In this document: positions 1 through 64,000 of the stretch, piece by piece
Layout: the number at the start of each line of letters is the position of its first letter
Position numbering within the stretch: the first letter of the stretch is position 1
Assembly: GCA_963764725.1 (NCBI GenBank)
Contig: CAVXTM010000016.1
Coordinates: 277,598-341,597 of the forward strand
Origin: an uncultured Gammaproteobacteria bacterium
GTDB taxonomy: Bacteria > Pseudomonadota > Gammaproteobacteria > JACCXJ01
Reading direction: 5' to 3'
Length of the DNA: 64,000 nt
Notes under the pieces: model-generated
The model's input: the letters and a program-made list of their open reading frames with translations, nothing else
What the model was told of the DNA's origin: nothing
The model's database searches: none
Translations under genes and position numbers: made by a program

Positions 1-739
1 GCGGCGCCGACCGCGACAAGCTCGACCCGATCCTCGACGCCTGCGTCGCCGTCTACAAGGAGCAGCTCGACGAGGACGGCCAGGTCGACTTCAAGGGCAA
101 GGCCAAGGCGTTCATCGCGCACCTACGGCTTCCTCGCCTCGATCCTGCCCTACACCAACGCCGAGTGGGAGAAGCTCTCGATCTTCCTGAACTTCCTCGA
201 TCCCGAAGCTGCCGGCGCCCGATCGAGGAGGACCTGTCGAAGGGCATCCTCGAAGCGATCGACATGGACAGCTACCGGGTCGAGAAGCAGGCGGCGGTGA
301 AGATCCAGCTCCCGGACGCGGACGCCGAGATCGAGCCGGTGCCGACGACCGGCGGCGGCCACAAGCCCGAGCCCGAGCTCGACCGGCTCTCGAACATCCT
401 CAAGACCTTCAACGACCAGTTCGGCAACATCCCGTGGACCGACGCCGACCGCGTGCACAAGCTGATCACCGAGGACATCCCGGACCGCGTCGCCGCCGAC
501 ACGGCCTACCAGAACGCCAAGCAGAACTCCGACAAGCAGAACGCCCGCATCGAGCACGACAAGGCGCTGGCGCGCGTGATGACGGCCGTGCTGAAGGACG
601 ACACGGAGCTGTTCAAGCAGTTCAGGACAACGAGTCGTTCCGGCGCTGGCTGACGGACACGGTGTTCGGGCTGACCTACGAATCATCGGGGGAAGATCCG
701 CGAGCGAGCATGCGACGCAGCGATCGGTATCTCCGGTAG
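1..739 (+). pseudogene. hsdR: Type I restriction enzyme R subunit (HsdR) C-terminal fragment, frameshifted; the 5' part lies outside the window
   Basis: Translation across three frames gives the HsdR C-terminal signature ...FKGKAKAFIAH|YGFLASILPYTNAEWEKLSIFLNFL|IPKLPAP|IEEDLSKGILEAIDMDSYRVEKQAA...ELDRLSNILKTFNDQFGNIPWTDADRVHKLI...KDDTELFKQF|VQDNESFRRWLTDTVFGLTY. At least four frame changes fall between about 118 and 625 (two single-G insertions near 200 and 221). Confidence 0.6.
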
Positions 740-946
740 ATTCACGCACAATTTCCTGAGCAGCTCTCAAGAACGACTCGAGCTTGTTGACGTGGCGAGT
801 TTACTCGCTAGAATGATGCCTTTGTGCACTGCGGCAATTATTGACTCGAATGCGCCCTACCCTACGCCCGACGCGACCGTTCTTCTCGTCGGGGCCTTGC
901 GCCAAACATCGCCACCGGTGAGCTTGGTCGTTTAGGCGCCTCAGCG

Positions 947-1750
947 TCACACCGCCGGAACGGTGCCGCCGTCGATAACGTATTCGCTACCGTTAATCGA
1001 GGCTGCCCGGTCGGAGACGAGGAAGGCCACCAGTTCTGCGACCTCGTCTGGCTGGCCGGGTCGGCCAATCGGAATGCCGCCGAGCGAATTCATCAAACCC
1101 TGGCGGGCTGCGTCTTCGCCGGTCCCGGCTTTTTCGGCGAGACGGACGATCAGGCGATGTGCGGCCGCGGTTTCGATAAATCCAGGCGCAACCGTGTTGA
1201 CCCGGATACCCTTGGGCCCGAGTTCCTTTGACAGCCCCTTGCTGTACGTCGTGAGGGCGGCTTTGGCGGCCGCGTAAGCGAGCGTTGCCTCGAATAGCGG
1301 CAGCCGTCGCTGGATGGAAGAGATGTGCACAATGACGCCGTACCGCTGCTTGAGCATTCCGGGTATGAATGCACGATCCAGCCGAACCGCGGGGAATAGG
1401 TTGAGATTGATCTCCTTCTGCCAGTCCTCATCCGTGAGTGCGAGTGCGCCGCCACTCGGTGCACTGGAACCGCCAACTACGTTGACGAGAATGTCGACGC
1501 CTCCGAAGCGCTGAAGCACTTGCTCGGCCACTTTGTCCGCACCTTGGCGCGTGCTGATGTCGGCCTGAACAAACAGTCCCACCGTTTGCCCCTCCGGCAG
1601 GGGTGAACGCGCAGTCGTAGCCACCATCGCACCGCTGCCGACCAGGCGTTGCACGATGGCCTGCCCCATGCCCTCCGTGCCCCCAGTGACCAGGACACGC
1701 TTGCCCGCGAATTCTGTCGGGTCGAACGAAAACCTTGAAGCGGAGGCCAT
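947..1750 (-). CDS. SDR family NAD(P)-dependent oxidoreductase
   Basis: The protein begins MASASRF..KRVLVTGGTEGMGQAIVQRL (TGxxxGxG Rossmann motif), contains YAAAKAAL (the YxxxK catalytic motif) and PGFIET. ATG at 1748-1750. Confidence 0.85.
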   Translation of the reverse strand: MASASRFSFDPTEFAGKRVLVTGGTEGMGQAIVQRLVGSGAMVATTARSPLPEGQTVGLFVQADISTRQGADKVAEQVLQRFGGVDILVNVVGGSSAPSGGALALTDEDWQKEINLNLFPAVRLDRAFIPGMLKQRYGVIVHISSIQRRLPLFEATLAYAAAKAALTTYSKGLSKELGPKGIRVNTVAPGFIETAAAHRLIVRLAEKAGTGEDAARQGLMNSLGGIPIGRPGQPDEVAELVAFLVSDRAASINGSEYVIDGGTVPAV

Positions 1751-2079
1751 CACGAGATCTCCAGGCGCTCGATCTTTCCCCCGGTCAGGGTGAAGACGTA
1801 GCGCAGATCGATCGGGCTGCCCGGGAAGTCGCCCGATACCCGACCCGTGAGAATCGTTTTGCCGCCCGCCTGCGCAACGTCGAGTATTTCGACAGTCGGG
1901 CGGTACTTCTTTCCGACCTCCGTCGCCCACTGTCGGATGGCGGCAATGCCTTGGCGGTCCCGTCCCTCATCCCGGACGACGGCAGCTTCACTGAAACTTG
2001 CTGCCACCGCGTCGACGTCTTGGGCGTTCGCAGCTGCAATGTAGTTTGCAACCGGCTCGGTAAGTGTCGTGATCTTCAT
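1750..2079 (-). CDS. NTF2-like / SnoaL-like small protein (ketosteroid-isomerase fold)
   Basis: 109 aa, MKITTLTEPVANYIAAANAQDVDAVAASFSE...; overlaps the SDR gene start by 1 nt, suggesting an operon. Confidence 0.55.
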   Translation of the reverse strand: MKITTLTEPVANYIAAANAQDVDAVAASFSEAAVVRDEGRDRQGIAAIRQWATEVGKKYRPTVEILDVAQAGGKTILTGRVSGDFPGSPIDLRYVFTLTGGKIERLEIS

Positions 2080-2135
2080 GTCGATTCCTTTTCCGCGTGT
2101 TGCATTCGATTTATTATTGGCTCTACGCTAACCAA

Positions 2136-2525
2136 ATGACAAGAACGCACGAAAAAGTAAGTCACTCACCTGAAAGTGAGCGCCTTGAATACACAGCAGC
2201 TTCCGCTGCGCAGGGTATCGAGCGGGCTCTCAGTTTTCTCGAAGGCCGCTGGAAACTGCTGATCCTTTTTCATCTCTTCGGCGGCAAAGTTCTGCGGTTC
2301 TCAGACTTGGAACGCGCGATTCCGGCGATCTCTCAAAAGATGCTCGCACAGCAGCTTCGCCAGTTGGAAGCCGACGGAATCGTCCAGCGGATAGTCCACA
2401 ACCAAGTGCCGCCAAAGGTGGAATATCACCTCACGACTTGGGGACAATCCCTCTGCCCAGCGCTCGATGCCTTGCTGAAATGGTCAGAGAATCGCGGCCG
2501 CCCTTCTGCGGATGTGGGCGCCTAG
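2136..2525 (+). CDS. HxlR-family winged-helix transcriptional regulator
   Basis: ALSFLEGRWKLLILFHLFGGKVLRFSDLERAIPAISQKMLAQQLRQLEADGIVQR..VPPKVEYHLT is the HxlR signature. Divergently placed to the NTF2-like/SDR pair. Confidence 0.8.
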   Translation: MTRTHEKVSHSPESERLEYTAASAAQGIERALSFLEGRWKLLILFHLFGGKVLRFSDLERAIPAISQKMLAQQLRQLEADGIVQRIVHNQVPPKVEYHLTTWGQSLCPALDALLKWSENRGRPSADVGA

Positions 2526-2622
2526 CTCAAGGTGGAACGGACGGGCAAGAGCAGCCCGCCGTTCACCACAACGTTAGGCAGCAACCGGGAGCTAGCATCT
2601 AGAATGGGACGAGGAAAACTAC

Positions 2623-3858
2623 TTGTTTGCCGAAGGTGACCTGGACGCGACGCTGCGAGCCCACCAAGGCACCATTGGTGCAAAGATTGATGCGATTCCT
2701 CGCGATCAGTTCATGAATGCACAACCTGAAGAGATCACCGACCATATCCTGTCTGCGATGACGGTTGATCCGTTGGTGATCTACGAGGATCGCGCGGAGA
2801 TGGATCAGCGTGAAACGAAGATTGACGTTAGCGGATGGCGCGACAGAAATCCGTTCGGCGACCGTGGGCCGATCCACGTCGCTGGCGTCGCAGTATCTGT
2901 GTCGATCCCTTTCACTGGTGACTCGTCCTTGTGGAAGCTAAGGCCGAATCAGCGGCAGTCAGTTTTTCCGCGCGCCACAATTGTTAGTTCGCGTGGAGAG
3001 AATGCTGGACATGTCCGCATTGACATGGCGCAACCAACTGACGAGGCGCCAGACCGATTCAAAGCACGCTTAGATGAAGAGGTGAAGACCATCCGTTTCT
3101 ACGTTCAGGCGCAAAAACAGCAAATTGAAGGGTTCAACGCCGGGCTTCGCGCACAAGTTCTTGCCGCAGTTGGAGCAAGGCGAGACCGGATAAAGAAACA
3201 CGAAGGTTTACAGGACATCATGGGCATCCCCTTGAAGCGCAAGGAGGGGGTGCCAGCGCTCGCGCCCGTGAAGATTGCCAGGAAGCTTGTCCGTCCGTTG
3301 CCACCGCCCCCCAAGTCCGGATACAAACCGGAGCCTGGGATTACGGAAGAAGACTATTCGCATATCTTGTCGGTGATTCGGCACGAAGGCAGGACTTTCG
3401 AGACAACTCCGAAGACCTATGCCGTTCACGACGAGGAACAGCTTAGAGACATTCTCCTCGCGCATCTGAATGGCCACTATCAAGGTGACGCTACCGGCGA
3501 GGCGTTTCGACGAAGCGGCAAGACGGATATTCGCATCGAGGATGACGCTCGAGCCGCATTCGTAGCTGAGTGCAAGGTATGGAAGGGACCGAAGGAATTG
3601 TCCCAGGCCATCGACCAGCTTCTTGGCTATCTGACTTGGCGCGACTGCAAGGCCGCCATCGTAGTATTCAACAAGCACAACGCGAAGTTCAGCGGGATCA
3701 TCGACGCCGTCCCTGGGGTCTTCGAGGCTCATCCCCGGTTCCAGCGTGTGCGTGCGGCTGAAGGGGCGGGCGAGTGGCAGTTCGACATGACATCTCGTGA
3801 GGATGAAGGCCGACAGGTGCGTGTTCATGTGTTCGTCTTCAATCTCTTCGTGGCGTAG
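2623..3858 (+). CDS. Hypothetical 411-aa protein with a C-terminal PD-(D/E)xK / Mrr-like nuclease signature; possible stand-alone defence gene
   Basis: Long ORF with a TTG start. The C-terminus reads GDATGEAFRRSGKTDIRIEDDARAAFVAECKVWKG (D..x13..E-x-K), and an R-x5-H element (LRDILLAH) lies nearby. The N-terminal roughly 250 aa resemble no family I recognise. GC is lower than the flanks, and a decayed hsdR is immediately upstream. Confidence 0.5.
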   Translation: MFAEGDLDATLRAHQGTIGAKIDAIPRDQFMNAQPEEITDHILSAMTVDPLVIYEDRAEMDQRETKIDVSGWRDRNPFGDRGPIHVAGVAVSVSIPFTGDSSLWKLRPNQRQSVFPRATIVSSRGENAGHVRIDMAQPTDEAPDRFKARLDEEVKTIRFYVQAQKQQIEGFNAGLRAQVLAAVGARRDRIKKHEGLQDIMGIPLKRKEGVPALAPVKIARKLVRPLPPPPKSGYKPEPGITEEDYSHILSVIRHEGRTFETTPKTYAVHDEEQLRDILLAHLNGHYQGDATGEAFRRSGKTDIRIEDDARAAFVAECKVWKGPKELSQAIDQLLGYLTWRDCKAAIVVFNKHNAKFSGIIDAVPGVFEAHPRFQRVRAAEGAGEWQFDMTSREDEGRQVRVHVFVFNLFVA

Positions 3859-4839
3859 CCGCCCAACCCTCCGCTCAACGCGGACGCGCCGCAAGCGGCG
3901 CGCCGGTTAACGGCACGTTAGGCGGCACGGGGGCTTGAAGGCTGCTATCGGCCACCAGACGACCTGAGCCAGCCGCTCGAAGCAGACCTTCAATGGCGCG
4001 TCCCGATGGAATCGGTCACTTCTTGGTGTAGCCGACGTTCACAACAGTTCAAGTCAGACCTGCGGTCTCGGCAGCTCACCACGCTTCACGGCGCCAACGC
4101 CTACGTTTCAAACCGAGGCTGGAGTAGCATTCTTGATTGCGTTATCGACACGTCGAAGATACGATGCCGCCGGTAGATCGACAGCAGACTGGAGGGAGCC
4201 ATGCCGTATATTCACTTGCTCGCCGCCGGGCATGAACTACACGCTAAACCGGCCCTTGCTCGACGGCACGTCGCCGGCGCGCCTGAAGGAAATCGGCGCG
4301 GTAGCCCCTGAGATCAAGGACTACAAGAGCTGGCACACGGTCTGGCTCGGTTTGGCAAAACGCGCAGAACGCGAACAACGGTCGTTGGATGCCGACGAAC
4401 CCCCCGCCTTCACGCCATTTTTTGCGGTTAACCGCAGAAATTTATGCAACTGGAAGGTTTATTAAGGGAATTGTTTCGGTGAAGGGTGGGTGATGTGGTG
4501 GCTATGGGCATCGGGAGAGAGAGAAAGCCAGAGTAGAGGGCGATCGGATCGGGGGGTTGGGTATCGTAATCGGGTTTAGGGAACTGTTAATAATGCCTTT
4601 CAGGGTGGGATTAGGGGTAGCAGGCAAAGGGAGGCCGTGACCCGAAGAAGACACCGGGCGGCAGCGCGGGCGTTTGCAAGTTGAAGGGCTACACAGGGGC
4701 TGGGGATCGTGTCGAGCCGGGTGGTCCGACGTTTGTGGGCATCCATGGGCGGTGGATGCGCCGTGAGCTATGGAAGCGGAGTCGTCTCCACAGGCCTGGC
4801 AGGCCGGCTGCGGCCAAGGGGATAGCTTGAGGAGAGGCA

Positions 4840-5310
4840 ATGGTTACACACTTCGACCACATCACGATTGTTGTCCGCGACCTCGACGCGGCCAAACGGT
4901 TCTTCGGCCTGCTCGGGTTTGAACACGACCGCTCGGTCGTCATCTCGGGCGATGTCTTTTCCGAATACATGGGGATACCCGGCATCGAGGCCGAACACGT
5001 GACACTGGTGCTGACGGGTGCGGTGCTGCGCGCCGAGGTTCAATTGCTGGCGTACCGGGCGCCGGACCCAGAGCCCAGCCCGCACATCGAGCACTTGAAC
5101 ACGGTCGGGTTCAACCACGTGTGCTTCGCGGTCGAGGACCTAGACGGCGAATTGGGTCGGTTGCGAGCGGCGGGGATCGAGACGCGAAACGACGTGCTCA
5201 ACTTTCACGGCCGCAAACTGGTGTTTCTGCGCGGTCCGGAAGGGATCACAGTGGAGCTTTCGGAACGCTATGACGCAGCGTCTGTTGACTCCGGGACGCC
5301 GCCGAAGTAA
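4840..5310 (+). CDS. VOC / glyoxalase-bleomycin-resistance family protein
   Basis: MVTHFDHITIVVRDLDAAKRFFGLLGFEH...FNHVCFAVEDLDGE..; RBS GGAGAGG precedes the ATG. Confidence 0.8.
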   Translation: MVTHFDHITIVVRDLDAAKRFFGLLGFEHDRSVVISGDVFSEYMGIPGIEAEHVTLVLTGAVLRAEVQLLAYRAPDPEPSPHIEHLNTVGFNHVCFAVEDLDGELGRLRAAGIETRNDVLNFHGRKLVFLRGPEGITVELSERYDAASVDSGTPPK

Positions 5311-5413
5311 CGCATGCACCGGAGCCCGCGCAGCTCTGTTCTTGCGTCCCCCGGTTGGTGCCGTGCGCGGGGATGCTGTGTTCCGAAGAAGCCAACAGAC
5401 ACAGGCAATTTAT

Positions 5414-5971
5414 ATGACAGAATCTCCTCCTGGTGGAACGACCAACAGGACCAATCAACGACTGGCATTCATTTTCTCCAGATGGCTATAAGGCTCGCTG
5501 CCAACAACGACAACGCCCTCGACGTTGGTTGTGGAAGTGGCGGCAGGATAGTCGCTACGCTGCTCGATGCAAGTTACAGGAATCGATGTCTCTGAAGCAA
5601 TGCTTAAGTATGCAAGAACGCGCCATCCAGATTCGGATTTTATACATGCTGACATCTGCGAATGGAAACCTCAGGAGCAGTACGATGCGATAATAGCTCG
5701 GGATAGTATCTTTCACGTACCTTACTCTGAACAACGCAGAGTTATCGGGAAACTGTGTGATGCTCTCGCAAACGGTGGGATAATTCTGTTTACTGCAGGT
5801 GGAGTAGATGGTGAGATAACTGGACAGATGTGCGGGCAGCATTTCTACTACAGCTCATTGGCATAAGAAAAATACTTGAGGATAATGAAAGAGAATGGGT
5901 GTAAGTGCATTCTCATGGAGCGGGATCAACATCCAGAAGAGCATGTGGTCTTTATCGGCGCAAAGGGCTAA
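5414..5971 (+). pseudogene. Class I SAM-dependent methyltransferase, low GC, disrupted by two frameshifts and an in-frame TAA
   Basis: Motif I LDVGCGSGG appears in frame 1 (5400-5575). The continuation VTGIDVSEAMLKYAR...GGIILFTAGG is in frame 2, then TAA at 5864-5866, then an in-frame tail EKYLRIMKENGCKCILMERDQHPEEHVVFIGAKG*. Local GC is about 48% against about 64% in the flanks. Confidence 0.6.
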
Positions 5972-6025
5972 CAATCACATTCACCGGAGGGGCGTTAGAC
6001 GGAGCGAAGAACGAGGACTTGATCC

Positions 6026-6772
6026 ATGAGTACCGTGAACGAACTCTGGCCGAAGGCTGTCGAGGACGGGTTGATCCCGACCGACAACGCGATGGGCATC
6101 ATGACCGAGGAACCCTCACCCGCGGCCCAGGCGTTCATCGAACTGGCGGCCAGCGCCGGCCGGCCGCTGCTGGAGATCGGTGCGGCCTACGGCAACGCCA
6201 CACTGCCCGCGCTGCGCGCCGGTGGCACGGTGATCGCGAACGACCTTTCGGCCTCGGAACTCGGCGTGTTGGCATCGACCGCGCCAAATGAGGATCGCAA
6301 GCGGCTCGTGCTGATGCCGGCGCGGTTTCCCGATCAAATTCGCCTCGGCGACGGCAGCTTGAGTGGAATGCTTGCCGCGCAAGTACTGCATTTCTTCGAT
6401 GGACCGACGGTCGACCTGGCCTTCCACAGCGCCCTTCGCTGGCTCGAGCCGGGCGGGGCCTTGTACGTGGTCGTGATGACACCCAGCCTGAGCTTCTACA
6501 GCCAGTTCCGGCCGGAGTATGAGAAGCGAGCCCGCCGTGGCGAACGCTGGCCGGGAATTTTCGATCCTCGCACCGTCGCCACGCCGGATTGGAAGGAGAG
6601 ACTCCCGCCGATGGTGCATCTCTTTGAGAAAGAGGTGCTGCGGCGTTGCGCGGAGGAGGCCGGCTTCACCGTGGAGACCTTGAAATACTTCTGCTTCCGC
6701 CATTTTCCAGCGAAGCACCGCACCGACGGTCACGAGTTCCTTACGCTCACCGCTCGGAAACCTGTTGCTTAG
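6026..6772 (+). CDS. Class I SAM-dependent methyltransferase
   Basis: 248 aa; LEIGAAYGNATLPAL (motif I-like) ...LEPGGALYVVV (motif post-II); GC typical of the host. Confidence 0.75.
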   Translation: MSTVNELWPKAVEDGLIPTDNAMGIMTEEPSPAAQAFIELAASAGRPLLEIGAAYGNATLPALRAGGTVIANDLSASELGVLASTAPNEDRKRLVLMPARFPDQIRLGDGSLSGMLAAQVLHFFDGPTVDLAFHSALRWLEPGGALYVVVMTPSLSFYSQFRPEYEKRARRGERWPGIFDPRTVATPDWKERLPPMVHLFEKEVLRRCAEEAGFTVETLKYFCFRHFPAKHRTDGHEFLTLTARKPVA

Positions 6773-8320
6773 CTTCTACAAACTCTTGTGCAAAAAAGCA
6801 AAGAGTGTATGCGGGGCCACGACCTGAGAAGGCATACAACGTACTCCGGATAGCGAGTGCGGTGATGAGCACACGACGACCGAAGGTAGTGAGGTAGTAC
6901 TTGTAGCGATGTCCAATCTTTTTGATGAGGCCATGGGTGCGCAAGCGTTTCAACCAGTAGGAGGCACGGCCGGTGGAGAGATCCCGGAGATGGGCTCGGA
7001 GATCGGAAGCGCGAAAGCCGCTGATGTTCCACTCCCCGCGGGCGAGGGTGATAAAAAGGCTATGATCTTCACGGAGGAAGAGATTGAAGCCCCGATAGGA
7101 GCGGTCGTTCTCTCGTATGGGTTTAGCCATTTTGTCGATGGCGTGCAGAGCTGCATTGGGGTTATCGATGCTGGCCATGAAGCTGAGATAGCGTTCAGTG
7201 GCAGCATGCACCAGCTCTCGCAGATCGGGGAGGCATAGATGTTTTTTCGCAGGGGTGCGAGTTCGAATTGCTTGCGCCCATTGCGTTGTTCCACGAAGCG
7301 GTGGTGTTTGAAGAAGGAGACATCGTTGGCGGTGCATTCCACCCGAGCCATGAGACTGAATTTATCGTAGAGCTTGAGGCTCGCTGGCCCCATATGGTGG
7401 CGGATGCGTGTACCCTGAATGCGGGTGTGAAAATCGTTACCGGCCTCCCCGCTGAAGGCCGAGGTGAGTTTGCGTCCCAAGAAGGTGGCGACGTGTTCTG
7501 CCTTGAGGGCATGCACGGCGGTACGCACGATGGCTTGATAGAGGGGTTGGAAATCGGCTTGGCGGTGGAAGATGACATCGGTCGAGAACTCCACCTGCAT
7601 GAAGCTCCAGTGGTAAGCACTGTGAAAGTGACCCACGATGGGGCAGAAGTGCTTGGCCCATTTATCCAGACGACGATGCAAGCCTTTGGGATCGAGGCTA
7701 TCGGCAAGCGACTGAGCACGGCGGGGATCGCCGATGGACAAGAAGGCATTATCGGCGCGCTCAAAGGCGATCCCTGCCTTTGCCAGTCGGTGGGCCAACC
7801 AGTGATGGCCGTTCAAGTAGACTTGCAGGCGAAACGGCGCCCAGGTGGGTACTCGGACATAACAGAGCCCGAAGATCTCATCGATGAAATAGAAGTAATA
7901 ATGCAAACACTTGCCCGGGGTAGACTTCAAACGGGTCGTATGCTGAAGCTTGTCATGCCAGGGGCGATACGAAGGACAGGCCTCCATCGCCGAGAAGATA
8001 TGCACCAGCCCCGGGTGCTCACCGCGCAAAGCCAAAATCGCTTTGATCCGTTCTTCTTTGCGAAACGCCTTGTAATGGCGGATGAACTCGATTTCCAAAC
8101 AAGCCTCAGCGGCCAGCCCCTCGGCATGGGTCCGAAGCGCCTCGCGCAGCGGTTCCGCCCAGCGGGGGTAGTCAAACAGACGCATACCCCGGACACCCAA
8201 ATACCGGGCCATGGCCTCGGCATGGGCGATCTCCGGAAGCGTGCCAGTGATCACGATGCGGTCAAAGCAACAAAGCACCGCGGCGATCTTCTCTTGATGG
8301 CGTTCGACAAAGGGATTCAT
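6747..8320 (-). mobile_element. Transposase-like gene of a family I do not recognise, split by a frameshift near 7240 into 456-aa and 196-aa ORFs
   Basis: The N-terminal ORF begins MNPFVERHQEKIAAV.... The C-terminal ORF carries a winged-helix-like YWLKRLRTHGLIKKIGHRYKYYLTTFGRR. The pair is bracketed by imperfect 19-bp direct repeats (6770-6788 and 8398-8416). Confidence 0.35.
6770..6788. repeat. Left 19-bp direct repeat TAGCTTCTACAAACTCTTG flanking the transposase-like element; overlaps the methyltransferase stop codon
   Basis: 17/19 identity with 8398-8416 (TAGGTTCTACAAACGCTTG), same orientation. Confidence 0.5.
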
Positions 8321-8397
8321 GGTGACAACTCATCTCAATCTTTATTGCCCATCCGCCAGAATAGTACATTTAACACTTTGGTTCCGGCTCTGCCGGG

Positions 8398-8416
8398 TTA
8401 GGTTCTACAAACGCTT
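8398..8416. repeat. Right 19-bp direct repeat TAGGTTCTACAAACGCTTG
   Basis: Direct-repeat partner of 6770-6788. Confidence 0.5.
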
Positions 8417-8562
8417 GCCGCGCAGGCCACGCCTAAGCCAGCTCCGAGGCGCTACCGGGTCGCCGTCCTGCGCTTTGACCCCTAGGTCCTGTTTGCAACC
8501 GACGCGCGTGGGAGTAGAGTGACGGTATCTGCTCAAGAACAACAACGGAGCCCGCCGCTGCC

Positions 8563-9263
8563 ATGCGAGTCCTCGCCGTTCATCCGAGCCCCCTCATGTA
8601 TACCCGGATCTACCTGCGCCTCGAGCCGCTCGGGCTCGAGCTGGTCGCGCAGGCCGTGCGGCGCGCGGGCCATGAGGTGCGGATCATCGACCTACAGGTC
8701 GAGACCCACCGCGATCTCTTCCGACTAATCGAGGGTTGGGCACCGGAGGTCATAGCCTTCTCGTGCAATTACCTCGCGAATATCCCGGAGATAGTGGACC
8801 TCGCCAAGGTCATCAAGGCGGCCCGGCCCCGCTGCTTCGTCTGCGTCGGCGGGCACAGCGCCTCGTTCGTCGCCGAGGAGCTTATCGAGCATGGTGCCGG
8901 AGCCATCGACTGCGTGCTCCGCGGTGAGGGGGAGGCCGGGATCGGCCGGCTTCTCTTGGCCGTCGAGAACGACCGCCGGGCATTAGCCAAGGTGCCGGGC
9001 ACGGTGAGCCCGGAGGGACGCGGCCCGCCGCCGATCTTCGTGCAGAGATGCTATGGAAGTTCAACAGCGTCTATGACCCGCGCTTGCAGATCGCCGATCA
9101 CGAGCGGCCGGCCAGCTACGAAATACGGCTGCCGCCGCCACCCCAGGAGCGCGTCGAGCGGGCGCAGCTCTACGTCCACGCGACCCGCGGCCGGCAGGGA
9201 CGCGCTACCGACGAGGCCACCGAGCGCTTCGTCGAGGAGACCCGCATGGGGACCGGCGGCTAA
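8563..9263 (+). pseudogene. B12-binding radical SAM protein remnant: N-terminal cobalamin-binding domain joined to a C-terminal tail, with the radical-SAM core missing
   Basis: MRVLAVHPSPLMYTRIYLRLEPLGLELVAQAVRRAGHEVRIIDLQ...VIAFSCNYLANIPEIVDL...VCVGGHSASF is a B12-binding domain. Translation degenerates after about residue 150. A separate frame at 9048-9263 (MLWKFNSVYDPRLQIADHERPASYEIRL...) looks like the C-terminal tail of the same family. Confidence 0.5.
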
Positions 9264-9434
9264 GGAGAAAAAGGGGACGATACGGAACAATTCACGGTGT
9301 TCTGCGAGAGACCAGCTAGGAATTTTGCTTGAACCGTGGGTATTTCGCTATTGGGATAGCCTCGTAGGCAGCCTGGCCTGTAATTTTAGCTATACGTGAA
9401 AGCTTCGGGTCAATAGCAAGCCTCGGGCTCAAGG

Positions 9435-10259
9435 TTAAACCATCGTTCCGAGAATGACGCTGGATGCTTTGAAGATCGCAACCGCCCGTTTACCGGCTTC
9501 AAGCCCAAGCGACTGAACGCTTGGATTGGTCACGATCGCGGCGATGCGCCCGCCGCCATCAATATCTAAGACCACCTCCGCGTTTACCGCTCCAGGAATC
9601 ACAGAAGCAACGGTTCCATGGAGTTGGTTGCGGGCGGAAAGCTTGGCTCCATCAAAATCGCTAGCGATGATGATGGAAGATGCCTTAATAAGTGCGAACG
9701 CTTGACTGCCGACCCTCAGTCCGAGTGCCTCTGTGCTTTCTCGGGTCACAACGGCCACGATCCGAGTGTTCTTCCCCACTATAAGTTCGATTTCGTCGTT
9801 GACCGCACCGCTCTTCACGGCAGTGACGACTCCGGAAAACTGGTTTCGGGCACTGCTTTTCATATTCAGGGTTCGCAGCAGATTAAGGTCGGACGTGAGG
9901 TCGATGGCTTCATTGCTCAGCATTTGCACGAACCGTCGATGGGCCGCTTCGATCTGGCCGAAACGCTCGACGAGTTGAAGGCCTCGCGGTGTCAATTGCG
10001 TCCAGCCTCCGCCTCGGCCGCCGCTGCTTCGTTCAACCAGCGGTTCACCCGCCAGATTGTTCATGGTGTCGACCGCATCCCAGGCGGCCTTGTAGCTCAT
10101 GCCAATCGCCTTGGCCGCCTGGGTGATCGAGCCTTTCTCCGCGATGGCGCGCAACAACCCCACGCGGCTACGGCCACCTAGGTTTTCGTCACCGACTTTC
10201 ATCCAGACCGCGCCGTCCAGTTGAATGGGATCGTTAGCTTGATTGGCTGTTTTGGCCAT
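9435..10259 (-). CDS. modE: Molybdate-responsive transcriptional regulator ModE (HTH plus two TOBE/Mop domains)
   Basis: RVGLLRAIAEKGSITQAAKAIGMSYKAAWDAVDTMNN followed by two Mop repeats (NQFSGVVTAV..., NQLHGTVASV...). Confidence 0.85.
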   Translation of the reverse strand: MAKTANQANDPIQLDGAVWMKVGDENLGGRSRVGLLRAIAEKGSITQAAKAIGMSYKAAWDAVDTMNNLAGEPLVERSSGGRGGGWTQLTPRGLQLVERFGQIEAAHRRFVQMLSNEAIDLTSDLNLLRTLNMKSSARNQFSGVVTAVKSGAVNDEIELIVGKNTRIVAVVTRESTEALGLRVGSQAFALIKASSIIIASDFDGAKLSARNQLHGTVASVIPGAVNAEVVLDIDGGGRIAAIVTNPSVQSLGLEAGKRAVAIFKASSVILGTMV

Positions 10260-10457
10260 GAGAATTCCGGATAACCGTTACGGCATCTGTTGCTTGCGGG
10301 CGAAAGCAGACTGGGAACTCGTCACAGTTCGCGCATCGACAAGACCTTGCACATGGCATGGTATTCATCAACATTCAAGCCCAGCGTGCGAACCGAGGCC
10401 GGTAGCCTGCCGTCTCGTGCGTGCTGCCGCACTGCATCGATGGCGCGGCGCTCAAGG

Positions 10458-11156
10458 CTATCCTGCTACCAGCGCATCATGATCCACTGTGTCCAGAATC
10501 GCTCGGCCGTCTTGAATGTAAATCACGGCATCTGCAAAGCAGTCAACATCCTCTTCGTCGTGAGAAATCAGAATCAGTGGAATGTTGAGCTTGGCTTGAA
10601 GCTCCGCCAGTTCCTGACGCAAATGCGCTCGTAGCCCGCGATCAAGCGCGGCAAGCGGTTCATCCAGCAGCAGTGCGCGGGGTTCGGCCACAAGACCACG
10701 GGCCAAGGCGGCCCGCTGACGTTGTCCTCCCGACAGCTGCTCGGGGTATTGATGCGCCACGGGCGCAAGGTGGAATGTTTCAAGCCAGCGGGTTACGGAG
10801 TCGTGCCGCACATTGCGTTTCGGATTCAATAGGCCGGGATGCAGCGCGAACGCAATGTTCTGAACCACCGTGAGGTGAGGGAACAGCGCGTAGTCCTGAA
10901 ATACGTAGGCAAGCTCACGCCGCTGTGGCGGCAAGTCGATGCGTGCGCGATGATCAAACAGGGAAAGCCCTTCTAGTCGAACATGTCCATCGTCGGGTGC
11001 GCTTAGACCAGCGATCATCTTCAGCGTCTGACTTTTGCCTGCACCTGACGGCCCAAACAGAACCAGCCGCCGTGCATTGCTGCGAAAGCGCACGTCGAGC
11101 TTGCAGCTGCGTTTGGTGTTCTCAAAGTGCTTGCGCACATCAACATCCCAAATCAT
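10458..11156 (-). CDS. modC: Molybdate ABC transporter ATP-binding protein
   Basis: Walker A GPSGAGKSQT, signature LSGGQRQRAALARGL, Walker B LLLDEPLAALD. The most plausible start is ATG at 11154-11156 (MIWDVDV...) preceded by GAGGA. Confidence 0.85.
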   Translation of the reverse strand: MIWDVDVRKHFENTKRSCKLDVRFRSNARRLVLFGPSGAGKSQTLKMIAGLSAPDDGHVRLEGLSLFDHRARIDLPPQRRELAYVFQDYALFPHLTVVQNIAFALHPGLLNPKRNVRHDSVTRWLETFHLAPVAHQYPEQLSGGQRQRAALARGLVAEPRALLLDEPLAALDRGLRAHLRQELAELQAKLNIPLILISHDEEDVDCFADAVIYIQDGRAILDTVDHDALVAG

Positions 11157-11166
11157 GGAGTCATCC

Positions 11167-11841
11167 TCATGGCTGACCTGCAATTCGTCCCGGCGCCAGG
11201 CGACCGGCGGCAAGCAGCACCGTGATGCAGGTCACCGATGTCACCAGCACGAGAAAATTCGCAACGTTGTCCTGCCCTGCTTGAACCGCCTCGTAAACCG
11301 CAATGGACAAGGTTTGCGTTTTCCCGGGAATGCTTCCTGCTACCATCAACGTTGCACCAAACTCCCCGGTCGCCCGGGCGAAGGCGAGCAATACCCCCGC
11401 CAAAATGCCGCGCCATGCCAAGGGCAATGTCACCCGGAAAAATACCGCTGCCTCGCTGATACGGAGAACGCGCGCAGCCTGTTCAAACTGGGGATCAACG
11501 GCTTCAAACGCCGCCCGTGCCGACTTGAAAACCAGCGGGAAGGCGACGATGGTGGCCGCAATCACGGCTCCCTGCCAGGTAAAAATGAGGTTGATGCCGA
11601 AGGTCTCCTGAAGCCAGCCGCCAATCGGTCCGTGACGTCCGAGTAACACGAGCAGATAGTAGCCGAGCACGGTGGGAGGCATGACCAGGGGCAAGGTCAG
11701 AAGTGCGTCCAATAGGTCGCGACCTGGAAACCGCTTGCGCGCCAGCAAAAAACCGATGGCGACCCCAAATGCCAAGTTGAGAACCGTAGCCCAACCCGCG
11801 ACTTTGAGTGTCAGGCTCAACGCGATCCAAGCGTTTTCCAT
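11167..11841 (-). CDS. modB: Molybdate ABC transporter permease
   Basis: Permease with the EAA-like motif EAARVLRISEAAVFFRVTLPLA; five or six TM segments. Confidence 0.9.
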   Translation of the reverse strand: MENAWIALSLTLKVAGWATVLNLAFGVAIGFLLARKRFPGRDLLDALLTLPLVMPPTVLGYYLLVLLGRHGPIGGWLQETFGINLIFTWQGAVIAATIVAFPLVFKSARAAFEAVDPQFEQAARVLRISEAAVFFRVTLPLAWRGILAGVLLAFARATGEFGATLMVAGSIPGKTQTLSIAVYEAVQAGQDNVANFLVLVTSVTCITVLLAAGRLAPGRIAGQP

Positions 11842-11850
11842 CGACAGAGA

Positions 11851-12594
11851 TCAAGGCTTGCCGAAACCGTACTTCGCGAGCACGGCTTGCGCTTGACGGG
11901 AATTGACGAAGGCGACGAACTTCTGCGCGACTGCGTGGTTGGCGCTGGCGGCGACCGGTGCAATGGGGTAAAGAATCGGGAGATCAGTCGGCACGGTGAT
12001 AGCTACTCTGACCTTGTCCGGCATGATGGCGGCGTCGGTCGCGTACACAAAACCGGCGTCCACCTCTGAGCGCGCCACATAGTCAAGTGCCTGTCGCACA
12101 GTCTGCGCGCCGATCATTTTGGGCTCGATGGCCGACCAAAGCCCCGATTTCTCCAGGGCGCTTTTCGCATAACGGCCTACCGGAACACTGGCCGGCAGTC
12201 CGATAGCGATCCGCTTATAATGCGCCTGCAAGAGGTCGTTCAACGCCTTCAGTGTGTTACCACCATCCGAAGGCACAACAACGACCAGCGTGTTGGAAAC
12301 GAAGTTGTGCCTTTCGTCTGCTTTCACAAAACCCTGTGCTTGCGCTTGATTCATCGTTTCTTGATCGGCGCTGGCAAATACATCAGCAGGGGCGCCCTTG
12401 GCGATCTGTTGTAACAGAGCCCCCGAAGCGCCGAAGTTGAACTGCAGTTTTACCCCTGGATTTTGAGGCTCGAAGAGTGAGGCCAACTCACGAAAGGCGT
12501 TGGTCAGGCTGGCTGCCGCCGACACGATTAGTTCTGCGGCAAGTGCCTGCCAACTGAGAAGTAAACCAAAGAGAGCTACAAGAAGGCGGGACAC
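11851..12594 (-). CDS. modA: Molybdate ABC transporter substrate-binding protein
   Basis: Signal peptide MSRLLVALFGLLLSWQALA, then ELIVSAAASL..FNFGASG..., typical of ModA. Confidence 0.9.
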   Translation of the reverse strand: MSRLLVALFGLLLSWQALAAELIVSAAASLTNAFRELASLFEPQNPGVKLQFNFGASGALLQQIAKGAPADVFASADQETMNQAQAQGFVKADERHNFVSNTLVVVVPSDGGNTLKALNDLLQAHYKRIAIGLPASVPVGRYAKSALEKSGLWSAIEPKMIGAQTVRQALDYVARSEVDAGFVYATDAAIMPDKVRVAITVPTDLPILYPIAPVAASANHAVAQKFVAFVNSRQAQAVLAKYGFGKP

Positions 12595-12622
12595 GAGGAG
12601 CTTTCATTTAGTCGAAAATCGT

Positions 12623-12638
12623 AATATACGCGTGTATA
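12623..12638. promoter_or_regulatory. Candidate ModE operator upstream of modA (ATATAC-GCGT-GTATAT palindrome)
   Basis: Perfect 6-bp inverted arms with a 4-bp spacer about 30 nt upstream of the modA start; this resembles the TATAT-type ModE box. Confidence 0.45.
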
Positions 12639-12842
12639 TGACGGATGTCACGGCGACGAGCGCACTACTGGACTCTAAGAAGCCACGGGACAAAGCCGCC
12701 CGAACGTGCCCGCCCGAGCAGGGCGATCTTCACGCCCAAGATCAGCGTTGGAGTTGCGCTTTGCCAGGCCCTCTCCTCCCGTCTGCAGTGAACGGCGCCA
12801 ACTCTACTATCAACTGTTCCACAACCGCACCCTTCACGCCTT

Positions 12843-13976
12843 TCACTCTTTCGCTCCTTCGCCTCTTGCCGTCCCTTCCGGTTCTTGAGGGGGCGAAATG
12901 ACGAGACTCTCTTTCGGTTCGCCGTATAGTGCGCTGTCGGTGTATTTCTGGTGCAAATACTTAAACCCAACCACGAGCGCTGCACTCGCGGGCAGCGCCA
13001 GCAGCACACCGAAAAACCCGAACAACTGGCCAAAAGCGAGCAGCGCAAAAATCACCCATACCGGATGCAGCCCGATGCGGTCTCCCACCAACCAAGGTGT
13101 GACGACCATTCCTTCCAGTAGTTGCCCGAGGAAGAAAACGATCCACACCGGGACCAACCCTCCGAGACTTTGGAATTGAATCAATCCGGCGAGCGTCGCG
13201 AGCACGAACCCGACGATGGCGCCGAGATAAGGAACAAAAGTGAGCATCCCCGCCAGGATGCCGATCGGCAGGGCAAAGTTCAGACCCACGAGCCAAAGGC
13301 CCGTGACATAAAAAACGCTTTGCAACAGCATGACCGACAATTGGCCGCGTAAAAATTGTCCCAGGACTTTGTCGACATCGCGAGCCATAGAAATGGTTTC
13401 GTCTCGAGCGCGTCTTGGAATCGTCTCACCGATCTGCGCAAGCATGAGGTCCCAGTCGCGCAAGACGTAAAACAACACCACCGGCACGAGCACCAGATTG
13501 ATCACGAGTTCGGCTAATGCGAGGCCGCCGGTTGTCAAACTAGGTATCAGCTTGGCCGCGAAACTTTTGGCGGCGGGAAGATTCTCCATCAGCGCCTGTT
13601 TGATTCCCTGGATATCCAGTTCGAAATCGATTCCGAAACGATGCAACCAGGGCGTTATGTAAGAGCTTAACGCTTCCAGATATCGCGGATAGTTTTGCAT
13701 CAAGGTTGCCGCCTGCTGTTCGAACAAAGGCACCAGAATGACCAGTATCAGGATCATAAGCCCGATCAACAAGAACATGACTATCAATACACTGAGTGTG
13801 CGAGGAATTTTTTTGGCTTCCAGCCGATCCACCAGCGGGTCGCCCATGTAGGCCAGAATCGCAGCTAATAAAAACGGCGTCAGAATCGGGCTCAGGAGGT
13901 AAATAAGAACGCCAAAGAGCACGGCAAGCGCGAGCCAGAAAAAAGAACGCGCGCTTATAACTTGTTCAGAAGACAT
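12843..13976 (-). CDS. AI-2E family (PerM/YhhT-like) transporter
   Basis: 377 aa; eight predicted TM segments; LLAAILAYMGDPLVDRLE... Confidence 0.8.
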   Translation of the reverse strand: MSSEQVISARSFFWLALAVLFGVLIYLLSPILTPFLLAAILAYMGDPLVDRLEAKKIPRTLSVLIVMFLLIGLMILILVILVPLFEQQAATLMQNYPRYLEALSSYITPWLHRFGIDFELDIQGIKQALMENLPAAKSFAAKLIPSLTTGGLALAELVINLVLVPVVLFYVLRDWDLMLAQIGETIPRRARDETISMARDVDKVLGQFLRGQLSVMLLQSVFYVTGLWLVGLNFALPIGILAGMLTFVPYLGAIVGFVLATLAGLIQFQSLGGLVPVWIVFFLGQLLEGMVVTPWLVGDRIGLHPVWVIFALLAFGQLFGFFGVLLALPASAALVVGFKYLHQKYTDSALYGEPKESLVISPPQEPEGTARGEGAKE

Positions 13977-14073
13977 TAGTTAAAATCGGCGGCGTGCGGT
14001 TGATCTTCGAGCGGTAACTTTAGCGGCTGACGATTCAGAACTCAAATGAAATGGGCATGACCGCGGACGTTTT

Positions 14074-15015
<942 letters not shown>

Positions 15016-15059
15016 TTATCTTGAGATATGCTATAAAGTCTTTTTATCGGGGAACCCCC

Positions 15060-15653
15060 ATGAGCCCACGCGCAGCACAGGTACAACGCGATACGCAGGA
15101 AACCCAGATCGGCGTGACCTTGGATCTCGATGGCGCCGGTCGGTCGGATCTCGATACCGGGATCCCCTTTCTCGACCATATGCTCGATCAGGTGGCGCGG
15201 CACGGGTTGATCGACCTCAAGATCGAAGCGCGCGGCGATCTCCACATCGACGCGCACCACAGCGTCGAAGACATCGGCATCGCGATCGGTCAGGCGCTCG
15301 CGCAAGCGCTCGGCGACAAGCGCGGGATTAGGCGCTACGGCCATGCATACGTCCCGCTCGATGAGGCGCTGTCGCGGGTGGTCATCGACTGTTCGGGACG
15401 GCCCGGTCTCGAGTTTCACGTGGATTTTCCGCGTGCGCGCGTCGGGGATTTCGATGTCGATCTTTTCTACGAATTCTTCCACGGGTTCGCCAACCACGCG
15501 CGCGTAACGCTTCACATCGACACGTTTCGCGGCCGCAACGCCCATCATATTATCGAGACCGTCTTCAAAGCCTTCGGTCGCGCCTTGCGCATGGCCGTCG
15601 AGTCCGACCCGCGGCTTGAGGGCGCCGTGCCCTCGACCAAGGGCAGCCTCTGA
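15060..15653 (+). CDS. hisB: Imidazoleglycerol-phosphate dehydratase
   Basis: [18 protein letters not shown]...[21 protein letters not shown]...[10 protein letters not shown]...[14 protein letters not shown]. Confidence 0.9.
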
Positions 15654-15680
15654 GAGCTTGTGAATAAATCTACTGCGCAG
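15651..15680 (+). repeat. Boundary repeat copy TGAGAGCTTGTGAATAAATCTACTGCGCAG (contains the hisB stop)
   Basis: One of five copies of a roughly 28-nt motif (see findings). Confidence 0.6.
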
Positions 15681-15707
15681 CCCACGCCGCGCGCCGTTCA
15701 TCGCACG

Positions 15708-16358
15708 ATGCAAACCGTCGTTGTTCTCGATTACGGCATGAGCAACCTGCGCTCGGTTGCCAAGGCCATCGAGTACGTGTCGGAAGGCCGGCACCGCGTC
15801 CTCGTGAGCGGCCGCCCGGATGATCTCGTGCGCGCCGATCGCATCGTCTTCCCGGGACAAGGTGCGAGCGGCGACTGCATGGAGCATATCACGGCCATGG
15901 GGCTCGATCGCGTGCTGCGCGAGGTCCTTTCCGCGAAGCCGTTTCTCGGGATCTGCCTGGGGCTGCAATCCCTGATGGAGTGGAGTGAGGAGGGGGGCGG
16001 CACGCCGGGCCTCGGGGTATACCCGGGACAGGTCGTGCGTTTTCCGCGAGAGCTGCATGCCCCGGACAGTGAGGATATTTTAAAGGTCCCGCACATGGGG
16101 TGGAATCAGGTGTGGCCGACGGATTCTCATCATTTGTGGGCGGGTATTGCTCCGGGCGAGCGCTTTTACTTCGTCCACAGCTATTTCGTGTTGCCCAAGG
16201 AAGAGGACCTTACGGCTGCTTATACGGAGTATGGCGTGCGGTTTACCGCAGCTCTCGCGCGCGGCAATGTATTCGCGGTGCAGTTCCATCCCGAGAAAAG
16301 CCAGCAGCCGGGACTGCGCCTACTCAGAAACTTTCTGCACTGGGACGGCAGCGCTTAA
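15708..16358 (+). CDS. hisH: Imidazole glycerol phosphate synthase, glutamine amidotransferase subunit
   Basis: MQTVVVLDYGMSNLRSV...GICLGLQ...VQFHPEKS (Cys-His-Glu triad context). Confidence 0.9.
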   Translation: MQTVVVLDYGMSNLRSVAKAIEYVSEGRHRVLVSGRPDDLVRADRIVFPGQGASGDCMEHITAMGLDRVLREVLSAKPFLGICLGLQSLMEWSEEGGGTPGLGVYPGQVVRFPRELHAPDSEDILKVPHMGWNQVWPTDSHHLWAGIAPGERFYFVHSYFVLPKEEDLTAAYTEYGVRFTAALARGNVFAVQFHPEKSQQPGLRLLRNFLHWDGSA

Positions 16359-17653
16359 GCCTCCGCTTCCCTCGTCTCCCGCGCCACCGCCCGGAAGCCG
16401 ATGTCCGGACGGTAATACATCCCCTGCCATTGGATTTTTTTGATCCGGGCATAGGCGAGCGACTGGGCCTCGCTGACTGTCGCGCCTAGTGCGCACACAC
16501 ACGCCACGCGGCCGCCGGCCGTGACGATCCGTCCCTCCCTTATCGCAGTGCCGGAATGAAAGACCGTGGTGTCCGCGGGATGTTCGGCATCGAGGCCCGC
16601 GATCACATCGCCTATGCGAGGGGCGCCGGGATAGCCCGCCGCCGCGAGCACGACACCGAGGGCGGCGCGTTGATCCCAGTGCGGCTGGATTATCTTCAGA
16701 CGGCCCGCGAGCCCTGCCTCGATGATCTCGACGAGATCCGAGCGTAATCGCAATAAAATGACCTCGGCCTCCGGATCGCCTAAGCGGCAATTGTACTCAA
16801 GCACCCGCGGCGTGCCGTCGGGAGCCACCATGACACCGACATACAGGAAACCCCGATAGGGCCGGCCTTCCCGCGCCATCCCGTGTATCGTCGGCAGCAG
16901 GATTTCGCTCATTACCCGATCGCTCACCTCTTGGGTGAGCACGGGGGCAGGCGAATAAGCTCCCATGCCCCCAGTATTGGGTCCGCGGTCCCCGGCATCG
17001 CGCGCCTTGTGATCCTGTGCGCTCGCGAGAGGCACGACATCGATGCCGTCGCTTACCACGATAAAGCTCGCCTCCTCGCCTTCCAAGAACCCCTCGACGA
17101 CGATTTCCTGCCCGGCGCTGCCGAAGGCGTGGCCCGCGAGCATATCGCTGGCCGCCCGGACGGCCTCATCAGTGGATTGAGCGATAACCACGCCCTTACC
17201 CGCCGCGAGGCCGTTGGCCTTGATGACCAGCGGGAGCGCCTGGGCTCGAATATACGCGCTGGCGGCGTGGAGATCCGAAAAAGATGCGTAAGGCGCCGTG
17301 GCTACGCCGTGGCGGTCCATAAAGGACTTCGCATAGACTTTGGAGCCCTCGAGCACGGCCGCCGACCGGCTCGGACCAAAGCACCGGAGCCCCGCCTCGT
17401 CGAAGCGGTCCACGATCCCGGCCACCAGTGGCACCTCCGATCCGACCAGAGTGAGGTCAACCCGAGCGCTCCGGGCGAAGGCGAGGAGGGCCGCGAGATC
17501 GCCGGCCGGGATGGCGACGTTTTCAACCTTGTGTTCGCGCGCCGTGCCGACGTTCCCCGGCGCCACGTAGACGCGATCGACGTGTGCGGAGCTCGCCACC
17601 TTCCACGCAAGGGCGTGCTCGCGCCCTCCCCCGCCAACGATTAGAACCTTCAC
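16355..17653 (-). CDS. purD: Phosphoribosylamine--glycine ligase
   Basis: [18 protein letters not shown]... ATP-grasp. GTG start at 17651-17653, directly downstream of the purH TGA. Confidence 0.9.
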
Positions 17654-17654
17654 T

Positions 17655-19208
17655 TCATGAATGGCGGAAGTGCCGGATCCCCGTGAAGACCATGGCCATG
17701 CCGTGCTCGTCGGCGGCACCGATCACTTCAGTGTCGCGGATGGAACCGCCGGGCTGGATCACTGCGGTGACGCCGACCGCCGCGGCGGCGTCGATGCTAT
17801 CGCGAAACGGGAAGAAGGCGTCCGAGGCCATGACCGAAGCCCGGAGATCGAGGCCCGCGTCGGCGGCTTTCATGACGCCGAGGCGGGCGCTGTAGACCCG
17901 GCTCATCTGGCCGGCGCCGATACCCGCGGTCTGGCCGGCTTTGGCGTAAACGATGGCATTCGATTTGACGAACTTCACCACTCGCCAGGCAAACAGCAGA
18001 TCGGCGATTTCGGCTTCGGTCGGGCCACGCTGGGTCACGACTTTCACGTCGGCAAATTCTACCGCGGCCTCATCCCGCTCCTGCACTAAGAGGCCACCCT
18101 GCACGCGCTTGTAATCGAATGCCTTCCGAGCGTGTGCCTCCGGCTGACCGACGGTGAGCACGCGCACGTCTTGTTTGCGTTGCACTACCGGGAGGGCCTC
18201 CGGCGCGACGCCCAGCGCGGCGATCACCTCTACGAATTGGCGTGCGAGGATGGCCTCGGCGGTGTCCGCGTCAAGGATGCGGTTGAAGGCGATGATCCCG
18301 CCGAAGGCGGAGGTAGGATCGGTCGCGTAAGCGCGTTCGTAGGCCACTCGCGGCGATTCGGCGAGCGCTACCCCACACGGATTGGCGTGCTTGACGATGG
18401 CACAGGCGGGCGCGGAAAAGGAAAACACGCACTCCAAGGCCACATCGGTGTCGGCGATATTGTTGAAGGAGAGATCTTTGCCTTGCAGTTGTTTGGATGC
18501 GGCGACGCTGCCCGGCGGCGGATCGGTTTCCGCATAGAAGGCGGCGCGTTGGTGAGGGTTTTCGCCGTAACGGAGCTCTTGGCGCTTGGCATAGCACGGG
18601 CAATACAGGCGCGGGAAACCTTGGTCCGCCGCGTCCATATAAGCGGCAATCAAAGAATCGTAGCGCGCAGTATAAGCGAATGCCTTGGCCGCCAAGCGGT
18701 AGCGCGTTCCGGTGCTGATGCTGGCGTTCGCGGTCCGCATCTCTTCGATGAGCGGGGCATAATCGCCCGGGTCGACCACGACCGTGACTGCGCCATGATT
18801 CTTGGCTGCGGCGCGCACCAAGGCCGGGCCACCGACGTCGATATTCTCAGTGGCCTCGGCGAGGGTGCAATCGGCCCTCGCGACGGTGCTTTCGAACGGA
18901 TACAGGTTGACGACGACCAGATCGATGGGACCGATCCCGTGGGCCTGCATCAGCGGCTCATCGATACCTCGACGGCCGAGGATGCCGCCGTAGACCTTCG
19001 GGTGCAGGGTCTTGACGCGCCCGCCCATGATTTCGGGAAAGCCGGTATAGTCCGACACCTCGATGGCTTGCAGGGCGTGCTCCGCCAGCAACCGCGCCGT
19101 ACCTCCCGTCAACAATAGTTGCACGCCCTGCCCGGTTAAAAACCGCGCGAGATCCACGAGGCCGGTCTTATCGGAGACACTCAAAAGCGCACGTCGTATA
19201 GACCGCAT
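17655..19208 (-). CDS. purH: Bifunctional AICAR transformylase / IMP cyclohydrolase
   Basis: [24 protein letters not shown]... Confidence 0.95.
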
Positions 19209-19233
19209 CGGCTGGGGCCGTTCCTGACCGTGG

Positions 19234-19548
19234 CTAGATCAAGCTGTATTTCTTGAGGCGGGTACGCAGTGTGTTGCGATTCAGGCCCAAGATTTGGGCC
19301 GCCTTCGAAAGGTTGCCCCCGGTCTGCGCCAGCACGGCCTCGAATAACGGCCGCTCGACTTCGCTAAGCACTAGCGCGTAGAGCCCGGCCGGGCTATGGC
19401 CGTTGAGATTGGCAAAGTAGATCTGCAAGGACTGCGTGATGCACTGACGAATCGGTTGATTTCTGCGCTCGACGAATACCGCTGGCCTAGAAAGCTCGTG
19501 GTCTAATATGCGAGTCATGCCGGCGACTTCTCCTACTATCATGTTCAC
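19234..19548 (-). CDS. fis: Fis family DNA-binding protein
   Basis: C-terminal [27 protein letters not shown]; about 100 aa; immediately upstream of purH, as in many gamma- and betaproteobacteria. Confidence 0.85.
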
Positions 19549-19734
19549 CCTCCCCTCTGCTACCGGCGGTTATCGTAGTGTTTCGTTCTTAAGAGATTGC
19601 GCCGGCCCCGCCGGTACCCAACGCGTGTTCTCTCGATGATTTCTACGGCGATGTGGTAGGTACCCATGATAACGGGAAACGAGTCGTGATTGAAGCCATT
19701 GACAACGGCTTTAAGCGATGTCGGGCGAAGCGCG

Positions 19735-20460
19735 TTACAGGAACTTAAACTCGAAACTCACCGGGTTTTTCCGCGGGCCTTGCACTTCCAGGACGATATG
19801 AACCGGGATCCCAGGCGGCATCGCCAGCGCCGGGTCAACATGTTTTTCGAGGTACTCCTTGGGCACAAACCGGCGAGCGGCGAGGACTTGGCCGTCCGTA
19901 TCGTACAAACCGAGCTGCAGCACCGGGTAGGGCTGGGGGAATTCCGCATAATTGGTGAAGAGGGCGTTGATCAACAGTGCGTCTGCGGCACGCGGATGGA
20001 CGCGCACATCGCGCGAGACCAGCCGGATGAGGCTCGGATCGCGGTAGTGGGGCAACTGGCAATGCCCGCAAGCCCACTCCAGCGGCGGGCGCGCTACGGG
20101 GAACAGCGCGAGCAGGCGGGACCCTTGAAACCATGCGATCTGACCCAGCAACAGCATCAAGAGTATGACGGCCGCCGCGCCCCACGCGCTCGGGCGGTGT
20201 TTCGGGACCAGCCCCTCGATGGCGGTCAGATCGAGCGCCTGGGCTAGGGCGCTGTCGGCAGCCTGAGCCACATCGGTGCGGCCCGTCGTGGCGTCCCCGG
20301 CCGCAGCGCGCGTTGGGGGTTCGCTTTGCGCGTCAACCAAAGCCTCCAAGGCATCGAAGACGCTGTGGCAAATCCCGCAGCGCACCTTGCCGTGTGCCGC
20401 CTTGAGCTCGCTCGCGGAAAGGCGAAATAGCGTACGGCATTCCGGACAGCGCGCCAGCAT
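19735..20460 (-). CDS. Zinc-ribbon plus DUF3426-type membrane protein
   Basis: N-terminal MLARCPECRTLFRLS...VRCGICHSVF (MJ0042-type zinc finger), a TM segment, then a C-terminal beta-rich domain; typical of the neighbourhood of accC/fis. Confidence 0.65.
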   Translation of the reverse strand: MLARCPECRTLFRLSASELKAAHGKVRCGICHSVFDALEALVDAQSEPPTRAAAGDATTGRTDVAQAADSALAQALDLTAIEGLVPKHRPSAWGAAAVILLMLLLGQIAWFQGSRLLALFPVARPPLEWACGHCQLPHYRDPSLIRLVSRDVRVHPRAADALLINALFTNYAEFPQPYPVLQLGLYDTDGQVLAARRFVPKEYLEKHVDPALAMPPGIPVHIVLEVQGPRKNPVSFEFKFL

Positions 20461-20535
20461 CGTTTCAGCGCCCTGGCGCGCCCGCCCCGGTCAGCCGCCT
20501 GGCAGGCACGAGGACCCACTCCTCGATCCGTTCTA

Positions 20536-20563
20536 CCGCAGTAGATTTACTCACAAGCTCTCA
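20536..20563 (-). repeat. Boundary repeat copy (minus-sense TGAGAGCTTGTGAGTAAATCTACTGCGG, contains the accC stop)
   Basis: 27/30 identical to the hisB copy. Confidence 0.6.
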
Positions 20564-21904
20564 GGTCAGTCCCAGCTTCTTTTCGAGATAATGGATATCC
20601 ATAGCGCCCGCGCGAAATCCTTCGTCATTCATCATATTGCGATGCAAGGGCAGGTTGGTCTTGATCCCGTCGATCACAATCTCAGTGAGGGCGTTAATCA
20701 TGCGCGCGAGCGCGATGCTTCGGCTCTCGCCGTGAGCGATGAGCTTGCCGATCAAGGAATCGTAGTAAGGCGGAACCGCATAGCCTTGGTAAATATGCGT
20801 ATCCAAGCGGATCCCGGGACCGCCGGGCGGATGAAATAAAGTGATCGTGCCGGGCGAGGGCATGAAGGTTTCGTGATCTTCGGCGTTGATCCGGCACTCG
20901 ATTGCATGACCACGGAGGATGATCTGGTCCTGGCGATAACTCAGAGGTTCGCCGCTCGCGATGAGGATCTGTTCTTTGACGAGATCCACCCCAGTGACCA
21001 TTTCGGTGACTGGATGCTCCACCTGAATGCGCGTGTTCATTTCGATGAAGTAAAACTGAGCATCTTGATAGAGAAACTCAAACGTGCCGGCGCCGCGGTA
21101 GCCGATTTCCTGGCAGGCTTGCACACATCGCATGCCGATAGCGTCTCTAATTTCCGCGCCGAGACCCGAGGCGGGCGCTTCTTCGATGACCTTTTGGTGG
21201 CGCCGCTGCGTCGAGCAATCGCGTTCCCCGAGGTGTATGGCGTTGCCGAGGGTGTCGGCGAGGACCTGGATCTCGATGTGGCGCGGTGTCTCAAGGTATT
21301 TTTCAAGATAGACGGAACCGTTTCCGAAAGCCGCGCGGGCCTCCCCGCTGGTAAGGGCGATGGCATTGAGCAGCGCGGCTTCGCCATGCACCACTCGCAT
21401 GCCGCGCCCTCCCCCGCCTCCCGCGGCCTTGATCATGATCGGATAACCGATCGCGCGTGCGATCCGGAGGTTCTCGTCGACATCGACGCCGAGGGGTCCG
21501 TCGGAACCAGGCACGCAGGAGACTCCTGCTTGTTTCATCACGCGGATGGCGGATACCTTGTCGCCCATCAGCCGGATCGTTTCCGGCCTCGGGCCGATGA
21601 AGATGAAACCGCTTTGCTCGACGCGCTCGGCGAAGTCGGCGTTTTCCGCGAGGAACCCATAACCCGGGTGGATGGCCACGGCGTCGGTGACCTCGGCGGC
21701 GCTGATCAAGGCTGGGCCGTTCAAATAACTTTCCGCCGAGGGCGCCGGACCGATGCACACCGACTCGTCGGCGAGACGCACCGGTTTTAGATCGCGATCC
21801 GCGGTCGAATGAACCGCAACGGTCTTGATCCCCAACTCGCGGCAGGCGCGTAAAACTCTGAGCGCGATCTCACCCCGGTTGGCTATCACGATTTTGTCAA
21901 GCAT
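20561..21904 (-). CDS. accC: Acetyl-CoA carboxylase biotin carboxylase subunit
   Basis: [33 protein letters not shown]... ATP-grasp. Confidence 0.95.
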
Positions 21905-21906
21905 GG

Positions 21907-21936
21907 CTCAGAGATTGTGAATTAATCTACTGCGCA
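21907..21936 (+). repeat. Boundary repeat copy TCAGAGATTGTGAATTAATCTACTGCGCAT abutting the accC start codon
   Basis: Same motif family. Confidence 0.55.
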
Positions 21937-22032
21937 TCCCGATCGCTGCGGCGCGTGCTCGCTCGCTCCTCGCCTATCTACCGGATATGTCTCGTCGCTT
22001 GCTCCGCGGCTCCTTGCGCTCGGGCTTGCTCG

Positions 22033-22060
22033 ATAAGATTTATTCACAACCTCTTAGTTA
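22033..22060 (-). repeat. Boundary repeat copy (minus-sense AACTAAGAGGTTGTGAATAAATCTTATC) in the accB-accC spacer
   Basis: Core GAGGTTGTGAATAAATCT; inverted relative to the 21907 copy. Confidence 0.5.
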
Positions 22061-22104
22061 ACAAATGCCGGACGAAACCGGGAGGCCTCCCTGCGCGCAG
22101 GGAT

Positions 22105-22560
22105 TCAAGTTCGTTTCAGTACGAACAGGGGCTGGTCGTATTCCACCGGTTGGCCGTTGTCGACCAGAATCGCGGCGATCGTGCCGTCGCTATCGGCTTC
22201 GATCTGATTCATTACCTTCATGGCCTCGATGATACACATAATCTCGCCCCGTTTTACCCGCTGACCCACCTCAACGAACGGTTTGCTGGTCGGAGAGGCG
22301 CCGAGATAAAAGGTGCCGACCATCGGAGCGGTGATGGAATGACCTTCAAAGTCTGGTTTCGGTTTAACATCGGTGGGAGCGACGGCATGCCCGGACGGGG
22401 CGGGGAGCTGCGGATCCGCTAGCTGTAAGAAGGTTTGACCCGCCGGCGGCGCCCGATAGCGGCTGATCCGGACCGATTCCTCTCCCTCGTGGATTTCGAG
22501 CTCGGCAATGCCGGACTCTTCCAGGAGCTCGATTAGCTTTTTTACTTTACGGATGTCCAT
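22105..22560 (-). CDS. accB: Acetyl-CoA carboxylase biotin carboxyl carrier protein
   Basis: [23 protein letters not shown]... and the C-terminal biotinyl motif [10 protein letters not shown]. Confidence 0.9.
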
Positions 22561-23029
22561 CTTTTTCCTGGTCGGGCGAACGTGTGGCATGGGCTCGCAA
22601 ACGAGCGATCGCTGCTTGCAAGGCAAGCTCATATCCCTGTGGCCCGAGACCGCTAACTATCCCGACCGCGACTCCGGAAAGGTAGGACGTGTGGCGAAAA
22701 GGCTCGCGCGCGAAGATATTGGATAGATGAACTTCGATAAACGGTATCTTGACTGCTACGAACGCATCGCGTAGCGCGATGCTCGTGTGCGTGAAAGCGC
22801 CTGGGTTGATAATGATGAAGGCGACGTTTTCCGACTGCGCCCGATGAATACGCTCCACCAGCTCGTGTTCGGCATTGCTCTGAAACGAGGACAGCATGTG
22901 TCCCGCCGACAGCGCCAGAGCTTCGAGGCAGGACTCGATCTCGGCGAGCGTCGTGGTACCGTAAATCTCCGGCTCACGTGTTCCTAATAGATTAAGGTTG
23001 GGTCCGTTAATGAGCGCCAGTTGCGACAT
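22547..23029 (-). CDS. aroQ: Type II 3-dehydroquinate dehydratase
   Basis: [24 protein letters not shown]...[19 protein letters not shown]... Confidence 0.9.
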
Positions 23030-23175
23030 ACCCGGTTCTTGAATCGCGGTTAGTTGCCGCTTGTTTCCGACACATTAGCATAAGTTAACGGCGGAAACGA
23101 GCAAACTACCCGCTATTTAGCGGCGTGGCGGAAAGCGCACGGAACCGGCGGCGAGGAATTCAATTTGATTTCGCC

Positions 23176-23275
23176 ACCACGGGGTATGAACCCCGTGGGG
23201 CGACCAAAGGGGAGAGCTGCGCCTCTCCCCTTTGGAAACCCCATGGCTAAGGATCCCGCGGCAGGACCGCGGGGA
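23176..23275. repeat. Three consecutive GC-rich stem-loops in the tlpA-aroQ intergenic region
   Basis: CCACGGGGtatgaaCCCCGTGG (23176-23198), CCAAAGGGGAGAGctgcgcCTCTCCCCTTTGG (23204-23235) and TCCCGCGGcaggacCGCGGGGA (23254-23275). Confidence 0.5.
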
Positions 23276-23282
23276 ATAAATT

Positions 23283-23831
23283 TTAGGCGGGAGCGCGGAG
23301 TAGCCGCCGGATGAGATTCTCAATTTCGTCCTTGCGGACTTGGCCGGGCTGGGTGAAGGTGATTCTCTTGTTACGATCAATGATCACCGTGTAGGGTAGC
23401 GCGCCGCTCGTATTACCGTAACTCAGAGCGACTTGGATGGCCTCCCACTCGCCGGTCAGCGTCGGGTAATTGATCCCGGCCTTGTTCGCGAATTCTTGCG
23501 TCGTGCTAAGCTCATCGATCGCGATACCCACGATCTGCAAGCCTTTGACCTTATAGTCTTCTTGAAGCGCGATGAGATCCGGGATTTCTTTTTGGCACGG
23601 AGGACACCAGGTGGCCCAAAAGTTGAGCAGCAAAACTTTTCCGTTCCACTCGCTGATGGGGCGGCTTTCGCCTCTGAAGTCCTTGAGTGAAAAATCGGGC
23701 CGCGCCTGCCCCACCAGGGTCGAAGATGAGGAGTCCGTCCGTGCGCCCAGGTGTTCGCGGAGAAGATAGCCCCCGCCTCCGGCGACGATCAGAAACAAAC
23801 AATAGAATCCAAAACGGTAAGCCGCGCTCAA
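23283..23831 (-). CDS. TlpA/DsbE-family periplasmic thiol:disulfide oxidoreductase
   Basis: WATWCPPCQKEIPDL thioredoxin motif; N-terminal membrane anchor; start overlaps the dsbD stop. Confidence 0.8.
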   Translation of the reverse strand: MSAAYRFGFYCLFLIVAGGGGYLLREHLGARTDSSSSTLVGQARPDFSLKDFRGESRPISEWNGKVLLLNFWATWCPPCQKEIPDLIALQEDYKVKGLQIVGIAIDELSTTQEFANKAGINYPTLTGEWEAIQVALSYGNTSGALPYTVIIDRNKRITFTQPGQVRKDEIENLIRRLLRAPA

Positions 23832-25678
23832 CGGCGCAACACCCGATCGAGGTGCGAGCGAAACGTCTCCGGCTCGACGAACCCGACAAGACGTTTGTTG
23901 CGAAGCTCGGTACCGTCCGGTGTGTAAAAAAGCAAGGCCGGCGGCCCGAAGACTCCGAGGCTCGCAAGCAGCTCGCGGTCCTCCTTATCATTGGCAGTCA
24001 CGTCCACTTTGATAAGCGTTAATTTGCTAAGTTGTTGACCGACAATTTGGTCGGCAAAGGTATGTTTTTCAAGCTCTTTGCACTCCACACACCAGTCCGC
24101 GTAAAGGTCTACCATCACCGGCTCGGCACTATCGCGGGCCGCGCGTAACGCCTTTTCCAAATCCGCCGCGCCTTTGACCCGTGCGAAGCTCAGCGTGAGT
24201 GGCGTCGCGGTGGATCCCTGCGCCAAGAGTGTGGCGCCCGCGAATGGACGCAACATATCGGTGGCCCCCGCGGCCGCGCCGACGATTAAGAGACCGCCGT
24301 AAGTCAAAACCAAAAACCCGGCGCCGCGCGTCAGACGGTGACCCCATGACGCGGTTTTATGGAAGAGATCGAGGGCCCCGAAGAAAATCGCCCCGGTCGT
24401 CAATAACAGCCCCCATAACAATACGGTGAACGCCGGCGGCAGCAAGCGTTCCAGCATTAAGACTGCGACTGCGAGCATCCCAAACCCGAAGAACGCCTTG
24501 ACCTGTTGCATCCAGGGCCCGGCTTTGGGCAGTAGCTGCCCGGTCGAGGTACCCACCGCTATCAGCGGCAATCCCATGCCTATGCCCAAGCAAAAGAGCG
24601 CCATCCCGCCGAGCACCGCGTCACCAGTCTTACCGATATAAATCAAGGCCCCGGCCAGAGGCGGCGCCACGCAAGGTCCGACGATCAGCGCGGAGAACAA
24701 TCCCATCGCCGCGGTTCCCTGCAAGGTTCCGCCTGCTTGCGCGTTGCTCGCCCGGGCGAGGCGCGTCTGCCAACTTGGCGGGAGTTGTAGCTCGAACCAA
24801 CCGAACATCGACAAGGCGAGGCCGACAAAGACCGCAGCAAAGAACACCAGCACCCACGGATTTTGAAACGTCGCTTGCAAGTTGTGGCCGAAGCGTCCGG
24901 CGATCACCCCCATGAGCGCGTAGGTCGCGGCCATCACCACGACGAATACGCTCGATAAAATAAATGCCTTGCGCGTAGTTACGTGCTCGCCTTGACCGGC
25001 GATGATTCCGGAGAGAATCGGGACCATGGGAAACACGCACGGTGTAAACGCGAGGAGGATCCCGAACCCCGCGAACATGGCCAGCGTCGCGAGCACGGCG
25101 CCGCTTTCGAGTTGCCGCGCCAACGCATCGTGCTCGGCAACGGGTTCGCTTGCTTCCCCGGAAGCGGCGCCGGCCGCCACGTGCGCTGGCAATCGCAGGC
25201 TGAGCGTTTTCTGCATCGGAGGGTAGCAGATCCCGTCGTCGGCGCAGCCCTGATACCTAAGGGTTAAACCGACCTCGGCCTCGCCGGGGCCTGGGCGTCT
25301 GAGCGACAGCGGGACCGTGATGGACCCGGTATACACCTCGACGGATCCGAACTCCGGATCTTCCTTGAAGTGCCCCGAGGGAAGATTAACGCGCCCGAGC
25401 CGGACGTCGCCGTCGGTCAGGTCAAATCCGAATTTATCCTTATATAGGTAATAACCGTCGGCGATGTCCCAGCGCGCGGCAAGGGTCACCGGATCTTTGA
25501 TGTCGACCGTGATCCGAAATGCTTCGTCGGGAGGTAAAAACTCCCGGCGGGCCGGTTCGCCCGCGAAACCGCGCTTAAAATCCTCGAATATATTTGCCGC
25601 CCCGCGTTGTTCGTCGGCAAACACAGGTAGCAACGTTCCAAACAACCAAACGAAGCAGACAGCGCTGACGGTCTTCAC
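23828..25678 (-). CDS. dsbD: Thiol:disulfide interchange protein DsbD
   Basis: 616 aa; signal peptide, periplasmic domain, multi-TM core with a Cys pair, and a C-terminal thioredoxin domain (WCVECK). Confidence 0.9.
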   Translation of the reverse strand: MKTVSAVCFVWLFGTLLPVFADEQRGAANIFEDFKRGFAGEPARREFLPPDEAFRITVDIKDPVTLAARWDIADGYYLYKDKFGFDLTDGDVRLGRVNLPSGHFKEDPEFGSVEVYTGSITVPLSLRRPGPGEAEVGLTLRYQGCADDGICYPPMQKTLSLRLPAHVAAGAASGEASEPVAEHDALARQLESGAVLATLAMFAGFGILLAFTPCVFPMVPILSGIIAGQGEHVTTRKAFILSSVFVVVMAATYALMGVIAGRFGHNLQATFQNPWVLVFFAAVFVGLALSMFGWFELQLPPSWQTRLARASNAQAGGTLQGTAAMGLFSALIVGPCVAPPLAGALIYIGKTGDAVLGGMALFCLGIGMGLPLIAVGTSTGQLLPKAGPWMQQVKAFFGFGMLAVAVLMLERLLPPAFTVLLWGLLLTTGAIFFGALDLFHKTASWGHRLTRGAGFLVLTYGGLLIVGAAAGATDMLRPFAGATLLAQGSTATPLTLSFARVKGAADLEKALRAARDSAEPVMVDLYADWCVECKELEKHTFADQIVGQQLSKLTLIKVDVTANDKEDRELLASLGVFGPPALLFYTPDGTELRNKRLVGFVEPETFRSHLDRVLRR

Positions 25679-26010
25679 GGGGTTGCGTTCACCATTTCGT
25701 TAATCCAGCTTAAATACGGGCTCGAGCCTCGCACTATAGGGACCGCGATGATTTCGGGGAGTTCATACGGATGTTCCGATTTTAGCAAGGATTCCACCGC
25801 CTCGTAACGCCATCGGCGGGTTTTGATCAAGAGCAGGACTTCGGCACTCGATTCGAGCTTATCGGCCCAGCGGTAAATCGAGTGCACCGCGGGAAGGATA
25901 TTGACGCAAGCGGCGGCGCGTTGTTCGACCAACCGGGTAGCTATTCGGCCCGCGACCGCGTTGTCGGGGCACGTCGATAGCACGAGGAGGTAGTCTTCGG
26001 CATCCGTCAT
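25675..26010 (-). CDS. cutA: Divalent-cation tolerance protein CutA
   Basis: [31 protein letters not shown]...; overlaps the dsbD start (cutA-dsbD operon). Confidence 0.85.
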
Positions 26011-26043
26011 CGCCGGTCCTCGTTTCGGATCAGCGGAAGTCGG

Positions 26044-26071
26044 TTGACAGTAACGGCGCGCCGCCTATAAT
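26044..26071 (+). promoter_or_regulatory. Sigma-70-type groESL promoter (TTGACA, 16-nt spacer, TATAAT)
   Basis: TTGACA at 26044-26049; TATAAT at 26066-26071. Confidence 0.6.
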
Positions 26072-26097
26072 TAGCACTCACAAGAAGCGAGTGCTAA
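26071..26097 (+). promoter_or_regulatory. CIRCE operator (HrcA binding site) TTAGCACTC-N9-GAGTGCTAA
   Basis: Perfect match to the CIRCE consensus immediately downstream of the -10 and upstream of groES. Confidence 0.85.
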
Positions 26098-26141
26098 TAC
26101 CGCTTTGTTTTTCTATCGCACATCGGAGGAGGTTAATCATC

Positions 26142-26432
26142 ATGAATATTCGTCCCTTACACGATCGCGTCATCATCCGCCGCCTAGAGGAAGATCGCAA
26201 GAGCGCCGGGGGTATCGTCATCCCGGACACGGCCGCGGAAAAACCTATGAAAGGAGAAGTCGTTGCCGCGGGTCCAGGTAAGCTCTCGGAAGACGGCAAA
26301 GTCAGACCGCTCGACGTCAAACCCGGTGATAAGGTGCTTTTCGGCAAGTATTCTGGTACCGAAGTCAAAATGAACGGCCAGGACATAGTGGTCATGCGGG
26401 AAGACGACATCATGGGCGTCATCGAAGGTTGA
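26142..26432 (+). CDS. groES: Co-chaperonin GroES
   Basis: [17 protein letters not shown]...; RBS GGAGGAGG. Confidence 0.95.
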
Positions 26433-26459
26433 ATTTAGAATCTTTAATATAAGAGGTGA

Positions 26460-28103
<1,644 letters not shown>

Positions 28104-28132
28104 TCCCGAAGGGAATCCACGCACATCACTAA

Positions 28133-28163
28133 AAACCCCGCGCAACCCGCGGGGTTTTTTTAT
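28133..28163. terminator. Bidirectional rho-independent terminator after groEL and after the convergent TPR gene
   Basis: AAAAA-CCCCGCG-caacc-CGCGGGG-TTTTTTT. Confidence 0.75.
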
Positions 28164-29878
28164 AGGCGGGAGAGATCGAGCCCTGCGCGATCGCTGGCCC
28201 AGGCCTCTGCCAGTCGTCTCTCGGCGACACGTGCTTGGTCTTTATCACCCCGCCGCTTGTAGACTTGCGTTAAGCCATAGAGCGCCCAACCGTTGTGAGG
28301 CGCCTCGCGCAGGCTCGCCCGGAATGCGTCCTCGGCGCCGGCGAGATCGCCCGAGAGCAGGAGCACGGCGCCGAGCGACTGGCGCACCGGATAGTACCAG
28401 TACGGCGGCTCCGTGTAGGAAAGCTTATCCTGAATGGCTACCGCCCGCGCGAGCTCGGTACGCGCGGACTTTAGGGCGCCTCCGGCTTGAGCGATGCGAG
28501 CGCGTAGCACGTGGCGGGCGAGTGCCAGCACGTCGCCCGCGGGGATCCCGCCGGCCGTGAGCGCGGAAAAGTCCGCGCGGGCGGCGATCGCCGCGATCGC
28601 CGCCGCCGCGCGCTCGGCGGCCTGGATATCCTTACGGGACGCATGGGCCACGCCGCGAGCGTACTGCCACATCGCCTGCACATAGGGCAGACTGGATCCG
28701 GGATCCCGCAAGGCCAACACAATCTCGGGCGCGCTGAACTGGGCGTGGGCAAAATAGGGCGCCGCTTTAATGGGCTGCACCCAGGGAATGGCCCGGGCCG
28801 CATCAGCGGTCACCACGCGCGAGAGCTTCTCAGCCGCGGCGATCGCGGTCTTGCCGTCGCCCGCCATCTGGGCCGCGGCCATGAGCGAGTGCACGTTGTG
28901 CGGATAATAGGCCTGCGGATAGATGCCCTCGGGCGCCGCCTCGGCGATATAGGCCTCATCGGCCGCTACCCCCGCCTTATTCACGGCAAGCGCGTCCAGA
29001 TAGCGGCCCATGCGGAAATAGATGTGAAAGGGCATGTGCACGAGATGGCCGGCGCCGGGCATGAGATCCGCGAGACGCGTGGCATACGGTTCCGCCCGCT
29101 CCGGCCGGTCCGAGGCCTCGACCATGTGGATATAGTAGTGGATCGCCCCCGGATGGTCAGGATGTTTGTCCAGCACCCGTTCCAGGACGGCGAGGATCTC
29201 CGCCGTTCTGCCTTTCGGCCGGCGGCCGTTCGATGCCCAGTAGTCCCAAGGCGTGAGATCCATCAGGGACTCGGCGTAGAGAATCTGGATGTCCGCGTCC
29301 TCGGGATAGCGGGCCGCCACTCGATTCATGGCCGTAGCGTAGGCGGCATCCAAGGTCGCCCGCTCGGCGTTTTCGGAATAGCGCCTGCCGAGCGCCTCGA
29401 TCAGCGCTCGTTCACGGCGCGAAGCGTAGCGGGCTTTCTTTTGCGCCTCGCGCAGGGCCGCGAGCGCAGGTTTTACTGCGGCGGAGTCCATCGGCGCGTT
29501 GATGTTGGGGCCGAGCACGAGTGCCTCACCCCAAGCGCAGAGGGCGCATTTCGGATCGAGCTTCTGCGCCATTCGAAAGGCGCGCCGCGCTTCGGTATGG
29601 TTGAACGCGTAGGTGAGCCGCAGGCCTTGATCGAAGTACTTCTGAGCGCGTGGACTCGTTGTCGTGACCTTGTAGCTCAGCGTGCCGAGGTTGTCCCAAA
29701 GCGGCGGCGCGCTCTCGACGAAGGATTCAGACGGGCGGCGGACTTGATCCGCGAAGCCCCCGACCTCGCCCCGGACCGCGTGGTCGTGCCCAGGGGCTGC
29801 TTGAGCACTGGCCGGCAGTACCGCCGCGATTCCAACGAATATCATCGAGCAAACCGCAACCATATGCATGCAAAACAT
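28160..29878 (-). CDS. Periplasmic tetratricopeptide-repeat protein
   Basis: Signal peptide MFCMHMVAVCSMIFVGIAAVLPASAQA followed by multiple TPR-like helical repeats. The start is taken at the ATG 6 nt after GGAGGA. Confidence 0.7.
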   Translation of the reverse strand: MFCMHMVAVCSMIFVGIAAVLPASAQAAPGHDHAVRGEVGGFADQVRRPSESFVESAPPLWDNLGTLSYKVTTTSPRAQKYFDQGLRLTYAFNHTEARRAFRMAQKLDPKCALCAWGEALVLGPNINAPMDSAAVKPALAALREAQKKARYASRRERALIEALGRRYSENAERATLDAAYATAMNRVAARYPEDADIQILYAESLMDLTPWDYWASNGRRPKGRTAEILAVLERVLDKHPDHPGAIHYYIHMVEASDRPERAEPYATRLADLMPGAGHLVHMPFHIYFRMGRYLDALAVNKAGVAADEAYIAEAAPEGIYPQAYYPHNVHSLMAAAQMAGDGKTAIAAAEKLSRVVTADAARAIPWVQPIKAAPYFAHAQFSAPEIVLALRDPGSSLPYVQAMWQYARGVAHASRKDIQAAERAAAAIAAIAARADFSALTAGGIPAGDVLALARHVLRARIAQAGGALKSARTELARAVAIQDKLSYTEPPYWYYPVRQSLGAVLLLSGDLAGAEDAFRASLREAPHNGWALYGLTQVYKRRGDKDQARVAERRLAEAWASDRAGLDLSRL

Positions 29879-30028
29879 GGTCATTCCTCCGCAACAGCTA
29901 CAGGTTCCGCGATAACAGACCGAGCGTCGCAAACCAGGGGCTGCTCTATGGACCCTACCATCCGAAAAATGGCGCCTTACCGCCATTGATATCGGGCTTT
30001 CGGAGGCGCGCACCGTGCTGGTGGTGGA

Positions 30029-31360
30029 TCAGCCACGCTCCTCCACGGGCAGGAAGGGCCTGGCCGCGGACCCTGTATAGCGCTGGCGCGGACGGCTGAT
30101 TCTCTGATCGGTATCCGCGATCATCTCCTTCCACTGCGCGACCCAGCCGACCGTGCGGGCCACGGCAAAGAGCACCGTGAACATGCTGGTCGGAAAGCCC
30201 ATAGCCTTAAGGATGATCCCGGAGTAGAAATCTACGTTAGGATACAGCTTGCGCTCCACGAAATAGTCATCCTCAAGCGCGATGCGTTCCAGTTCCATGG
30301 CGATCTCCAGCAGCGGCTCCCGGATGACGCCAAGTTCCGCGAGCACCTCGTGACAGGATTCACGCAGCACCGCTGCCCGCGGATCATAGTGCTTGTAGAC
30401 CCGATGGCCAAAGCCCATGAGCCGCAGCGCGCTGTTCTTTTCCTTGACCCGCCCGATAAACTCGGGGACGCGATCCTTGGAGCCGATTTCCTGCAACATT
30501 GTGAGCACGGCTTCATTCGCCCCGCCGTGGGCCGGGCCCCAGAGCGAGGCAATACCCGCGGCGACACAGGCAAAGGGGTTGGCACCGCTCGAGCCGGCCG
30601 TGCGCACGGTTGAGGTAGAGGCATTCTGTTCGTGATCGGCATGCAGGATAAAAATCCGGTTCATCGCGCGCGCCATGACCGGGCTGAGCTTGTACGTCTC
30701 GCACGGCACGGAGAACATCATTTGCAGGAAATTGTCGGCATACCTCAAGTCGTTGCGCGGATAAACGAACGGCTGGCCGATGGAGTATTTGTAGGCCATG
30801 GCGGCGATGGTCGGCATTTTGGCGATGAGCCGCTGCGCGGCGATCTTGCGCTGCTCAGGGTCGGTGATGTCGGTGCTGTCATGATAGAACGCGCTCAGCG
30901 CCCCCACCACGCCCACCATCACGGCCATGGGGTGAGCGTCGCGCCGAAAACCACGGTAAAAGGAAAGCACCTGTTCATTGAGCATGGTGTGATAGGTGAT
31001 GATATCCTCGAAACCGGTCTTTTGACTGGCGTTTGGCAGTTCGCCGTAAAGAAGCAGGTAGCAGACCTCGAGGAAATCACAATGCTCGGCGAGATCCTTG
31101 ATCGGGTAGCCGCGATGCAGAAGCACCCCCTGCTCGCCGTCGATGAAGGTGATCCGTGATTCGCAGCTCGCGGTCGAGGTAAACCCGGGGTCATAGGTGA
31201 AATAGCCAAGCTCGCTGTAGAGCTTACGGATATCGATGACGCTCGGGCCTAGGGTGCCGCCGAGCAAGGGCAGTTCCACCCGTCTTCCCGAAGCCTCATC
31301 GATGAGCGCGATGGTCGCGGGCCCGGAGGCCGGATCCGGTATCTCGGGTGTTTGACTCAT
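30029..31360 (-). CDS. gltA: Citrate synthase (type II)
   Basis: [10 protein letters not shown]...GFGHRVYK...DPRA...; RBS GGAGGA 8 nt upstream. Confidence 0.9.
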
Positions 31361-31393
31361 AGATAATCCTCCATTCACAACCTCTTAGTCGAC
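31361..31393 (-). repeat. Boundary repeat copy (minus-sense GTCGACTAAGAGGTTGTGAATGGAGGATTATCT) that includes the gltA RBS
   Basis: Core GAGGTTGTGAAT, with GGAGGA replacing the AAAT segment. Confidence 0.5.
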
Positions 31394-31565
31394 CTGGCTA
31401 GGGAATAGCGCGGCTTCGGTCAGCTTGTCCCAGTCTTTCCGCGCCTCCAGGTTGATGCTCAGGCCAGTGTTGTTTTGCCGACCTGACGGGGACCGATCAA
31501 GGCGACGACGGCTTGGCTAGCCAAGGCCTCTCGAACAAGTTTGGCGTTACGACGCAATAACATCC

Positions 31566-31598
31566 GTGTAAATTATCCATCCTATGGATGATTTACAA
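31566..31598. promoter_or_regulatory. AT-rich 14-bp inverted repeat TGTAAATTATCCAT-cct-ATGGATGATTTACA between the STAS gene and gltA
   Basis: Near-perfect palindrome (13/14) about 200 nt upstream of gltA; candidate operator. Confidence 0.3.
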
Positions 31599-31705
31599 GG
31601 ATCACAAGTCCGAAGCGTGTCGCTCGCGTCCTCGTCCTAGAAGAGCTGGAAATCCACGAAGAAAGTCGCTCTGCCGAAGCGGTCGGTCGATGAGTCCGGA
31701 GTCTC

Positions 31706-32077
31706 CTACCCCGCCGTAGACACACGGGCGAGGGCGTCGCGGATATCCACGACGGCTGCGAGCGGATCGACCAGGCAGGCAGGTTCGTGAGCGATCCCGG
31801 CCGCCGATAATCGGTAGGCGATCGCCGGGCATGCATGGACCACGCGCACACGCGCGCCGCTCCGCCGCGCCCACTGACAAAACATAATGAGCCAATTGAG
31901 ACCCGAGTCGCGCGTGTCCGTCACATCGGCCAGATCGATGATGTAGTTCTCATGGCGGTTTCGCTCCGGCTCGCAATACTGCCAGAGCGCGAAACCGTGC
32001 GACAAATCAAAATGACCCATGGCGCTCAGCGTGACCGTCTTGCGATCCGCCGATAACGTAATGGTAAAGGCTGCCAT
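31706..32077 (-). CDS. STAS-domain protein (anti-sigma-factor-antagonist-like)
   Basis: 123 aa, MAAFTITLSADRKTVTLSAMGHFDLSHGFALWQY...; length and profile fit STAS/SpoIIAA. Confidence 0.5.
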   Translation of the reverse strand: MAAFTITLSADRKTVTLSAMGHFDLSHGFALWQYCEPERNRHENYIIDLADVTDTRDSGLNWLIMFCQWARRSGARVRVVHACPAIAYRLSAAGIAHEPACLVDPLAAVVDIRDALARVSTAG

Positions 32078-32187
32078 CGTCGTCTCCTAGCGTTTCGAGA
32101 TTAATAGCACCTGCATTTAACCCTAGGCCCGTACGCCGCGCAATATGACAAATTGCCGCGCGTCAATTCGTCGCAGCTTGAACGCCA

Positions 32188-32214
32188 TGGGGTGCGACAA
32201 TTTGTCGCATTTTA
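32188..32214. repeat. Copy 1 of the palindromic repeat GGGGTGCGACAATTTGTCGCATTT (minus orientation); two degenerate half-site copies lie at 32144-32176
   Basis: Core 17-bp palindrome TGCGACAA-T-TTGTCGCA; the same 24-mer recurs at 41024-41047 and 41158-41180. Confidence 0.6.
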
Positions 32215-32430
32215 AAAGGCGATCGCCATTGCTATGATTGCCGGGGCTGAAGGACAGAAGATGCGAATATCGCAAAACGGAGAAGGAAAGAAAGGCCGCG
32301 CCAGAGGCGCGGCCATAAAGCGCGGTGGTGAGAGACGAGTGTCGAGGCCGCTAAACCTGAAAGACGCTCGAATCTTCCACTACGTGCCGGAGCCCTACGG
32401 CCTTGCTAGGTCGCTGGCCCTATGCACAGC

Positions 32431-32913
32431 TTAGGCTACCTTCTTGACTTCCCGCACCAAGGCGGCGCAGGCCTCGGCACAGTCCGCACAGCTCTGGTGC
32501 TTGGAGGCGTGTTTGCGGCATTCCTTTTCGCAGTCTGCACAGACCGCGGCACACGCGTTGGCGAACGCCTTCGTGTGTGCCGAATTACTTGCGCTCAACT
32601 GTGCCAGGGCATTGCACGCCGCGATGGTCTCTTGTACCGCGACCGCGCAGCTCGCGAGCGACGTGTCGCCGCCCTTGAAGGTGTTGATGCAGTGATTGAG
32701 GCAAGCGTGCCCCTTGGCCATGCAGGTTTCGGCGGCCATCATGAGGCCGCTGTACTGCCAGCTATGGTGATTGGCCGCCGCGAAGGCTCGCCCGGTGCCG
32801 GTCATGAGCGCGGCCGCGCCCACCGCCGTGGCGCCGGCGAGGAATTTCCTGCGCGCGGACTGACAGGGGGCGTCACCGGTCTCCGGATGGGTATTTGAAT
32901 GTAACTCGGACAT
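32431..32913 (-). CDS. Tat-exported four-helix-bundle Cys-rich (Csp1-like copper storage) protein
   Basis: Twin-arginine signal SARRKFLAGATAVGAAAL; the mature part is Cys-rich with helical C-x3-C/C-x2-C spacing (ACLNHCI, CAVAVQETIAAC, CAAVCADCEKEC, CADCAEAC). RBS AAGGAG precedes the ATG at 32911-32913. Confidence 0.6.
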   Translation of the reverse strand: MSELHSNTHPETGDAPCQSARRKFLAGATAVGAAALMTGTGRAFAAANHHSWQYSGLMMAAETCMAKGHACLNHCINTFKGGDTSLASCAVAVQETIAACNALAQLSASNSAHTKAFANACAAVCADCEKECRKHASKHQSCADCAEACAALVREVKKVA

Positions 32914-33175
32914 ATCAGCTCTCCTTTCAATATGGATGGATAAAGGGTTGCGCAGGCGTGTAACCCCAGTGTCGCTAGGGTGTTGCGGCGCTTTCGGTTG
33001 ATGGGATGGCGGAGGAGAGCTGATTTTCCTGCCCATCCCGGACGAAAGCGTCGCACCTTCTCGGTACGCGGATCGCACGGAGGCGCAAACCCGCCAGGGA
33101 TTATATCAGACCGCTAGATCTCTGGATACTATTTATCTTCTATCTTCGCCGGGCGGCGTTCTGATGGCGCTGCGC

Positions 33176-34729
33176 TCAACGAACCAACAGATCGGTACCG
33201 TACCAGCCGACGATGACGTCCCGGTAATGTTCGGCCTTCCGGGTTTGGAGTCGTTCGAGGGGATTGAAATTGTCCGTCAGAGTCACGCCTTGGGTCTCGT
33301 TCACCGCGACGATCCGGTTCTTCAGCCACGCTGCTTGCTCTGCTCGGAGTCCCGGGGAGTTGAGGTCGATGGGTCGGCCAGCCGCGAGGAAGATGAAGTC
33401 GTTGAAATCCTTGCCGGGTTCGGAAATAAAGACCGAGTGATGGGGAAACACCTGCGCGATGGTGCGCCCGACGGACGCCAGGGCGGCATTCTGGCCGCCC
33501 TCCGAAAAGGCCACGAAATTAAGAGCGAGAATGCCCTGGTCTGACAGGAGCCCGCGCAGTTGAGACAAAGTCTCGACGGTCAAGAGGTGCACCGGTTCCG
33601 ATCCTCCGGTGAAGCAATCATGGATGATCAAGTCGTAAGGGCCGGTCAAGCGGCCGATTTCATAACGTGCGTCACCCACCATGGCTTGGCCCGTGGGTTC
33701 AAACCCAAAGTATTCGGACGCGGCGCTCGCCACTGCCGGATCGATCTCCAAAGTGTCGGTCACGATCCCGTAGCGGTCACGCAGCGTCGTTGCCATATGG
33801 CCGGCGCCCTGGCCGATGAGCAAGGCCCGTGTCATGTTGGGCGCCAAGGCCGGAATCAAATGAACGATCTCCTGGTAGGTGAGCCGGTTGTCGCCACTCG
33901 ATATGCTGGCGGCGCCGATCGTCGAAGCATCCGACATGAGAAGACGAAGATCGCCTTCTCTTTGATCAATCACCCGCACCCAACCGTACAGGCTTTCCCG
34001 CTCGGAACGGATTTGAAAGGGTTCCCCGCCGGTGTAAGCACGCCCCGCGCCGATGGCTTGGGGCAGCAATCCGATCCCGATCGCGGCCAAGAGAACACTG
34101 GGCAGCACGGCGGCGGTTCGCCCCAAGCGCTTTTGCTCATAGATCGCCACGGCCACGGCCAGCGCGAGCAGAGCTATACCCAGACCGATCAGGATCTGGC
34201 GTGAGCCCACCAAGGGAAACAGAAAGAAGCCCAATACCAAGGTGCCGACAACGCTCCCGAGCGTACTGACGGCATAGATCGAGCCGGCGCTGGAACCAAC
34301 GCCTTCCAAGCGTGAGGTCGCGAGCTTGATGGCATAGGGCCCAACCATGCCTAGCATAGTCAGACTGGGCGAGAACAACACCAGCGCGCTCACGAAGGCG
34401 CCCGCTCGCAGGCCCAAAGGGTCGGTCGCCATCAAGACCGGCCGGGTTACCCACGGGATTAAGAGTGTAAACAGGGCCGCGAGTGAAATGACGAGTGAAA
34501 GTCCGGTGCGCTTCGCCCGGTCAGCCCACCGGCCGCCGGCAAAATAACCAATGGCAAGCGCGATCAACGCCACGGAAATCAGCGATGACCAGACGTAGAG
34601 GCTCACGCCGTAGAACGGGGCGATGATGCGCGTACCCAGAAGCTCGATTACCATCACCGCCGCTCCGGTCAGGAACACGGTCAGATAAAGCCCGGCACGT
34701 TCGTAGACGTGCAGTGGTTTGTAAGACAT
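33176..34729 (-). CDS. Spermidine-synthase-family protein fused to an N-terminal polytopic membrane domain
   Basis: About 200 aa with roughly seven TM helices, then the spermidine-synthase fold (LLIGQGAGHMATTL...DLIIHDCF). Confidence 0.7.
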   Translation of the reverse strand: MSYKPLHVYERAGLYLTVFLTGAAVMVIELLGTRIIAPFYGVSLYVWSSLISVALIALAIGYFAGGRWADRAKRTGLSLVISLAALFTLLIPWVTRPVLMATDPLGLRAGAFVSALVLFSPSLTMLGMVGPYAIKLATSRLEGVGSSAGSIYAVSTLGSVVGTLVLGFFLFPLVGSRQILIGLGIALLALAVAVAIYEQKRLGRTAAVLPSVLLAAIGIGLLPQAIGAGRAYTGGEPFQIRSERESLYGWVRVIDQREGDLRLLMSDASTIGAASISSGDNRLTYQEIVHLIPALAPNMTRALLIGQGAGHMATTLRDRYGIVTDTLEIDPAVASAASEYFGFEPTGQAMVGDARYEIGRLTGPYDLIIHDCFTGGSEPVHLLTVETLSQLRGLLSDQGILALNFVAFSEGGQNAALASVGRTIAQVFPHHSVFISEPGKDFNDFIFLAAGRPIDLNSPGLRAEQAAWLKNRIVAVNETQGVTLTDNFNPLERLQTRKAEHYRDVIVGWYGTDLLVR

Positions 34730-34756
34730 GTGGATTGAACAGGCCTTTACCGCCCC

Positions 34757-35731
34757 TCAGGGTTCATCGAGCACGGCAAAGGCCGGCGCATCCCGCGCGC
34801 GGCTCGGTGGTGCCACGCATCCTTCGCTACTGGCTGGCGCCGCGAGCGAGCCACCGGCTTCACCGTGCACGTCTACCCAGAAATGCGGCAAACCCATGCC
34901 CGCCAGCCATGCCGGGCCGGCAGCCTCCTTGAGCATGGCAATCGTCGAGGCACTGCCCGCGATGAGACACAGATCGCCAACTACGCTGACCGACGCCAAG
35001 TGGCGCACCGGCCAACCGGTTTTCGGGTTGAGGATATGACCGTAACGCACACCATCGAGCACGATGCAACGCTCGTAGTCACCGCTACTGGCAAGCCCGC
35101 CGTGGTGCAACGAGACCGTTTGTATGAGGGCCCCCGGACGACGGGGATGGCGTATGCCTATCCGCCACGGGTTGCCATCCGGTCGCGGCCCGATGACCTT
35201 GATGTCGCCGCCTAAATTGACGTGGCCGGATCGGGCGCCGGCCTCGTAGCATAGCGTTGCTGCCCGATCGACGGCGTATTCCTTGACGACACCGCCGAAA
35301 TCAATCTCCATGCCCGGCAGTGGAAATTCGAGAACGGGAGGTGTCCAGCGGAGCCGGTGCCACCCGACCTTGCCGAGTAGGCTTTGGATCTGCGCCCCAT
35401 CGGGCAGCGCGCCTCGATCGAAGCGCCACGCGCGACGCAATATACCAGAGCTGATGTCGAAGAGCCCATCGCTCTCACGGTAACAGGTCGCGGCGTAATT
35501 GAGCAGCCCAACAGTCTCTTGGTCTACGGAGATGCTTCCCCCACGGGATGCCACGCGATTGATCTCCGATAGAAAGCTGTCGCTGCGAAAGCGCGAATAA
35601 CGCGCTTCCAGCCGGTCGACTTCAGCGATGGCGATGCCCGCAATGCGCTCGGCTTCTGCATGGCTTGTGGCAAAGAGCTGGATCTCACAGGGAGAGCCCA
35701 TCGCCTTGAAAGCCAAGCGGTAAGACCTCAT
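34757..35731 (-). CDS. apbE: FAD:protein FMN transferase (ApbE family)
   Basis: AMGSPCEIQLFA...EINRVAS...GGVVKEYAVDRAA...SGDYERC... are ApbE motifs. The start is taken at MRSYRLAF. Confidence 0.75.
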   Translation of the reverse strand: MRSYRLAFKAMGSPCEIQLFATSHAEAERIAGIAIAEVDRLEARYSRFRSDSFLSEINRVASRGGSISVDQETVGLLNYAATCYRESDGLFDISSGILRRAWRFDRGALPDGAQIQSLLGKVGWHRLRWTPPVLEFPLPGMEIDFGGVVKEYAVDRAATLCYEAGARSGHVNLGGDIKVIGPRPDGNPWRIGIRHPRRPGALIQTVSLHHGGLASSGDYERCIVLDGVRYGHILNPKTGWPVRHLASVSVVGDLCLIAGSASTIAMLKEAAGPAWLAGMGLPHFWVDVHGEAGGSLAAPASSEGCVAPPSRARDAPAFAVLDEP

Positions 35732-35896
35732 GCCGTTCATGTTCAAAACCACGTTCGCGGTCGATGTAGCCCGGGTCGAACGCAGCCCCGCCCCGCCGCG
35801 GTGAGTGCCCGCGACTAGTCCCGGTCGCTCAAGCGGTGGCGGAACGTAGCTACGCCACATATTCTCAGGCACATGACGCACGCTAAACAAGGCCCA

Positions 35897-36901
35897 TCAA
35901 AACGTCAGGCTGAAGCTCACGAACAGTGAGCCGTCACGTTCGAGCTGGAACCCGTTGAAGTCGTCCTCCACGGGTTGCAGCCACTCGACGCTCAAACGGT
36001 TGTCCTTAAGCCCGGCGATCGGAATCTCGGCGCTGAGCCCGAAGCCCACGTCCCAGAACTGCCCGCCGTAGTTCTGCGGGAAGTCCACCGGGCTCAGTTC
36101 CGAGTGCACGTCGTTGAACTCGCCCGTGATCTCCCCTTGCGTCGTGTAAACGCCGCGCACCGAGGCGGAGAGCCAGTCGAACAGGCCGATGCTTCCCCAG
36201 GCGGTGGCCTGGAACTGATTGCCCAACGCATAGCCCGACTCGTTCGCGTTCTCGAGGCGATCGATGCCGCTCACTTGCCCCCCCCACGACCAGCGCCCCC
36301 ACGCGCCCGTGTAGGTGAGGTTCGGCAGCAGATCCCAGGTGCCGCTGCCGAGCTGCATGCCATAGTGATAAAAGCCTTGATCCGTTTGATGGCTGCGTCT
36401 GAGCTGCTCGTCGACGGAGCCGGTCGGTGCGCTCACGCCCAGAGCCAGGTGCAGGTGATGTCCGGGCACATCCAACAGTTTGAAGAGCGCGTACATGGAG
36501 GTGTCACCGACGCCGCCCGTGGCTTCGGAGTGGAGCACATGGTGCTGTTCACTGCTGTCGAGCTGAGCGCCTTCGAGGGCCTGCATCGACATCTCCATGT
36601 CCACGAACTGCGGCATGAGCATCAGGTTCAGCCAGTCGGTCGGGGCGTACATGATGTCGATCATGTGCATGTTCATGGTGTGGTCGACCGGCTTCACTTT
36701 GCACGGCACCGAGCCACAGCCATTGCTGGTGATGACGGCATCGCCGACGGCGTCCGAACCGCGCAGGATGTTGCCGTCCTGACTGTGGTACATGTAGCGG
36801 TAGTCGACCATGAAGTCGCCGGCCTCGGGCAGCATGTGGTCGAGCATGACACCCGCCGGCGCGTGGCCGTGGGCGTGCGACGTGGCTATCGTGGGCGTCA
36901 T
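35897..36901 (-). CDS. Outer-membrane beta-barrel protein with a His/Met-rich N-terminal region (possibly CopB/PcoB-like or MetA-pathway porin-like)
   Basis: Ends ...SLFVSFSLTF (C-terminal aromatic). N-terminal SHAHGHAPAGVMLDHM... and Met clusters MNMHMIDIMY, MLMPQFVDMEMSMQ. Its start ATGA overlaps the stop of the upstream ORF. Confidence 0.5.
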   Translation of the reverse strand: MTPTIATSHAHGHAPAGVMLDHMLPEAGDFMVDYRYMYHSQDGNILRGSDAVGDAVITSNGCGSVPCKVKPVDHTMNMHMIDIMYAPTDWLNLMLMPQFVDMEMSMQALEGAQLDSSEQHHVLHSEATGGVGDTSMYALFKLLDVPGHHLHLALGVSAPTGSVDEQLRRSHQTDQGFYHYGMQLGSGTWDLLPNLTYTGAWGRWSWGGQVSGIDRLENANESGYALGNQFQATAWGSIGLFDWLSASVRGVYTTQGEITGEFNDVHSELSPVDFPQNYGGQFWDVGFGLSAEIPIAGLKDNRLSVEWLQPVEDDFNGFQLERDGSLFVSFSLTF

Positions 36902-37195
36902 GGTGCGCCGCCGGCAGCGGACAAGGCTGCGTCGAGGCTGACATTCAACGCCGCATTGACCTGATAGTAGTTGAAATCGGCATAGTCGCCCTCACCACCT
37001 CCGCCGAGCTTGAGCCCGCCCTCATGGGTGTAATACTCGAAACCGGCCTCGAGACTGATCCCCCTAGCGAATTCCTTGCTCACGATCAATCCGCCGCTCA
37101 AGGCCCCATAGCCCGACAGGCGGTGGTCGCTGGAGAAGTTGGCCGGAAGTTTTTTCGGATCGAACGGGATGATTGTGACGTCTCCCGTCAGGTCA

Positions 37196-38460
37196 TCAAA
37201 AATGAACTGTTTGGTATGCTTGCCTGGAGATGAGAAACGGCTGATAGAAATCGGCGGCGTCTTGCGAGTAATAGCGAATCCAGGGCATCACGGTCCAACC
37301 CCGGCCTAGCGGTTGACCCCAGCTCGACTCGAGGGTGTGGGCATCGATCCCCCAATCATCGGAGTAGAAGCGGTATCCGAGATGCAGGGCCGCATTCAAT
37401 GGTTCGACATACTGCACATAGCGCGCGTCCCAAGTCCATTGGTTACGCGTATCGGGCCGCTGTTCCAGGAGGGCCTGAACTTGCCCAAAAAACCCGCCGG
37501 GAGGTGCCAAGAACTGTTGCTCGGGATCGATGAACGCGACCTCCATCACCTTGTAGGGGTTCGCCAGATATCCTGTGCTGCGGGTATAACCGAGGGTGGT
37601 CTCGATGAGCGAGTCATTGGTCAGGACCTGCGTCAGACCAAAACGCGTAGCCCAATCCTGTCGATTGCCCTCCAGGGTGTCGATGCTTAAATCCGTCGTG
37701 TTTGGCACCGGCGTCTTTTCAATCTGGTCCGTGTATGCGGAGGTATCGATGTAGGGAAGAGCGTCGTGATCGAGTATGGCCTCGGTGTCGCTGGCGGTGT
37801 AACTCAAGCCCAGGTTCAAGGTGGTGCGCTTCTGATTGAGGTCCCAGCGCCCGCCCAGGCTGCCCCATCGCGATTCATAGTCGTTCTCCAGGGAGATGCC
37901 ACCGCCCACATCCAGCGCCGCCTCGTTCCACTCGTAGCTCAGCCCGAAGTCCCCCTGCTTGCGCGCCTCGGGTGAGGCGAAGGAGATCGTATCCACCAAT
38001 TGCCCGTTTTTTTGAAAGAGCTGGTTACCATCCTCGTCGAAGAGTACTTCGAGCGGGTTGAATTGAGAATCGAAAAACAGATCACCATTGATGAAAGGCG
38101 TCGCCCCGGAGACCCCATCCGGGGCTGTGGGACAATTCCCCCCCGAACAATTAAAGCCACCGGAAACAAGTCCCTGCGGTGCGGTGGCGATCGGCGTGGC
38201 CCCGGACCAGGTGTCCTGGACGTAGTTGGCAAAGAACTTCAGCCGATCGAAGAGCGTGAGGCTAGCGCTGCCATGGAGGCTGTCCACCAGGATAGGATCG
38301 AACGCGCTCTTCACGCCGAAGAGGTTACGTTCACTCTCTTGGTAGCGGCCATACTGAAAGTTGAAATCGTCACCCTCGGCGGCATGAGCAGGTGAGGGAG
38401 TCAGGCCGGGCAAGGCCAGAGCGGCGGCCGTCAGCGCCCGCGAGGATGCGCTTGCCTGCG
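37196..38460 (-). CDS. DUF3570-type outer-membrane protein
   Basis: TTG start, signal peptide TQASASSRALTAAALALPGLTPSPAHA; ends YQTVHF followed by tandem stops TGATGA. Conserved partner of DUF4266, tlpA and apbE. Confidence 0.6.
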
Positions 38461-38546
38461 TCAATGATTGCGGTCCGGTGGCCGACCGCCGCCCGAAGCG
38501 ACGCGGTAAAAGTAGCCCTGCGAGGTGCCGAAATGCGCCGCGCAGG

Positions 38547-38771
38547 CTAGTAACAGCCACACCCGCCGCCGGCGGTGGACCCACCGGCCAATGCGGCCTC
38601 GCGGCTCATGTAGGTGTGCACGCGTAAGGCGCGCAACGCGGGGTTGGGTTCCAAGGCCATGTGCGGCTTGGCGAGATTGCCGCGTTCCCACGGGGCTACC
38701 GGCGCGCAGCCCGGTAGCCCGATAGCCAGCCCAAGTAGAAGCGCCGTCAGCACCCAGTTAGATTTTTTCAT
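38547..38771 (-). CDS. DUF4266-type small lipoprotein
   Basis: MKKSNWVLTALLLGLAIGLPGCAPVAPWERGNLAKPHMALEPNP...GGGCGCY; lipobox plus the characteristic C-terminal GGGCGC. Confidence 0.7.
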   Translation of the reverse strand: MKKSNWVLTALLLGLAIGLPGCAPVAPWERGNLAKPHMALEPNPALRALRVHTYMSREAALAGGSTAGGGCGCY

Positions 38772-38801
38772 ATAGGGCTTTTCGTCGAACCGACCGAGCG
38801 C

Positions 38802-39296
38802 CTATCCGCCCTCGGGACGCTCCGCCAACAACTGTTCCACCAGCCCACGGAGCTGCTCAGCCTCTCCGCGCCGAAAGCCTAGGTGCACGTGGCGAATGAT
38901 ACCCTGGCGGTCCACCAGATAGGACGACGGCATCGCTTGGACGCCGAAGTCTCGGGGACACTGCCCGTCCGCATCGACAGCGACGGTGAAGCTGGCCGGG
39001 TGTTTTTCAAGAAAGGCCTTCGCATCGTCGGGTTTCTCATCCAAGTTGATCCCCAGAACGTGCAAACCCTGTCCCCGCAACTCGCTGTCCAGATCGTTCA
39101 AGAACGGAAAGGACTGTGCGCAGGGGGAACACCAGGAGGCCCAAAAATCGACATAAACAACCTTGCCGCGCAGTTGCCGCATGTCATAGCGTTGTCCATC
39201 GCCGACCGGGGTCAATGAACAGTTAGGCGCCGCCTGACCAGCTTCGAAACTATAGACGTTCGAATAAACCGCGAGCGCCAGTGCGGTGAGAAGCAC
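38802..39296 (-). CDS. TlpA-family thioredoxin / thiol-disulfide oxidoreductase
   Basis: VDFWASWCSPCAQSFPFL. The GTG start is preceded in-frame by TAG and an 18-codon ATG-initiated extension (MMAKDYDFLPLRISATRS). Confidence 0.75.
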   Translation of the reverse strand: MLLTALALAVYSNVYSFEAGQAAPNCSLTPVGDGQRYDMRQLRGKVVYVDFWASWCSPCAQSFPFLNDLDSELRGQGLHVLGINLDEKPDDAKAFLEKHPASFTVAVDADGQCPRDFGVQAMPSSYLVDRQGIIRHVHLGFRRGEAEQLRGLVEQLLAERPEGG

Positions 39297-39989
39297 CTAT
39301 GAGCGGGTTGCACTAATTCGCAACGGCAGGAAGTCATAGTCCTTAGCCATCATCTTCGGATCCAAGTAGCAGCCCGCGACCAAGCGCCGCCAAGCGCCGA
39401 GCTCAGCGAATCACCGGCTTACTGATTCTGCGTCTGGTAATTGACGTCCCGGTGTGAACCCCCGTAGCGGTTTCGCAATGGTAATTCGAGCGTGTAATTA
39501 TTTACGCCGCCGCGGATTTATCGACGTTATACGATGTACGCCCCGACGCCACTGTTATTGTAGCACCTTTGAGGACTATACGCTGCGTTTCCACCGATGG
39601 GATCCGTGCTGGTCGTGGAATGCCGCCCTTGTCGCGTCAACCTGCACCAGTGACGAGCCCGCAGTGTCGTCCTTCACGCGTGATCGTGAAGACGGACAGA
39701 GTTCGTGGAGCACGTGACGGGTAGATCATCGGTCGCGCCCGCCGCGGAAAGGAGCGATCCGATCTTTGAATCGCCAGACGCGATACGGCGTGTGCCTACC
39801 GCGACCAGCAACGATGCGTGCGAATGCGCTCTTAAAGAAAGTATTTTTCATACATATTCATAATAGTCTCCTTCAGTCGTTAATCGGGAAAAACGGTGAC
39901 CTGGGTATACTAGAGAAGCACTGACGGTCGGGTACGGCGGGAAATCGCCGGCTCGAGGAGAGCGGAGCCTGCCCGTTACGTCCCACTCG

Positions 39990-40560
39990 CTACTCACGTC
40001 GCGGTGCTCGCACGGCGCGATGTCCTATCTCCTCCAGTTTCATGGCGGCCAATACACGCACCGTCTCGTCGGTGTCAGCCAGCGCGTCTTGAAGTAGTGC
40101 GGCGCTCTCCGCATCTGTGCCGGCAGCTGTCCACCGCCATCAGCCTCACCGAAGCGTCGCTATCGCCCAGGGCACTGCGCAGCACATTCATGGCCTCGGT
40201 CTCCGCCATCTTTCGCCAAGGCGTAAACGCCCTGCGCCCGCACGCTCCCGTCCTCGTCCGTCAGCGCGGTCCGAAACACCGCTTGTACCGCAGGATCGTT
40301 GCGTTTGCTGCTCGCAGCCAGGCTGCCCAGCGCCTGCATCCGCGCTTCGGATCATCGGCCGTGCTCAGGTCCATGAGCATATTGAATCGTCATGCTCTGC
40401 CGCCGCGGGATCTTTACTCGTCGCTTGCTGCGGGGCCGCCCGCGAACATTCCGCACCGGTGTCTCCACAACGACCCCATTGCTACTACTGCTACCGTCGG
40501 GAGGTCCGGGCGGCTCCTAAAAGCCACACGTCCGAAGGCAGGGATCGGTCGCAGACTCCG
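39990..40560 (-). pseudogene. HEAT-repeat (PBS-lyase-like) protein gene decayed by frameshifts and stops
   Basis: Minus-strand translation across shifting frames gives DPAVQAVFRTALTDEDGSVRAQGVYALAKDGGD..., EAMNVLRSALGDSDASVRLMAVDS|AGTDAESAALLQDALADTDETVRVLAAMKLEEIGHRAV. Confidence 0.4.
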
Positions 40561-41023
40561 CTCTCTCGGGGGCATAGCGCACTATGCTGCGCGGCGTCAC
40601 GCCCAAAAAGACACTCGAGTGCACGCGTGAGGCGTCATGCGCTGGCAGGAGAGCCGTGACCACGCCTTCGGGCGTCACTACGTCATGGAAGCGGGTACCC
40701 GTTTTCTGCCGAATTCGCCGAGCACCTCTGTCCACGGGGCCCGCGTGACATTCAAGCTCATCAGTGCCGCGATGGAGCTCGATTTCCACCGATGCGGAAG
40801 GCCCTGCTTTCAAAAGCGCTCGAGACGGCGTGTCAGGCCCTGCGATAACATGGCTGTTCCACAGCATCATTCCCGGCACCAACGAAAGCAGCCCGACCTC
40901 CGCCAGCCCGTCTCTTACGCCGCGTTCGAGTACTGCTCATCGAATAAACACCCTGCGTGGCCATGTCTGCTGTCGTTCTAATTCTCCGACCGTTCGGAGT
41001 CTATGATTCGTAGCCGCGCTTGT

Positions 41024-41047
41024 AAATGCGACAAATTGTCGCACCCC
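41024..41047. repeat. Copy 2 of the palindromic repeat AAATGCGACAAATTGTCGCACCCC (plus orientation)
   Basis: Same 24-mer as at 32188-32214; forms an inverted pair with 41158-41180. Confidence 0.6.
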
Positions 41048-41157
41048 CACACTCAACATCGAGACCGGGGAGCGGCAAGTCACCGGTACGCTATCCTGCT
41101 TTTGCCTTTCGTTAATCCCGTAGTTTATATAATAGAACTCTGGTCATGGAATCAGTT

Positions 41158-41180
41158 CCGGGGTGCGACAATTTGTCACA
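41158..41180. repeat. Copy 3 of the palindromic repeat (minus orientation), CCGGGGTGCGACAATTTGTCACA
   Basis: Inverted relative to copy 2, about 110 bp away, giving a MITE-like unit 41024-41180. Confidence 0.55.
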
Positions 41181-41336
41181 TTCACACGCGATGCTCAGTG
41201 AGATAGTCTTCTTAGCAGGGAACAGCTAGTGATGCAGGGTACGACCAGTTGTCTCTGGCGTGCTTTTTAGTTGGTAGAAACCAGTTATATCTGTTCTGTG
41301 AATCCATAAGTCAATACAGGAACCATTTATGCCAAG

Positions 41337-42120
41337 CTTAAACATAAGAAGACTGACGATGTGCTCGCTGACGACCTTGCTGTGCACCGCAGGGCCGAAT
41401 GTCTTTGCCCACACCGGCGTTCAGAATGCGGCTGACCGCAGGGACGACGACCTATAACGGTTTCACGATAACGCACGGCTGTGGCGGCCATGATGAGACG
41501 AAGCCTCCGTTGAAGGTGTTGGGACAGTCGGCGGTGTTTCCGTTCGGAGTCGCCGTGTGGACGAACCTCAACCCACCGGTGAAATCATACCGACGGGTGG
41601 CCAGGGTATCGTCAGCGAGGACAGATGATTTTATCACTCTCAATGTCGGCGGTATTCAGGATAACGATCCCTTCGCAAAAACAGAGGAAGAGACGGATGA
41701 TCTTGAAAACGTGCGTGCGCTCAATTGGAAGAATGGCAAACTAGCGACCAACCTGGTCGGTATACCCGAGTGGCGGGCATCGGCGCCGACCATTCTGGAT
41801 AATTGCGTGTCGGCATTGCACGTGCGTATCGCGGTTGCCAACTGGTGCAAAAAGAACGCAAACGAAAAGAACGACCATGCTAACAACCGGGCCGACTGGT
41901 GGTTCACGGGACCGGACCAGACCGGGAGCACGCAGTTCGTCGATCCCGATCTGGTTCAGGAGGACTTCTGGACGACATTGACCGTTAACAACCCGGGCAA
42001 CCCGGACGCCCCTGCATGCACCGGGGAGACTCGCGAGGTTGCGGTCCAGCCGACGGGTGCGGACATCGATACCTACCTGCCATACAAGCCGTTCACCAAG
42101 AATCCGGGACCGTATTGATC
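41337..42120 (+). CDS. Exported protein with a mature N-terminal His and a frameshift just after the signal peptide; low GC
   Basis: ATG at 41337 gives MPSLNIRRLTMCSLTTLLCTAGPNVFA|HTGVQNAADR and then stops. The body continues in the +1 frame as ...TTTYNGFTITHGCGGHDETKPPLKVLGQSAVFPFGVAVW... to 42120. GC is about 52-55%. Confidence 0.45.
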
Positions 42121-42212
42121 CCGAGATCGTAGGAGAGTAGGAAAGCGACCGGCAGCCGAAGCCGCCTTCTAACTCGGTGGCCGGTCGTGGTGTAGCCCTT
42201 GTCCCAGGACCC

Positions 42213-42246
42213 TCGCTCGCGAGGGTCCTGGGACTTCCGTCAGTCA
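42213..42246. terminator. Perfect 15-bp-stem hairpin GTCCCAGGACCCTCGC-tcgc-GAGGGTCCTGGGAC between the exported-protein gene and glnE
   Basis: Exact inverted repeat; weak U-tract, so it is a structural or terminator candidate only. Confidence 0.4.
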
Positions 42247-42540
42247 GGTGACGGCGCCCGCGGTCCGCAGTAGAGAGTCCAGGCACCCTGCCATCTCGGT
42301 GGCCGTGCGGGCGAAGGTCTTGACCCTGACAATAATGGTAGCCATCGCCCCGCAGCTCGCCGATTCGGATAAACACGCGGGAATCGCGCACGGCGCGTGC
42401 GCTACCGAAACGGGCCGACGACTGCCGGTTGCGAGCCGATCTTCTGTCCTGGTTGCAGATCCTGCGAATAGAGTACGTTGCAACCGCTGGGCGACGCGGG
42501 GTTAATGGTAGCCGCAAAGCGCAAACGGTAAACTTGGCCG

Positions 42541-45429
42541 ATGACCGCGCCTTCTCACGCCGCACCCGCGTTGACTCCGGAATTGGCTTCGGAGGCGAAG
42601 CGGTATTGGGACCAATTCGCTGAGGCAATCCCAAGGTCACCGCTAGGCACCGTCGTTGAGGAGGCACACCGGCAGAACATCATCCGAGTGTGCGTGTGCA
42701 GTCCGTTCGCCGCGCACTATTTCGCGAAGGATCCAAGCCGCCTCACGCAGCTTCTCGAGAGCGGCGATCTCGACCGCGGTTTCGGCGAACAAGAATATCC
42801 CGAACGGATCAAGCGTGCTGTCGCCGGCGCGCCGGACCAGGCGGCGCTCATGCGCGCTCTTCGCCAGGCACGTTACCGCGAATTCGTGCGCATCACCTGG
42901 CGCGATATCACCGCAGCCGCCGATCTCGATGAAACGATGGGAGATCTCTCGCGCTTTGCCGATGCCGCACTCGATGGTGCGCTCGGCTGGCTTTACCGAA
43001 AACAAGTGGAAACCTTTGGCGCCCCGCGGGATATTGATGAGACGGCCCAGTCGCTGGTCGTGATCGCGATGGGCAAGCTCGGCGCCCATGAGCTCAATTT
43101 TTCCTCGGACGTCGATTTCATCCTTGCTTATCCGCGCGCCGGGGAGTCGCATGGCGGAGCACGCTCGATATCCAACCAGGAATTCTTCAACCGCCTGGGC
43201 CAAGCCTTGATCAAAGTGTTGTCGGAAGTTACCGAGGATGGATTCGTGTTTCGTGCGGACATGCGCCTGCGGCCGTTTGGCGACAGCGGGCCGCTGGTGT
43301 TGAATTTTGACGCCATGGAGGCGTACTACGTGACTCATGCGCGCGATTGGGAGCGCTACGCCATGATCAAAGCCCGCATCGCCGCGGGGGATAAGCCGGC
43401 CGGGGAGAATCTGCTGGAGCGGCTGAAACCGTTTGTCTATCGCCGCTATCTCGATTTCGGCGCGATCGAGGCCTTACGCGACATGAAACGATTAATCGAT
43501 AGCGAGGTGACGCGCAAGGGGCTTGCGGAGAATATTAAGCTTGGGCGAGGAGGGATCCGCGAGATCGAGTTCATCGGGCAGACCTTTCAACTAATCCGCG
43601 GCGGACACCGGCCGGCGCTGCGCGACCGCCGCATTCTGGCCGTTCTCGAGTCCCTCGGGAACCTAAACTATCTGCCCGCGCCCGCCGTTGCCGAGTTGAC
43701 CGAAGCTTACCGCTTTTTGCGCCAGACGGAACATCGCTTGCAGCAAGTCGAGGACCAGCAGACTCATGTCTTGCCGAGAGGGGAGATAACCCGGCAGCGC
43801 GTGGCCTTGGGAATGGGGTTTAACGATTGGCCGAGCTTTCATGCGGCGCTCACACGGCACCGGGAGCGCGTTCAAACCCATTTCGATGCGCTCTTGGTCG
43901 GGCCGCACGATCCCGCCGCCAACGGTCCGCCGCTCATGCTGGCGCCGCAGCCGTGGCAGGGGATGGCCGACACCGCATCTCTATTACGCTGGTTGGAAGG
44001 CGCGGGGTTCAGCGATCCGCCCTCGATACTCGCAAGCATCGAGAAGTTGAGTAAAAGCGGGGGCGTGAGGCGGCTCAGCAATACCGATCAAATGCGGCTG
44101 GACCGGGTCCTGCCGAAGCTGCTTGAGGCCATAACGCGGGTAGCCGAACAGCCAACGGTGGCTGAACGCCTATTGACCATCGTCGAGGCGATAGCGCAAC
44201 GCAGCGTCTATCTGGTTTTGCTCGATGAGCATCCCGGCGCGCTCGAGCAACTGGTGCGCCTGTGCGCGGCCAGCCCCTGGATCGCGAATCGTATCGCCCG
44301 CCAACCGCTGCTGCTCGATGAGCTCATCGATCCGCGCACACTCTATGCGCCGCCGCGGGTGAGCGAGTTGAAGCGGGATCTCGCCGAGCAGTTAGCGCAT
44401 TTGGCGCGCGGGGATCTCGAGCAAGCCATGGAGATTCTGCGGCATTTCAAGCATGCGCAGGTCCTGCGCGTCGCGGCGGCCGACGTGGCCGGAGTGCTGC
44501 CCGTGCGCAAGGTCAGTGATCACCTAACCGGGATCGCCGAAACCGTGTTGCAGGCGGCCTTGGAAATCGCGCGGGACACCATGGCGCAACGCTATGGTGA
44601 ACCGATGTGTGGAGACGGCGCGGCGCGGCGCATCGCCGGTTTTGCGATCATCGCCTACGGTAAGCTCGGCGGCATTGAGCTCGGTTACGGATCCGACCTG
44701 GATCTCGTCTTCTTACACGATAGCTGCGGCGATGAGCAGCAGCCTGGCGGGCCGGTGCATCACCAAGAATTCTTCACCCGCCTGGGGCAGAGGATCATTC
44801 ACATGATAACCACGGCCACGGCTGCCGGAAAAGCATATGAGATCGATACCCGGTTGCGGCCGAGCGGGTCGGCGGGGTTATTGGTTAGCAGCCTCGATGC
44901 GTATCGCGAGTACGAACAAGCGCATGCGTGGACCTGGGAGCATCAAGCGCTCGTACGGGCGCGCGCAATCGCGGGAGATCCGAATACCGTACGCGAATTC
45001 GTACACCTACGGCGTGCCATCCTCGGCCGGCCTCGCGATGAGGACCGGCTCCGGCACGATGTGCGGGAGATGCGCGAGCGGATGCGCCGGGAGCTGTCCC
45101 GCGATGCGCCCGGGGACTTCGATATCAAGCACGGGCAGGGTGGTGTCACCGAGATCGAATTTGTGGTGCAATATGCGGTTTTACGCTGGTCTGCTCAGCA
45201 CGCAGAGCTTGTGGATTTCACCGACAATCGCCGTTTGCTGGAACTCTTATCGCGCCTGCGGCTGTTATCGGACGAGGACTGCCAGGCTTTGCAAGAGGCT
45301 TATTTCGCTTACCGTGCCAAGCTTCACGCCTTGGCGTTGCAGGAGCGGCCGGCCTTGGCCGACAATGCGGAATTCGGCGCCCAGCGTGCAAGGGTCGGTG
45401 AGGCGTGGCGCCGGGTGATCGGGGCATGA
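42541..45429 (+). CDS. glnE: Bifunctional glutamine synthetase adenylyltransferase / adenylyl-removing enzyme
   Basis: 962 aa; two nucleotidyltransferase domains (GKLGAHELNFSSDVDFIL and GKLGGIELGYGSDLDLVFLH). Confidence 0.95.
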   Translation: MTAPSHAAPALTPELASEAKRYWDQFAEAIPRSPLGTVVEEAHRQNIIRVCVCSPFAAHYFAKDPSRLTQLLESGDLDRGFGEQEYPERIKRAVAGAPDQAALMRALRQARYREFVRITWRDITAAADLDETMGDLSRFADAALDGALGWLYRKQVETFGAPRDIDETAQSLVVIAMGKLGAHELNFSSDVDFILAYPRAGESHGGARSISNQEFFNRLGQALIKVLSEVTEDGFVFRADMRLRPFGDSGPLVLNFDAMEAYYVTHARDWERYAMIKARIAAGDKPAGENLLERLKPFVYRRYLDFGAIEALRDMKRLIDSEVTRKGLAENIKLGRGGIREIEFIGQTFQLIRGGHRPALRDRRILAVLESLGNLNYLPAPAVAELTEAYRFLRQTEHRLQQVEDQQTHVLPRGEITRQRVALGMGFNDWPSFHAALTRHRERVQTHFDALLVGPHDPAANGPPLMLAPQPWQGMADTASLLRWLEGAGFSDPPSILASIEKLSKSGGVRRLSNTDQMRLDRVLPKLLEAITRVAEQPTVAERLLTIVEAIAQRSVYLVLLDEHPGALEQLVRLCAASPWIANRIARQPLLLDELIDPRTLYAPPRVSELKRDLAEQLAHLARGDLEQAMEILRHFKHAQVLRVAAADVAGVLPVRKVSDHLTGIAETVLQAALEIARDTMAQRYGEPMCGDGAARRIAGFAIIAYGKLGGIELGYGSDLDLVFLHDSCGDEQQPGGPVHHQEFFTRLGQRIIHMITTATAAGKAYEIDTRLRPSGSAGLLVSSLDAYREYEQAHAWTWEHQALVRARAIAGDPNTVREFVHLRRAILGRPRDEDRLRHDVREMRERMRRELSRDAPGDFDIKHGQGGVTEIEFVVQYAVLRWSAQHAELVDFTDNRRLLELLSRLRLLSDEDCQALQEAYFAYRAKLHALALQERPALADNAEFGAQRARVGEAWRRVIGA

Positions 45430-45450
45430 CGATGCGGGGAGAAGACAATA

Positions 45451-46377
45451 ATGACAATGGCTGATCGCGACGGCCTCATCTGGATGGACGGGGAGATGCT
45501 GCCTTGGCGCGAGGCCAAGGTGCACGTCCTCACCCACACGTTGCATTACGGCATGGGGGTGTTTGAAGGCATACGCGCCTATAAGGCCGAGCGGGGAACA
45601 GCCATCTACCGCCTGCGCGAGCACATCCAACGCTTGTTTCGTTCGGCGCACATCCTCGGGATGCCGATGCCTTACGAGCGATCGGCCTTGACCCAAGTGT
45701 GCCGGGAAGTCGTGCGCGCCAACCATCTGGAGAGCGCCTACCTCCGGCCCTTGTGTTTTTACGGCTCGGAGGGGATGGGCTTGCGTGCGGATAATCTAAA
45801 AACTCATATTATGGTGGCGGCCTGGCATTGGGGCCCTTATCTCGGCGCCGCGGGTCAGGAGCAAGGGATCCGCATCAAGACCTCGTCCTTTACCCGCCAT
45901 CACGTCAATATCACGATGTGTAAGGCCAAGGCCAACGGCAACTACATGAATTCCATGCTGGCGCTGCAAGAGGCCCTGCAGGCCGGATACGACGAAGCCT
46001 TGTTGTTGGATGTCGAGGGCTACGTGACGGAAGGCAGCGGAGAGAATATCTTCATCGTGCGTGACGGCATCCTGTACACACCCGATTTGACTTCCGCATT
46101 GGAGGGAATCACGCGCGCCAGCATCATCACGCTCGCCGGAGAGATTGGGATCCCGGTGCAGGAGAAGCGCATCACGCGCGATGAGGTCTATATCGCGGAC
46201 GAAGCGTTCTTTACCGGCACCGCCGCCGAGGTAACGCCGATCCGGGAGCTTGACGGGCGGCGCATCGGCGCCGGACAACGCGGCCCCATTACGGCTAACC
46301 TGCAGACCCTGTTTTTCGATCAGGTGCATGGCCGCCGGGCGGAACACTCCGAGTGGCTCACGCCCGTCGCTGATTAA
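45451..46377 (+). CDS. ilvE: Branched-chain amino acid aminotransferase
   Basis: IWMDGEMLPWREAKVHVLTHTLHYGMGVFEGIRAY... Confidence 0.95.
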   Translation: MTMADRDGLIWMDGEMLPWREAKVHVLTHTLHYGMGVFEGIRAYKAERGTAIYRLREHIQRLFRSAHILGMPMPYERSALTQVCREVVRANHLESAYLRPLCFYGSEGMGLRADNLKTHIMVAAWHWGPYLGAAGQEQGIRIKTSSFTRHHVNITMCKAKANGNYMNSMLALQEALQAGYDEALLLDVEGYVTEGSGENIFIVRDGILYTPDLTSALEGITRASIITLAGEIGIPVQEKRITRDEVYIADEAFFTGTAAEVTPIRELDGRRIGAGQRGPITANLQTLFFDQVHGRRAEHSEWLTPVAD

Positions 46378-46383
46378 GACGTC

Positions 46384-46593
46384 ATGATGAACGACGTTCG
46401 AATCGAGCCCGAGCGGAATACGCCGAACGACCGGCGCTTGGTTGAGATCACCCCAGTCGATCTGCCCTTGCACTGCCCCCTGCCGAGCATGAGTCTGTGG
46501 AATTCCCATCCCCGGGTGTATCTGCCGATCGAGGCCACCGGCAAGGCCAAATGCCCCTATTGCAGCACCGACTTCGTGCTCGTCGAACGCTAA
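46384..46593 (+). CDS. Small zinc-finger-domain protein
   Basis: 69 aa with paired C-x-x-C-like ligands (LHCPLP... KCPYCST). Confidence 0.5.
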   Translation: MMNDVRIEPERNTPNDRRLVEITPVDLPLHCPLPSMSLWNSHPRVYLPIEATGKAKCPYCSTDFVLVER

Positions 46594-46786
46594 CCGTCCG
46601 CAGCCCCTCGCAGGATGGCAAGCGCCGGTGAGGTTGAAGGTGGTATCGGATCCACCGGTGCGGGGTGCTTAGTCGGGTTGCAGGATGTGGTTGGTCGGGT
46701 TGACAGCGCTATACTTAGCTTGTAAACCCGATCCCGCGGCTAACACCGACAAACGTAACTGCGAATGGCAATTTTGGAGGTGGCCA

Positions 46787-47023
46787 ATGCAAGAATATAA
46801 ATCGGACAAGCTTGTCGTGCGTTACGATCCTGAGATATGTATTCACGCGGGGAACAGTGTCCGTGAGCTTCCGGCAGTCTTCGACGTCGCGAAGGACCCC
46901 TGGATCACTATACACGGCGCGCCCGTTGACGAGATCGGGAACCAGGTTAAGCACTCTCCCTCGGGGGCGTTAAGCTACGAGATCCTGGATAAGACAAGTA
47001 AGTCGCCGGACGTACACCCGTGA
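46787..47023 (+). CDS. Divergent 4Fe-4S mono-cluster (Fer4_19-like) protein
   Basis: MQEYKSDKLVVRYDPEICIHAGNSVRELPAVFDVAKDPWI...; RBS GGAGG. Confidence 0.55.
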   Translation: MQEYKSDKLVVRYDPEICIHAGNSVRELPAVFDVAKDPWITIHGAPVDEIGNQVKHSPSGALSYEILDKTSKSPDVHP

Positions 47024-48957
47024 CACAAAAGCTGTGCAGACCCTACGGTTCCTGGACCTCGCCGATCACAAGTGATCTCATCGTTGCCAAGTCCATCGGC
47101 CTCGGCGGCATTCAGTCCGACGGCCGGAATCTTTATTGGCACGAGATGCGGCCCGAGGAGGGCGGCCGCGGCGTCATCGTTTGTTACGACGGGCAAGAGG
47201 CGGTATCAGCGCTGGTACCGCCGCCGTTCAATGCTCGTAGCCGTGTTCACGAGTATGGCGGCGGATCTTTCCTCGCGGCGGATGGGATCGTCTATTTCTC
47301 GAACTTCGAGGACCAACGCATCTACCGCGTCATGCCCGGTGTTCCACCGGAAGCCCTGACGCCCGAAGGCGCGTTTCGCTACGCCGATACTGCCCTCGAT
47401 CGAATAAGGGAACGCCTGATCTGCGTGCGCGAAGATCATTCCGATCCCGGCCGGGAACCCATCAATACCGTAGTTGCCATATCGCTTGCGAAAACCACGG
47501 ACGCAGAGGTGCTGGTTTCGGGCTCGGATTTCTATTCCAACCCGCGCCTGAGCCCCGATGGCCGGCACATCTGTTGGCTCTGTTGGTATCACCCGAACAT
47601 GCCTTGGGACGGGACCGAGCTCTGGGTTGCAAGCGTCCGGGATGATGGTTCCTTGGGCGATGCGCGCCGCATCGCGGGCAGTCCCACGGAATCGATCTTC
47701 CAGCCCGAGTGGTCTCAGGACGGCCGCAGCCTTTTTTTCGTCTCCGATCGGAGCGGGTGGTGGAACCTTTATTGTTGGACCGATCTCGAGGTCAAGGGGC
47801 TGGCGCCGATGGAAGCGGAGTTCGGCCTTCCTCAGTGGGTGTTCGGAGAAAGCACGTATGCTTTTCTATCACCACGTGAGATCGCGTGCACGTATATACA
47901 AGGCGGATCCAGCCACTTCGCTTACCTCAATGTGGACTCGGGCAAGTTGCGCGCGGTTGAGTTACCCTATACCGCCATCGGTTCGCTGCGCGCACACGGG
48001 CGCGAGATAGCGTTTATCGGCGCCTCGCCCACGGAGTTTCCTTCCGTCGTTTCGATTAACCCGGCTTCGGGTAGCACGCGCGTTCTGAAGCGCTCCAGTG
48101 ATCTCGATCTCGACCCCGGCTATGTTTCGGCCGGCGAGCCGATCGAGTTTCCGGTCGACGGCGGCCGTTGCGCACACGGGTTTTTCTATGCGCCCGTGAA
48201 TATGGACTTTACGGCCCCGGCGGACGAGCGCCCGCCGCTCCTCGTGACCAGCCACGGGGGGCCCACAGCCGCAACCAACAACGGCTTGAAGCTCATGACA
48301 CAATTCTTCACCAGCCGAGGATTCGCGGTCTTGGATGTCAACTACGGGGGCAGCACCGGGTTCGGCCGCGTCTATCGCGAACGGCTCTACGGCCAGTGGG
48401 GGATCGTCGATGTCCAGGATTGCATCCAGGGCGCGCTGCATCTGGTCGGCCAAGGCAAGGTCGATCCCAAGCGGCTGGCCATTCGCGGCGGCAGTGCCGG
48501 GGGTTTCACGACGCTTGCCGCGCTCACGTTTCACGATGTGTTTACCGCCGGGGCGAGCCACTATGGCGTGAGTGATCTCGAAGCCTTGGTCCGCGATACG
48601 CACAAGTTCGAATCGCGTTATCTCGACCAGCTCATCGGCGCTTACCCGGCGCGCGCTGATCTCTACCGCGCACGTTCACCGATCCACGCGCTGGAACGTC
48701 TGTCTTGTCCCGTGATCTTTTTCCAGGGCTTGGAGGACAAGGTGGTGCCGCCGAACCAAAGCGAGCGGATGGTCGCCGCCTTGCGGAGTAAAGGGTTGCC
48801 CGTGGCCTATGTCTGTTACGAGGGCGAACAGCATGGCTTTCGCCAGGCTAAGAATATCAAACGCACCTTGGATGCCGAGCTTTATTTCTACTCGCGCGTC
48901 TACGGTTTCGATCTCGCGCAACCCGTCGAGCCAGTGACAATAGAGAACCTCCATTGA
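47020..48957 (+). CDS. S9-family serine peptidase (prolyl-oligopeptidase / acylaminoacyl-peptidase-like) with an N-terminal beta-propeller
   Basis: C-terminal alpha/beta-hydrolase domain with the nucleophile GGSAGGF plus D/H; N-terminal WD40/TolB-like propeller. Confidence 0.85.
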   Translation: MTQKLCRPYGSWTSPITSDLIVAKSIGLGGIQSDGRNLYWHEMRPEEGGRGVIVCYDGQEAVSALVPPPFNARSRVHEYGGGSFLAADGIVYFSNFEDQRIYRVMPGVPPEALTPEGAFRYADTALDRIRERLICVREDHSDPGREPINTVVAISLAKTTDAEVLVSGSDFYSNPRLSPDGRHICWLCWYHPNMPWDGTELWVASVRDDGSLGDARRIAGSPTESIFQPEWSQDGRSLFFVSDRSGWWNLYCWTDLEVKGLAPMEAEFGLPQWVFGESTYAFLSPREIACTYIQGGSSHFAYLNVDSGKLRAVELPYTAIGSLRAHGREIAFIGASPTEFPSVVSINPASGSTRVLKRSSDLDLDPGYVSAGEPIEFPVDGGRCAHGFFYAPVNMDFTAPADERPPLLVTSHGGPTAATNNGLKLMTQFFTSRGFAVLDVNYGGSTGFGRVYRERLYGQWGIVDVQDCIQGALHLVGQGKVDPKRLAIRGGSAGGFTTLAALTFHDVFTAGASHYGVSDLEALVRDTHKFESRYLDQLIGAYPARADLYRARSPIHALERLSCPVIFFQGLEDKVVPPNQSERMVAALRSKGLPVAYVCYEGEQHGFRQAKNIKRTLDAELYFYSRVYGFDLAQPVEPVTIENLH

Positions 48958-48960
48958 TAC

Positions 48961-50067
48961 TCAGAGCTTTGATCCTGCTCGGGGCACCCCGGCGGCCTGC
49001 CGGGCAAGGGCCCAGGCGACGTGCTCGCGGACCAATTCCGAGGGATGCGCGCGCCTTTGCTCCAGGGCCGCGACAACCTCGGGTGAGGCGGGCGCGTTTC
49101 CCAAGGCCACGGCGATATTGCGTAGCCACCCTTCGTAACCGATGCGCCGAATCGCGGAACCTTCAGTGTTTTTCAGAAACACCTCCTCGGTCCAATTAAA
49201 CAGAGCAATGAGATCGGACGCATCCAATCCATGGCGAGGTTTGAAATCGGTCTCCCGGCTCAAGTGCGCGAAGCGGTTCCAAGGGCAGACCAGTTGGCAG
49301 TCGTCGCAACCGAAGATGCGGTTGCCGATCAAGGGCCGCAGCGGTTCCGGGATCGAACCGCGAAGCTCGATCGTGAGATACGAAATACAACGCCGAGCAT
49401 CGAGCCGATAAGGCCCGAGGATCGCTCGGGTAGGACAGATTTCGATACACGCGCTGCAGCGGCCGCAATGGTTCGCAGCGTGAGGCGGATCGGTCGGCAG
49501 CGGCAGATCGGTATAGATCTCACCCAAAAAAAACCAGGAACCCGCCTGGCGATGAATCAGGTTCGTGTGCTTGCCGATCCAGCCAAGACCGCCGTTGCGC
49601 GCCAAGGCCTTCTCCAGAACCGGGGCGCTGTCGGAGAACACGCGATAGCCGTGGCGCCCGGCGCGCGCGCCGATGCGATCGGCCATGCGCCGCAGCCGTT
49701 GCCGGAGCACTCGATGGTAATCACGGCCGAGGGCATAGCGGGCGATATAGCCTAAGCGGGGGTTGTCGAGTACGGCTTGCGCTGAAGCGGCGCCGGACGG
49801 GAGATAGTCCAGGCGTGCCGAGATCACTCGCAGTGTCCCCGGCACCAACTCATCCGGGCGGCTTCTTTTCGTGCCGTGCCGTGCCATGTAGCGCATCTCG
49901 CCGTGATAACCCGCGGCGAGCCAGTCGCGAAGGCGGTGCTCGTCGTCGCCGAGATCGATCCCGGCAATGCCGATCTGCTGAAAACCGAGATCTCGGCCCC
50001 ACGCTTTGATTTCCGTTGCTAAGCGAGCGTAGTTCAAGGCATTAGCCGTTGCCGAATAGGCGCTCAA
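48961..50067 (-). CDS. queG: Epoxyqueuosine reductase
   Basis: ...CGRCSACIEICPTRA...GCDDCQLVCPWN... (two 4Fe-4S motifs) and a C-terminal HEAT-like region. The start is assigned to TTG (MSAYSATANALNYARL...). Confidence 0.85.
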   Translation of the reverse strand: MSAYSATANALNYARLATEIKAWGRDLGFQQIGIAGIDLGDDEHRLRDWLAAGYHGEMRYMARHGTKRSRPDELVPGTLRVISARLDYLPSGAASAQAVLDNPRLGYIARYALGRDYHRVLRQRLRRMADRIGARAGRHGYRVFSDSAPVLEKALARNGGLGWIGKHTNLIHRQAGSWFFLGEIYTDLPLPTDPPHAANHCGRCSACIEICPTRAILGPYRLDARRCISYLTIELRGSIPEPLRPLIGNRIFGCDDCQLVCPWNRFAHLSRETDFKPRHGLDASDLIALFNWTEEVFLKNTEGSAIRRIGYEGWLRNIAVALGNAPASPEVVAALEQRRAHPSELVREHVAWALARQAAGVPRAGSKL

Positions 50068-50232
50068 ACCGCTCCCGCGTCTCCCTGCTCGCGAAGCGCT
50101 CCGTGAATTTCTTACCGCTCTTGCGCAGTTCGTGCAGGGTTGCGCCGGGCGCGCCCTCCCCCGCATGGCGTCCCCCTGCCAGCGCCTTACGATAGCGTTT
50201 GCGGATGACGCGGCTCGCGAGCGTCATCATGG

Positions 50233-51063
50233 CTAAAATCCGCGCGCTTCGCGGATGCACTCATAGGCGGCGCGGATCTCGCGGGTTTTTTGCGTCGCGA
50301 GCTTGATCATCTCCTCCGGCAGCCCCTTCGCCACAAGCTTATCCGGGTGGTGTTGGCTCATGAGCCGGCGATAGGCTTTCTTGACTTCAGCGTTGGTCGC
50401 GGTCGCCGTCAGGTTCAGGATCGCGAAGGCATCCTCCACGCCATACTCTTCCCGCGCTTCCCGCGGGGCCTCGGCGCGCGAACGCCACCTGTGGCCGGCT
50501 TCCGCGCGCGCCATCGCTTCGAGACGCTGGTACTCCAGGCGCGAGAACCCGAGCCGGTCGGACACATACAATAGGAGCCGGTGCTCGGCGGGATCGAGCT
50601 GAGCGTCGGCCCATGCCGCCGCGAGCTGGATCTCGAGGAACATACGCATGAGGCTGTGCCGGTTGCGGATTTCGTGGCGAAGCTGCGCCAAAACCGCATC
50701 CAGGGGGAAGTCCTGGGACTTGCCTTCACTGAATAAGTGCATCGCAGTCCGCATCTGATCCGGGGCCAGATCCATCCGCCCCATCACGCTGCGCGCCAGG
50801 TTGATCTCGCGATCCGTGACCCGTCCGTCGGCCTTGCAGATATGTCCCATCACGGCGAAGGTCGCAGTATAGAAGGCCGTCTGGACGCTCTCGCGGGCGT
50901 CGGGACCGTCGGGACGCCTGCCCTCGAAGGGCCGCGCGAGGCCTTCATCCACGTTGTGCCCGAGCGCCGCCCCGAGCATGGCCCCAAGGGGCCCCCCCAG
51001 CATGTAGCCGAAGGCGCCGCCGATTATCTTGCCCCACCATGCCATAGCGCCCCATTGTACCAA
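50233..51063 (-). CDS. djlA: Co-chaperone DjlA (TerB-like domain plus C-terminal J domain)
   Basis: N-terminal TM segment; C-terminal DAFAILNLTATATNAEVKKAYRRLMSQHHPDK. Confidence 0.85.
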   Translation of the reverse strand: MVQWGAMAWWGKIIGGAFGYMLGGPLGAMLGAALGHNVDEGLARPFEGRRPDGPDARESVQTAFYTATFAVMGHICKADGRVTDREINLARSVMGRMDLAPDQMRTAMHLFSEGKSQDFPLDAVLAQLRHEIRNRHSLMRMFLEIQLAAAWADAQLDPAEHRLLLYVSDRLGFSRLEYQRLEAMARAEAGHRWRSRAEAPREAREEYGVEDAFAILNLTATATNAEVKKAYRRLMSQHHPDKLVAKGLPEEMIKLATQKTREIRAAYECIREARGF

Positions 51064-51174
51064 TTCCGTCCGCCGCGGTTTGGGCGGCTTCGGATTACGC
51101 GGGCGGAATGAATCCGGTTAAACTAGGGACGGTTCACGCCGAAGCCGAACTCCGTACATCCAGTAGAAGGCACC

Positions 51175-52269
51175 ATGATCAACTTCATTCAAGACTGGTA
51201 TCGCAGGAATTTCGCCGATCCCCAGGCGATGCTGCTGGCAGTGTTCATGGCCGTGACTTTCAGCGTCATTCTCGTCATGGGCGACATGTTGGCGCCGTTC
51301 TTGGCCGCGATCATTATCGCCTACCTCTTGGAAGGGCCGGTGCAGTATCTGCAAAAGGCGTCGGGCTCGCGCAGCATCGCTGTCGTGGTGGTGTTTCTCC
51401 TGTTCATGGCCGTCCTGCTGTTCCTGGTCTTGGGGCTCATTCCTCTCCTCTACCGCCAGGTCGCGGAATTTTTTCAGGAGCTTCCAAATCTCATCAACGA
51501 CGGGCGCACGACCTTGCTGACCTTGCCCGAGTCCTATCCGGCTTTCGTATCCGTCGAGCACGTGGAAGAGCTGATGACGATGATGCGGCGGAGCATCGCA
51601 GCGTTCGGTGAAAACGTTTTGTCCGTCTCCCTGGCGTCCATCCCCACCCTCATCACCGCCCTGGTGTATTTGATCGTGGGTCCTCTGCTCCTGTTCTTCT
51701 TCCTCAAGGACAAAGCTCTCATTCTCGGCTGGGCGCGGGATTTCTTGCCGCACGATCGCAGGCTCTTGCTCAAGGTCTGGCGGGAGATGGATGATCAGAT
51801 CGGCAATTACGTGCGCGGCAAGATCAACGAGATCCTGATCGTCGGTGTCGTCACCTACGTCATCTTCGCGCTCATGGGCTTGTCGTACGCCGCGCTTCTC
51901 GCGGTGCTTGTCGGGGTATCGGTGATCATCCCGTACATCGGCGCCGTGGCGGTGACCTTTCCGGTGGCCTTCGCCGGCTACGGCCAGTGGGGCTGGGGAC
52001 CGGATTTCGCCTGGTTCATGGTCGCCTATGCCGTCATCCAGGGCTTGGACGGCAACCTGCTCGTCCCACTGTTATTCTCGGAAGCCGTGAATCTCCATCC
52101 GGTGGCGATCATCCTTGCCGTGCTGGTGTTCGGCGGGTTCTGGGGGTTTTGGGGGGTGTTCTTCGCGATCCCGCTCGCGACCTTGGTCAAGGCATTGCTC
52201 AATGCCTGGCCGAAAACTCCGGGCGAGGCGCCCGTTCAACTCCCGGAAATGCGCCAGCAAGCGCGATAG
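51175..52269 (+). CDS. AI-2E family transporter (second copy)
   Basis: 364 aa, polytopic; MINFIQDWYRRNFADPQAMLLAVFMAV... Confidence 0.8.
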   Translation: MINFIQDWYRRNFADPQAMLLAVFMAVTFSVILVMGDMLAPFLAAIIIAYLLEGPVQYLQKASGSRSIAVVVVFLLFMAVLLFLVLGLIPLLYRQVAEFFQELPNLINDGRTTLLTLPESYPAFVSVEHVEELMTMMRRSIAAFGENVLSVSLASIPTLITALVYLIVGPLLLFFFLKDKALILGWARDFLPHDRRLLLKVWREMDDQIGNYVRGKINEILIVGVVTYVIFALMGLSYAALLAVLVGVSVIIPYIGAVAVTFPVAFAGYGQWGWGPDFAWFMVAYAVIQGLDGNLLVPLLFSEAVNLHPVAIILAVLVFGGFWGFWGVFFAIPLATLVKALLNAWPKTPGEAPVQLPEMRQQAR

Positions 52270-52389
52270 CTGTTCCTGAGGCTGCAACCCGAAATCTTGC
52301 ATAATGCGTTCGATTTGTCCGCCTGCGGCCCAATTGCAGCCGGCACGTCGCCCGCACACGCTGCGGACGACGTCCTCAATCTTCAAGAC

Positions 52390-52545
52390 TTAAAGCTGCG
52401 GCTTCTCCGCACCGCTTCCCTTCATAATGATCTTCTTCGCCGTCTCGAACCAAGAATCTATCGTGGTTACCATCGGCATGAGCTTGGCGTAAAATTTAGC
52501 GCCTAGGTAGAGACCTAGGACGATACCTAGAATCAACCAGACCAT
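52390..52545 (-). CDS. Candidate 51-aa single-TM peptide in a low-GC insert (below the ORF-track length cut-off)
   Basis: GGAGG 6 nt upstream of the ATG at 52543-52545; MVWLILGIVLGLYLGAKFYAKLMPMVTTIDSWFETAKKIIMKGSGAEKPQL*. Confidence 0.3.
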   Translation of the reverse strand: MVWLILGIVLGLYLGAKFYAKLMPMVTTIDSWFETAKKIIMKGSGAEKPQL

Positions 52546-52568
52546 AGAACACCTCCTCTAAATTATCT

Positions 52569-52814
52569 TTATAAACAAGCGATCGTGCGTCTATAAATAT
52601 ACCAGCCGGTCATCCCGCTGCACACCTCCTCGTACGCCGGTTTCGGCGTGGAACCGCCGGCGTAACCCACCGCCGTCGAGTAGACGCCGCTAGTTTGCCA
52701 GTATTTTCGTTCCGCGCCCCAAAAGCATCCGAGTCCGAACAAAGCCCGCTCCAACCCCGCCGGAAAAGGTGGTTCTAACCGGCGTCCATTCACGAAATGA
52801 GTGGCCACCACCAC
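52569..52814 (-). pseudogene. msrA: Peptide methionine sulfoxide reductase MsrA, N-terminal about 70 aa only, truncated at about 52615 by low-GC DNA
   Basis: [47 protein letters not shown], then nonsense and AT-rich sequence. Confidence 0.6.
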
Positions 52815-52954
52815 CCGCGCCGCACGCCCTACAACACCTCGTGGGGGATGCTCGTGTGCCTGCCGAACATGCCCTACCCCTTGAGTAAATTCGCCTTTAA
52901 TGCGTGTCTCATTATAATTGGCCGCTTTTAATCAGTCTCGGGAATTGCTGCGCC

Positions 52955-54628
52955 ATGCCTCAATACGTTTATACCATGAATCGCGTCGGCAAGGTGGTTC
53001 CGCACAAGCGGGTGATTCTACGCGATATCTCGTTATGTTTCTTCCCGGGGGCCAAAATCGGTGTGCTGGGACTCAACGGGGCCGGAAAATCGTCCTTATT
53101 GCGCATCATGGCCGGTATGGATAAGGACTATGACGGGGAAGCGATCCCGCAACCGGGGATCGCCATCGGTTTCCTTTCCCAGGAACCGCGGCTCGATCCC
53201 GGCAAGGACGTGCGCGGCAATGTGGAAGAGGCCATTGCGGGGAGCAAAGCGCTCCTCGACCGTTTCAATGCAATCTCGATGCGTTTCGCCGACCCGATGA
53301 GCGATGAGGAGATGAACCGGCTGCTCGAGGAGCAGGCCACACTGCAAGAGGCGATCGACACGGCCGGCGCATGGGAGCTCGAACGCACACTTGAGATCGC
53401 CGCCGATGCGCTCAGGCTGCCGTCTTGGGACGCCGATGTGAGTCAGCTCTCCGGCGGGGAACGGCGCCGCGTCGCGCTTTGCCGGCTGCTGCTCTCACAG
53501 CCCGACATGCTGCTCCTGGATGAGCCCACCAACCATCTGGACGCAGAGTCCGTGGCCTGGCTCGAACGCTACCTTGCCGGCTATCCGGGAACGGTGATCG
53601 CGGTGACCCATGACCGTTACTTTCTGGACAATGTCGCCGGTTGGATCTTGGAGCTCGACCGGGGTTATGGGATCCCCTGGCAAGGGAACTATTCCTCGTG
53701 GCTGGAACAGAAACAGCAGCGGCTCGAACGCGAAGAGAAACAAGCGGAGGGCCGCCGCAAGGCCATGCTGCTCGAGCTAGAATGGGTGCGGACTAACCCA
53801 AAAGGACGGCACGCGAAAAGCAAGGCGCGGCTGCAACGCTTTCAGGAGCTTGCCTCACAGGAGTATCAGCACCGCAACGAGACCAACGAGATCTATATCC
53901 CGCCGGGTCCACGGCTCGGGGATTTAGTGATCGAGGTCTCGCATTTGCGCAAGGCCTACGGGGATCGGCTGCTCATCGATGATCTGAGCTTTAAATTGCC
54001 CCCCGGAGGTATCGTCGGCGTTATCGGCCCGAATGGGGCCGGCAAGACGACCTTATTTCGGATGCTGACCGGGCAGGAAGCGCTCGATGCGGGCGAGATC
54101 CGCACAGGTGAGTCCGTGGTGCTCGCCTGTGTCGACCAGAGCCGCGATGCGTTGGCTGCCGAAAAAACCGTGTGGGAGGAGATCTCCGATGGACAGGACC
54201 TCCTACACGTGGGTAGCTACGAATGTCAGTCGCGATCGTACGTGGCCAGGTTCAATTTCAAGGGGGCGGATCAGCAAAAGCGGGTAGGAACGCTCTCCGG
54301 GGGCGAACGCAATCGCGTCCATCTCGCCAAAGTCCTGCGCCAGGGCGCGAATGTGTTACTCCTCGATGAACCGACCAACGACCTCGATGTCGAGACGCTC
54401 CGGGCCTTAGAGCAGGCGTTGCTGAATTTTCCGGGCTGCGCGGTGGTGATCTCGCACGATCGTTGGTTCTTGGACCGCGTGGCCACGCATATCCTGGCTT
54501 TCGAGGGCGACAGCCAGGTAATGTGGTTTGAAGGCAACTATGCCGGTTATGAAGCGGACCGGCATCGCCGGCTCGGCGGCGATGCGGATCAGCCCCATCG
54601 CGTCCATTATAAACCTCTCAAAGCGTAG
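52955..54628 (+). CDS. ettA: Energy-dependent translational throttle protein EttA (ABC-F)
   Basis: [16 protein letters not shown]...; two ABC cassettes. Confidence 0.95.
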
Positions 54629-54639
54629 ACCTCGGCGGG

Positions 54640-55683
54640 TCAGATCCCCAGCGCCCGGATCTGTGCGACGATCTGCTTGTGAAACCGCGGCGCGGCGCAA
54701 ACGATGCCGCGGTTGGCCGTAAGGCCCATCCCTTGTGAGAAGTCGAGGGGTTTGTTGTCGATGTCGGTGACGATTACGCCAGCCTCAACGGCGATTAACA
54801 TCCCCGCGGCGTGATCCCAGATGTTTTCAACGTAATCGCCGCGCGTCGGCAAACGCAGATAGGCATCGGCTTGTCCGCGGGCGACGACGCCATATTTGCA
54901 CTGGCTATCCAGCCGCGCGGCCGCGCCCCCGCCGCCGAGCGCGGCGATCACTCGCGCCGCGTCTCCCTGATTGGAATGCCCTGATTCGACCGATTCGCAC
55001 ACCCGCATTGGTCCTTGGTAGGCATTGGCCTCGAGGCGTTGGGGGGGTGCGTGAGCGGCGCTCGCCGGACGCACGAAGCAACCGCCGCCCGCGATGGCCG
55101 AGAAGATAAGGCCGCTCGGATCAGGTTGATCGAAGGGTCGGTCGAAATCGGCCGAGAGATTCGGGCATCCCATCACGCCCACCACCACTTTGCCGGCTTC
55201 GATGTAGGCGAGGGAGACGGCGTATTGCCCGCGGCGTAGGAAGCCCTTGGTGCCGTCGATGGGGTCCACGGTCCAGTACGCCGAGGCAGTGGCATCGTGG
55301 TTGCCGAGATCGATGGCCGCGAGCACATCACTCTCGTGCGCCTCCGGCCACACCTCATGTACCGCGTGAATCACGGCGGCGCGCATCTCCGCGTCCGATC
55401 GCAATAGCCCGCTGCTCTCTTCACCCACCAGGAGCGTATCCGGCAACGACTCCACCAGCCGCTGCGCCACGATCGACTGCACCGCGAAATCGGCTACCGT
55501 GACAGGGCTCTTATCGCTCTTTAGGATCCTGCGCGTGGTTTCCAGCCGCGCTTGTATACTCCGGGCTACCCGGCACGCATCCCCGACGGCGGTGAGGCTG
55601 ACTGAGAGGAGACGATTCAGGTCGCTCAAGGGGAGGGTGGTCGATGATCTCGTAGGAAGCACGGAGCGAAGCATAGTCCTCAA
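54640..55683 (-). CDS. Inositol-monophosphatase-family 3'(2'),5'-bisphosphate nucleotidase (CysQ-like)
   Basis: ...WTVDPIDGTKGF... and ...GGG...D... motifs of the IMPase superfamily. Confidence 0.7.
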   Translation of the reverse strand: MRTMLRSVLPTRSSTTLPLSDLNRLLSVSLTAVGDACRVARSIQARLETTRRILKSDKSPVTVADFAVQSIVAQRLVESLPDTLLVGEESSGLLRSDAEMRAAVIHAVHEVWPEAHESDVLAAIDLGNHDATASAYWTVDPIDGTKGFLRRGQYAVSLAYIEAGKVVVGVMGCPNLSADFDRPFDQPDPSGLIFSAIAGGGCFVRPASAAHAPPQRLEANAYQGPMRVCESVESGHSNQGDAARVIAALGGGGAAARLDSQCKYGVVARGQADAYLRLPTRGDYVENIWDHAAGMLIAVEAGVIVTDIDNKPLDFSQGMGLTANRGIVCAAPRFHKQIVAQIRALGI

Positions 55684-55873
55684 TTCCTTAATAAAAAAAT
55701 AATCCGGCGGATGCGTGACGCTGAGCTTCCCCCGATGAGGAGTGCTCCACGGCGCGTCTCACATGAGCTTGAAAGATGTTACTGATCAAATCACGGATGC
55801 AAGAATCGCGTCAATCCTGAACACCCGGCTTTCTCGGCGCCAAGTCGTGGCCGCGGGCCTTCCCAAGAACCCC

Positions 55874-56812
55874 TTACGGCGCCTTTTCCAACCCCAGAAA
55901 CGTATTCAAGGTGTCGGTATTCTCCACGTTGTAGACCGTGGCATGCGTGGCGATCTCCCGCATCAGACCTTTCAACACCTTTCGAGGCCCCACCTCTACG
56001 AAGTTTGTGAGTCCGTCGTCGATAAGCCTTCTCATCGATGCGCTCCAGAGGACCGGCGCGGACACCTGCCGCTCGAGCGCCTCCCGGATCTCCTCAGGGG
56101 CCGAGACCCGCCCGGCGGTCGCGTTTGCCACCACCGGTAGTTCCGCCTTTTTGATTTCAGCGTCCGCGAGAGCTGCTCTCATCCTTCCACCGGCTGCGGC
56201 CATGAACTTGCTGTGCCATGCACCGCTCACCTTGAGGGGGATAACCATTCGCGCCCCGGCTTTCTTCAAAAGCTCCACCGCCCTTTCGATCCCGCTAGCC
56301 TCGCCGGTGAGTATGGTCTGGAGAGGGGAGTTGAAATTCGCCGGGGCGACGTAGCCTGCCGTGAGTGCCTCCTCGCAGATCATGGTCACCTTCTCGGCCC
56401 CCAACCCGATGACTGCCACCATGCCCCCAGGGTTTTTCTCGGCCGCTTCCTGCATGAAAAGCGCTCTTTTTCTTACCAGATCCATCATGGTCCCGAAGGT
56501 CATCGCTCCCGCCGCGTATAAAGCCGTGTATTCACCCAGACTATGGCCTGCCAGCGCATGCGGCTCTATGCCTTGCTGCTTCAGAACGCATAGGCATGCG
56601 GCGTTCACCAAAGCAACCGCGGGCTGGGCCATCTCGGTACGCTTCAGCACCTCGTCAGGGCCGTTGAAGCAGAGATCTGTCATGTGCATCGCCGTGGTTT
56701 CCGACGCCTCCTCGAACAAGGCTCGCACTTCCGGATGGTGCTCATAAAGATCCCTGCCCATGCCAGTGTATTGGGATCCCTGTCCGGGGAACAGAAAAGC
56801 TATCTTGTTCAT
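55874..56812 (-). CDS. fabD: Malonyl-CoA:ACP transacylase
   Basis: MNKIAFLFPGQGSQYTGMG...GHSLGEYTAL... Confidence 0.9.
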   Translation of the reverse strand: MNKIAFLFPGQGSQYTGMGRDLYEHHPEVRALFEEASETTAMHMTDLCFNGPDEVLKRTEMAQPAVALVNAACLCVLKQQGIEPHALAGHSLGEYTALYAAGAMTFGTMMDLVRKRALFMQEAAEKNPGGMVAVIGLGAEKVTMICEEALTAGYVAPANFNSPLQTILTGEASGIERAVELLKKAGARMVIPLKVSGAWHSKFMAAAGGRMRAALADAEIKKAELPVVANATAGRVSAPEEIREALERQVSAPVLWSASMRRLIDDGLTNFVEVGPRKVLKGLMREIATHATVYNVENTDTLNTFLGLEKAP

Positions 56813-56865
56813 CACGTGTTGGTCGTAAACGAGATCCTGTGGCCCATGGCCGCCGGCCCAAGCTC

Positions 56866-58155
56866 TCACAGCAGGATCTCCCGGATATCGCAGAGCACCT
56901 CGCTCAAATACCGGCAAAACTCCGCGGCGGCGACACCGTCGATCACGCGATGATCGTATGAGAGCGACAGCGGCAAGGTAAGCCGCGGTATGAAGCTCCC
57001 ATCGCGGTACACCGGTTTCATCGTTGCGCGCGATACTCCCAAAATCGCAACTTCGGGGAAGCTCACGAGCGGGGTAAAGCCGGTACCGCCCATGGCGCCT
57101 AAGCTCGAGATGGTAAAGCAACCGCCTTGTAGCTCGCGCAAGTCGAGTTTTCCCTCACGCGCCCGCGCGCCGAGACCCTGAAGCTCTCCCGCCAATTGCA
57201 ACAGACCCTTCTGATCGGCATCGCGTACGACGGGCACAAGTAAGCCCTGCTCGGTGTTGACCGCCATGCCGATGTGAAAGTATTTCTTAAGGACCAGCGC
57301 TTCGCCATCGGTCGTGAGCGAGGCATTGAATTCGGGGAAGCGCTTGAGCGCGGCTACCGCGGCTTTCACCAGGAAGGCAAGATAGGTCAACTTGATATTT
57401 TGCTTGGCGGCTTCCTGCAGCTTCGAGCGGCGAAACTCCTCAAGATCCGTGATATCCGCCTCATCGAATTGCGTGACCTGCGGGACGGTGATCCAACTGC
57501 GTTGCAGGGTTTGTCCCGTGCTGCGCTTGACCTTCGACAGCGGCCGCAATTCCGTCTTGCCGTATCTAGAAAAATCCACAGCCGTGACCGCCGGCATCAC
57601 ACCGGCCGCTCCGTCCAAGTGAGCGCCGGAGAGCGCCTTGCGGGTAAAGGCTTTAACATCTTCTTTCAGGATCCGGCCCTTGGGACCGCTGCCTTGGACG
57701 AGCCCAAGATCGACGCCCAGCTCGCGCGCGGCCCGCCGCACCGAGGGACTGGCATGGGAGCGGGCCGAACGGCTCCCGCGGACCATCTCCGCACCTTGCG
57801 GAAGCCCGGCCGGCGGTACCCGCGTTGCGGCGGCAGGGCGTGGATCTTCCTTGGGCGTCGGGCGTGAGGCCACTGGCGCCGGGGCATCCACGATGTCCGC
57901 GACCGGAGCATCGTCCGCCGGACTCAATACCAGGATTGCCGATCCCTCCGATACCTTTTCACCGACTTTGACGCGGATGTCTTTAACGATCCCGGCATAG
58001 GGAGAGGGGACCTCCATGGCCGCCTTATCGCTCTCTACGGTGATGAGCGGCGTCTCCACCTGGATTGTATCGCCCGGTTTGACCAGAATTTCGATGACAT
58101 CGATATCTTTGAAGTCACCGATGTCGGGCACGAGGACTTCGCGTTCAGCCGTCAT
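56866..58155 (-). CDS. aceF: Dihydrolipoamide acetyltransferase (E2) with a single lipoyl domain
   Basis: Lipoyl domain ...[18 protein letters not shown]..., a peripheral-subunit-binding domain, and the catalytic domain ...[11 protein letters not shown]. Confidence 0.85.
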
Positions 58156-58387
58156 GGATCCCAATGTACCCGATCGGCGCGCGGCTGTTAATGCGGCCGA
58201 GTTGAAATGATTGGCTTCTTGGCAAAATCTATGGGTATTCCGTTATCGCCCTTTCCCACCGGGAGAGCAACCGTGTTTGACAGCTAAATAGGTTCAGTCG
58301 TATCTTCCCTTTAGAAATAAGGGGTTTTGAAAATTCGTAGCGCGGCCTCTGGCCGCAACCAAATGGCAGGCGAAACTTCTTTGCCAA

Positions 58388-60325
58388 ATGCAGGCTGAAA
58401 AATCTCCGCTAGCCCTTCTTTTTCAAAGCGGGGGACCTACGCCACGTCCCCTCTTACCAAGGGGGGACCGCAGGGGGGCTACCGTCGTCGCACTACTGCT
58501 CGTCTGCACCATCCTCTCCGCCTGCGCCGCCCCCGTCGGCGTGACGCGGATGGGTGCCCAAGACGTCAACCGCTCTCTGACCAGTAGTGTCGTGTCGAGC
58601 GGCGATCTCAGCGGCCCGACGCAGATCGCTCTGCGGCGCCACGATCTCACCGAGAGATTCGACGACGACCCGGAGGCAGCAATGCGCGCGCTGCACGCCG
58701 AGGTAGCAACCGGCGAGCTCGATCCGGGCGAGGCCTACGCCCTGGCAGAACTGTCCTACTACCATGCCGAAGCGACCGAGCAACGTCCTTACTATTTCGC
58801 CGCTGCCGCCTACGCCTACGCGTTCCTTTTCCCCGAACGCGAAGAGGATCAGGTCGACCGCATCGATCCGCGCGTACGCGTCGCCTGCGACATCTACAAC
58901 ATGGCCATCGCCCGTGCCTTCGCATCGGAGGACGGCGATCACGTCGAACTGCGCGGCGGGCACTTCCCGCTGCCGTTCGGCACGTTGACCGTAGCCTTCG
59001 ATCCCGCCGACCTGATCTGGGGCAAGCGCAAACTGGTCGATCTCATACCTTCGGCCGAACTCGCCGTACGCGGACTGCAGAACCGCTACCGCCGCGGCGG
59101 CGTCGGCGCGCCGCTGGCGGCGCGCACCGAACCGATCGATCCGAGTCAACCGCTCGCCGACTTCATCGCGCCCGGCGTGCGCGTGCCGGGAACCGCCGTC
59201 CTGCGCTTCGAACCCCCACTGCTGCGGGGTTCCGAGCTAAACGCAACGCTCGATCTGTACACCGAAATCGAGACCGACACCGTGACCCTGGGCGGACAGG
59301 TGGTGCCGCTCGAATCGGAACCCAGCGCGGCGTTGGCAATGGCGCTGGCCGAATCGCAATTCTGGAAGCTGGAGCTGCAAGGCCTGCTCGGCAAGATGCT
59401 AAACGTCTCGCGCGACAGCCGGCTGTTCGCGCGGTCACCGCATCGGCCCGGACGGATCCCGGTCGTCTTCGTCCACGGCACCGGCTCGAGCCCGGCGCGC
59501 TGGGCTGACATGGTCAACGACCTCAGCTCCGACACGGAGATCAGCAAGCGCTTCGAGTTCTGGTTCTTCACCTATGACTCCGGCAACCCCATCCCCTATT
59601 CGGCGATGATCCTGCGCCGATCGCTGCAGGACGCGGTGAAGAATCTCGACCCGAGCGGAACCGACAAGTGTCTGCGCGACATGGTCGTCATCGGGCACAG
59701 CCAGGGAGGGTTGTTGACGAAGATGACCGCCATCGATTCCGGCGACAAGTTCTGGGAGAACATCAACTCCAAGCCGTTCGATGAGGTGAATCTCTCCGAC
59801 GCGACGCGCAGTATCGTGCGCGACGCGCTGTTCATCGAGCCCCTCCCCTTCGTCAAACGCGTCATCTTCGTCGCCACGCCGCACCGCGGCAGCTACCTCG
59901 CCGGGCCGCAGATCATTCTCCGCCTTGCGGAACGGCTCATCAGCCTGCCGGGGGACGTCCTCGAGCTCGGCGCCGAGCTGATTCGGGTGAACGACGCGAG
60001 CGACTCGTACCTCACGCTCGAACGCATCCCGACCAGCATCGACAACATGTCGCCGAACAACCGGTTTATCAAAACGATCTCGACCATCCCGATCGATCCC
60101 GGCATCAAGGCGCACTCGATCATCCCGGTGGAAACCGACGGTTCGATCGAGGACGGCAACGACGGCGTCGTCGAGTACACGAGCGCAAATATCGAGGGCG
60201 TCGAGTCTGAGCTGGTGGTCCACTCGAATCACTCATGTCAGGCCAATCCGCATACCGTGGGAGAGGTCTGGCGGATTCTGCGCCTGCATGCCGAGGAGGC
60301 GTCATGCAGTGCCGGTGCCCCGTGA
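58388..60325 (+). CDS. Lipoprotein alpha/beta-hydrolase (esterase/lipase-like)
   Basis: Lipobox LSAC; nucleophile elbow GHSQGG inside a C-terminal alpha/beta-hydrolase core; the N-terminal roughly 300 aa are unrecognised. Confidence 0.65.
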   Translation: MQAEKSPLALLFQSGGPTPRPLLPRGDRRGATVVALLLVCTILSACAAPVGVTRMGAQDVNRSLTSSVVSSGDLSGPTQIALRRHDLTERFDDDPEAAMRALHAEVATGELDPGEAYALAELSYYHAEATEQRPYYFAAAAYAYAFLFPEREEDQVDRIDPRVRVACDIYNMAIARAFASEDGDHVELRGGHFPLPFGTLTVAFDPADLIWGKRKLVDLIPSAELAVRGLQNRYRRGGVGAPLAARTEPIDPSQPLADFIAPGVRVPGTAVLRFEPPLLRGSELNATLDLYTEIETDTVTLGGQVVPLESEPSAALAMALAESQFWKLELQGLLGKMLNVSRDSRLFARSPHRPGRIPVVFVHGTGSSPARWADMVNDLSSDTEISKRFEFWFFTYDSGNPIPYSAMILRRSLQDAVKNLDPSGTDKCLRDMVVIGHSQGGLLTKMTAIDSGDKFWENINSKPFDEVNLSDATRSIVRDALFIEPLPFVKRVIFVATPHRGSYLAGPQIILRLAERLISLPGDVLELGAELIRVNDASDSYLTLERIPTSIDNMSPNNRFIKTISTIPIDPGIKAHSIIPVETDGSIEDGNDGVVEYTSANIEGVESELVVHSNHSCQANPHTVGEVWRILRLHAEEASCSAGAP

Positions 60326-60331
60326 CTCCAC

Positions 60332-61135
60332 ATGAGAAGGTTGCTTTTTGCAATGGCTTTGGCGTCGCTGGCCGTTGTGTCGGGATGCACAGTGCCGAGC
60401 GAAGAAATGGCGAGCGAGAACGAACCTGCTGCAACGTCGCTACCGAAGGTCTACCAGGTGGATTCGGTCGCGATCAATCGGCCCGGGAAGCCTGGCCCTC
60501 TCACGATATGTGTGGAGGCAACGGCCCAGACTCCGGGATACACGAATGTGAGGTTGGAGCCCGCCACCACTGCCACACCTCCTGACGGGATCTATGATCT
60601 GAACCTGGTTGGGGACGCGCCCACCGAGTCTGTGCTCCAGGTACTTACGCCCATCACGGTGCGCCATTCCTGGCTAGATTTTCCGGCAGACTTGAAGGCC
60701 GTTCGCATCGTGGCTGCATCCAATGCGAGCATCGCCCGACTCGGCGAAGAGGCAAAAGGCTGTTCGCCCGATGCCGCCCGGCAGCCCGCAGGATCGAGCC
60801 AGACCTTGATCGGCGGCACATGGCTCGCCGAGGACATCCGCGGAGGCGGCGTCATCGACAACGCCCAGTCCACCATCAGCTTCGCTCCAGAGGGAAGCGC
60901 TGCCGGCTCGGGCGGCTGCAACAGGTTCCGTGGACCGGCGAAGCTTGAAGGCACCACGGTTACGATTGGCCCACTCGCCGCCACCCGCATGGCCTGCGCC
61001 CCCGCCCTCATGGATCAGGAGCAGAAGTTCCTTGCCGCGCTCGAGGCCGCGAGGTCGTTTCGACTTGAGGGAACTCTCCTGAAGCTTCTCGACGAGGCCG
61101 GGAGTGAAATCATGAGCCTCACACGCCTGCCATAA
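60332..61135 (+). CDS. META/HslJ-domain lipoprotein
   Basis: Lipobox VVSGC; C-terminal LIGGTWLAEDI...GGCNRFRGPAKLEGTTVTIGPLAATRMACAP...QEQKFLAAL (META domain). Confidence 0.65.
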   Translation: MRRLLFAMALASLAVVSGCTVPSEEMASENEPAATSLPKVYQVDSVAINRPGKPGPLTICVEATAQTPGYTNVRLEPATTATPPDGIYDLNLVGDAPTESVLQVLTPITVRHSWLDFPADLKAVRIVAASNASIARLGEEAKGCSPDAARQPAGSSQTLIGGTWLAEDIRGGGVIDNAQSTISFAPEGSAAGSGGCNRFRGPAKLEGTTVTIGPLAATRMACAPALMDQEQKFLAALEAARSFRLEGTLLKLLDEAGSEIMSLTRLP

Positions 61136-61337
61136 TTGCTACAGCCGATTGAGGAGTGAATGCAGCGATGATGTACGGCGAATCGCCCCGATGAATATCC
61201 AATGCGATCCTGTGTGGCCTGCACGGTTACCATGGCGCTTCGTGCGCGCCACTGCCTCACCTGGTCATGGAAATCCGAAGAGTCTACGTTACCGGCGCGA
61301 AAAAGCATGGCATTTTCCTTAAGGAGAGCTGCGTCGG

Positions 61338-62042
61338 ATGATTAGATTACATCAATTCAAACGCCAATGGGGGATTGCCAATCCCAGCCCCTTCTGCATG
61401 AAGGTCGAGACCTATTTGCGTATGACGGGGCTTGCGTACGAGGTCATCGAGGAAGGTTCTCCTTTAAACGCCCCCAAGAAGAAACTGCCTTACATAAACG
61501 ACGGGGAGAAGGTGATCCCGGACTCGGGTTTCATCATCGACTACCTCAAGGTGAGCTACGGAAACCCCCTCGACGGCGGCCTGTCGCGCGCGCAGCAAGC
61601 CGAAGCACACCTGTTGCGGCGGTTATGCGAAGAAAGCCTGCTTTGGCCTGTCGTGTATTCGCGTTGGATCGACTCTAGCGGGTGGAGCGTCATCAAACCG
61701 GCCTTCTTTGGCGCCTTGCCTCCCGTGCTGCGGGAGGCCGTGCCCTGGCTCGCGCAACGGCGCGTCAAACGCATGCTGTGGCTGCAAGGCATGGGCCGTC
61801 ACCGGCCCGAGGAGATCTATCGCCTGGGCATCGAGGATCTCGCGGCGATCGCCGCCTGCTTAGGAGACAAGTCCTTTTTCTTCGGCACGGCACCGACCTC
61901 GATCGATGCCGCGGTCTATGCGACCCTCGCCAATATCATCGCTCCGCCGATCGCATCGCCTCTCAAAGACCATGCCTTATCTCAGGAGAATGTCATCGCC
62001 TATTGCGAACGGATGCGTGAGCGCTACTACGGCGCAGTTTAG
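61338..62042 (+). CDS. GST-N/thioredoxin-like family protein (FAXC/Tom37-like)
   Basis: MIRLHQFKRQWGIANPSPFCMKVETYLRMTGLAYEV...LPYINDGEKVIPDSGFIIDYL. Confidence 0.65.
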   Translation: MIRLHQFKRQWGIANPSPFCMKVETYLRMTGLAYEVIEEGSPLNAPKKKLPYINDGEKVIPDSGFIIDYLKVSYGNPLDGGLSRAQQAEAHLLRRLCEESLLWPVVYSRWIDSSGWSVIKPAFFGALPPVLREAVPWLAQRRVKRMLWLQGMGRHRPEEIYRLGIEDLAAIAACLGDKSFFFGTAPTSIDAAVYATLANIIAPPIASPLKDHALSQENVIAYCERMRERYYGAV

Positions 62043-64000
62043 GCTTTAACGGGACTCGGTTTCTCAGGGTCAAGGCCGTATTTCCGCAGGGCCTCGATGA
62101 CGATGCTATGCGGCACGCCGCCTTCATCGGCCAGTGCGCTCAGCGCCGCGACGGTGATGTAGTAACGGCTCACCTCGAAAAACTCCCGCAGCTTGGCGCG
62201 GGTATCGCTCCGGCCGTAACCGTCAGTGCCGAGCACGACGTACCGCCGAGGCACGAAGCAGCGGATCTGGTCGGCGTAGGCTTTCATGTAGTCGCTCGCG
62301 GCGATCACCGGACCGGATCGTTCCTTCAGGCAGGCGCTGACATAGCTCACCTTGGGCGTGGCCTGCGGATGGTGTCGATTCCAGCGCTCGCACTCGAGCC
62401 CCTCGCGCCGCAACTCGGTAAAGCTGGTCACACTCCACACATCGGAGCCGATATTGAAATCCTGTTCGAGCAGCCGGGCGGCGGCGAGGACTTCATGGAG
62501 GATGGCGCCCGAGCCCAGGAGTTGGACCTTGCCCTCAGTGCCGGCATCCTTAAACCGGTACATGCCGCGCAGCACGCCTTCCTCACTGCCCTCGGGTTTC
62601 CCGGGGTGAGCATAGTTCTCGTTGGTCACAGTGAGGTAGTAGAAGATGTCTTCCTGCAACTCAACCATGCGCCGCAACCCTTCTTGCACGATGAGTGCAA
62701 TCTCGAACGCGAAGGTCGGATCGTAGCCGATGCAGCTTGGGAGACTGGCCGCGAGCAGATGGCTATGTCCATCCTGGTGCTGAAGGCCTTCCCCGGCCAA
62801 GGTGGTGCGTCCTGAAGTCCCGCCGATGAGAAACCCACGCGCGCGGCTATCGCCCGCGGCCCACAATAGATCACCGATGCGTTGAAACCCGAACATGGAG
62901 TAAAAGATAAAGAAGGGAACCATCTGCACGCCGTGGTTGCTGTATGAGGTCCCCGCGGCGATCCAAGACGAGATCGATCCCGCCTCGGTGATACCTTCTT
63001 CGAGGATTTGCCCGCCGCGGTCTTCACGGTAATACAGCAATTGACCGTAGTCCACGGGTTCGTAGAGCTGGCCCACGGAGGAGTAAATACCGAACTGCCG
63101 GAACATGCCTTCCATGCCGAAGGTGCGCGCTTCATCGGCCACGATGGGAACGACGTGCCGGCCAATGGCTGGATCTTTGATCAAACCGGTCAACAGGCGC
63201 ACGAAGGCCATGGTCGTGGAGATCTCTCGTCCCTCGGTCCCCTTGAGCAGAGGCTCGAAGGTACGCGCTTCCGGAAACTGAAGTGGCGGGGCCGCGCGCC
63301 GGCGCTGGGGGAGATCCCCGCCGAGGGCCTGGCGGCGCTCGGCGAGATAGCGCCGCTCGGGGCTGTCTTCGGGTGGTCGATAGAAGGGCGCCGCGGCTAT
63401 GGCTTCATCCGAAATTGGGATATTGAAGCGGTCCCGGAAGCCTTTGAGCGCCTCCTCGCCCATCTTCTTCTGCTGGTGGGTGAAATTCTGTCCCTCGCCC
63501 GACTCGCCCATGCCGTAGCCCTTGATCGTCTTGGCGAGGATCACGGTCGGCTGGCCGCTGTGCTTAACCGCCTGCGCATAAGCGGCGTAGACCTTATGGG
63601 GATCGTGACCGCCGCGGTTGAGGCGCCACAGATCCGCATCGCTCATATTCGCGACCAGGGCCTTGAGCTCCGGATACTTGCCGAAGAAATGCGCGCGCAC
63701 ATAATCGCCGCCCTTGGCGGCGTAGGCCTGGTAGTCGCCGTCCACGCACTCCTCCATCCGCTTGAGCAGAAGACCGCCGGTGTCGCGCGCGATGAGCGGA
63801 TCCCAGTAAGAGCCCCAGATCACCTTGATGACGTTCCAACCGGCCCCGCGAAAAACCGCTTCGAGCTCTTGAATGATCTTGCCGTTTCCGCGCACCGGAC
63901 CGTCGAGCCGCTGTAGATTACAGTTGATGACGAAGATGAGATTGTCGAGCCGTTCGCGCGCGCCGAGGCTGATCGCGCCCAAGGATTCCGGCTCATCCAT
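62039..64000 (-). CDS. aceE: Pyruvate dehydrogenase E1 component (homodimeric AceE type), C-terminal about 650 aa; the 5' end lies beyond the window
   Basis: ...ISTTMAFVRLL...VPIVADEARTFGMEGMFRQFGIYS...LGTDGYGRSDTR... Confidence 0.95.
   Translation of the reverse strand: MDEPESLGAISLGARERLDNLIFVINCNLQRLDGPVRGNGKIIQELEAVFRGAGWNVIKVIWGSYWDPLIARDTGGLLLKRMEECVDGDYQAYAAKGGDYVRAHFFGKYPELKALVANMSDADLWRLNRGGHDPHKVYAAYAQAVKHSGQPTVILAKTIKGYGMGESGEGQNFTHQQKKMGEEALKGFRDRFNIPISDEAIAAAPFYRPPEDSPERRYLAERRQALGGDLPQRRRAAPPLQFPEARTFEPLLKGTEGREISTTMAFVRLLTGLIKDPAIGRHVVPIVADEARTFGMEGMFRQFGIYSSVGQLYEPVDYGQLLYYREDRGGQILEEGITEAGSISSWIAAGTSYSNHGVQMVPFFIFYSMFGFQRIGDLLWAAGDSRARGFLIGGTSGRTTLAGEGLQHQDGHSHLLAASLPSCIGYDPTFAFEIALIVQEGLRRMVELQEDIFYYLTVTNENYAHPGKPEGSEEGVLRGMYRFKDAGTEGKVQLLGSGAILHEVLAAARLLEQDFNIGSDVWSVTSFTELRREGLECERWNRHHPQATPKVSYVSACLKERSGPVIAASDYMKAYADQIRCFVPRRYVVLGTDGYGRSDTRAKLREFFEVSRYYITVAALSALADEGGVPHSIVIEALRKYGLDPEKPSPVKA

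Follow-up and report, generated by a model that had tools for sequence, protein, structure and literature searches.

Binding sites for RegA lie upstream of the −35 element (PMC5506826), and in a promoter activated by its relative RoxR, the RoxR element immediately precedes the −35 (PMC6680623). The RoxSR system is active without haem–copper oxidases (PMC5436846). Furthermore, regA is co-transcribed with senC, which encodes a Sco homologue (PMC9147068), and copCAB is under RegR control (PMC4064962). The consensus strings quoted in PMC5506826 are GNGRCRTTNNGNCGC for the RegR box, YSCGGC(5)GWCRMA for PrrA and SSGNVRDNHYSNCSS for RegA; sites recovered by ChIP in R. capsulatus include GTGACAATTTGTCCC at cydA (PMC5359404), and PMC9104464 states the RoxR consensus as GCGGCAATTTAGAGC. 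Here we report a repeat in the DNA of an uncultured gammaproteobacterium, each copy of which is, judging from sequence comparisons, quite likely a site within a sigma-70 promoter to which a dimeric response regulator of the RegA/PrrA/ActR/RoxR type binds. These sites point to a copper-acquisition regulon conserved across orders, and we found no description of a regulon of this kind in the literature searched.

The window, by which we mean the whole 64-kb stretch of DNA analysed, contains three copies of the 23-nt unit GGGGTGCGACAATTTGTCGCATT, as against no matches in 100 dinucleotide-preserving shuffles. The repeat reported in the initial annotation is thus real, with coordinates that were 1–3 nt off. 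Copy A (32189–32211, plus strand) and copy B (41025–41047, minus strand) are exact, and copy C (41160–41182, plus strand) carries one mismatch, G to A at 41178. The perfect 17-bp dyad TGCGACAA-N-TTGTCGCA described earlier is present in copy A (TGCGACAATTTGTCGCA, 32193–32209, centre 32201) and copy B (41027–41043, centre 41035), whereas that of copy C (41164–41180, centre 41172) has one mismatch. When up to three mismatches are allowed, the dyad is matched four times in the 64-kb window, compared with 0.29 expected. The two degenerate copies noted beside copy A are true near-matches to the 15-mer. The site at 32145–32159 (GCGGCAATTTGTCAT, minus strand) has three mismatches; that at 32160–32174, with no strand assigned, has two, is retained as GCGGCAATTCGTCGC in contig L056, and reads GCGTCAATTCGTCGC, so it still follows the pattern GCGNC-N5-GNCGC. 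The segment between the inverted copies B and C, previously given as 110 bp and AT-rich, is 112 bp long and has 48% GC against 60% for the window, and its AT-richness is therefore merely moderate.

A predicted sigma-70 promoter adjoins each copy. Promoter A (32210–32238, plus strand) comprises a −35 element (TTTTAA/TTTAAA at 32210–32216) and an extended −10 element (TGcTATGAT, hexamer at 32233–32238), with a predicted transcription start at about 32245, directed toward the 3′ end of csp1. It was called by an independent consensus scan and shares its layout with 123 sites elsewhere (see below), and the USCg_Taylor contig L056, at about 9% divergence, carries site, −35 and −10 in identical form. 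On the plus strand it precedes no conventional gene; its candidate product (32261–32434, plus strand) is an antisense RNA or sRNA, or a 57-codon basic small open reading frame. Copies B and C are, by their predicted elements, back-to-back divergent promoters with one site each. Promoter B (40998–41026, minus strand) has the −35 TTTACA (41026–41021), a 17-bp spacer and the −10 TAGACT (41003–40998), with a predicted leftward start at about 40991, and was also called by the consensus scan. Promoter C (41181–41209, plus strand) has the −35 TTCACA (41181–41186), a 17-bp spacer and the −10 TAGTCT (41204–41209), with a predicted rightward start at about 41216; it follows the spacing rule of the 123 sites and lies below the threshold of the consensus scanner.

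Copy A had been linked to the STAS-like gene (31706–32077, minus strand, 123 amino acids), but it points away from that gene, toward the csp1 3′ end, and only the degenerate site at 32145–32159 is suitably placed for a leftward STAS-gene promoter, which would be weak and putative. This site abuts a weak leftward promoter-like element upstream of the gene, TTGCGC-17-TTAAAT, which we read by eye with the same spacing rule and which the consensus scan did not call. The STAS assignment itself is weak, its backing limited to two Pfam matches (E = 0.0014 and 0.0039), both sub-threshold.

Promoter C would drive, rightward, the gene for an exported YcnI-like protein with an N-terminal His (41330–42118, plus strand), which starts at the ATG at 41330 rather than at 41337 as annotated earlier. 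The gene contains one frameshift near 41425–41435: the frame of 41330 encodes the signal peptide and AHTGVQNAA, and that of 41399 the remainder. Among 116 homologues, A|HTGV.D and HGC are conserved. The AlphaFold2 model has a pLDDT of 90, and a Foldseek search returned matches to Cu-bound YcnI (8um6_B) and to 3esm. In the other direction, promoter B would first transcribe a HEAT-repeat protein pseudogene (40068–40882, minus strand), the first reading frame downstream, in which a tblastn comparison with the L073 homologue, where HEAT_2 is present, places two in-frame stops and two frameshifts. Transcription would probably continue into a minus-strand gene cluster (transcribed from 39296 down to 33176) that encodes, in order, a TlpA-like redoxin (38802–39296), DUF4266 (38547–38771), DUF3570 (37196–38584), an outer-membrane channel-like protein with no Pfam match (35897–36901), ApbE (34757–35890) and a SpeE-like membrane protein (33176–34729). 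The last gene is csp1 (32431–32913, minus strand), whose product, which has a Tat signal, is a four-helix-bundle copper storage protein of the Csp1 family; this assignment, made in the initial annotation, is solid (119.6 bits for TIGR04401, whose cut-off is 100). Past csp1, an intrinsic terminator (32294–32314, minus strand), consisting of a 9-bp GC stem followed by a T-run, ends the minus-strand operon. The cluster and csp1 probably form one operon driven from promoter B, and dyad and 15-mer searches of the window found no further repeat site upstream of 39296. The families of the cluster recur beside the site in 8–19 other loci.

Run as a 20-mer scan of a 596-Gb genome collection, the genome search and downstream-gene catalogue suggested earlier recovered at least 120 loci, compared with about nine expected by chance (our own calculation from the 596 Gb). 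The 20-mer is asymmetric, which favours sites abutting a −35. Nearly all of the loci listed belong to Beta- or Gammaproteobacteria, including Nitrosomonadales, Gallionellales, Methylococcales, Thiotrichales, Alteromonadales, Cellvibrionales and other orders. Across 123 non-redundant copies, a sigma-70 promoter follows the repeat at a fixed distance: the −35 (TTsCCA/TTGACA) starts at the last T of the repeat and is separated by a 17-bp spacer from a −10 of the form TAnnnT, whose offset is constant (A in 89%, T in 87%). The centre base of the dyad, read along the direction of transcription, is T in 95% of these sites, and the dyad ends one base ahead of the −35 hexamer, which puts its centre near −44. 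This layout of dyad, −35, 17-bp spacer and −10 is fixed among very distant Beta- and Gammaproteobacteria, whereas the bare 17-bp core is non-specific and also occurs in phage-like and iteron-like contexts. The genes after the site in the 120 or more loci overwhelmingly serve copper acquisition, delivery or storage, or are regB–regA; they encode TonB-dependent receptors, the YcnI-like protein, MbnP/MbnH, PCuAC, SCO1, Csp1 and the ApbE/DUF3570 redox system. The MbnP proteins score above the cut-off of TIGR04052, the peroxidase is MbnH-like, and one class of the TonB receptors is TIGR01778-like, below the cut-off of that family. Cluster 17 of the neighbourhood genes, present at seven loci, reads in sequence as cyclic-nucleotide-binding-like. 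The shared-operator reading of the initial annotation gains support from the fixed sigma-70 geometry and the recurring gene families, and its copper link is likewise supported by the same site preceding copper genes in more than 100 other genomes, whereas the small local regulon that it envisaged gives way to a promoter module conserved over many bacterial orders.

The best candidate for the regulator is a RegA/PrrA/RoxR-type two-component response regulator, rather than a classical metal sensor. The core GCGAC-N5-GTCGC matches the RegR box and the PrrA string with one mismatch each and the RegA string in full; the published RegA/PrrA sites are degenerate, so the consensus match alone is weak evidence. 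Of the 120 loci listed, 19 encode a RegA-like regulator and 17 a RegB-like kinase within the 8-kb locus, a co-location that we estimate at about 50 times that of one gene per genome, and the site mostly lies in the regB upstream region or in the same operon. Such co-location is also expected if regBA is a target of another factor. The RegA-like regulators at these loci share an invariant MHRRTLQRKL helix, and their homologues are named RegA by JGI. In NCBIfam, the regulator and the kinase match ActR/PrrA/RegA (E = 2e-52) and ActS/PrrB/RegB (E = 7e-68) best, with scores below the equivalog cut-offs (regulator, 177 against 250 bits; kinase, 229 against 350), so that both proteins count as members only in a broad sense. 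By our reading of their sequences, the site-linked regulators have His in place of Cys156 of group-1 RegA. Neither regA nor regB is present within the 64-kb window.

The same site and regulator might instead act with the opposite sign, RegA at about −52 to −36 blocking the −35 or UP-element contacts and the promoters being derepressed when RegA is inactive. The −35 elements of promoters B and C match TTGACA at five of six positions, so that these two promoters perhaps need no activator; promoter A has an extended −10, and PrrA and RoxSR do repress some targets (fdp, and cox in P. aeruginosa). We nevertheless regard repression as unlikely: the weak −35 conservation in the 123 sites (TTsCCA, 0.2–0.75 bit per position) is what activator-dependent promoters typically show, the ddcA promoter of P. 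putida has the same layout and is activated by RoxR, and tbdr, tonB and feo drop to 3–23% in a Methylomonas regA mutant.

It is rather improbable that the operator belongs to a different regulator, such as a dedicated copper sensor, with regB–regA merely in its regulon. The regulon centres strikingly on copper, several loci (L070, L101) have regBA downstream of the site in the manner of a target, and in Methylomonas ChIP did not place RegA at a RegA-dependent TonB-receptor promoter. However, the 40 largest neighbourhood clusters, part of which were run against Pfam, showed no other conspicuous candidate family of DNA-binding regulators; the core fits the RoxR consensus as well as the three RegA-family strings; and the constancy of the site from order to order is mirrored in the invariant MHRRTLQRKL helix. 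Classical copper sensors, moreover, differ in site type or position: MerR-type sites lie between the −35 and −10 with a 19–20-bp spacer, whereas here the site is upstream and the spacer is 17 bp.

The initial annotation also considered a small mobile element (MITE) as the origin of the repeat, with the 41025/41160 pair as its terminal inverted repeats. The pair is 112 bp apart and its arms can be extended to 36 nt at 86% complementarity, but the check for inverted pairs with target duplications revealed no target-site duplication, no second copy of the inner segment occurs in the window, and copy A is solitary. In distant orders each locus has one to four copies of the 20-mer, always at a constant distance to the −10 and ahead of the same gene families; equivalent back-to-back pairs 113–129 bp apart flank divergent genes in loci L022, L073, L075 and L096, and two pairs in L073 have spacers of different length. 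We thus consider a MITE very unlikely, and take the pair as divergent promoters. That the palindrome is a horizontally acquired phage or plasmid relic, an operator array or iteron, is scarcely credible: viral contigs are enriched in the 17-bp core, which also turns up within iteron-like arrays in metagenomes, but the copies in the window have the GGGG...ATT flanks and −35/−10 geometry of the chromosomal class, lie among conserved chromosomal genes syntenic with USCg_Taylor, and adjoin no phage genes.

Under the preferred reading of activation by a RegA/RoxR-type regulator, which binds DNA as the partner of RegB/RoxS, a redox-sensing kinase, phosphorylated RegA bound at about −44 would touch RNA polymerase and activate these promoters, as RoxR does at P. 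putida ddcA from an element directly upstream of the −35. RegB/RoxS would turn active as electron flow via haem–copper oxidases drops, so that the module would turn on copper uptake at a copper shortage in the respiratory chain, closing a homeostatic loop.

Like MITEs and REP-type intergenic repeats, the repeat is short, has an internal dyad and occasionally forms inverted pairs, but it lacks target duplications and a high copy number, has a fixed position relative to the −10 and is conserved across orders. As at class II activator sites (CRP/FNR at −41.5, lambda cI at OR2, the pho box), the dimer site adjoins the −35 on its upstream side or runs into it, which suggests direct RNA polymerase contact and a strict position requirement; the analogy is one of mechanism only, because the protein family differs, the site is centred at about −44 instead of −41.5, and the symmetry is an odd-length 8-1-8 rather than 5-6-5 or 5-4-5. 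With the RoxS/RoxR element of Pseudomonas and Burkholderia, the module shares the left half-site and A/T spacer GCGNCAATTT, as far as the quoted consensus goes, the host phylum (Gamma- and Betaproteobacteria), the position immediately upstream of a sigma-70 −35, and the −10 TAGACT, common to PP_3332 and promoter B. The known RoxR targets, by contrast, are the terminal oxidases (cio, cox, cco and cyd), ddcA and PP_3332, and the literature searched contained no report of copper-uptake receptors, MbnP, YcnI-like proteins or Csp1 among them. The alphaproteobacterial RegA/PrrA/RegR (ActR) sites, with the GCG inverted repeat of the RegR box, share the half-sites GCGAC ... GTCGC around a 5-nt A/T-rich spacer, the location upstream of the −35, a regulator with a Fis-type helix–turn–helix and the MHRRTLQR helix, and the genetic link to a Sco/SenC copper chaperone and regB–regA. 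Those sites are degenerate, vary in half-site spacing and position, and yield no strong consensus in ChIP-seq, whereas here a near-invariant perfect palindrome occupies a single fixed position at about −44, and the regulon is mainly one of copper uptake rather than of photosynthesis, respiration, or CO2 and N2 fixation.

The 23-nt palindrome-containing repeat GGGGTGCGACAATTTGTCGCATT, reported in the initial annotation as three copies, is real. It occurs exactly at 32189–32211 on the plus strand (copy A), at 41025–41047 on the minus strand (copy B) and, with one G-to-A change, at 41160–41182 on the plus strand (copy C), and the unit had no match in 100 dinucleotide-preserving shuffles of the window. 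The 17-bp dyad within it is perfect in copies A and B, and its half-sites take the form GCGNC-N5-GNCGC with an A/T-rich centre (GCGACAATTTGTCGC in copies A and B, GCGACAATTTGTCAC in copy C). The degenerate copies noted earlier around 32144–32176 correspond to near-matches at 32145–32159, abutting a weak leftward promoter-like element ahead of a STAS-like gene, and at 32160–32174, which reads GCGTC-N5-GTCGC; the STAS label of that gene is weak, its domain assignment being sub-threshold. Likeness among the copies runs about 13 nt past the dyad on one side only, so that the repeated unit is asymmetric, an asymmetry accounted for by the conserved flank being the promoter itself. An intrinsic-terminator scan called none of the copies, which speaks against a terminator or REP-type hairpin, and did call the strong terminator (32294–32314) that closes a nearby cluster ending in csp1, a Csp1-family copper storage gene. 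The window contains no tRNA gene that could signal an integration site and no Rfam family at the gathering score, with only chance-level matches near the sites. A second, unrelated repeat family, CTGAGAGCTTGTGAATAAATCTACTGCG, has direct and inverted copies at 15650–15677, 20537–20564, 21907–21940, 22036–22057 and 700–755, up to 96% complementary and with a related 56-nt arm, and may represent a further operator or a short repetitive element.

When a single genome for each species (596 Gb in all) was searched with the 20-mer pattern GGTGCGACAANTTGTCRCAT, at least 120 loci were returned, against about nine chance matches by our own calculation. The matches listed include Nitrosomonas, Nitrosospira, Gallionella, Nitrotoga, Rhodocyclales, Methylococcales, Cycloclasticus, Francisella, Idiomarina, Pseudoalteromonas, Cellvibrio, Porticoccaceae, Bermanella and Nitrococcus, among others, and carry one to four copies per locus, mostly one, with inverted pairs about 113–126 bp apart in a few loci. 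Nitrosomonas europaea ATCC 25978 carries sites in L042 and L051. In a profile of 123 non-redundant copies, all set in one orientation, the −35 element (TTsCCA/TTGACA) begins at the final T of the 20-mer and is followed by a 17-bp spacer and a −10 element (TAtaaT, with A in 89% and the last T in 87%), and the centre base of the dyad, read in the direction of transcription, is T in 95%. This fixed layout places the dyad centre near −44. The survey pattern is asymmetric and therefore favours sites adjoining a −35; core-only (17-mer) scans of metagenomes and viral contigs served as orientation-unbiased controls. The recurrence of a fixed sigma-70 layout in these 123 copies supports, at the level of sequence, the operator reading proposed at the outset, in which the repeat is a shared binding site at promoters.

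Of the three window promoters, an independent scan for consensus elements called promoter A (32211–32238, plus strand; TTTAAA-16-TGcTATGAT) and promoter B (41026–40998, minus strand; TTTACA-17-TAGACT; predicted start near 40991), and promoter C (plus strand; TTCACA-17-TAGTCT; predicted start near 41216) fell below the threshold of the scanner. Promoters B and C stand back to back and diverge from a common 112-bp upstream segment (48% GC), an arrangement also found in four other loci (L022, L073, L075 and L096). Promoter C precedes a gene for a YcnI-like exported protein (41330–42118), split here by one frameshift near 41425–41435; since no homopolymer run lies at the frameshift, sequencing error is not the obvious explanation. 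Locus L074, from a relative with about 90% identity across the neighbouring glnE region, has an intact homologue and carries the same site. The first gene past promoter B is a HEAT-repeat pseudogene (40068–40882) bearing two stops and two frameshifts. Beyond it come 0.7 kb free of reading frames and an intact minus-strand cluster encoding, in order from promoter B, TlpA-like, DUF4266, DUF3570, outer-membrane-channel-like, ApbE, SpeE-like and Csp1 proteins. No further site was found upstream of this cluster in the window, and we therefore infer that promoter B probably drives it. The operators and promoters B and C are intact though both first genes are damaged. The 0.7-kb gap holds a 10-codon mini-ORF (MNMYEKYFL and stop; 39832–39861, minus strand) with a strong AAGGAG ribosome-binding site, which could be a leader peptide or a chance occurrence.

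Promoter A is the closest to consensus of the three; no gene lies in front of it, and it is directed at the 3′ end of the convergent csp1. Its site, −35 and −10 are invariant in two contigs about 9–12% diverged from the window, L056 of the relative USCg_Taylor and the metagenome match L156, which represents the same locus as copy A; a 22-bp indel lies past the predicted start. The segment 32294–32430 is about 95% conserved in the USCg_Taylor contigs, above the flanking coding sequence. A small, basic, 57-codon ORF (32261–32434, plus strand) shows three synonymous changes out of three at its centre and eight non-synonymous changes at its ends, and gave no domain match and no homologue beyond the lineage. 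The RNA fold z-score downstream of promoter A is −3.1, mostly due to the terminator hairpin. Candidate products of promoter A are an RNA antisense to csp1, a small RNA and the 57-codon ORF. The USCg_Taylor assembly (L056, 1202–1219) lacks about 45–65 bp of the STAS-like gene present in L156 (6190–6252), a metagenome contig 99.8% identical to USCg_Taylor; either the assembly is at fault or the population varies at this point.

The genes behind the same site in other genomes support the copper link that the initial annotation had suspected. Among the matches listed, the first downstream frames include TonB-dependent receptors of two classes (22 and 17 loci), the YcnI-like family of the window (19 loci), MbnP (TIGR04052, above the cut-off) and SCO1-like, DUF3570, TlpA-like and other proteins. 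For one receptor class, TIGR01778 ('TonB-dependent copper receptor') ranks second among the matches, at E = 1e-43 and below its cut-off. A census of all reading frames of the 8-kb loci added PCuAC (PF04314), SCO1/SenC (PF02630), an MbnH-like di-haem peroxidase, ApbE, DUF4266 and a SpeE-like membrane protein and, among the matches listed, Csp1 (7 loci), a BNR-like protein (22 loci) and a 154-aa protein with His as the first residue after the signal peptide (15 loci). Clusters of ApbE, DUF3570, thioredoxin and DUF4266 have been described as a flavinylated extracytosolic electron-transfer system of unassigned function (PMC8238504). From the TonB receptors, MbnP/H, PCuAC/SCO1, Csp1 and YcnI-like proteins behind the site, the regulon would be one of copper acquisition, delivery and storage. 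The exported His-start proteins of 154–169 aa (AHGGG or AHDQTG) in L011, L021, L115 and 12 other loci, mostly Nitrosomonas, have no Pfam or NCBIfam match and form, from their sequences, a second candidate family of periplasmic copper binders.

The YcnI-like family comprises 116 homologues, to which no Pfam or NCBIfam model matched; the signal-peptidase context (A|HTGV.D) is conserved among them, as is a second His, in HGC. In a Foldseek search with its AlphaFold (AF2) model (pLDDT 90), the best-supported matches of solved structure were copper-bound YcnI (8um6_B; TM 0.58 by target) and the related protein 3esm (TM 0.66 by target), both with probability 1.00 and E of about 1e-4. YcnI/DUF1775 proteins are Ig-like β-sandwiches in which the mature N-terminal His ligates copper, and its predicted fold and His context make the window protein a candidate of this kind.

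A literal search for the motif in published papers found no description of it and returned a RegA ChIP table alone, which gave the lead to the regulator: Rhodobacter capsulatus RegA ChIP-seq sites include GTGACAATTTGTCCC at cydA and CGGACAAAATGTCGC (PMC5359404). RegA belongs to the RegA/PrrA/RegR/RoxR/ActR family of response regulators, whose partners are the redox-sensing kinases RegB/PrrB/RoxS/ActS. Of the 120 loci listed, 19 contain within 8 kb a response regulator with the helix MHRRTLQRKL and 17 a kinase, a regA-like frequency that we estimate at about 50 times the expectation for a single-copy gene; for at least 11 of them, the site is found upstream of regB or at the head of an operon with regB–regA. 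Genes of the reg type are often autoregulated. The best NCBIfam matches of the regulators (ActR/PrrA/RegA, E = 2e-52) and kinases (ActS/PrrB/RegB, E = 7e-68) are below the equivalog cut-offs; JGI annotates close homologues as RegA, with a Fis-type HTH_8 and a receiver domain. The kinases carry GGASNPF, which we take to fit the quinone-site motif GGXXNPF. Site invariance across orders mirrors that of the recognition helix, and no other likely regulator family stood out in the 40 largest neighbourhood clusters, part of which were checked against Pfam. The targets (SCO1, PCuAC, Csp1, MbnP/MbnH, YcnI-like proteins, TonB receptors and ApbE/DUF3570) lie in respiratory or redox physiology or cofactor supply; no terminal oxidase genes were seen adjoining the sampled sites. 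No regA was found in the 64-kb window, and a RegA homologue search revealed no match on the 513-kb source contig. In the 123 copies and in the scan calls at A and B, the site is upstream of and adjacent to the −35. RegA-family sites lie upstream of, or next to, the −35 (or −24) of the promoters they regulate, and PMC5506826 places them upstream of the −35. Comparison of sequences supports the window sites as probable RegA/RoxR boxes.

Activation is the most likely sign of this control and respiratory electron flow its most likely signal. Copper shortage would impair electron flow through haem-copper oxidases; RegB would then be active and phosphorylate RegA, and RegA~P would activate genes for copper uptake and chaperones. 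The Pseudomonas putida RoxR element is directly upstream of the −35 in the RoxR-activated ddcA promoter (PMC6680623). A dimer centred near −44 would be placed as class II activators are. RoxSR is in its active state when haem-copper oxidases are absent (PMC5436846). In group-1 systems, regA shares a transcript with senC, a Sco homologue, and RegA itself can bind copper in vitro (PMC9147068); RegR controls copCAB (PMC4064962). In Methylomonas mutated in regA, expression of a TonB receptor, tonB–exbBD and feo is lost, although RegA was not detected there by ChIP at the TonB-receptor promoter (PMC13274454). Repression by the bound regulator is also possible, because the −35 hexamers of promoters B and C are near consensus. 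Returning to activation, we give an even chance to the proposal that RegB/RegA is a master copper-acquisition switch in Beta- and Gammaproteobacteria (including ammonia oxidisers, iron oxidisers and methanotrophs), acting through a near-invariant RegA box fused to the −35, with copper need sensed indirectly and promoter A yielding a RegA-controlled antisense or small RNA opposite csp1. The box would drive TonB-dependent copper receptors, MbnP/H, YcnI-like proteins, PCuAC/SCO1, Csp1 and the flavinylated ApbE/DUF3570 periplasmic reductase system, and copper need would be read through haem-copper respiratory electron flow, not by a metal-binding repressor.

The inverted pair of copies B and C had also been read as a miniature inverted-repeat transposable element (MITE), a geometry that arises because the two are divergent promoters with a common upstream segment. 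The flanks AGCCGCGCTTGT and CACACGCGATGC show no target-site duplication, the inner 112 bp are unique in the window, and copies are few (three in 64 kb, one to four per locus elsewhere); this reading is rejected. The bare 17-mer is not specific: the promoter layout was present in about 22 of the 120 metagenome loci listed, and the remainder include low-GC phage-like contigs and an iteron-like array. In flanks and geometry, the window copies belong with the chromosomal promoter class. Viral contigs of IMG/VR have more copies of the bare palindrome TGCGACAANTTGTCGCA than expected (L241–L360; at least 120 loci, median GC 0.37); there and in low-GC metagenome loci (such as L128, L140, L143, L158 and L185) it is often directly followed by TTGACA or TTGACT or lies within arrays of related imperfect dyads, with half-site 7-mers at about 6.5 times the random frequency. 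These viral palindromes may be phage promoters that use a host RegA-type regulator, or phage repressor operators. The recurrent iteron-like array, aaaag-TGCGACAATTTGTCGCA-gaaaag-tgagactgtcgcac-aaaag-tgcgacagtcgcc, found in metagenome loci L162, L177, L180, L186, L197, L210, L223, L229 and L236, has the same palindrome in a quite different context. MerR-type (CueR-like) metal-sensor operators have the dyad between the −35 and −10 and a spacer of 19–20 bp, a layout that differs from the dyad upstream of the −35 and the 17-bp spacer seen here. Sigma-54 and sigma-32 (−10, CCCCAT) promoters and CRP/FNR, NtrC, Fis, Fur-family, CopY, CsoR and GlrR sites were provisionally rejected by eye on spacing or sequence against their consensus sequences.

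It is poorly understood how copper import is decided in Gram-negative bacteria, and the regulator behind the copper-dependent physiology of methanotrophs and nitrifiers has long been sought. Taken alone, the window offers ordinary transcription-factor sites; the part worth pursuing is the breadth and invariance of the module and its near-exclusive tie to copper-acquisition genes, of which we found no description in the literature accessible to our search. If the site is a RegA box, the signature GGTGCGACAATTTGTCRCAT followed by a promoter would pick out copper-acquisition genes in uncultured lineages, would reach families with no assigned function (YcnI-like His1, the 154-aa His-start protein, BNR-like and DUF3570/DUF4266/ApbE) and would provide a testable hypothesis linking the status of the respiratory chain with copper uptake. 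It would also give this regulator family, whose sites in Alphaproteobacteria have been hard to define, a consensus of unusual clarity. The core GCGAC-N5-GTCGC fits fully the RegA consensus SSGNVRDNHYSNCSS, and has one mismatch each to the RegR box GNGRCRTTNNGNCGC and to the PrrA consensus YSCGGC(5)GWCRMA, as these are quoted in PMC5506826; with the RoxR consensus quoted for Burkholderia, GCGGCAATTTAGAGC (PMC9104464), it has the left half and the spacer in common.

Follow-up and report, generated by a model that had tools for sequence, protein, structure and literature searches.

A probably decaying copy of a conserved, putatively copper-associated outer-membrane redox cluster in an uncultured gammaproteobacterium

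Introduction

The closest described relative of the locus reported here is the flavinylation system of Meheust et al. 2021 (eLife 10:e66878). DUF3570 has been shown experimentally to be a flavinylation substrate of ApbE, in a system that also comprises a thioredoxin-like protein, DUF4266 and DsbD; the CXC motif of DUF4266 has been described, and 25 DUF3570 clusters were found associated with VIT1 iron transporters, with iron suggested for some of them (PMC8238504). The preliminary description of the present locus had called the quartet of TlpA-like, DUF4266, DUF3570 and ApbE genes functionally unassigned, a statement that this work overturns.

Other described systems resemble parts of the locus. 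The solved folds closest to its second barrel are a hydrophobic-molecule channel of the COG4313 type (Pput2725-type, PDB 4RL8; PF13557, Phenol_MetA_deg) and an amyloid exporter (FapF, PDB 5O65), at an identity of only 17-18% and with profile-to-PDB E-values of 0.07-0.45; the family found here is set apart by Met-rich strands 1-3, a HAPAGVMxDHM segment, a pair of Cys and its fusion to a further barrel. The PcoB/CopB porin (PDB 7PGE), likewise an outer-membrane barrel following a Met/His-rich segment, provides a functional analogy for the passage of copper, and porin-cytochrome conduits (MtrAB-type) and other extracytosolic metal reductases share the concept of electrons delivered to an outer-membrane barrel and reduction of an external metal. 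Upstream ORFs with DUF2946 (Bordetella bp2923, Rhodobacter CutF) are copper sensors (PMC9426467).

Cluster organization

The window, i.e. the whole analysed stretch of 64,000 nucleotides, contains at 32.4-42.1 kb one copy of a conserved envelope cluster with the order p239, HEAT-repeat gene, small secreted protein, TlpA-like thioredoxin, DUF4266 lipoprotein, DUF3570-barrel fusion, ApbE and MFS/spermidine-synthase-like protein, followed here directly by a Csp1 gene. The preliminary description had delimited a cluster at 34757-39900. Its five minus-strand ORFs were all recovered and its gene identities are right (Pfam Redoxin/AhpC-TSA, 38802-39296; DUF4266, 38547-38771; DUF3570, 37196-38584; ApbE, 34757-35890); the true span is wider, with lesions up to about 42100. 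The sequence features that it listed are likewise all present, although several were misread.

On the minus strand, the TlpA-like thioredoxin gene (38802-39353; WCSPC; Redoxin, E 2e-26), which contains an in-frame TAG, is followed by the intact DUF4266 gene (38547-38771; E 4e-20), which encodes a lipoprotein with the lipobox LPGC, a C-terminal CGC and the sequence end GGCGCY. The first part of DUF3570 (frame A, 37196-38584; profile 2-354 of 427, E 1.5e-96), its last approximately 100 residues (frame B, 36898-37209; profile 351-426, E 4e-17), a His-rich linker (36879-36905) and a Met/His-rich 12-stranded beta-barrel domain (35897-36901) precede the intact apbE (34757-35890; E 5.5e-71, profile 1-256 of 266). 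The conserved last cluster gene, also intact, encodes a fused MFS/spermidine-synthase-like membrane protein (33176-34729; NCBIfam NF037959, E 2.4e-59, profile 2-480 of 480). The adjoining gene (32431-33078) encodes a four-helix-bundle copper storage protein of the Csp1 family (TIGR04401, E 3.2e-34, score 118 at a cutoff of 100) with a twin-arginine-like RRKFLAG. An intact DsbD gene (23828-25678, minus strand; Pfam DsbD_N, DsbD_TM and Thioredoxin_7) lies about 9 kb from the cluster, and directly upstream of the fusion gene in locus L085; DsbD probably supplies the TlpA-like protein with electrons.

All four cluster components of the Meheust system are thus present, together with two [S/T]GA[S/T] motifs in DUF3570, the C-terminal CXC of DUF4266, the thioredoxin CxxC and DsbD 9 kb away. 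In contrast to that system, DUF3570 here forms the N-terminal half of a protein with two barrels, the thioredoxin matches Redoxin/AhpC-TSA and not PF13899, ApbE is without a signal peptide, and the copy in the window is disrupted. There are also extra conserved partners: among 79 related loci, the small secreted protein is found next to tlpA in 69, the HEAT protein in 45, the MFS/spermidine-synthase protein in 44 (many loci ending at contig ends) and p239 in 32. For ApbE, an ATG near 35740 or 35731 is the probable start; among 10 relatives checked, several begin shortly before a conserved Y-x-x-x-F-K-A-M-G motif, and none has a hydrophobic leader in frame upstream.

The two-barrel fusion protein

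In intact relatives, a single polypeptide of about 800 residues comprises an N-terminal, large DUF3570 outer-membrane barrel with two ApbE flavinylation motifs and a C-terminal, 12-stranded barrel of the COG4313 type, with invariant methionines in its N-terminal segment and first three strands. Of 85 ORFs with the barrel domain in GTDB species representatives, 76 are uninterrupted fusions, joined via a His-rich linker of about 25 residues, including those of Methylomicrobium lacus (complete genome), Methylobacter luteus, Methyloglobulus morosus and Nitrosomonas sp. Nm51. The linkers of intact relatives are 22-35 aa long, contain 4-9 His and mostly end in Ala-Pro directly before AGVM; on a contig about 93% identical to the window, DUF3570 continues in frame through GGGHESHEHAHGHAPAGVMLDHM into the barrel (protein P0121). 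The second outer-membrane protein gene of the preliminary description is therefore, in relatives, a domain of one fusion protein. The 334-aa ORF of the window lacks a signal peptide and has no Pfam (E <= 0.01) or NCBIfam match of its own; DUF3570 frame A carries both flavinylation motifs (DTWSGATP and DGVSGATP).

The reported His- and Met-rich tracts (HAHGHAP, MNMHMIDIM and MLMPQFVDMEMSMQ) are present in the 334-aa ORF, and 14 of its methionines fall in the first 110 residues and two in the remaining 224. Methionine makes up 12.7% of these first 110 residues (median 15% in 78 fusions); the corresponding values are 0.65% for the DUF3570 part and 2.1% for the background of the window. There are eight invariant Met and Cys positions. 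Modelling of the domain gives a 12-stranded barrel of the COG4313/FapF type, in which strand alternation would place the methionines towards the lumen.

The expectation that a Met/His-rich partner of DUF3570 recurs was borne out by 541 tblastn-confirmed places in species-representative genomes, with the methionines invariant. The best 80 loci belong almost all to Methylococcales, Nitrosomonas and related uncultured Gammaproteobacteria; homologues are also found in Hyphomicrobium, Myxococcota and Burkholderiales. Many homologues are labelled PF13557. Stand-alone homologues have their own signal peptides and start at the conserved HAPAGVM segment (e.g. P0074). The DUF3570-barrel fusion family appears to be undescribed so far.

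Disruption of the cluster in the window

The main DUF3570 ORF ends at profile position 354, and the stop-free frame 36901-37287 carries positions 351-426. Because the profile continues past the main-ORF stop in another frame, DUF3570 is frameshifted, at a T5 run (37198-37202, minus strand) where the frame moves by +1 (CAT TTT TGA) and frame A ends at the resulting TGA. At this site the related loci L003, L005 and L006 are in frame, and L004 has a different insertion of +4. Two further, out-of-frame indels relative to L003 and L004 lie in the His-rich linker, a +1 C at 36905 and a +10 nt insertion, TAGCCACGTC, at 36879-36888, after which frame A is regained. The fusion gene is thus read A to B to A, which leaves the 334-aa ORF as a stranded domain with no export signal.

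The frame-B segment has dN = 0 and dS of about 0.4 against L003 and L004 (78 codons), with 10 synonymous and no non-synonymous changes on the window branch. The barrel has a pairwise dN/dS of 0.27-0.32, within the control range of 0.21-0.36; on the window branch, its ratio of non-synonymous to synonymous substitutions is 13:8, against 25:79 in other segments (Fisher p = 0.0013). The contrast on the window branch speaks for decay; the selection on frame B and the unexceptional pairwise dN/dS of the barrel speak against it, so that any loss of function in the fusion gene must be recent.

The tlpA GTG (39296-39294) directly follows an in-frame TAG (39299-39297), which is preceded by an 18-codon stretch, MMAKDYDFLPLRISATRS, as had been reported. 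Compared with L004, whose protein starts with MHLRIIAVSCAALALTLAVNTHA, tlpA of the window is longer by 12 nt, the TAG among them, within the signal-peptide region; the TlpA proteins of eight relatives have a short signal peptide beginning M-(N/K/H)-x-x. Relative to the continuous tlpA of relatives the gene is broken by the TAG, and the earlier suggestion of a nonsense-interrupted tlpA stands.

Further upstream, three more genes are damaged. In the normal place of the gene for the small secreted protein (about 150 aa), directly upstream of tlpA, lies a pseudogene (39419-39851, minus strand) with 39% identity over 151 residues to the 149-aa protein of L005 (E 1e-19), a homology that passes at least three in-frame stops and several frame changes. 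The HEAT-repeat gene (39990-41083, minus strand) is reduced to at least five short ORFs in three frames; the 362-aa protein of L005, to which HEAT_2 was assigned through Pfam, matches at 41047-40202, 40764-40090 and 40115-40014 in frames -1, -2 and -3 (tblastn). Across the stretch of these two genes, identity to L004 falls to 76%, with 126 gaps, compared with about 93% in the genes. The gene p239 (41329-42118, plus strand), for a secreted protein of about 260 aa and unknown family, has its signal peptide and HTGVQ in one frame (41329-41457) and the remainder in another (41399-42118), one nucleotide being inserted near 41433 compared with L004 and L005; homologues in L005 and L006 (264 and 258 aa) are intact and match the window in two frames (tblastn).

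Five consecutive genes are thus damaged, from a single frameshift in p239 to thorough decay of the HEAT and small-protein genes, and DsbD, GroEL, citrate synthase, GlnE, PurH, AccC, ApbE, MFS/SpdSyn and Csp1 are of full length in the window. We consider that the locus is probably a copy, in recent decay, of a conserved outer-membrane redox cluster associated with copper, with lesions that we infer to be real. Decayed paralogues are also found in relatives (L080 copy 1 and L007).

Less probable, though a serious contender, is that the cluster is intact in the organism and that the TAG, the p239 frameshift and those in the region from tlpA to the barrel are local consensus errors, for which a long-read MAG with collapsed or mis-polished paralogous or strain-variant operon copies could be the source. 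One lesion lies in a homopolymer (the T5 run), the shifted segment is under the strong purifying selection noted above, and dS forms a mosaic along the locus; two to three tandem paralogues in relatives could mislead assembly. Moreover, L003 and L004 show many singleton 1-nt indels (the L003 citrate synthase is in three pieces), L002, on a contig of 3.79x, is interrupted at a T6 run, split fusion genes are seen in other long-contig MAGs, and the Illumina-type relatives L005-L009 are intact. Against this, some 18 kb of coding sequence elsewhere in the window is undisrupted, the lesions include 10-nt and 12-nt insertions and base-substitution stop codons, and the decay of the HEAT and small-protein genes, fragmented in L004 as well, far exceeds error. 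The Illumina MAG L085 (UBA7658) likewise has a frameshifted copy, and real inactivation of the fusion gene therefore occurs.

Insertions of 10 and 12 nt and nonsense substitutions are atypical of random read errors.

Putative role in copper handling

The fusion protein, found mostly in methane- and ammonia-oxidising bacteria, is probably used there to handle copper. The contexts counted for copper are the Met-rich start of the barrel, its invariant Met and Cys, the His linkers, the host range, the adjacent Csp1, the weak DUF2946-like protein ahead of stand-alone homologues and the mature N-terminal His of the small partner protein; host range and Csp1 fit the link to copper that had been proposed from the tracts. 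In an intact system, electrons would pass from DsbD to TlpA, to the CXC of the DUF4266 lipoprotein and to the FMNs on the DUF3570 barrel, where Cu(II) may be reduced at or within the outer membrane; the resulting Cu(I) would then cross via the methionine-lined second barrel, with the His-rich linker and small proteins with a mature N-terminal His as candidate metal recipients in the periplasm. In the small partner protein, at least 80% of 87 sequences share this His. Both the direction of electron flow and copper as the substrate are our inference, and two observations fit the scheme poorly: ApbE has no signal peptide, though the flavinylation substrate is periplasmic or in the outer membrane, and the canonical [ST]GA[ST] motif is absent from 14 of 74 fusions.

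There is perhaps one chance in a few that the same architecture serves ferric iron, another redox-active metal or metalloid, or the uptake of hydrophobic compounds by the COG4313-type barrel. The VIT1-associated DUF3570 clusters (PMC8238504), the functions of the closest solved folds, the PF13557 label and the homologues in Hyphomicrobium, Myxococcota and Burkholderiales point in this direction. The invariant Met ladder and the His-rich linker, however, are classic soft-metal ligands that are missing from the DUF3570 part, the hosts are mainly users of copper monooxygenases, Csp1 adjoins the cluster, and a DUF2946-like gene lies upstream of stand-alone copies. This gene, which precedes the stand-alone copies on Hyphomicrobium-like contigs and recalls the copper-sensing uORFs, encodes 131-138 aa with a CPIC motif and matches DUF2946 weakly over its full length (E ~0.01; 17 bits, below the Pfam cutoff of 23.7 bits); no such gene is present in the window or in fused clusters.

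Recoding, gene boundaries and the leader region

Programmed recoding, i.e. a +1 shift at CAU UUU UGA, another shift within the linker and, at TAG-GTG in tlpA, termination followed by reinitiation, would keep full-length products. Ribosomal frameshifting by +1 at a stop codon has a precedent in prfB; UUU UGA permits perfect re-pairing of tRNA-Phe in the +1 frame, the +4 insertion of L004 at the same spot (GAU UGA UGA) likewise offers the same codon for take-off and landing, selection acts on the downstream frame, and TAG and GTG adjoin in tlpA. We regard this as very improbable nevertheless: 76 of 85 relatives are plainly in frame at all sites, L003 and the nearest Illumina genomes among them, there is no Shine-Dalgarno-like stimulator upstream of the T run, regaining the barrel would take two or three separate events, two of them within a non-slippery repeat of His codons, and frameshifts in other MAGs lie at unrelated positions.

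That an independent second outer-membrane protein gene was added to the quartet, coupled by ATGA to a real 67-codon ORF (36898-37101), is equally implausible even though ATG 36901 overlaps the TGA of the upstream frame and a gene caller annotated exactly the same 334-aa protein (P0001), since that ORF has neither signal peptide nor Shine-Dalgarno sequence, stand-alone homologues have signal peptides and start at HAPAGVM, the nearest relatives are fused, and the 67-codon ORF represents the end of DUF3570 on its C-terminal side (profile 351-426), read in a shifted frame, with the overlap a by-product of the frame disruptions in a single fusion gene.

The supposed leader (39832-39874, minus strand) lies at the 5' end of the dead small-protein gene. 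The strong ribosome-binding site GAAGGAGA (39874-39867) and the 9-codon ORF MNMYEKYFL (39861-39832) are present as reported, and the homologous reading begins at ATG 39851 in a frame other than that of the ORF. Of the two origins then proposed, the stump of a decayed gene is supported by the homology through stops; a leader peptide or an RNA element is not, as no Rfam family was found in the region and motif matches for promoters or terminators were at chance level. The reported 10-nt tandem (CGGCGCTTGG twice, 39367-39386, minus strand) was confirmed; it lies in the spacer between the pseudogene and tlpA, is single in L003 and L004, and is taken for slippage in unconstrained DNA.

A methionine-rich barrel fused to DUF3570

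The minus strand carries all five genes named in the preliminary description (tlpA, DUF4266, DUF3570, a second outer-membrane protein and apbE) at the positions assigned there. The locus in the window is a mis-parsed copy of a system that is partly known, and most of it is broken. DUF3570 (37196-38584, minus strand; Pfam) is not one uninterrupted coding sequence, as it contains a +1 change at a run of five T (37198-37202). On translation of 36890-37300 in all three minus-strand frames, the main ORF was found to end with ...QAYQTVHF* at CAT TTT TGA, and the +1 frame to continue stop-free past this end (...FIFDDLTGDVTIIPFDPKKLPANFSSDHRLSGYG...YYQVNAALNVSLDAALSAAGGAP*). The PF12094 profile is covered in two frames, with positions 2-354 in the first (E 1.5e-96) and positions 351-426 in the second (E 4e-17); the 67-codon ORF that had been read as a gene of its own is therefore the end of DUF3570 in a shifted frame, and its ATGA overlap with the adjoining ORF is not a translational coupling of two genes.

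The adjoining 334-aa ORF (35897-36901, minus strand) carries the His and Met tracts reported for it, with 14 Met in the first 110 residues and two in the remaining 224; no signal peptide and no Pfam or NCBIfam match were found. The 522 homologues (E <= 1e-3) are of two kinds. The first is a stand-alone protein with its own signal peptide, directly after which the conserved part starts (...HAPAGVMxDHM; e.g. homologue P0074), and in the second kind the HAPAGVMxDHM segment follows in frame after the DUF3570 C-terminus via a His-rich stretch. The homologue P0121 (695 aa; in the 90% cluster of the window protein) is in frame across both frameshift sites of the window, reading ...FLISRQAFSTTVVDEETGDV... 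and then ...AGGGHESHEHAHGHAPAGVMLDHM.... A separate second outer-membrane protein gene, coupled to the 67-codon ORF, was rejected on the Pfam frame analysis and the fused relatives.

The Met/His-rich barrel partner recurs: relatives were sought in one genome per GTDB species, and 541 were confirmed. Among the best 79 of these 541 loci, 76 of 85 ORFs with the barrel domain are uninterrupted stop-to-stop fusions, with DUF3570 in the same frame, starting ahead of residue 120 and extending past residue 440. They include Methylomicrobium lacus (complete genome), Methylobacter luteus, Methyloglobulus morosus and Nitrosomonas sp. Nm51, as well as the nearest relatives of the window within the best 79 loci (L005-L009). 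The complete fusion protein has about 790-810 residues and a linker of 22-35 residues with 4-9 His; the entries labelled "transporter", "hypothetical" or "partial DUF3570" in many metagenome-assembled genomes (MAGs) are fragments of this one gene. The methionine share has a median of 15% in the first 100 residues of the barrel (78 fusions), compared with 0.65% in the DUF3570 part and 2.1% in intact window proteins.

The fusion gene is tandemly duplicated or triplicated in several Methyloglobulus-like or uncultured gammaproteobacterial genomes (L037, L071, L080, L081), and copy 1 in L080 is in five frameshifted pieces. A Logan contig of about 86% identity (L001, 1-195) lacks tlpA, DUF4266 and the N-terminal part of DUF3570; the remaining DUF3570 C-terminus and barrel are preceded by a gene ending with ...CHLPGHYEAGM..., which by eye resembles a cupredoxin, and this locus likewise requires a frame change within the His linker.

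Fold and conserved residues

The barrel domain of the window is modelled by AlphaFold2 (pLDDT 94.3, pTM 0.90; 91-sequence alignment) as 12 strands with an ordered N-terminal segment, and shares the 12-stranded barrel fold of the COG4313/PF13557 channels. No match to Pfam, including PF13557 (Phenol_MetA_deg), was obtained with the window domain at E <= 0.01; a PF13557 match is present in some of its homologues, and the family profile matched structures at E values of 0.07-0.45 overall (4RL8, E 0.45). For the CopB/PcoB copper porins (PF05275), neither sequence nor specific fold similarity was found.

Two cysteines and six methionines (C62, C67, M78, M80, M84, M94, M96, M104) are invariant in an 18-sequence alignment, and M78, M80 and M96 remain so across 91 sequences. 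Met alternates with aliphatic residues in strands 2 and 3, and from this alternation the Met side chains of these strands would face the barrel lumen.

In the DUF3570 domain, the 462-aa ORF contains two [S/T]GA[S/T] motifs (DTWSGATP and DGVSGATP), at which flavinylation is predicted. The first motif is at the end of the third strand and the second in the long loop after it, which would be outward-facing or folded into the lumen, given the usual periplasmic N-terminus. Among 74 fusions, at least one motif is present in 60 and at least two in 30.

Composition of the gene cluster

The cluster extends beyond the quartet. Over the best 79 of the 541 loci, many of them truncated at the end of a contig, the neighbours of the fusion gene comprise DUF4266 (73/79), a small secreted protein of 149-165 aa adjoining tlpA (69/79), tlpA (67/79), apbE (63/79), a HEAT_2 protein (45/79), a fused MFS/spermidine synthase (44/79) and p239, a secreted protein of about 260 aa (32/79). 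One relative (L007, 82-4299, minus strand) carries an internally deleted remnant cluster next to an intact one.

In the window, the DUF4266 gene (38547-38771, minus strand; PF14086, E 4e-20, profile positions 1-49 of 50) encodes a protein with the lipobox LPGC and the C-terminus GGCGCY with a CXC motif. ApbE (34757-35890, minus strand; PF02424, E 5.5e-71) has by eye no hydrophobic N-terminal segment or lipobox for export. A hydrophobic leader was also absent, by eye, from the upstream frame of apbE in 10 relatives (L005, L008, L009, L013, L020, L038, L054, L062, L067, L075), several of which begin just ahead of a conserved Y-x-x-x-F-K-A-M-G. The conserved last gene of the cluster encodes the fused MFS/spermidine-synthase-like protein (33176-34729, minus strand; NF037959). 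It is directly followed in the window by a Csp1 copper storage protein gene (32431-33078, minus strand; TIGR04401, score 118.3 bits with the cutoff at 100, profile covered from 3 to 151 of 151), the translation of which includes RRKFLAG, similar to a twin-arginine motif. Elsewhere in the retrieved loci, Csp1 is nearby only in L003, L004 and L007. An intact, full-length DsbD is encoded at 23828-25678.

The start of tlpA and the decayed genes upstream

The tlpA ORF with a GTG start (38802-39296, minus strand; Redoxin/AhpC-TSA in Pfam) encodes a protein with the motif WCSPC (Redoxin, E 2e-26; ResA subfamily, E 1.4e-29, below the cutoff of that family). The in-frame TAG (39299-39297) before the GTG and the 18-codon ATG extension are both present as first described, and the TAG lies 8 codons into the ancestral tlpA start region. 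The tlpA genes of eight relatives have a short signal peptide at the start (e.g. MNYRVALCAVLALTVYSNVDA, MHLRIIAVSCAALALTLAVNTHA), and the start region of the window has 12 extra nt including the TAG (...LRISATRS*VLLTALALAVYSNVYS|FEAG). A hydrophobic stretch without charges (MLLTALALAVYSNVYS) remains in the GTG ORF, which has no charged n-region and no Shine-Dalgarno sequence before the GTG; the ORF could be weakly made or exported, or dead.

Further upstream, the GAAGGAGA box (39874-39867), the 9-codon ORF (39861-39832) and the 10-nt tandem (39367-39386) were all found. Of the two readings offered for them, a leader peptide or the stump of a decayed gene, the second holds by homology to the gene for the small secreted protein: 39847-39422 (minus strand) aligns with the small protein of L005 with 39% identity over 151 residues (E 1e-19), the homologous reading begins at the ATG at 39851 (MKNTFFKSAF...) and is followed by several frame changes and at least three stops, and the 9-codon ORF merely overlaps the start of this pseudogene. 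A leader peptide, attenuator or riboswitch in 39300-39900 was rejected, since this stretch shows homology to a protein gene, has no Rfam match, and has promoter and terminator motifs at the level of chance. The HEAT gene (41047-40014) is scattered across three frames, and p239 (41329-42118, plus strand) is frameshifted by a 1-nt insertion near 41433. Identity to L004 is 76% over the interval 39366-41048 (126 gaps), compared with about 93% in the genes.

The small proteins (window, 39419-39851, minus strand; L005, 4964-5413; L006, 4961-5443; L013, 5115-5612; L062, 4725-5219) often occur in two or three tandem copies. Their signal peptide ends with A-x-A and is followed by His in at least 80% of 87 copies, which would make His the first residue of the mature protein; the motifs TD..vtC, GD..ySP and HC.t....HtgT are also conserved. 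They have no Pfam or NCBIfam family and only weak Ig-V-like matches in the PDB, and could be histidine-brace-type copper proteins. The mature form of p239 also begins with His (FA|HTGVQ), and in M. lacus (L013, 3867-5099) a copy of the small protein is fused ahead of p239. No match to p239 was found in Pfam, NCBIfam or PDB sequences; for CorA/MopE, the PDB sequence search gave no match at E <= 1.

Gene decay or assembly artefact

The lesions in the fusion gene and tlpA are probably real and recent, added to the older decay upstream. The main alternative, a local assembly artefact in these two genes, we regard as possible and distinctly less likely. It draws on the position of one lesion in the T5 run, on similar splits in error-prone relatives, on pairwise dN/dS of the barrel inside the control range, and on the shifted DUF3570 segment, for which dN is 0 at a dS of about 0.4 against L003 and L004. 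Against an artefact, the lesions are confined to five adjacent genes, two of which are old wrecks, whereas DsbD, GroEL, citrate synthase, GlnE, PurH, AccC, ApbE, MFS/spermidine synthase and Csp1 are all full length; among the lesions are insertions of 10 and 12 nt and stops created by substitution; decayed paralogues are known in L080 and L007; a frameshifted copy is also found in an Illumina MAG (L085); and the window branch has 13 non-synonymous to 8 synonymous changes in the barrel domain, compared with 25:79 elsewhere (p = 0.0013).

Recoding is hardly credible: UUU UGA is present as in a prfB-like programmed +1 frameshift, but the relatives are in frame and an SD-like stimulator is absent, and conserved recoding inherited jointly by the window and L004 was rejected, as their insertions differ (+1 and +4) and the frame is kept in L003, which is sister to L004.

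Synonymous divergence from L003-L006 along 33143-39300 is a mosaic (e.g. tlpA, 0.09 against L006 and 1.7 against L005; shifted DUF3570 segment, 0.42; neighbouring genes, 0.11-0.17), and such strong variation in dS points to recombination among strains or to a mixed consensus. The locus should be annotated as a pseudogene set, or checked against reads.

Relation to DUF3570 flavinylation and a proposed role in copper handling

According to Meheust et al. 2021 (PMC8238504), DUF3570 of Chlorobium luteolum, with two [S/T]GA[S/T] motifs, is flavinylated by its ApbE, and gene clusters comprise ApbE, DUF3570, a thioredoxin-like protein and DUF4266 with a C-terminal CXC, with or without DsbD; VIT1 iron transporters occur in 25 DUF3570 clusters. 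Both DUF3570 motifs, a DUF4266 protein ending with CGC and an intact DsbD are found in the window. The quartet, which had been called functionally unassigned, thus matches that system and is not novel. One difference is that the ApbE used for DUF3570 in that study was exported, whereas the ApbE of the window type has no hydrophobic leader. In the literature searched, where the accessible part of Meheust et al. (PMC8238504) was the only relevant source, the fusion is not described, and the fusion of DUF3570 with a COG4313-type Met-barrel and the extended cluster appear to be undescribed.

Gammaproteobacterial methanotrophs and ammonia oxidisers rely on copper monooxygenases. We tentatively propose that the fusion and its partners (TlpA-like protein, DUF4266, ApbE, small proteins with N-terminal His, HEAT protein and MFS/spermidine synthase) may function in the outer membrane as a flavin-dependent cupric reductase and Cu(I) channel, so far unrecognised, that supplies copper to the particulate methane and ammonia monooxygenases of Methylococcales and Nitrosomonas, with the window lineage losing one copy. 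Electrons would pass from DsbD via TlpA and the CXC lipoprotein DUF4266 to FMN, which would reduce Cu(II); Cu(I) would pass through the Met-lined barrel, and the metal would be taken up by the His linker and by those partner proteins whose N-terminal residue is His. This mechanism is weakened by the lack of a signal peptide on ApbE and of a canonical motif in 14 of 74 fusions. If true, it would explain an outer-membrane copper route for bacteria without methanobactin, and copper is a plausible substrate for the DUF3570 flavinylation system in one large clade. The cluster is a candidate, testable by knock-out, for the handling of copper at the outer membrane of methane and ammonia oxidisers, with a predicted flavinylated barrel and a putatively methionine-lined barrel in one polypeptide within a thiol/flavin electron-transfer cluster, and it is present in cultivated strains (M. 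lacus, M. luteus, M. morosus, Nitrosomonas sp. Nm51).

Stand-alone barrels

In Hyphomicrobium-like contigs, a small protein with a CPIC motif is encoded upstream of stand-alone barrels (L086, 6434-6829; L087, 6429-6845; L088, 486-902). It has no similarity to the small-protein family adjoining tlpA, and gave a full-length, weak match to DUF2946 (E about 0.01, below the cutoff); DUF2946 uORFs are copper sensors (PMC9426467). The barrel gene is tandemly duplicated in L087 and L088.

Follow-up and report, generated by a model that had tools for sequence, protein, structure and literature searches.

Deletion decay of msrA beside a conserved 51-codon gene, likely encoding a small membrane protein, in USC-gamma methanotrophs

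The window—the whole 64,000-nucleotide stretch of DNA that was analysed—carries, between perM and an ettA-like ABC-F ATPase gene, a dead, multiply damaged msrA pseudogene that arose by deletion and not by insertion. Next to it lies an AT-rich 51-codon gene (the small ORF) that is present in single copy, has been inherited vertically and evolves under purifying selection. We regard this structural reinterpretation of the locus, as a deletion pseudogene beside a native small gene, as all but certain. The arrangement would descend from an ancestral USC-gamma order, ettA ← / → msrA → small ORF / ← perM, the small ORF persisting while msrA decayed. The combined statement, which joins the deletion pseudogene and the native small gene to a non-toxic accessory or modulatory role independent of MsrA, is held with moderate confidence overall.

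Organization of the locus

Two short minus-strand ORFs, the 81-amino-acid remnant ORF of msrA and the small ORF, separate perM from the ettA-like gene (Table 1). The ATG of the small ORF begins 23 nt past the end of the remnant ORF, and a spacer of approximately 120 nt follows it on the perM side. In 60-nt windows, the GC content falls to 0.40–0.50 from about 52380 to 52590, compared with 0.604 for the whole window. The initial annotation had placed AT-rich DNA holding an ORF from about position 52615; the low GC content and the ORF are indeed there, whereas the reading of them as an insert does not stand.

Table 1 Features of the msrA–small ORF locus, in window coordinates
Feature	Location	Strand	Description
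perM (AI-2E family transporter)	51175..52269	+	Pfam PF01594, E=2.6e-67; convergent with the small ORF; synteny anchor
GC-rich hairpin	52345..52373	.	12–14-bp stem, 17 nt past the small-ORF stop; dG −34.8 kcal/mol, z −3.7
Small ORF	52390..52545	-	51 codons + TAA, MVWLILGIVLGLYLGAKFYAKLMPMVTTIDSWFETAKKIIMKGSGAEKPQL; predicted N-terminal TM helix, amphipathic helix ~21–42, polar tail
Promoter-like match antisense to small ORF	52467..52495	+	TTACCA-17-TAAAAT; −10 overlaps the variable Tyr19 codon
Conserved AT-rich leader of small ORF	52546..52607	-	From alignments; proximal ~45 nt near-invariant in all lineages
Shine–Dalgarno GGAGG	52552..52556	-	6 nt upstream of the ATG at 52545
Deletion junction	52606..52607	-	2-nt GG microhomology; ~508 bp missing relative to the related locus L001
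msrA pseudogene remnant	52608..52870	-	Ancestral ATG 52870; homologous to codons 1–92 of the 213-codon gene
ettA-like ABC-F ATPase gene	52955..54628	+	Pfam ABC_tran x2 + ABC_tran_Xtn; divergent from msrA; synteny anchor

The msrA remnant and its lesions

The mechanically called 81-amino-acid ORF (52814..52569, minus strand) opens at an internal GTG and carries GCFWG, the catalytic motif of MsrA, and EEVCSGMTG, the two motifs by which a truncated msrA had been recognized at the outset. Its match to the Pfam PMSR model (PF01625) is confined to model positions 2–49 of 153 (E=1.6e-16); past …SGMTG the frame continues for 11 unrelated codons and then reaches a stop. No full PMSR domain is present in a single open frame from the ancestral start of the window msrA. 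DNA alignment with the relatives defines a net 10-nt loss (6+1+3) near the 5′ end of the gene, because of which the ancestral ATG reads into a TAG at 52831–52829, a stop at codon 14. The truncation of the 3′ part had been described correctly, but this second lesion, the 5′ frameshift, had been missed. Compared with MsrA of the PF01625 family, the remnant keeps the homology of the N-terminal 92 codons, including GCFWG, and differs in the early stop and in the deletion of the C-terminal 121 codons.

The deletion was located by alignment with L001, a locus at which msrA is intact. Two blastn segments (L001 positions 2301–4428 and 4935–7340) abut, with a 2-nt overlap, at 52606/52607 of the window, and the DNA missing between them comprises msrA codons 92–213 and the spacer from msrA to the small ORF. 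Collinearity of the window with intact msrA holds as far as …GGGATGACC; what follows in the window is GGCTGGTATATTTATAGACGCACGA, the sequence with which the conserved small-ORF leader opens in the relatives. The right-hand end of the deletion thus coincides exactly with the 5′ edge of this AT-rich leader.

The exact 51-amino-acid protein also occurs on contigs assembled independently from the read sets ERR12040024 and ERR15459712. On these contigs the gap between ettA and the small ORF (409 nt) and that between the small ORF and perM (120 nt) are identical to those of the window, and because of these identical gaps, which are gene coordinates and not DNA comparisons, they are taken to carry the same deletion allele. 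An assembly artefact, which the initial annotation had named as the outcome that would undo its reading of msrA, is therefore probably not the cause of the truncation.

Relatives and synteny

The 51-amino-acid peptide has seven homologue clusters, with 84–92% identity and all of 51 amino acids. The related loci are the contigs of these peptide homologues (L001–L014), together with loci found by means of perM and of the peptide profile (L016–L021 and L103–L108). The order ettA (−), msrA (+), small ORF (+), perM (−), djlA is constant across them. An intact 213-amino-acid msrA and a 51-amino-acid ORF lie between ettA and perM in L001, L003–L014, L016–L021 and L105–L107; in all, a same-strand small ORF is found 125–212 nt downstream of an intact msrA at about 20 loci of metagenome-assembled genomes (MAGs) of USC-gamma / wb1-P19 methanotrophs. 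Because the cassette occupies this same place in relatives whose msrA is intact, the AT-rich DNA is the native downstream neighbour of msrA and not an insert.

The closest perM relatives, at 90–98% identity, belong to the MAGs ‘Chromatiales bacterium USCg_Taylor’, ‘Frasassi PCtopBin12’ and ‘Lehman Caves 20pBin3’, which are wb1-P19 / upland soil cluster gamma atmospheric methanotrophs (bioRxiv 10.1101/2024.08.23.608578). In the next perM relatives (≤67% identity) neither msrA, ettA nor the small ORF stands beside perM, so the origin of the msrA–small ORF pair cannot be polarised with these outgroup loci. Relatives of the small ORF were absent among viral contigs and plasmids. The search for paralogues that had been proposed for the peptide returned none: the small ORF is present once per locus and once in the window, with no tandem duplicates. 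The expectation that standard annotation would overlook it was not borne out, as several MAG records already call it as a hypothetical protein.

Independent loss of msrA and of the small ORF

The decay of msrA recurs among the relatives, each time with the small ORF intact at 51 codons. In the window msrA combines a 508-bp 3′ deletion with the 5′ frameshift. In L103 and L104, the closest relatives of the window with this region (ettA 97.5% and perM approximately 97% identity), it has a 260-nt internal deletion with a left breakpoint within 1 nt of that in the window; this shared breakpoint suggests that the two lineages inherited one initial deletion, which then grew longer in that of the window. 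L002 has a 310-nt internal, out-of-frame deletion and L108 a 321-nt in-frame deletion that removes residues 59–167, with breakpoints that differ from each other. Thus msrA has been deleted independently in at least two lineages besides that of the window, and the leader and Shine–Dalgarno sequence of the small ORF, like the ORF itself, are intact in all of the msrA-decayed lineages.

The reverse state is found in L097–L100, in which the small ORF is broken by the 12-nt loss of one CTAGGTNTCNNC unit of the repeat that encodes the TM helix and by a 4-nt CGAT duplication, which together result in a frameshift. Here msrA is intact in L098 and L099 (213 amino acids) and is called as 192 amino acids in L100; the L097 sequence starts at the small ORF and covers no msrA. 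Because the small ORF survives the decay of msrA, and msrA is intact where the small ORF is broken, the two genes have been lost independently of each other, and the broken ORF beside an intact msrA in L097–L100 implies that the small protein is dispensable in at least some populations.

Evidence for a protein product

The ribosome-binding site and ORF (GGAGG at 52556–52552, six nucleotides, ATG at 52545) read exactly as first quoted, and GGAGGTG is invariant across all of the aligned relatives. The peptide is conserved, contrary to the possibility raised beforehand that it might not be: 15 nucleotide alleles encode 14 protein variants, all of 51 codons and with no indel or stop. The pooled pN/pS is 0.30 for the small ORF, compared with 0.28 for msrA, 0.15 for perM and 0.14 for ettA, and within the small ORF it is 0.07 for codons 1–18 and 0.29 for codons 19–51, at dS values of 0.1–0.6. 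Variable sites are distributed 12/13/24 over the three codon positions, a marginal third-position excess (chi-square p=0.066). Synonymous variation is reduced in the first 54 nt (pS 0.086, compared with approximately 0.17 in neighbouring genes), which could reflect a constraint at the RNA or DNA level.

An exhaustive search of 1.84 billion representative proteins with the peptide profile, and a further word-indexed one that used a widened alignment, contributed only a degraded variant (P0008) and two remote singletons. P0009 (44 amino acids, E 2e-9) adjoins a gene for an HI0933-like flavoprotein and has its own GGAGG, with neither msrA nor perM adjacent; P0011 (63 amino acids, E 7e-4) has an extra N-terminal helix and lies in an operon with a polytopic membrane protein without a Pfam hit, a context that gives no functional lead. 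Both share the motif GLxLGxKF/YxxxLMxxVxxV/I-E/D-G/S-W on different DNA, and this conservation at the level of the protein is the strongest argument for a protein product. Comparisons of the peptide with Pfam, NCBIfam, PHROGs, PADLOC and PDB sequences returned nothing significant. The ORF likely encodes a real small membrane protein, and the invariant Shine–Dalgarno sequence, from which alone translation is deduced, suggests that this conserved single-pass protein is made. Tryptic peptides of the product would include LMPMVTTIDSWFETAK.

Predicted architecture

The product matches the initial description of a peptide of about 50 residues with one N-terminal TM helix and a polar tail: it has 51 residues, of which 2–18 (VWLILGIVLGLYLGAKF) are strongly hydrophobic (mean KD 1.98) and contain a glycine zipper, G7xxxG11xxxG15. 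Residues 21–42 have a hydrophobic moment of 0.42, with a hydrophobic face composed of L22, M25, V26, I29, W32, F33, A36, I39 and I40, and are followed by the polar tail; the net charge of the peptide is +3. AlphaFold2, run with the family alignment, predicts a single helix spanning residues 2–44 (pLDDT 75). The N terminus is inferred to lie outside and the C terminus inside the inner membrane, because K17 and K21 follow the helix (positive-inside rule). The GxxxGxxxG helix would self-associate or pack onto a larger membrane protein, and the conserved amphipathic helix (LMPxVTxIDSW…) would lie on the cytoplasmic face of the membrane.

TatA and TatE have a short N-terminal TM helix directly followed by an amphipathic helix. 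The small protein is similar to them in its TM helix of approximately 15–17 residues starting from residue 2, its basic residues and its amphipathic segment (muH 0.42), but it has no match to the Pfam TatA family at E≤5, neither the N-terminal polar residue nor the F-G hinge that TatA conserves can be recognized, and the AlphaFold2 model is one continuous helix, so that the likeness is a resemblance only.

Expression signals

Consensus scans of the window and of four relatives identified no sense-strand sigma-70 promoter, and the terminator scan and RNA folding found neither a terminator nor significant structure in the spacer between msrA and the small ORF. Because the two genes lie on the same strand, with no terminator or sigma-70 promoter between them, co-transcription is the simplest model, and the small ORF is probably co-transcribed from the msrA promoter, as far as consensus scans can indicate for a host whose promoters are uncharacterised. 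In the window, the msrA remnant would act as a 5′ leader of the small-ORF transcript. The stem of the GC-rich hairpin between the convergent small ORF and perM is conserved in all of the relatives; it has no U-tract and was not called by the terminator scan, and is likely to be a terminator for the small ORF, for perM or for both.

Alternative explanations

The truncation of msrA had at first been attributed to a low-GC insert, and a mobile or foreign element that landed in the gene would fit both the local GC content and the GC3 of the small ORF, 0.65 compared with 0.73–0.82 in the neighbouring genes. Comparative alignment refutes such an insertion, whether of an IS, a MITE or a foreign cassette: the cassette occupies the same site beside an intact msrA in the relatives, inverted or direct repeats are absent from its borders, it is single copy and without viral or plasmid relatives, and approximately 508 bp have been lost at the junction, all of which makes this origin extremely improbable. 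It is very unlikely that the ORF is not a functional protein and that its sequence is conserved passively, or because its DNA or RNA works as leader, terminator region or protein-binding repeat. The near-invariance of the leader and of the first 54 nt, synonymous sites included, would be expected under that explanation, as would the frameshifted lineage and the marginal third-position excess. The part encoding the TM helix is, moreover, a 2.5-copy tandem repeat of 12 nt, each unit starting with CTAGG; the resulting CTAGG-N7-CTAGG-N7-CTAGG, three copies at 12-nt spacing, is unique in the window and holds 3 of its 50 CTAG sites, a word that is about 4.6-fold under-represented (229 predicted by base composition). 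Against this stand the pN/pS of 0.30 at the observed dS, the absence of indels and stops from the 15 alleles, the invariant Shine–Dalgarno sequence, and the peptide motif that the distant P0009 and P0011 conserve with different DNA. A role as a membrane partner or substrate of MsrA, such as a membrane tether or a sacrificial Met-bearing antioxidant, accords with the constant place of the ORF directly downstream of msrA at about 20 loci, on the same strand and with no terminator between, and with the presence of 4 Met among 51 residues, M23 and M41 being invariant. Such a role is nevertheless unlikely: the ORF is intact in at least three lineages in which msrA is destroyed, the lineage with a broken ORF retains an intact msrA, the 44-amino-acid homologue P0009 is not beside msrA, and the enrichment in Met is small.

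The initial annotation likened the peptide to a type I toxin. A membrane-depolarising toxin held in check by an antisense sRNA would, through addiction, explain why the msrA deletions spare the ORF, which is retained in every msrA-decayed lineage. Like Hok/Gef, Ldr, TisB, Ibs and ZorO (PMC2887945), the small protein is shorter than 60 residues, combines a single hydrophobic helix with a polar or charged C-terminal portion and is narrowly distributed among taxa; its glycine zipper could oligomerise into pores, and its Shine–Dalgarno sequence is partly paired in predicted folds of the leader and ORF (P(unpaired) 0.12–0.42), a range that is ambiguous as to sequestration. The search for an antisense promoter, which had been proposed as a check, yielded one promoter-like site opposite the 5′ half of the ORF, where 0.5 would be expected; it is present in the window and L001 but absent in L004, L009 and L014—that is, in three of the five lineages scanned—and rests on a variable codon, and is probably a chance match. 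Rfam searches of the region and of the whole window returned only a sub-threshold match to SNORD94 (E 0.53), which is not credible. By the heuristics of Fozo et al. 2010 (PMC2887945), a type I locus stands ≥400 nt from its upstream neighbour and ≥250 nt from its downstream one, occurs in tandem copies, or both. The small ORF is single copy, and its spacers of 125–212 nt on the msrA side (23 nt from the remnant ORF in the case of the window) and approximately 120 nt on the perM side fall short of these distances. Its stable vertical synteny on the same strand behind a housekeeping gene fits an operon, it resembles no known toxin family or defence protein in the five collections searched, and in one lineage a frameshift has destroyed the ORF without any compensating change being visible; we therefore regard a type I toxin as quite unlikely. 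We give similarly little credence to a further proposal, in which selection at this locus maintains the small ORF instead of msrA and the product is a new glycine-zipper membrane protein that oligomerises into a pore- or channel-like assembly. If it were true, the protein could serve as a toxin or persistence factor encoded on the chromosome, or could modulate the methanotroph membrane machinery, and retention of the small ORF would shape where recurrent msrA deletions can end.

Discussion

Our best guess is a non-toxic accessory or modulatory role, and because the ORF is intact in every msrA-decayed lineage, this function would be independent of MsrA. The small protein may be an accessory or modulator subunit of the functional class of AcrZ (49 amino acids), KdpF (29 amino acids) and MgrB, which are small membrane accessory or regulatory proteins (review PMC12648545), a class assignment drawn from its architecture only. 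It resembles them in its length of about 50 residues, its single TM helix, its own Shine–Dalgarno sequence beside larger genes and its limited clade, and has no sequence homology to any of them; that class is defined by experimentally shown partners. Among the neighbouring genes, no co-varying or constantly adjacent membrane-protein gene was singled out as a candidate partner: perM is adjacent but convergent, and is absent beside P0009. Of the two classes first proposed for the peptide, the type I toxin is thus disfavoured and the looser one, a small membrane-regulator peptide, is the best available.

The small ORF most likely represents a new, unannotated and lineage-specific family that belongs to an established class, the small membrane proteins of bacteria. 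The finding corrects the anatomy of the locus, a deletion pseudogene with no mobile element or foreign cassette involved, and by itself opens no long-standing question. It shows that msrA, usually seen as a core gene for the repair of oxidative damage, has been lost repeatedly in this clade while its 156-bp neighbour was kept, and provides a candidate marker of gene decay in USC-gamma genomes. Neither Pfam nor NCBIfam has a model for the family, which occurs almost exclusively in the uncultured USC-gamma / wb1-P19 methanotrophs, organisms that matter as a sink for atmospheric methane. It supplies a specific candidate small protein whose expression and interactions can be tested.

Origin and content of the window

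Judged by its relatives, the window is DNA of the USC-gamma / wb1-P19 clade, whose members are uncultured atmospheric methanotrophs. A scan of all 64 kb with ARAGORN found neither tRNA nor tmRNA genes, and none of the Rfam families scored above its gathering threshold anywhere in the window. The features described below are listed in the table.

Features at the small ORF, msrA and the CHAD-domain gene in the window and in related loci (L numbers)
Feature	Location	Strand	Remarks
12-nt tandem repeat in small ORF	window 52502-52530		CTAGGTATCGTC CTAGGTCTCTAC CTAGG
Disrupted small ORF	L097 35-199; L098 2058-2222; L099 1126-1290; L100 1038-1202		one lineage
Distant peptide homologues	L095 22-156; L096 242-376; L101 97-288		in other organisms
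msrA with internal deletion	L002 4458-4789		310 nt, out of frame
msrA with internal deletion	L103 791-1169; L104 1908-2286		260 nt
msrA with internal deletion	L108 2041-2358		321 nt, in frame
CHAD-domain gene remnant	window 50045-50230	minus	between djlA (50233-51063) and queG (48961-~50040)

The small ORF and its repeat

The part of the small ORF that encodes the transmembrane helix carries a 12-nt tandem repeat, the pattern of which is unique within the window. Its three leucine codons are all CTA, with no variation among 15 alleles, and 3 of the 50 CTAG sites present in the 64 kb (229 expected) fall within it. The repeat may reflect an origin by tandem duplication or a constraint acting at the nucleotide level.

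One lineage of related loci (L097-L100), recovered from Antarctic/polar desert soil metagenomes, has a broken small ORF, which lacks one 12-nt repeat unit in the transmembrane helix and carries a 4-nt duplication (CGAT) that shifts the frame. The state of msrA in this lineage is read from L098-L100, the sequence of L097 beginning at the small ORF; the gene upstream has its full length of 213 aa in both L098 and L099, and the gene call in L100 gives 192 aa.

The profile search found distant homologues of this peptide in other organisms, and these differ in their neighbourhoods. The gene for P0009 (44 aa) is convergent with a gene for an HI0933-like flavoprotein. P0011 consists of 63 aa forming two helices, and its gene is joined by a start/stop codon overlap to that of an uncharacterised 402-aa polytopic membrane protein, which had no Pfam match.

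Spacer and flanking DNA

The spacer between msrA and the small ORF contains, in some lineages, a GC-rich, partly palindromic segment of approximately 90-140 nt (L001 4796-4940 versus L009 2417-2480 and L004 4860-4955), which is missing or shortened in others. This pattern of presence and absence resembles that of REP elements; the fold energy of the segment is not significant.

Several relatives show rearrangements in the DNA immediately past the small ORF or past perM (L015 3475-3648; L003 5489-6460; L097 401-2649; L002 1-428). An IS110-family transposase gene takes the place of perM in L003 and also lies nearby in L002, and L097 has DruA and a Tn5-type transposase downstream of its broken small ORF. 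In the contig of the Frasassi MAG, divergence sets in approximately 55 nt past the perM stop codon, followed by the contig end.

Gene decay in the window and its relatives

In all close relatives, djlA and queG flank a CHAD-domain gene of 311 aa, of which the window keeps just two short fragments. With L001 as reference, the loss comprises two deletions of approximately 486 and 265 bp. By this sequence comparison, the CHAD-domain remnant is a second deletion pseudogene, less than 3 kb from the msrA remnant.

Lesions in msrA recur among the related loci. The left breakpoint of the deletion in L103 and L104 agrees to within 1 nt with that in the window. The deletions in L002, in L103/L104 and in L108 differ from one another, which indicates that msrA was inactivated independently at least two to three more times within the USC-gamma clade.
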